17,253 bases of DNA from Nitrospirota bacterium. GTDB lineage: Bacteria > Nitrospirota > Thermodesulfovibrionia > Thermodesulfovibrionales > Dissulfurispiraceae. The stretch is taken from positions 1 to 17,253 of the forward strand of contig JBFLWF010000039.1 in NCBI GenBank assembly GCA_040758355.1, in the 5' to 3' direction. Shown one piece after another: positions 1-17,253 of this stretch. A program made the position numbers and the translations under genes. Each line of letters opens with the position of its first letter. Position 1 is the stretch's first letter. Under the pieces are notes generated by a model that was given only the letters and a program-made list of their open reading frames with translations, was not told the origin of the DNA and ran no database searches.

Positions 1-123
<123 letters not shown>

Positions 124-186
124 TTTCGTTGAAATTTGATTCCGGTTAAAACTTGTTTTTGGAGTTCACGCACGCACTTATTTAGC

Positions 187-201
187 AGTTTTCAAAGAAC
201 A
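187..201 (-). promoter_or_regulatory. rrn leader boxA antitermination element
   Basis: Minus strand TGTTCTTTGAAAACT lies between the putative promoter and the 16S 5' end and matches the boxA consensus. Confidence 0.75.
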
Positions 202-209
202 AGATGATT

Positions 210-239
210 ATATTACCCTAATCATGAATTCTTTGTCAA
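210..239 (-). promoter_or_regulatory. Putative sigma70 rrn promoter
   Basis: Minus strand TTGACA (239-234), 18-nt spacer, TAATAT (215-210), directly upstream of boxA. Confidence 0.6.
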
Positions 240-301
240 GGGCGATGGAAAACTTTACTTAAAACCTGATTATCTGTTATAAATACAAGATACGTTTTAG
301 C

Positions 302-376
302 GGGCGATTAGCTCAGTGGGAGAGCGCTTCCTTCACACGGAAGAGGTCGCAGGTTCAATCCCTGCATCGCCTACCA
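302..376 (+). tRNA. tRNA-Val (anticodon CAC)
   Basis: Cloverleaf: acceptor GGGCGAT/ATCGCCT, D arm GCTC/GAGC, anticodon arm CTTCC-TTCACAC-GGAAG, T arm GCAGG-TTCAATC-CCTGC, encoded CCA at 374-376. Confidence 0.97.
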
Positions 377-380
377 TTTT

Positions 381-488
381 CATTAAGCTTTCAGCAATAA
401 GCCGTCAGCTATATTAAAGAGTAGAAGTAAAACGAATGATAACATCATTTATACAAAAAGACTGAAAGCTGACCGCTGATAGCTAATG
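381..488. repeat. Inverted arms of degenerate 7-nt tandem repeats (CAGCnnT / GCTGAnn) enclosing a probable four-helix-bundle gene remnant
   Basis: Left AAGCTTT CAGCAAT AAGCCGT CAGCTAT (385-412); right ACTGAAA GCTGACC GCTGATA GCTAATG (461-488). Loop 421-459 translates as VEVKRMITSFIQK. Confidence 0.75.
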
Positions 489-504
489 TCCAAGAGGTGA
501 AATC

Positions 505-1836
505 ATGCATATCACAATTATCGGAACCGGTTATGTAGGACTTGTTACAGGCGCCTGCTTTTCAGAATTCGGAGTGTTTGTAACGTGTATCGATAAGGAT
601 AAAAATAAAATAGAGTCCTTAAAGAATGGCGTCATTCCTTTCTATGAGCCGGGGCTTGAAGATCTTGTAAAAAGAAATTTCAAGCAAGGCAGGCTAAAAT
701 TTTCCACAGATATTGGGGAGGCAGTCGAAGAATCTCTCGTTATTTTTATTGCTGTGGGTACTCCTCCGCGGGGCGATGGTTCTGCAGACCTCAGTTATGT
801 GGATGATGTTGCAAAAGAGATCGCAAATCACATCAAAAGCTATAAAGTCATCGTTACAAAAAGCACCGTGCCGGTCGGTACAGGAGAGAGAATAAGAAAG
901 ATAATATCACAGCATCTGAAGGAAGAAGTCGATTTCGATATAGTCTCGAATCCTGAATTTCTCCGCGAAGGTGCTGCGATAGAGGATTTCATGAGGCCCA
1001 ACAGGATTGTAATAGGAGCAAGGAGCCAGCAGGCAGTAGCAATAATGAAAGACCTGTATAAGCCCCTCTATTTGATCGAGACGCCGTTTGTGATAACAAA
1101 CATAGAGACTGCAGAGCTAATCAAATATGCATCTAACTCATTCCTTGCAACAAAAGTCTCGTTTATCAATGAAATGGCAAACCTCTGTGAAAAGGTTGGT
1201 GCAGATGTCAATGTGGTTGCAAAAGGCATGGGGCTTGACGGAAGGATCGGCCCGAAATTTCTTCATGCTGGCCCTGGATTTGGAGGCTCATGTTTTCCAA
1301 AAGACACAAAGGCATTATTAAAAATCGCATCTGACCACAATGTTGATCTCGGAATCGTGGATGCCGCCATAAAGGCAAATGAAAGACAGATGTTATTGGC
1401 ATCGGAAAAAATTAAAAACACGCTTAACGACATTAAAGGCAAAACCATCGCAATCCTCGGACTTTCCTTTAAGCCAAATACAGACGACATAAGGGAAGCG
1501 CCTGCGATATCCATTATCCAGAGTTTATTGAATGCAGGTGCCAATATCAGGGCATACGACCCGGTTGCAATGGATAATACAAAAACAGTATTGCCGCATA
1601 TAACCTACTGCAACGATGCATACGATGCATGTGAAGGCGCAGATGCAGTTGTGATTGTCACAGAATGGAACCAGTTCAGGAATCTTGAAACAGAGAGGCT
1701 AATGAAGCTTTTGAAACAGCCTTATTTCTTCGACCTGAGAAATATATATGACCCCCAGAAGATGCAGGCACTGGGATTCAGGTATTATTCTGTAGGAAGA
1801 GCAACGGAGCAACAGAGCAGAAGCGCAGAAGCATAG
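505..1836 (+). CDS. ugd: UDP-glucose/GDP-mannose 6-dehydrogenase
   Basis: N-terminal Rossmann motif IGTGYVG, KSTVPVGT, SNPEFLREG, catalytic GFGGSCFPKD, FKPNTDDIRE; GAGGTG RBS upstream. Confidence 0.95.
   Translation: MHITIIGTGYVGLVTGACFSEFGVFVTCIDKDKNKIESLKNGVIPFYEPGLEDLVKRNFKQGRLKFSTDIGEAVEESLVIFIAVGTPPRGDGSADLSYVDDVAKEIANHIKSYKVIVTKSTVPVGTGERIRKIISQHLKEEVDFDIVSNPEFLREGAAIEDFMRPNRIVIGARSQQAVAIMKDLYKPLYLIETPFVITNIETAELIKYASNSFLATKVSFINEMANLCEKVGADVNVVAKGMGLDGRIGPKFLHAGPGFGGSCFPKDTKALLKIASDHNVDLGIVDAAIKANERQMLLASEKIKNTLNDIKGKTIAILGLSFKPNTDDIREAPAISIIQSLLNAGANIRAYDPVAMDNTKTVLPHITYCNDAYDACEGADAVVIVTEWNQFRNLETERLMKLLKQPYFFDLRNIYDPQKMQALGFRYYSVGRATEQQSRSAEA
1797..1832 (+). repeat. Left arm of 8-nt-period inverted repeat flanking the four-helix-bundle gene
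   Basis: AAGAGCAA CGGAGCAA CAGAGCAG AAGCGCAG AAGC; 30/36 identical to the reverse complement of 2194-2229. Confidence 0.85.
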
Positions 1837-1846
1837 AAAAACGGAA

Positions 1847-2194
1847 ATGGCTAAATACAAAAATCTTGTTGTCTGGCAAAAAGCTAATCTGCTTGCCCTT
1901 AAAGTTTACAAACTTACGGAAGATTTCCCGAAAAAAGAAACTTTGGGGATTGCAAGTCAACTGAGAAGATCTGCCCTTTCGGTGCCAACGAATATCGTTG
2001 AAGGTTATGGCCGCAAAAGCAAAACAGAACTTTCCCGTTTTATTGACATATCGCTTGGTTCTCTTGCAGAAACCGAATATCTCATCGAGTTTTCAAAGGA
2101 GCGTGGATATGCGAAAAATGATATCTCTGATGAGATAGAGGCGCTTATTGAAGAAGTCGGAAAGCTCTTGTGGAGCTTCCAAAAAAGCCTTTAG
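1847..2194 (+). CDS. Four helix bundle protein (23S rRNA intervening-sequence protein / Avd-like family)
   Basis: 115 aa with family-typical motifs YKNLVVWQKA, LTEDFPKKE, SQLRRSALSVPTNIVEGYGR, RFIDISLGSLAETEY. Confidence 0.92.
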   Translation: MAKYKNLVVWQKANLLALKVYKLTEDFPKKETLGIASQLRRSALSVPTNIVEGYGRKSKTELSRFIDISLGSLAETEYLIEFSKERGYAKNDISDEIEALIEEVGKLLWSFQKSL

Positions 2195-2778
2195 CTACTG
2201 CTCTTCTGCTCTATTGCTCTACTGCTCTTAAGGATATTCCTGAAACACGGGGAATTGCGGATATTATCATACGTCTTTGATGTCTTGATGTAGTTCCAGT
2301 TGTTATATCCCTTTTCTATAGCCATTTTCAGCCATCTGCAAGCCTCATCCGCATCATTTTTTGCAGAATAAAGTTCAGCCATACTGTTCAATGCATATAT
2401 ATTTTCAGAATTAATCTCGAGGGACTTTCTAATGTCTTTTTCTGCATCTTCTAATCTGCCCATCATAATATAGGCAAAACCGCGATTGTTATATGGGATG
2501 CCATTTTGTGGATTCAATTCAATTGCCTTAGAAAAATCCGCAATTGCAAGCTCATATTGCCCTGTCTGCATATATGAGTTTCCTCTGTTGTTATAAGAAG
2601 CAAAGAAATTCTGATTTAATTCTATAGCTTTGGTGAGATCAGCAATTGCAAGGTCGTATTGCCCTTTATAATAATAGGCAGAACCCCTATTACTATATGC
2701 TCTATAATCCGAGGGGTTTAACTCTATGGCCCTGGTAAACTTTATTATATCGAGGTCATGTTTTAATTTTTTGCTCAT
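2191..2778 (-). CDS. Tetratricopeptide repeat protein
   Basis: 34-aa repeats (AYSNRG..Y...GQYDLAIADLTKAIELN; SYNNRG..Y...GQYELAIADFSKAIELNP). ATG at 2778 preferred over TTG at 2802, start uncertain. The last residues are encoded by the repeat arm. Confidence 0.88.
   Translation of the reverse strand: MSKKLKHDLDIIKFTRAIELNPSDYRAYSNRGSAYYYKGQYDLAIADLTKAIELNQNFFASYNNRGNSYMQTGQYELAIADFSKAIELNPQNGIPYNNRGFAYIMMGRLEDAEKDIRKSLEINSENIYALNSMAELYSAKNDADEACRWLKMAIEKGYNNWNYIKTSKTYDNIRNSPCFRNILKSSRAIEQKSSS
2194..2229 (-). repeat. Right arm of 8-nt-period inverted repeat flanking the four-helix-bundle gene
   Basis: Reverse complement AAGAGCAG TAGAGCAA TAGAGCAG AAGAGCAG TAGC; begins at the stop codon of the four-helix-bundle ORF. 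Confidence 0.85.
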
Positions 2779-2848
2779 TGAATCAATATTACTACTCAAC
2801 AAAGCAAGCTGTCAAAAGGTTCTTTCTACTGTCGCCGAGGTTCACACC

Positions 2849-2866
2849 GTGTTGTAAAATAGACAC
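2849..2866. promoter_or_regulatory. Putative enhancer-binding-protein site (GTGT-N10-ACAC)
   Basis: GTGTTGTAAAATAGACAC contains TGT-N10-ACA and ends about 120 bp upstream of a sigma54 -24/-12 motif. Confidence 0.45.
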
Positions 2867-2876
2867 AGGATTCATT

Positions 2877-2980
2877 CAAGCAGTAAAGTAGTTAAGCAGT
2901 TAAGAATCTAAAGACATAGCACTAAAAATATCCTATTTTCAAGCCCTTAACTACCACGTACTTAAACCTTTTGCTACTTA
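2877..2980. repeat. Decayed inverted 8-nt-period repeat element
   Basis: Left CAAGCAGT AAAGTAGT TAAGCAGT TAAGAATC; right arm 2946-2980 reverse complement TAAGTAGCAAAAGGTTTAAGTACGTGGTAGTTAAG. Confidence 0.55.
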
Positions 2981-2987
2981 GGGGGTC

Positions 2988-3003
2988 TGGCATATTTGTT
3001 GCT
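2988..3003 (+). promoter_or_regulatory. Sigma54 (-24/-12) promoter upstream of the porin gene
   Basis: TGGCAT-ATTTG-TTGCT matches TGGCAY-N5-TTGCW with exact GG/GC spacing. Confidence 0.7.
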
Positions 3004-3054
3004 TATTTTTGTATTGGAATTTTGTTCTTTGTTAATTCTAAGTTTAGGTCTTCC

Positions 3055-3083
3055 TTGACAAGACAGGCTTGCCATGATATAAA
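3055..3083 (+). promoter_or_regulatory. Sigma70 promoter upstream of the porin gene
   Basis: TTGACA (3055-3060), 17-nt spacer ending in TGA (extended -10), TATAAA (3078-3083). Confidence 0.65.
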
Positions 3084-3234
3084 TTACGAGCCTTTAAAAA
3101 GGCGCTCATTCCATGTGTAATGAAGTCTGAAAAGGAGGTGATGCCGGGAATTAAGAGACAAAAAGTCCAAAGAAGCAGTTTAAGTCGTTCAAGCAGCAAA
3201 AATCCGCCTTTGGCGGAAAGATACTGAACCAAAA

Positions 3235-3312
3235 CCGTAATGCGTAATCCGTAAAGCGTAATGAGTAAAAATTCTAAAGTACTCATCACGCATAACTCAT
3301 CACGCATCACGG
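3235..3312. repeat. Hairpin of inverted 7-nt tandem repeats (GCGTRAT)
   Basis: Left CCGTAAT GCGTAAT CCGTAAA GCGTAAT GAGTA; right arm reverse complement CCGTGAT GCGTGAT GAGTTAT GCGTGAT GAGTA; 26/33 identical, 12-nt loop. Confidence 0.88.
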
Positions 3313-3334
3313 AATTGGGAAGTGGAGGCAGTAA

Positions 3335-4684
3335 ATGAAAAGATTTTTGGCAGTATTTGCGAGCTTGATGCTCGTGCTTGGCTTTGCAGTCAGCGCATTT
3401 GCCATTCATGCCGAGATACCTTCAGAGACTCAGGCAGTAGTGGCAAAGGGCAGCACCCAGTTAACACTGGGCGGTGAGATAAGGATGAGGGGCTGGTATT
3501 TAGACAACTATGGCGGTGACCGCAGAGGTACCACTGGTACTGATCCGCTTTCTCCGCGTGATGCTGCGGCGCAGGGCTGGTATGATGCAAGGGTAAGGCT
3601 CAGCATTCAGGCAGATGTAACAAAGAACACAACCGGATTTGTGATGCTGGAGAGCGGAACAGGCGCCACCTCTGATGGTTATGCGTGGGGACGTGATGGC
3701 AGCGGCATTAACTCTAAATCCACTGCTAACATGCTCATCCTTCAGGCATGGATTCAGCACAAAGGCTCAGGCTTACTTGGAATCCCTGCAGGCATAAAGG
3801 TCGGTCATATGCCTTTAGCACTTGGCGAAAAACAGTTCCTTGACCACACAAAGTTCGGCGATGACGCAATCGTATTCTTCATGGATCCAACAAAGGAACT
3901 TCACATTGGTTTATTGACAGCCAAACTTACAGAAGGTTCCACTGACGCATCCACTTCTAATGACATCAATTCTTATCATGTCCTCGCAACCTATAAGCTT
4001 AATAAGGACAACACCATCGGCATCAACTATACTCTTGTCAACAATCAGACATCAACCGAGAGCGACTTCCAGAACCTCGGTCTTCATGCAAACGGCAAAG
4101 TTGCAGGACTTTCATATGCCGCAGAGTTTGACACTCAGTTTGGAGATCAGACTGCAACTGTCAAATATAAGGGCTATGGCTTTCTCTTAAACCTCGGCTA
4201 TAAGATCGACCCAGTAAACATAAGGGTTGGTTATGCCTATGGCAGCGGTGACAACAACGCAGCAGACAACAAGAATAAGGAGTTTCAGGCCACATTGGGC
4301 AACGATGTGCATTACACATTCGTATATGAGTATACTACACGTGGAGCAGCCGGAAACCAGACATTGGCAAATACAAGCGGCCGCTCATCGGGCATAGCAA
4401 ACACATCTGTTTACAGGCTCGGACTCGATGTAGACGTTGTGAAAGACCTGTCAGCATCCATTGACGGCTTTATCCTCAGGGCAAACAAGGTAACAACAGG
4501 CTCAAAGAAGATCGGATCAGAAGTCGACCTCAAGCTTACATACAAGATCGACAGAAACCTCACCTACTCGATTACAGCCGGTTATCTCGATACAGGCAAG
4601 TGGTGGGAAGACACAGATGGCGTAACAGCAGCTAACAACAAGAATATCACACAGGTCATGCACGCTCTCACACTCAGCTTCTAA
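3335..4684 (+). CDS. Outer-membrane beta-barrel protein (porin / alginate-export-like)
   Basis: Signal peptide ending in ASAFA-type site, alternating beta-strand pattern, GSEVDLKLTY motif, C-terminal Phe (LTLSF), GGAGG RBS, followed by a terminator. Confidence 0.85.
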   Translation: MKRFLAVFASLMLVLGFAVSAFAIHAEIPSETQAVVAKGSTQLTLGGEIRMRGWYLDNYGGDRRGTTGTDPLSPRDAAAQGWYDARVRLSIQADVTKNTTGFVMLESGTGATSDGYAWGRDGSGINSKSTANMLILQAWIQHKGSGLLGIPAGIKVGHMPLALGEKQFLDHTKFGDDAIVFFMDPTKELHIGLLTAKLTEGSTDASTSNDINSYHVLATYKLNKDNTIGINYTLVNNQTSTESDFQNLGLHANGKVAGLSYAAEFDTQFGDQTATVKYKGYGFLLNLGYKIDPVNIRVGYAYGSGDNNAADNKNKEFQATLGNDVHYTFVYEYTTRGAAGNQTLANTSGRSSGIANTSVYRLGLDVDVVKDLSASIDGFILRANKVTTGSKKIGSEVDLKLTYKIDRNLTYSITAGYLDTGKWWEDTDGVTAANNKNITQVMHALTLSF

Positions 4685-4705
4685 AGAGCGTGATGCGAAA
4701 GACTC

Positions 4706-4736
4706 AAAAGGCGGGGCATTTGCCCCGCCTTTTTTG
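4706..4736 (+). terminator. Rho-independent terminator
   Basis: AAAAGGCGGGGCA-TT-TGCCCCGCCTTTTTT directly after the porin stop codon. Confidence 0.9.
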
Positions 4737-4737
4737 T

Positions 4738-4766
4738 TTGAAATCTAACTTGCCTTCCATTATAAT
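4738..4766 (+). promoter_or_regulatory. Sigma70 promoter, likely giving a leaderless mRNA
   Basis: TTGAAA, 17 nt, TATAAT (4761-4766); ATG at 4773 is 7 nt after the -10 with no SD between. Confidence 0.65.
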
Positions 4767-4772
4767 TGAATT

Positions 4773-4976
4773 ATGCCATTGGCACAGAAACAGAAAGAGA
4801 ACATTGCTAAATATCTTTTTGACATAAGTAAACTTTCTTTTGGCGGCATAGTTGTCGGAAAGATTATAGCCAGAGAGGAATTGCTATCATGGGTTTTTAT
4901 AATCGGTATTGCATTTTCTGTGGCTACATTTATCCTGGCAGTAGTTATAGATAAAGGAGGAAAAGCAAATGACTGA
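4773..4976 (+). CDS. Small two-TM membrane protein (resembles DUF6722-like proteins, from memory)
   Basis: 67 aa, ENIAKYLFDISKLSFGG followed by two hydrophobic segments; has its own promoter. Confidence 0.7.
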   Translation: MPLAQKQKENIAKYLFDISKLSFGGIVVGKIIAREELLSWVFIIGIAFSVATFILAVVIDKGGKAND

Positions 4977-5067
4977 TCTTGGTATAGTTTTTATCATTGG
5001 GACTATAGTTGCAGTAGGATTTATAATCTATTTCCTGCTTCATAAACCAAAGCAGAAACACGGGTAA
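4969..5067 (+). CDS. 32-aa single-TM small protein (absent from the ORF track)
   Basis: AAGGAGG SD at 4954-4960, ATG at 4969 overlapping the end of the upstream ORF; MTDLGIVFIIGTIVAVGFIIYFLLHKPKQKHG (TM helix plus basic tail). Confidence 0.7.
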   Translation: MTDLGIVFIIGTIVAVGFIIYFLLHKPKQKHG

Positions 5068-5147
5068 ACCATGCGATTTCTGTCATTTATCTTTGGAAAT
5101 TAGATAATTTAATTGAAAGGCTATTAATCAGATTAGTGGAATTCATC

Positions 5148-5624
5148 TCAGCTTCTAATCTCCTTCAACAAACACACTGCCTGTGCTGCAATGCCTTCTC
5201 CCCGACCAACAAACCCCATTCCTTCATTTGTCTTTGCCTTGATATTCAAAATTGCGGGAGAAATCCCTGCCTGTGAAATAGCATCTTTCATTGTGTTTAT
5301 ATGGGGTGCAATCTTTGGCCTTTCTGTTATGATTATGGAATCGATCCAGACAATCTCAAAGCCCTTTGATTTTGCGAGCTCAACGATGTGTTTTAAAAGC
5401 ATGATGCTTGAGGCATCTTTCCACCTATTGTCAGTATCAGGAAAATGTTTTCCTATGTCCCCTGCACCAATTGCGCCTATAATCGCATCAATAATTGCAT
5501 GACAGAGCACATCGCCGTCCGAATGTCCGAGGAGACCTTTTTCAAATGGGATATCAATGCCGCCGAGGATGAGCTTTCTACCCTCAACGAGCCTGTGCGA
5601 ATCGTAGCCAATGCCTATTCTCAT
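5148..5624 (-). CDS. ispF: 2-C-methyl-D-erythritol 2,4-cyclodiphosphate synthase
   Basis: MRIGIGYDSH, GHSDGDVLCHA, GDIGKHFPDTD, KAKTNEGMGFVGRGEGIAA; ATGA overlap with ispD. Confidence 0.97.
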   Translation of the reverse strand: MRIGIGYDSHRLVEGRKLILGGIDIPFEKGLLGHSDGDVLCHAIIDAIIGAIGAGDIGKHFPDTDNRWKDASSIMLLKHIVELAKSKGFEIVWIDSIIITERPKIAPHINTMKDAISQAGISPAILNIKAKTNEGMGFVGRGEGIAAQAVCLLKEIRS

Positions 5625-6406
5625 ATATTTTTCATAAGTGCTTCGGCGATATCTATATCTTCTGGCGTGGTTATTTTTATATTCCTGTATGAGCCCATTA
5701 TAATCTTAATCTTTCCGCCGTAACGCTCAATCAAAGCAGCATCATCGGTAGCGTAATATCTATCAGCAGTTGCCTTCCCGTATGCGTCTCTGATCTTTTC
5801 AAAGAAAAACACCTGCGGCGTTTGAATTGCCCACAAAACATTGCGGTTTAAAGTCTTTTCGACTATGAACTCCGGGGACAGTCCCGAATCGGAGCCTGCC
5901 CCGCACAACGATGCGGGGGCTTCGCCCGTAATTCTGGGACAGTCCCCTCTGCCATGCTGTCTTCTGGCTTCTTTAATAGTATCCTTGACAGGAACACCAA
6001 CCACAACCCCTTCACAGTCCTTCAACTCACTCAGGGATTTCCTGATAAGGTCGGCTTCTATAAGGGGTCTCACTCCGTCATGTATCAACACAACCGATGT
6101 TTTATCATCGAGTACCTTAAGGGCATTGTAAACAGAGTCCTGTCTCTCCTGTCCGCCGGGCACTATGCGCTTTACCTTTGTGATATTGTATTGCTCTACG
6201 AGGTCGCCGCACACAATCAAGTCGTCTTCTTTCAGTACAGGGATTATTTCCGCTATTTCCTCGATGCCCTGAAGCGTCTCGAGTGTCCATATAATCAGCG
6301 GTTTTTCCAAGAGGGGATGGAAGGGTTTGTTTTTTTCTTCGCCAAACCTCTTTCCAAGCCCTGCTGCAGGGACTATGGCAACAACTCTATCTCTTTTAGT
6401 CTTCAT
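5621..6406 (-). CDS. ispD: 2-C-methyl-D-erythritol 4-phosphate cytidylyltransferase, with an in-frame repeat insertion
   Basis: PAAGLGKRF, GGQERQDSV, IHDGVRP, QTPQVF, TDDA, NIKITTPEDI; about 25 extra residues after DTIKE. Confidence 0.95.
   Translation of the reverse strand: MKTKRDRVVAIVPAAGLGKRFGEEKNKPFHPLLEKPLIIWTLETLQGIEEIAEIIPVLKEDDLIVCGDLVEQYNITKVKRIVPGGQERQDSVYNALKVLDDKTSVVLIHDGVRPLIEADLIRKSLSELKDCEGVVVGVPVKDTIKEARRQHGRGDCPRITGEAPASLCGAGSDSGLSPEFIVEKTLNRNVLWAIQTPQVFFFEKIRDAYGKATADRYYATDDAALIERYGGKIKIIMGSYRNIKITTPEDIDIAEALMKNI
5874..5947. repeat. REP-like nested palindromic element inside ispD
   Basis: GGGACAGTCCC at 5875-5885 and 5936-5946; arms GGGGACAGTCCCGAAT / ATTCTGGGACAGTCCCC; inner hairpin CCCCGCA-CAACGA-TGCGGGG. 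Confidence 0.8.
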
Positions 6407-6414
6407 TGAGCTAT

Positions 6415-6540
6415 CAAATCCTAAATTCTAATATCTAAATCCTAATCAAATTATAAACCCAAACAACCCAAATTCAAAAAATTTCAACCATTACAACATT
6501 GGATACTGTTTAGGATTTAGTGCTTAGAGCTTAGAGTTTG
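6415..6540. repeat. Inverted AT-rich 7-nt tandem repeat element (AAATYCT)
   Basis: Left CAAATCCTAAATTCTAATATCTAAATCCTAATCAAAT; right arm reverse complement CAAACTCTAAGCTCTAAGCACTAAATCCTAAACAGTAT; fills the PIN/TRAM-ispD intergenic gap. Confidence 0.8.
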
Positions 6541-6544
6541 TCTT

Positions 6545-7525
6545 TTACTCTTCTTCCTTCGGCTTGGCAAATATCATCCTTCCTGCTGTTGTCTGTAAAA
6601 CACTGGTGACAACAACTTCCACGTTCTTGCCTATAAGCCTCCGTGCATTTTCTATAACAACCATGGTTCCGTCATCGAGGTATGCAACACCCTGATTGTA
6701 TTCTTTGCCTTCTTTTACAATGAATAGATTGAGTGCCTCACCAGGCAATACTACAGGCTTGAGGACATTGGAAAGCTCATTTATATTCAGTACAGATACT
6801 CCCTGAAGCTGTGCAACCTTATTCAGATTAAAGTCATTGGTAATTACCTTTGCATTCATAAGCCTTGCAAGGGCTATGAGCTTTGCATCCACTTCCTTTA
6901 TTTTAGGGAAGTCCTCTTCCACTATCCTGACCTCAATATTGGACATCTTCTGTATCCTGTGCAGTACATCGAGGCCCCGTCTCCCTTTCGTCCTCCTCAT
7001 GGGGTCCGGAGAATCCGCTATGTACTGGAGTTCCTGAAGAATGAACTGAGGGATAATAAATGTCCCTTCCACAAATCCTGCCTCGATAACATCTGCGATG
7101 CGTCCATCGATGATCACGCTCGTGTCTAAAATTTTAAGGTCTTCTTCCAATTCCTGTCCTTTAAACAATCGCATGATTGCCGGAATTGTGAGATTCTTGC
7201 CCCTGTGCAAGCCGACAAAAAGTCCGCCGTAGCCCAGGATTGCATTCAAGATAAACGAAGACAGCATGCGGCTTTCATCGGTAATGACATACCTGAGCGG
7301 CAGTAAGATTAGATTGGCAAAGATAAGTCCAATGCTCAGTCCTAAAAGACCTCCGAGGATGGAGCCGAAAGAGACCGTTCTCAGCCTTGACTCTATAATT
7401 ATCGAGACGATTCCAAAGAAAAGACCTGTTATTAATCCTTCGGCTACAAATCCGTATTTAAGGCCGTATAAATAGCCTGCAAATACAAAAACCGAAGCTA
7501 TGGCTATCCTTGCAAAGATGTTCAA
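6545..7525 (-). CDS. Membrane-anchored PIN/TRAM domain protein (YacL family)
   Basis: N-terminal TM helices, KILDTSVIIDGRI, RGRRGLD-like KGRRGLDVL, TNDFNLNKVA, QGVAYLDDGTMVV, SVLQTTAGRMIFA; TTG start after GGGGAGGTG; typical position upstream of ispDF. Confidence 0.93.
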   Translation of the reverse strand: MNIFARIAIASVFVFAGYLYGLKYGFVAEGLITGLFFGIVSIIIESRLRTVSFGSILGGLLGLSIGLIFANLILLPLRYVITDESRMLSSFILNAILGYGGLFVGLHRGKNLTIPAIMRLFKGQELEEDLKILDTSVIIDGRIADVIEAGFVEGTFIIPQFILQELQYIADSPDPMRRTKGRRGLDVLHRIQKMSNIEVRIVEEDFPKIKEVDAKLIALARLMNAKVITNDFNLNKVAQLQGVSVLNINELSNVLKPVVLPGEALNLFIVKEGKEYNQGVAYLDDGTMVVIENARRLIGKNVEVVVTSVLQTTAGRMIFAKPKEEE

Positions 7526-7546
7526 AAATATTCACCTCCCCTTTTT

Positions 7547-7616
7547 AGTCATAAGTGAATAGTATTCAGTGAATAATAAAAACTTACCACTAATACTTCA
7601 CTATTCACTATTCACT
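7547..7616. repeat. Inverted 7-nt tandem repeat element (AGTGAAT)
   Basis: Left AGTCATA AGTGAAT AGTATTC AGTGAAT; right ..CTTCACTATTCACTATTCACT; overlaps the degQ stop codon. Confidence 0.75.
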
Positions 7617-9066
7617 GCGGCGGCAGAGCAACATAAAACTTCTTGCCGCTGCGATTTATAAACAGCAAAACAGAATCGTCAGGCCTTGTCTTCGAGGCCA
7701 TTTTATTAAAATCATTCAAACTATTAATCCTCTGTCTGTCTATCTCCTGCACAACATCTCCCTTCCGCAAACCAGCATCCTCAGCAGATGAGCCGTGTTC
7801 GACCTTGACAATAACAACGCCCTTTTCATCCCTGTCTATTCCGAGCTGTTTTGCAATAGCAGCGTTGAGATCCATAACCGTTATTCCCGATAGCGCATTA
7901 TCGCTCATATCCATGCCCTGCGAAGAACTTGGAACTACATCTCCGAGGTCTGCAGGCAATTCCATTATGGTTGCCCTCACGGCTATCTCCTTGTCGCGTC
8001 TCAATACCTTTATCTCAACCTGTGAGCCGATCCTGCTCTGTGCAACCATATTCCTCAATGTGGCTACATCCCTTACCTTCTTCCCGTTAAACTCAAGGAT
8101 AATATCTCCCCGCATGATGCCTGCCCTGTGTGCCGGACTGCCTTTGGCAACATCGCTCACAAGGGCGCCCTCGGACTGCTTAAGTCCGAACTTCTGGGCT
8201 ATATCCGGAGTAAGCTCCTGAATTGTAATGCCGAGCCATCCCCTTGTTACCTTGCCCTGTTTTATCAATTGATCCATAACAATGCGGACCATATTAGTCG
8301 GGACAGTGAACCCGATGCCCTGATATCCGCCTGTTTTTGAAAATATGGCGGTATTGATCCCTATCAACTCGCCTTTGATATTCACTAAGGGCCCGCCTGA
8401 ATTTCCCGGATTTATTGCAGCATCCGTCTGTATGAAGTTCTCATAATCGGTAATGCCCACATCTGCCCTTCCAACTGCACTGATGATGCCCATCGTCACA
8501 GTGTGGCTCAGACCGAAGGGATTTCCTATAGCGAGGACAAATTCTCCGACCTGCAGTTTGTCGGAATCTCCCCATGGGAGCATAGGGAGTCCTTTTGCAT
8601 CTATCTTTATAATGGCGATGTCGGTTTTAGGGTCCGAGCCAACAACCTTTGCCTTAAAGCTCTTTTTATCCATAAGGATAACCTTTATCTCATCCGCCTG
8701 CTCGATTACGTGGTTGTTTGTAACTATATACCCGTCTGATGACACAATAACCCCGGAGCCGAGGCTCTGCTCCTTCCATTTTCTTCCCCTTCCGTCAGGG
8801 AACGGATACAGGAAATCAAAAAATTCATCGAATGGGGAGGGCTGTCTCTTTATTACCTTTGTGCTTGAGATATTGACAACTGCAGGGGATACCCCCTTCA
8901 CAATCTCTGAGAATGCACGGCTCGTCTCCTCTATCTGCTTCGGCACACGGGGCGCAAACGGCGTGTACGATGTGGCTACCGTCTTACCGAGGAGATAATA
9001 AGTAATTCCACCGAGCAAAAATCCTATAAGAAGTATAGCGGGTATCCAGAGTAATCGCCTTTTCAT
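7612..9066 (-). CDS. degQ: DegQ/DegP (HtrA-family) serine endoprotease with two PDZ domains
   Basis: N-terminal hydrophobic anchor, SLGSGVIV, TNNHV, TDIA, FIQTDAAINPGNSGGPL, two PDZ-like repeats. Exact paralogue name is uncertain. Confidence 0.92.
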   Translation of the reverse strand: MKRRLLWIPAILLIGFLLGGITYYLLGKTVATSYTPFAPRVPKQIEETSRAFSEIVKGVSPAVVNISSTKVIKRQPSPFDEFFDFLYPFPDGRGRKWKEQSLGSGVIVSSDGYIVTNNHVIEQADEIKVILMDKKSFKAKVVGSDPKTDIAIIKIDAKGLPMLPWGDSDKLQVGEFVLAIGNPFGLSHTVTMGIISAVGRADVGITDYENFIQTDAAINPGNSGGPLVNIKGELIGINTAIFSKTGGYQGIGFTVPTNMVRIVMDQLIKQGKVTRGWLGITIQELTPDIAQKFGLKQSEGALVSDVAKGSPAHRAGIMRGDIILEFNGKKVRDVATLRNMVAQSRIGSQVEIKVLRRDKEIAVRATIMELPADLGDVVPSSSQGMDMSDNALSGITVMDLNAAIAKQLGIDRDEKGVVIVKVEHGSSAEDAGLRKGDVVQEIDRQRINSLNDFNKMASKTRPDDSVLLFINRSGKKFYVALPPQ

Positions 9067-9071
9067 ACTTT

Positions 9072-10952
9072 CTATTTTAACATGAATTTTCGAATATCCC
9101 CAACCCTCAGTGTAATCCTGTTGGAATCGAGATACTCAAGAAATGGAAGGGCATATTTGCGGGAAGTGCCCAGAATATCCCTGAATTCAGCCACTGTCAT
9201 CTCTTTCTTTTTTGCATAGAAATCTTTAAGCAGATTAAGCATTTTATCATACTGCCCTTTCGTTATATGCATGGAATCATTAATCCTTATAACAGCGCCC
9301 TCCTTCGCAAGAAGCTTCAAAAGGTCGGTAATCTCTTTTTCGGAAATGGATAATTTCTGCGCAAGCTCTGATTTCATGGGTGGCTGAAAACCATCCCCAT
9401 TCAGGGCGCTAATGATCTTGCCTTTGATTCCTTCATCCATATGTGATAGGGATACCTTAAAGTCCTTGAGCCTTACTATGTCCTTCTCCACCACGATATC
9501 AGGTATCAATGAAATAAGCACCGAGAAGTGAGTTGTATGCGGCACTTTAGCCTTTAATTCTTCTTTGGGTATACCTGGTTTTAACGGATTCTCTTTATGG
9601 AACCGGCTGAGGGTTGCTTTTACTGTATCTCTGAATGAATTAAAGCTATCGCTGTGCATGAGAATATCCTGGCTCTTAATAAGTTTTCCAGACTTCACCA
9701 GTTCTTCTATGGCTGTCTTAATCTCAGGGATATTGCCCTGTATCCAGCCTTCAATCTCGGATAGAGCACAGCCTCTAAAATGTGATTTTTTAACCTTTAC
9801 ATCGATCTTCTCCTTTATGCTTCCTTTCTCAAGGATTATGAGATCTTCTATTCCTTCCTTTTTCTTTCTTTTAGCCGGGTAAGGGTCGAGGATTTCGCCT
9901 CCGCCTATGGTTTCAAGTGGTGAAAATCTCCTGATAATGTACCTGTCTCCTGATAAGACTATAACAGGATCTTCAAGCCTGAACTGGCAGTAGCAAGATT
10001 CCCCTGCCTTTATCTCATCTTTGTCATAAAGTACAATCCTTGCAATGGCCTCGGAAGTGCCTGAATAAAAGTGCACAAGGCTTCTGCTCTTTACTGCTGG
10101 TGCATCTGCGAGCATCTCAAGCCTTGCGTCTATCACCCTTGTGGGAATAAAGCGGTCTGGAGGGACGACTACATCGCCCCGCTTCAGAGATTCCTTGTCA
10201 ATACCCTGAAGATTGATCCCTATCCTCTGCCCGGCATAGGCTTTTTCAACGCTCTTGCCGTGGCTCTGCAAACCTCTTACCTTCGATGCAATCTTTGAAG
10301 GGAGTATTTCCACAGGTGCCTCCAGCGATATTGCTCCTGATAAAGCAGTGCCTGTTACCACAGTTCCAAACCCTTTCAGCGTAAAGACCCTGTCTATGGG
10401 AAGCCTGAACAGGCCTTCTATTAACTTGGGTTTTACATTTTTAGCAACTTCTTTTATCTTCTCCTTCAGCAGGTCTATATTCATGCCTGTTTTTGCCGAT
10501 ACAGAGATTATCTCTGCGTTCTCGAGGAATGTGCCTTTTACAAATCCCCTCACATCATCGATTACAAGCTGGAGCCAATCTTTGTCAACAAGGTCTGCCT
10601 TTGTTATTGCCACAATCCCTGCCTTGATCTTCAGCAGTTCGCAGATAGCGAGGTGCTCCCTGCTCTGCGGCATAATCCCTTCATCCGCAGCAATGACCAT
10701 TAAGACAATATCGATGCCACCGGCGCCGGCAAGCATGTTCTTTATAAGACGCTCGTGTCCAGGCACATCGACGATTCCGACAGTAAGGCCGTCAGGATAG
10801 GAAAGGTTGGCAAAGCCAAGGTCGATGGTGATGCCTCTCTCCTTTTCCTCCTTTAATCTGTCGGGGTCAATGCCTGTGAGTGCTTTTACGAGAGAGCTTT
10901 TGCCGTGGTCGATGTGGCCGGCAGTTCCGAGGATTACGCTTTTAATGCTCAT
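9072..10952 (-). CDS. selB: Selenocysteine-specific translation elongation factor
   Basis: [38 protein letters not shown]-terminal winged helix motif [21 protein letters not shown]...R.GD.R. Confidence 0.97.
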
Positions 10953-11572
10953 TGTTTTATTACAAACTCTTTAAAGCCTTTGAGGATTTTCAGGCCAAGT
11001 TCCTGGCTTTTTTCCGGATGGAACTGTGTTGCAAATATGTTGTCCCTCCAGATCATCGATGTAAATTCAAGCCCGTAATCCGTTGTCCCTGCAACAATAT
11101 CTTTATCTTCCGGTGCAACATAATAGGAATGGACAAAGTAGAAATAGGAATTGTCCTGTATCCCGTCAAATACAGGCGGCTTCTTGACAAACCTTACTGC
11201 ATTCCAGCCCATGTGCGGAATCTTCAGGTCTGAACCTGCATCGAATTTGAATTTCAGAACCCTTCCCCTGAACACATCCAGTCCCTTGCAGATACCGAAC
11301 TCTTCAGACTCTGTAAACAATATCTGCAATCCGAGGCATATGCCTAAATAAGGCTTGCCCTTTTGGGTCTCTTTCACAATAGAGTCGAGGAGCTTAAGAT
11401 TATCAAGGTTTTTCATGCAGTCTCTGAATGCGCCCACACCCGGAAGCACTATGCCTTTTGCGTCAGCAAGAACCTTCGGGTCGGATGTAATCTTCACATC
11501 AGCGCCGATTTTTATGAACCCCTTTTCAACGCTCCTGATATTGCCCATTCCATAGTCAACGATAGCTATCAT
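10949..11572 (-). CDS. hisH: Imidazole glycerol phosphate synthase, glutamine amidotransferase subunit
   Basis: [43 protein letters not shown]. Start may be 11572 or 11590. Confidence 0.96.
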
Positions 11573-11583
11573 AGTCTTTGATT

Positions 11584-13998
11584 TTACCATACGAGAAAAA
11601 GTTTTTTAAAATTCATTAACTCATCCCTGACAGTCTTTGCTTCCGTGAATTGCAAATCCTTCCACGTCTTTATCTCAAGCCTTCCACCGGGCAGTTCCTT
11701 AATACCAATAGCCCCTTCCTTGTCGGTTCTGAATATTTTTACGCCATCAAGCATATCGAGTGCTTCGTCATGCGGATGGTTGTATGAATTTTTTCTTCCA
11801 ACGCTTATCACGGCAATATCTGGAGAAACAGCAGAAACAAACACCTGCGACGAGGATGTGCGGCTGCCGTGATGAGGGACTTTCAGGACATTGCTTTTAA
11901 GATATTCTCCAAAATGCGACAGATCTTCTTCTGCCTCTTCTTCAATATCTCCTGCAAAAAGAAAAGTATTCTTATGGCCCTGAATCCTCAAAACAATGGA
12001 ATCATTATTCTCATCGCTGTCTCTTGAATGCATTGTGTAAAAACCATCATAGGGATGAAGGACAGTAATTATGTATCCACTCCCTTCAATAACATCGCCC
12101 CTCTGTAGTTTTCTAATCCGCAATCCCATGAATCCTTGGGGATAAATGAGTCTGCCGTTGTCCCATATCTCTTGAATATTAAAATTCCTTAAAAGATGAA
12201 ATATTCCACCTGCGTGGTCGGATTGTCCGTGGGATAAAATAATAGCATCGATATTTTTGATCCCTCTGTATTTTAAAAACCCGCCTGTCTGAAAACCCTT
12301 TCTGCCAGCATCTATCACAAGAGTCCTCTTATCAGGAAGTTCAACCACTGCAGAATCTCCCTGCCCCACATCAAGATAGGTGATACTTATCCCATTGGGT
12401 TCAAGAAGTTTGATGCCAGCGTAAAAAACAATCGGAAGAATTGCAACACCAGCCGGAATGGCTATAGGCAATAGGCGATAGGCTGAAGGATGTAAAATCA
12501 AAAAAACATAAACCAGAATCCCGAGATAAAATATAACCAACAATACAGGAGGGAATGCGGGAATCTTTATGTCTACAAAATTCCACTGTGCGGTGTACTT
12601 TATTGCATCAAGAACGAAAATTGTAATCGCATCGATAAACGAAGATAGCAGGAAAACACCTGAAGCAAGAAAAACAAACGAAGACACGAGGGATAAAGGA
12701 AGAACAACAAATCCGATAACAGGTGTAATAATAAGATTTGTAATGGGCGATACGAGAGAAAAATAATGGAAATAATAAGCAACAAGCGGTGCAGTTCCGA
12801 TGGTTGCAGCAAGGGAGATCAGTAATGGAGTGATGGAGTAATGGAGTAATGTTTTTTTCCAATACTCCACCACTCCATTACTCCGGTTCTTTTTGCTCCA
12901 TGACTCCATCACTCCATCTTTTCTTTGTTCTGCAACCATTCCTATGCATAATACAGCGATAAAAGAGAGCTGGAATGAGAGGTCGAGGATCGAATCAGGC
13001 TGGATTAAAATTATCACTACTGCTGCAAAGAGCAGTGTATTCAGCCAGAACCCTTTTCGATGAATGAGTAGGCTGGAGAGGAAAAATGTAATCATAATAA
13101 AAGACCTTATGGAAGGTATGCTCATGTCCGATATTCCGAGATAGCCGATCATAAATGGAATGCATAAGATTGCAGCAATTTGAGAAGGGGTGAGATAAAG
13201 CGTCAATCTGACAAGCATATTATACGGCAATGCCTTTAAGAGAAATCTGAACAGTCTGAACAAGATAAACAGCAATAAACCGAAATGTGCCCCTGATATG
13301 CTCAGTATATGCGCAAGTCCTGTGGCATTAAATGCATCCCTCGTCTCCTTTGTCAGCAAACTGCGCTCTCCTGTTGTTATAGACATGAGAAAAGGAGATG
13401 ATTCCGAAGAAAAATTCCTCTTCATGAAGTCATTAAGCCGTATTCTTAACCTCTTAAAAAATCCGTTAGGATTACTGCCGGCATCCTTGATCTCAACAGC
13501 ATATCCCGAAAGGAGATTATGATTGCTCCCCGGATTTAAAGAGTATGCATCCTTAGGAATATGCGCCTTGATGTGGTATATCCTGTCTGAAAGCAATACC
13601 CTATTGCTTATTAATCGCAATTCTTTTAAATTCTCCGGCTCTCTGATTTCTATTCTCTGGGAAAAGGCTGCCACGCCTTGATATGATTCAGGATCCAACG
13701 AAACGGCTTCTGAATTTGTCACGCCTCGAAGCTCTATAGTTTCACCGGCAATATGAGAAAGGGAAGGCTGCTGTATATATAAAAACTTCGCGTAATAAAA
13801 TCCTGAAACAGCAATAACCAAAAACCAGAACACAGAGAACAGAATACAGAAAACAGACTTAACATCTTTCTGATTTCTGAACTTTGAAAAAGCCAATAAG
13901 ACTATCAATATCAGGGATATAAAAACACTTAAAAAAGGGAAGAATCTATGGATATAAAAAAGTGCTGTGCCGCAAATGAATGAAATAAAATAGCTCAT
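11584..13998 (-). CDS. comEC: DNA internalization competence protein ComEC/Rec2
   Basis: TGLAHILSISGAH, SIRS, LSFQLSF, LDVGQGDS, metallo-beta-lactamase domain with NNDSIVL, GDIE, LKVPHHGS, YNHPH. Confidence 0.95.
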   Translation of the reverse strand: MSYFISFICGTALFYIHRFFPFLSVFISLILIVLLAFSKFRNQKDVKSVFCILFSVFWFLVIAVSGFYYAKFLYIQQPSLSHIAGETIELRGVTNSEAVSLDPESYQGVAAFSQRIEIREPENLKELRLISNRVLLSDRIYHIKAHIPKDAYSLNPGSNHNLLSGYAVEIKDAGSNPNGFFKRLRIRLNDFMKRNFSSESSPFLMSITTGERSLLTKETRDAFNATGLAHILSISGAHFGLLLFILFRLFRFLLKALPYNMLVRLTLYLTPSQIAAILCIPFMIGYLGISDMSIPSIRSFIMITFFLSSLLIHRKGFWLNTLLFAAVVIILIQPDSILDLSFQLSFIAVLCIGMVAEQRKDGVMESWSKKNRSNGVVEYWKKTLLHYSITPLLISLAATIGTAPLVAYYFHYFSLVSPITNLIITPVIGFVVLPLSLVSSFVFLASGVFLLSSFIDAITIFVLDAIKYTAQWNFVDIKIPAFPPVLLVIFYLGILVYVFLILHPSAYRLLPIAIPAGVAILPIVFYAGIKLLEPNGISITYLDVGQGDSAVVELPDKRTLVIDAGRKGFQTGGFLKYRGIKNIDAIILSHGQSDHAGGIFHLLRNFNIQEIWDNGRLIYPQGFMGLRIRKLQRGDVIEGSGYIITVLHPYDGFYTMHSRDSDENNDSIVLRIQGHKNTFLFAGDIEEEAEEDLSHFGEYLKSNVLKVPHHGSRTSSSQVFVSAVSPDIAVISVGRKNSYNHPHDEALDMLDGVKIFRTDKEGAIGIKELPGGRLEIKTWKDLQFTEAKTVRDELMNFKKLFLVW
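12459..12493. repeat. 7-nt tandem repeat tract (AGGCnAT), in-frame in comEC
   Basis: TGGCTAT AGGCAAT AGGCGAT AGGCTGA AGGATGT; no inverted partner seen. Confidence 0.6.
12821..12918. repeat. Inverted 8-nt tandem repeat element (GGAGTRAT), in-frame in comEC
   Basis: AGTAATGG AGTGATGG AGTAATGG AGTAATG (12821-12851), inverted CCAATACT CCACCACT CCATTACT CC (12859-12884), and a second inverted arm GCTCCATGACTCCATCACTCCATC (12895-12918). Confidence 0.88.
13817..13889. repeat. Inverted 7-nt tandem repeat element (nACAGAA), in-frame in comEC
   Basis: ACCAAAA ACCAGAA CACAGAG AACAGAA TACAGAA AACAGAC, then inverted TCTGATT TCTGAAC TTTGAAA. Confidence 0.7.
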
Positions 13999-14213
13999 GG
14001 CTCATAGTGATTCCAATCTAAAAATATATGTCAGGTGCTGCGAAAAGACTTTAAACCACGCACTTGTAAAGACATTTATCCTGTATCCGTCATCTACTAC
14101 ATTGGATACTTGATGGATAATGCATTTATTATCTCTCATATACGCTTGAACCAACACTTTTTAAAGTCTTTGAGCAGTGCCTGACATATATAAAAAGCTA
14201 TGAGCTATGAACT
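13992..14213. repeat. Inverted 7-nt-period arms (GCTCATA) bracketing the glmM-comEC intergenic region
   Basis: Left AGCTCATGGCTCATAGT (13992-14008) versus reverse complement of 14197-14213 AGTTCATAGCTCATAGC, 14/17 identical. Confidence 0.7.
14024..14191. other. 168-nt rod-like fold-back element (MITE-like or structured ncRNA)
   Basis: 32-nt terminal inverted repeats (14024-14055 and 14160-14191, 28/32 identical) plus internal stems CATTTATCC/GGATAATG and GTATCC/GGATAC. Confidence 0.7.
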
Positions 14214-15556
14214 CCCATTTTTTTCTGTATAACCCCTGCTACATCTTCAGCTACTTCCTTTGCCATTCCACCATCCTCTGCCTCGACCATAACCCTTATT
14301 TTCGGCTCCGTGCCAGAAGGCCTTACAAGGATCCTTCCCTTGTCTGCAAGCTTCCGGGTTGAATTCTCGATAACCCTTGTTATCTCAGGAACCTCTTTAA
14401 AATCCTTTTTCCCTGAAACAGCAACATTTAAAAGCACCTGCGGATAAAGCTCTATATCCGATGTCAGTTCCGAGATAAGCCTGTTCTTTTTCCTCATGAG
14501 ATACAGCACCTGTAAAGCAGTAATAGGGCCATCTCCCGTGGTATTGTAATCGAAAAATATTATGTGTCCCGACTGCTCACCGCCAAGGTTATACCCGCCT
14601 TTTTTCATTTCTTCGACAACATATCTGTCCCCTACCTTTGTCCTTATTAACTTTATCCCCTGTGCCGACAGATACTTCTCGATCCCGAGGTTTGTCATAA
14701 CCGTTGCCACAACACCATTACCGATGAGCTTCTCCTCTTTTTTAAGCTCCGATGCCCATATGCCCAGTATCATATCGCCATCCGCAATGCTGCCCTTCTC
14801 ATCCACGAAAAGCGTCCTGTCTGCATCGCCGTCATGTGCTATCCCGATGTGGGCATTGTGTTCCTTTACTGCCCTGGCAGCACATTCCAGATGCAATGAG
14901 CCGCAGTTGTCGTTTATATTAACGCCGTCTGGTTTGTCATTTATGGATATTACCTCTGCACCAAGTTCTCTCAAGAGCCATGGAGTAACCTTATAAGCAG
15001 CGCCGTTGGCAGCATCTACAACTACCTTTAAGCCTTCAAGGTCTATTCCTTTGGGAATCGTTGATTTGATGTACTCTATGTATCTGCCTGCTGCGTCATC
15101 GAGCCTGTATGCCCTTCCAACCTTTTCATTTGTTGGCCTTTTAGCTGGAAACCTCTCATCTGCCACGAGTTGTTCGATCTCTTTTTCCAGATCATCCGAT
15201 AACTTAAAACCTGCGGATGAGAATATCTTGATGCCGTTATCCCCGAATGGATTGTGAGAGGCTGAAATAACGATTCCTGCATCGAGCCGCAATGTGCGTG
15301 TTAGAAAGGCAATGCCGGGGGTCGGTATAGGCCCGACAAGGGTAACGTTCATTCCCATAGAGCAAATGCCTGAGGTTAAGGCACTCTCAATCATATAGCC
15401 CGAAAGCCGCGTGTCCTTTCCTATCAGTACCATGTTCCTTCCATGGTCGGTCTTGAGGGCAGATGCGATTGCCATGCCTATCCTTAAAACATTTTCAGGG
15501 GTCATGGGAGACCTGTTTACCTTGCCCCTTATGCCGTCCGTGCCGAATAATTTCAT
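14198..15556 (-). CDS. glmM: Phosphoglucosamine mutase
   Basis: LFGTDGIRG, GKDTRLSGYM, ISASHNP, DGDADR, GGEQSGH, RPSGTEPKIRVMVE; follows cdaA-cdaR. Confidence 0.97.
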   Translation of the reverse strand: MKLFGTDGIRGKVNRSPMTPENVLRIGMAIASALKTDHGRNMVLIGKDTRLSGYMIESALTSGICSMGMNVTLVGPIPTPGIAFLTRTLRLDAGIVISASHNPFGDNGIKIFSSAGFKLSDDLEKEIEQLVADERFPAKRPTNEKVGRAYRLDDAAGRYIEYIKSTIPKGIDLEGLKVVVDAANGAAYKVTPWLLRELGAEVISINDKPDGVNINDNCGSLHLECAARAVKEHNAHIGIAHDGDADRTLFVDEKGSIADGDMILGIWASELKKEEKLIGNGVVATVMTNLGIEKYLSAQGIKLIRTKVGDRYVVEEMKKGGYNLGGEQSGHIIFFDYNTTGDGPITALQVLYLMRKKNRLISELTSDIELYPQVLLNVAVSGKKDFKEVPEITRVIENSTRKLADKGRILVRPSGTEPKIRVMVEAEDGGMAKEVAEDVAGVIQKKMGVHSS

Positions 15557-16203
15557 TTTCCAATTCTCCCGATATTAATTTTCACGGTCACCTCTGATGC
15601 CTTTGTCCTTATATTCCTGCCGTTTGTATTAATCCTTACATTCTGTGTCATATCAGAATCCATACCCGTAACATCTATAGCCTCTGTCCGCAACAAAGAA
15701 ATCCTTGCTATTTCTGTTTTTGCACCCTCTATCTCCATAACAGAAGGCTTTACATCTATGGATTTTATTCTATATCCCTTTTCAGGCGTGCCTACAACAT
15801 ACGCCTTCACAGGCACTGTCTTTGAAGTGGATTCATCCAGAGTCACCTTCACACTGACAGGTTCGATCCTCTGGACCTTTATTGTCCTCGGTATTATTAC
15901 ATTGTCCTTATCAAAATAGTATACTGCTTCACCTTTCTTTGCATTGGACATGTCAATAACAACCCTTGCATCCATAGGCCTTAATGCCTTCAAAAGCCTC
16001 TCGTGTCCGCTTATATTGAGACTCACTCTTTTAATGTTCTGTCTCAGGATTTCCAATTCCTTCGGCACATCCTTAAATTCAAGCGGAATATCAATAGCCA
16101 TCTCGGACTGCCCCCTGTATGTAACAAAAAACCAGAGGGACATGGCAAGGGCCACTGACAATATCTTTAAACCCATATCGCTGAATATCCCTTTTTTCTT
16201 CAT
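15553..16203 (-). CDS. cdaR: CdaR/YbbR-like diadenylate cyclase regulator
   Basis: N-terminal TM KILSVALAMSLWFFV, YbbR-type repeats (VPVKAYVVGTPEKGY, PSVMEIEG); lies between cdaA and glmM. Confidence 0.88.
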   Translation of the reverse strand: MKKKGIFSDMGLKILSVALAMSLWFFVTYRGQSEMAIDIPLEFKDVPKELEILRQNIKRVSLNISGHERLLKALRPMDARVVIDMSNAKKGEAVYYFDKDNVIIPRTIKVQRIEPVSVKVTLDESTSKTVPVKAYVVGTPEKGYRIKSIDVKPSVMEIEGAKTEIARISLLRTEAIDVTGMDSDMTQNVRINTNGRNIRTKASEVTVKINIGRIGK

Positions 16204-16204
16204 T

Positions 16205-16975
16205 TCATCTTTTCTCTTTCTTCGATTCCGTAAACAGGTCTGTGAGCATATCCCTCAATGTCCCCATATCAATGTGTGTCTCCAGTTTACCGTGAATTGC
16301 CACGGATATAGTGCCTGTTTCCTCGGAGACTATGATAGCGACAGCATCCGTCTCTTCCGTAATGCCAATGCCTGCCCTGTGGCGTGTACCGAGGGCCTTG
16401 CTCACATCGGTGCCAAGGGTAATAGGCAAAAAACAGCCTGCTGCAACAACCCTGTTTCCACGAATTACAACCGCACCGTCATGTATCGGTGATGCGGGGT
16501 GGAATATGCTCAGGAGCAGTTCCTTTGAGACCTTTGCATCAAGGGGCGTTCCTATCTCCACATAATCCTTAAGGCTCACATCTCTTTCGATAACTATCAA
16601 TGCGCCGATCTTTCTATTTGCTAATCCCACTGCCGCCCTTACTATCTCCTCAAGGGATTTGAGCTCTTCAGCAGAGGTAAAACCCTGAAGAAACGAGGAT
16701 TCTCCCATATGGGCAAGGGCCCTTCTTATTTCGGGCTGGAAAAGGATTATAAGCACTATGACCACCTGTGCCCAGAAGCTCTGGATAATCCAGTCTATGG
16801 TATAAAGCTGGAGATATCTGGAAAAGAAAGAAGCGATCAGGAGGATGCCGAGGCCTGCCAGCATCTGGGCAGCCTTTGTGCCCTTGATGATAAGCAGGAT
16901 TCTATAAAGGATTATTGAGACAATGACTATATCGAGCAAATCCTGCCATCTAAGCTGCCTCAATAAGTCTAACAA
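16205..16975 (-). CDS. cdaA: Diadenylate cyclase CdaA
   Basis: Three N-terminal TM helices, LFQPEIRRAL, GALIVIER, HDGAV, GTRHRAGIG, VSEETG; TTG start after GAGGAG. Confidence 0.96.
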   Translation of the reverse strand: MLDLLRQLRWQDLLDIVIVSIILYRILLIIKGTKAAQMLAGLGILLIASFFSRYLQLYTIDWIIQSFWAQVVIVLIILFQPEIRRALAHMGESSFLQGFTSAEELKSLEEIVRAAVGLANRKIGALIVIERDVSLKDYVEIGTPLDAKVSKELLLSIFHPASPIHDGAVVIRGNRVVAAGCFLPITLGTDVSKALGTRHRAGIGITEETDAVAIIVSEETGTISVAIHGKLETHIDMGTLRDMLTDLFTESKKEKR

Positions 16976-17020
16976 TGGGTTCTCCTCTTTTTAGGATATC
17001 CTTAGTTTAGAATTATTGTA

Positions 17021-17029
17021 ATTATAACA
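17021..17029 (-). promoter_or_regulatory. Extended -10 promoter for the cdaA operon
   Basis: Minus strand TGTTATAAT about 45 nt upstream of the cdaA start; no good -35. Confidence 0.5.
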
Positions 17030-17095
17030 TAAGACAGTAATGTCCTTATGGATGGAATTTTTGAGCATAAAGTGGCTATCTTTACTAAAGGGGAC

Positions 17096-17253
17096 TTACC
17101 CTATTACCACAGATGGCATTATGCCGATAACAAATACCATTAACACTGTTATGAGTATTGCAAGGCCAAGGGATGGAGATGGTGCTATGGCTGCCTCTTG
17201 TTTCATCTCCTTCATGTACATGTTCATTACTACCCTGAGATAATAATATGCTG
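17096..17253 (-). CDS. nuoN: NADH-quinone oxidoreductase subunit N, 3' end (partial, not in the ORF track)
   Basis: Minus-strand frame reads AYYYLRVVMNMYMKEMKQEAAIAPSPSLGLAILITVLMVFVIGIMPSVVIG*, matching the NuoN C-terminal YYYLR motif and last TM helix. Confidence 0.85.
   Translation of the reverse strand, partial: AYYYLRVVMNMYMKEMKQEAAIAPSPSLGLAILITVLMVFVIGIMPSVVIG

Follow-up and report, generated by a model that had tools for sequence, protein, structure and literature searches.

The closest described systems are the intervening sequences (IVSs) of 23S rRNA genes, e.g., in helix 45 of Coxiella burnetii and in Leptospira, in which an ORF of the S23p family (PF05635) is situated in the loop of terminal inverted repeats. 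These IVSs measure 428-444 nt, and the Coxiella IVS possesses tandem heptamers next to its ORF (PMC4990558). ORFs designated 23S_rRNA_IVP are reported to be scattered over the rRNA insertion sites of CPR bacteria (bioRxiv 10.1101/2024.02.27.582315), and in the available part of a CRISPR discovery paper the 23S rRNA IVP is named in a figure legend alone (PMC10910872). Concerning short tandem repeats, the heptamers of Xanthomonas (GGGAATC) and Nostoc form hundreds of short 7-nt arrays, many of them in close inverted pairs (70 in Xcc). Their over-representation is noted as unexplained, and in the available part of the respective paper, where MITEs and REP-RAYT are also named, they are regarded as DNA forming G-quadruplexes or cruciforms, without a link to a gene (PMC4692102). 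A further relative is Avd of DGRs, a homologous four-helix pentamer for which binding of nucleic acids has been shown (PMC10053308; bioRxiv 10.1101/2023.10.23.563531). In the literature covered, no description was found of four-helix-bundle (FHB) genes within tandem-array arms outside rRNA.

The window, i.e., the whole analysed stretch of 17,253 nt from the genome of a Nitrospirota bacterium (G000), contains an intact FHB gene of 115 aa (1847..2194, plus strand) between two arms, both of which are period-8 tandem arrays. The left arm (1797..1832, plus strand) is purine-rich and consists of about 4.5 units of the AGAGCAAC/AGAGCAGA type, and the right arm (2194..2229, minus strand) of about 4.3 inverted units. 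At a spacing of 361 nt, the arms pair at 30 of 36 nt (83%) and constitute the longest inverted repeat listed in the window (36 nt), whereas none of 3000 random genomic 36-mers had at least 24 matches at 300-560 nt (best 23); the arms around an intact gene that the initial annotation had described are thus real. Its statement that the loop is almost exactly the ORF is likewise borne out, with 348 of the 361 loop bases coding; the FHB stop codon shares bases with the right arm (its first base) and with the stop codon of the convergent TPR gene. Further 7-/8-nt arm pairs exist elsewhere in the window, such that the cassette pair is one of several.

The protein matches TIGR02436 with 115.3 bits (cut-off 24) and PF05635 with 122.6 bits (cut-off 33.8). 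Its closest solved structure is Xcc0516 (2GSC, E 2e-18, 5 chains), which is described as a homopentameric ring (PMC4990558), and by homology to 2GSC the window protein is predicted to be homopentameric as well. The cassette, at about 433 nt, resembles the S23p IVSs of 23S rRNA in its packaging, as had been proposed, although its unit is of 8 nt and not a heptamer. It differs from them in its position between two convergent protein genes, the coding sequences of which include the arms, and, being outside rRNA, is not a member of the 23S rRNA IVSs. The flanks of the six FHB matches in G000, read over 170 nt per side, showed no rRNA, and an Rfam scan of the window detected a tRNA (302-373) and the end of a 16S gene (1-123) and nothing else. 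Gene and arms very probably form a discrete unit. The qualification of this unit as autonomous, in contrast, is unsupported, because the FHB gene is its sole gene and a search for a transposase or recombinase in the cassette gave no Pfam or NCBIfam match, the matches being to FHB/Avd-like families alone.

Both neighbouring genes end within an arm. The ugd gene (505..1836, plus strand; UDP-glucose/nucleotide-sugar dehydrogenase, TIGR03026 492 bits) is resident and congener-like, its product being 89-92% identical to those of four congeners, and the left arm supplies its final 11 residues. The C-terminus reads SVGR-ATEQQSRSAEA, in which R is ancestral and 11 residues are added; the arm codes for RATEQQSRSAE, i.e., one residue beyond the RATEQQSRSA given earlier. 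Of 30 Ugd loci fetched (34 genomes matched), 28 complete orthologues remained after removal of the window and of one locus cut at a contig end, and all 28 stop 0-5 residues past GR, as compared to 11 in the window. The junction between ugd and TPR is 450 nt long in the window and 39-113 nt in seven of the eight relatives with a convergent TPR gene, such that the empty junction sought in relatives is found in these seven. Because the orthologues end near GR and the junctions of the relatives are empty, the tail of Ugd is, judged from sequence, arm-derived, in agreement with the initial annotation. In the eighth relative (G003), the junction contains an unrelated coiled-coil-like ORF of 115 aa without such arms. 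This ORF (L004:2886-3233) exhibits 7-residue repeats (FEAIDRR) and has no Pfam match.

The TPR gene (TPR_END_plus; 2191..2802, minus strand) ends in KSSRAIEQKSSS, which coincides exactly with the right arm. The tail is therefore arm-encoded as claimed, whereas its acquisition at this site is not upheld, since the TPR gene is foreign and came with the arm. Among the TPR loci examined (30 fetched, with 57 of 68 family genomes matched, plus L104), the nearest orthologues, G060 and G006, retain right-arm units without the FHB gene: the junction of G060 keeps three units, which code for the TPR tail KSGRAEEQGN, and G006 keeps two at the TPR end, a shorter piece. Gene-less orthologues that keep such a tail would have spoken against the cassette, and these two do so in part, whereas the Ugd orthologues do not; we read the tails of G060 and G006 as relics and not as disproof. 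A single unit is present on either side of the junction in G020, clear arrays of other units are situated at the same TPR end in L202, L203, and L208, and the distant L104 possesses a full armed cassette of the same clade at the same site, with an FHB protein 72% identical to that of the window. Because all these loci carry arms or arrays there, the end of the TPR gene has been occupied repeatedly or long ago, with arms that outlive the gene; the cassette of L104 is as compatible with an old, vertically inherited presence as with repeated targeting. Unrelated FHB cassettes in other genera are found directly downstream of ugd (L012 2850-3176), upstream of ugd (L044, G024), and downstream of TPR (L208, G010).

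Concerning ancestry, the TPR protein of the window shares 64-66% of its residues with those of the congeners, whereas the latter share 72-92% with one another. In the TPR tree the window is sister to G006 (SH-aLRT 97-98) and then to G060 (85), and with tails removed a topology that unites it with the congeners is worse by 61.5 log units (p-AU 1.4e-5); the tree is a 'quick' one with G006 marked as a long branch, and the choice of the AU test followed inspection of the tree. On these phylogenetic grounds, the window TPR is a foreign allele. In run X1, possibly the source sample, a contig over 320-1796 (depth 221) stops with the last base ahead of the left arm. Two alleles follow in the contigs of this one run: that of the window, with 1278 nt and a depth of 195, and one of 923 nt and a depth of 49, which branches at 1796/1797 and rejoins near 3015. 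Runs X2 and X3, in which the shares were small, were left out of consideration for habitat. Aligned to congener G004, the 923-nt allele covers the end of ugd through TPR over 620 nt with 77 differences; it is free of the cassette and carries a congener-type TPR. It may stem from a co-occurring strain.

Because the TPR gene is foreign, its nearest orthologues keep the arm, and the X1 alleles split at 1796/1797, the import of a block is favoured over a fresh insertion: a stretch of about 1.2 kb with the cassette and the foreign TPR probably replaced the resident TPR, the imported part likely being 1797..3014 (cassette, TPR, and upstream region). The insertion into this site suggested by the initial annotation is thus not supported, as the TPR gene arrived together with the arm. 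A clean insertion into a congener-type empty site is ruled out by the TPR tree and the X1 alleles; filled and empty alleles differ by the whole block including TPR and are therefore not a clean insertion pair. A comparison of the flanks at this locus revealed no target-site duplication. The left joint could be the work of the element at its arm or the product of short homology where ugd ends, and the data fit both. Upstream of TPR, the block contains a gene-less 8-nt arm pair (2878..2979; array at 2878-2904, partner found by eye), which is also present in the alternative allele in a diverged form, with 20 other letters over 2878-3044.

Across genomes, 143 FHB loci were compiled from close protein relatives, related genomes, and G000, 140 of them with full flanks. 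At 103 of the 140, the locus's own flanks pair above the 95th percentile of cross-locus controls; at the other 37 this arm test failed. Among 102 armed loci (one was dropped for N), the arms have periods of 7 (48 loci), 8 (44), 9 (5), and 6 (5) nt, and the period follows the protein tree with 16 changes as compared to 40.8 in shuffled data (0 of 200 shuffles as low), the tree being a 'quick' one and the sample biased to relatives of the window protein. Linkage by itself would already make unit and protein vary together in this way. The window protein belongs to a clade (SH-aLRT 98) whose 15 rows stem from four phyla and have related 7- and 8-mers and varying neighbours, e.g., cas4/cas1 and trkA/trkA; at the level of sequence comparison, this distribution shows that the gene moves with its arms between phyla and sites. 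A TAnnnT -10 box lies 11-14 nt before the ATG in 10 of the 15 clade members and in 24 of 134 loci overall; the box being situated just before the ATG, the left arm would in these 10 members be outside the gene's own transcript. The window copy is without this box, such that its FHB gene is likely read through from ugd, which ends 10 nt upstream.

In five of the 15 clade members (G000:C24, L107, L109, L112, and L113), the core of a CRISPR-type repeat is found on both sides of the cassette, and L108 contains a 17-nt piece of the core of L113. The duplicated stretches next to the cassettes are of variable length (about 11-31 nt). Both copies that flank the cassette of L107 contain one variant that neither of the other two repeats has, which is the pattern expected of a target duplication. 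The core in G000:C24 matches that of the Rfam CRISPR-DR7 array of L047. The closest paralogue (G000:C24:104-650) has a complete CRISPR-DR7-type repeat on one side and part of such a repeat on the other. Stacked cassettes within one CRISPR array, each behind a repeat or core, are seen in L113:82-1620, L107:607-1260, and L076, the last of which also possesses a gene-less version of 117 nt beside a gene-bearing one with identical ends.

The 2.8-Mb genome G000 contains 600 merged arrays of 7- or 8-nt units; 442 of them have 4-5 copies and 33 have six or more, the short-array end of this peak being cut by the TRF score threshold. At a score of at least 40, short tandem repeats of period 7 (298) and 8 (133) abound, as opposed to 1, 14, and 12 for periods 5, 10, and 11. 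An inverted partner within 700 nt exists for 226 of the 600 arrays, and of 133 gene-less close inverted pairs 118 show the polarity of the cassette, defined from FHB genes of other genomes, 14 the opposite one, and one is a tie. The window's own unit occurs in two such pairs (C10:75593-75684 and C15:13043-13145), both near-ties for polarity. The genome has six TIGR02436 matches, all armed on reading and with different units; among them, the copy on C20 has lost most of its FHB gene, the paralogue at C2:1065 was below threshold in the flank-pairing test and passed in the array survey, and the 9-nt arms at C2:52792 were judged by eye. As there are many unit types and only six FHB matches, most array types are now without a cognate protein. 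Such a composition recalls MITEs and REP-RAYT, in which few gene-bearing copies are accompanied by many gene-less inverted-repeat derivatives, but the cargo of the window cassette is no known transposase, and its ends are tandem arrays with a unit that differs by protein clade. In contrast to the repeats of Xanthomonas and Nostoc, those of G000 comprise many 7- and 8-nt unit types, with some pairs around an FHB gene. In a small sample of genomes, array density tracks the presence of FHB genes weakly, with 27 arrays in a total of 400 kb from ten FHB-positive genomes (three of them without arrays) and 6 in 359 kb from eleven FHB-negative ones (p 0.03, with kin not independent). A second cargo family was sought in the long-loop pairs of G000 and rejected, as 11 of 12 candidates held ordinary genes or no cargo ORF and one was the deleted FHB copy mentioned above. 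Y1 transposases (two matches, one with stops) and Cas1 (two matches) are encoded in G000 and are not linked to the cassette.

With a probability of roughly 0.55, we favour the reading of a selfish cassette: the predicted pentamer would bind the 4-5-unit arms of the cassette that encodes it, host enzymes would mobilise the cassette, and at this locus it would have arrived within the block of about 1.2 kb. In this reading, the FHB protein would form a five-part ring, as its homology to 2GSC suggests, and bind the repeat units of its own arms. Insertion would be rare and depend on a host enzyme that makes staggered cuts close to hairpins or to the ends of genes, which would leave a target duplication. 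Later loss of the gene would give rise to gene-less arm pairs and single arms, some of which would become protein tails, and recombined blocks would spread the cassette further. Direct binding of the arms by the FHB protein is a prediction to which we lean slightly, and, given binding, the odds that the bound form is DNA rather than RNA are about even. More tentatively, and in our opinion with the chances rather against it, FHB proteins might provide the sequence specificity and the drive of a class of mobile elements not yet described: a pentamer would read five tandem units of 6-9 nt at both ends of its own cassette and pass these ends on to a host integrase or recombinase. If so, IVSs in rRNA, giant CRISPR spacers, and the excess of heptamer and octamer arrays would be one system, and the left arm at this locus would be the true end of an element, with the TPR gene carried along.

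The initial annotation had instead regarded the cassette as an RNA stem-loop that is excised by RNase III, like the IVSs of 23S rRNA, which would keep insertions harmless in transcripts. For Coxiella, an IVS with an S23p ORF, a terminal stem of 28 bp, and heptamers is indeed cut by RNase III in vitro (PMC4990558). The fold predicted for 1780-2250 is a strong stem as well (z -4.81; none of 100 shuffles equally stable), and G000 possesses an RNase III gene. The mismatches of the arms nevertheless speak against this explanation: on the sense strand, 136 G-U stand against 187 A-C over the 102 armed loci (28 versus 45 loci; one versus three in the window), counts to which base composition may contribute. 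Selection for a sense-strand RNA stem was thus rejected as a candidate, there being no G-U excess over the 102 loci. Moreover, the -10 box before the ATG in 10 of the 15 clade members would keep the left arm out of the gene's own transcript. Because both arms of the window are coding and precede stop codons, a cut would yield stop-less mRNAs of ugd or TPR, and the first arm would presumably be occupied by ribosomes. Cutting would also account for tolerance but not for spread. Altogether, we consider the excision of an RNA stem-loop unlikely; incidental cutting is possible, as RNase III is present.

Even less probable appears a retro-mobility, in which an Avd-like protein binds the RNA of the cassette and recruits a reverse transcriptase in trans, with the cDNA being inserted under a variable target duplication. 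Avd is a positively charged pentameric barrel that binds DGR RNA and partners with a reverse transcriptase (bioRxiv 10.1101/2023.10.23.563531), and the variable length of the CRISPR-repeat duplications would agree with such a process. The window protein, however, matches Avd weakly and below both cut-offs (NF033474, 26.9 versus 80 bits; PF22296, 34.9 versus 40 bits), and there is no reverse transcriptase beside the gene or in the genome, a PF00078 match being absent from G000 (99% complete). Solitary arrays inside crude ORFs are furthermore without strand bias (79 versus 71), and a leaderless transcript would be without the left arm.

By analogy with TRAP as a repeat-binding regulator, the FHB pentamer might alternatively be a domesticated regulator that binds repeats, for which the arrays at gene ends would be maintained as control elements. 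An orientation bias is indeed seen among solitary arrays close to stop codons (26 versus 4), the length of arrays in general peaks at 4-5 units, and the left arm lies upstream of the likely promoter in the clade, but the patchy presence at the junction within one genus and, likely, within one sample, the many unit types without a cognate gene, and the target-like duplications at CRISPR repeats render this regulatory role decidedly doubtful. That the protein is uninvolved, the arms arising by slippage and intramolecular gene conversion and the small gene spreading only in recombined blocks, would suit the block replacement as the visible event at the locus and a cassette that encodes no enzyme, but is hardly credible, as it leaves unexplained why 103 of 140 loci in a single family are armed and why the gene-less pairs have a fixed polarity, as well as the scarcity of periods 5, 10, and 11 (score of at least 40) and the duplications in CRISPR arrays.

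The locus connects a large protein family of orphan status with the 7-/8-nt arrays of bacteria, which are unexplained and of which this 2.8-Mb genome harbours 600. It offers a natural pair of filled and empty alleles in one sample, with the break at the first base of the arm, and it shows relics of arms turning into protein tails. New at this locus are the foreign TPR, the arm relics that follow TPR, and the split of alleles at 1796/1797. It also calls for caution, as a comparison of filled and empty sites across species can mistake the transfer of a block for an insertion.

Elsewhere in the window, gene-less inverted 7-nt arrays of the TCAGCTA type are situated between the tRNA and ugd (383-410 and 460-490, by eye), and more arrays or pairs of 7- or 8-nt units are found at 3236-3311, 6415-6540, 12821-12918, and 13822-13857, the last two being in frame within a ComEC-like ORF (11584-13998). 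The ORF at 5621-6406, which we take to be IspD-like, seems to contain an extra in-frame segment (RRQHGRGD...SGLSPEF) at about 5850-5960, which is not a tandem array. Finally, a 32-nt inverted repeat without tandem units (14024-14055 and 14160-14191; 88%, 104 nt apart) is present, and sequence similar to it recurs near 110830 of contig C5 of the same genome.
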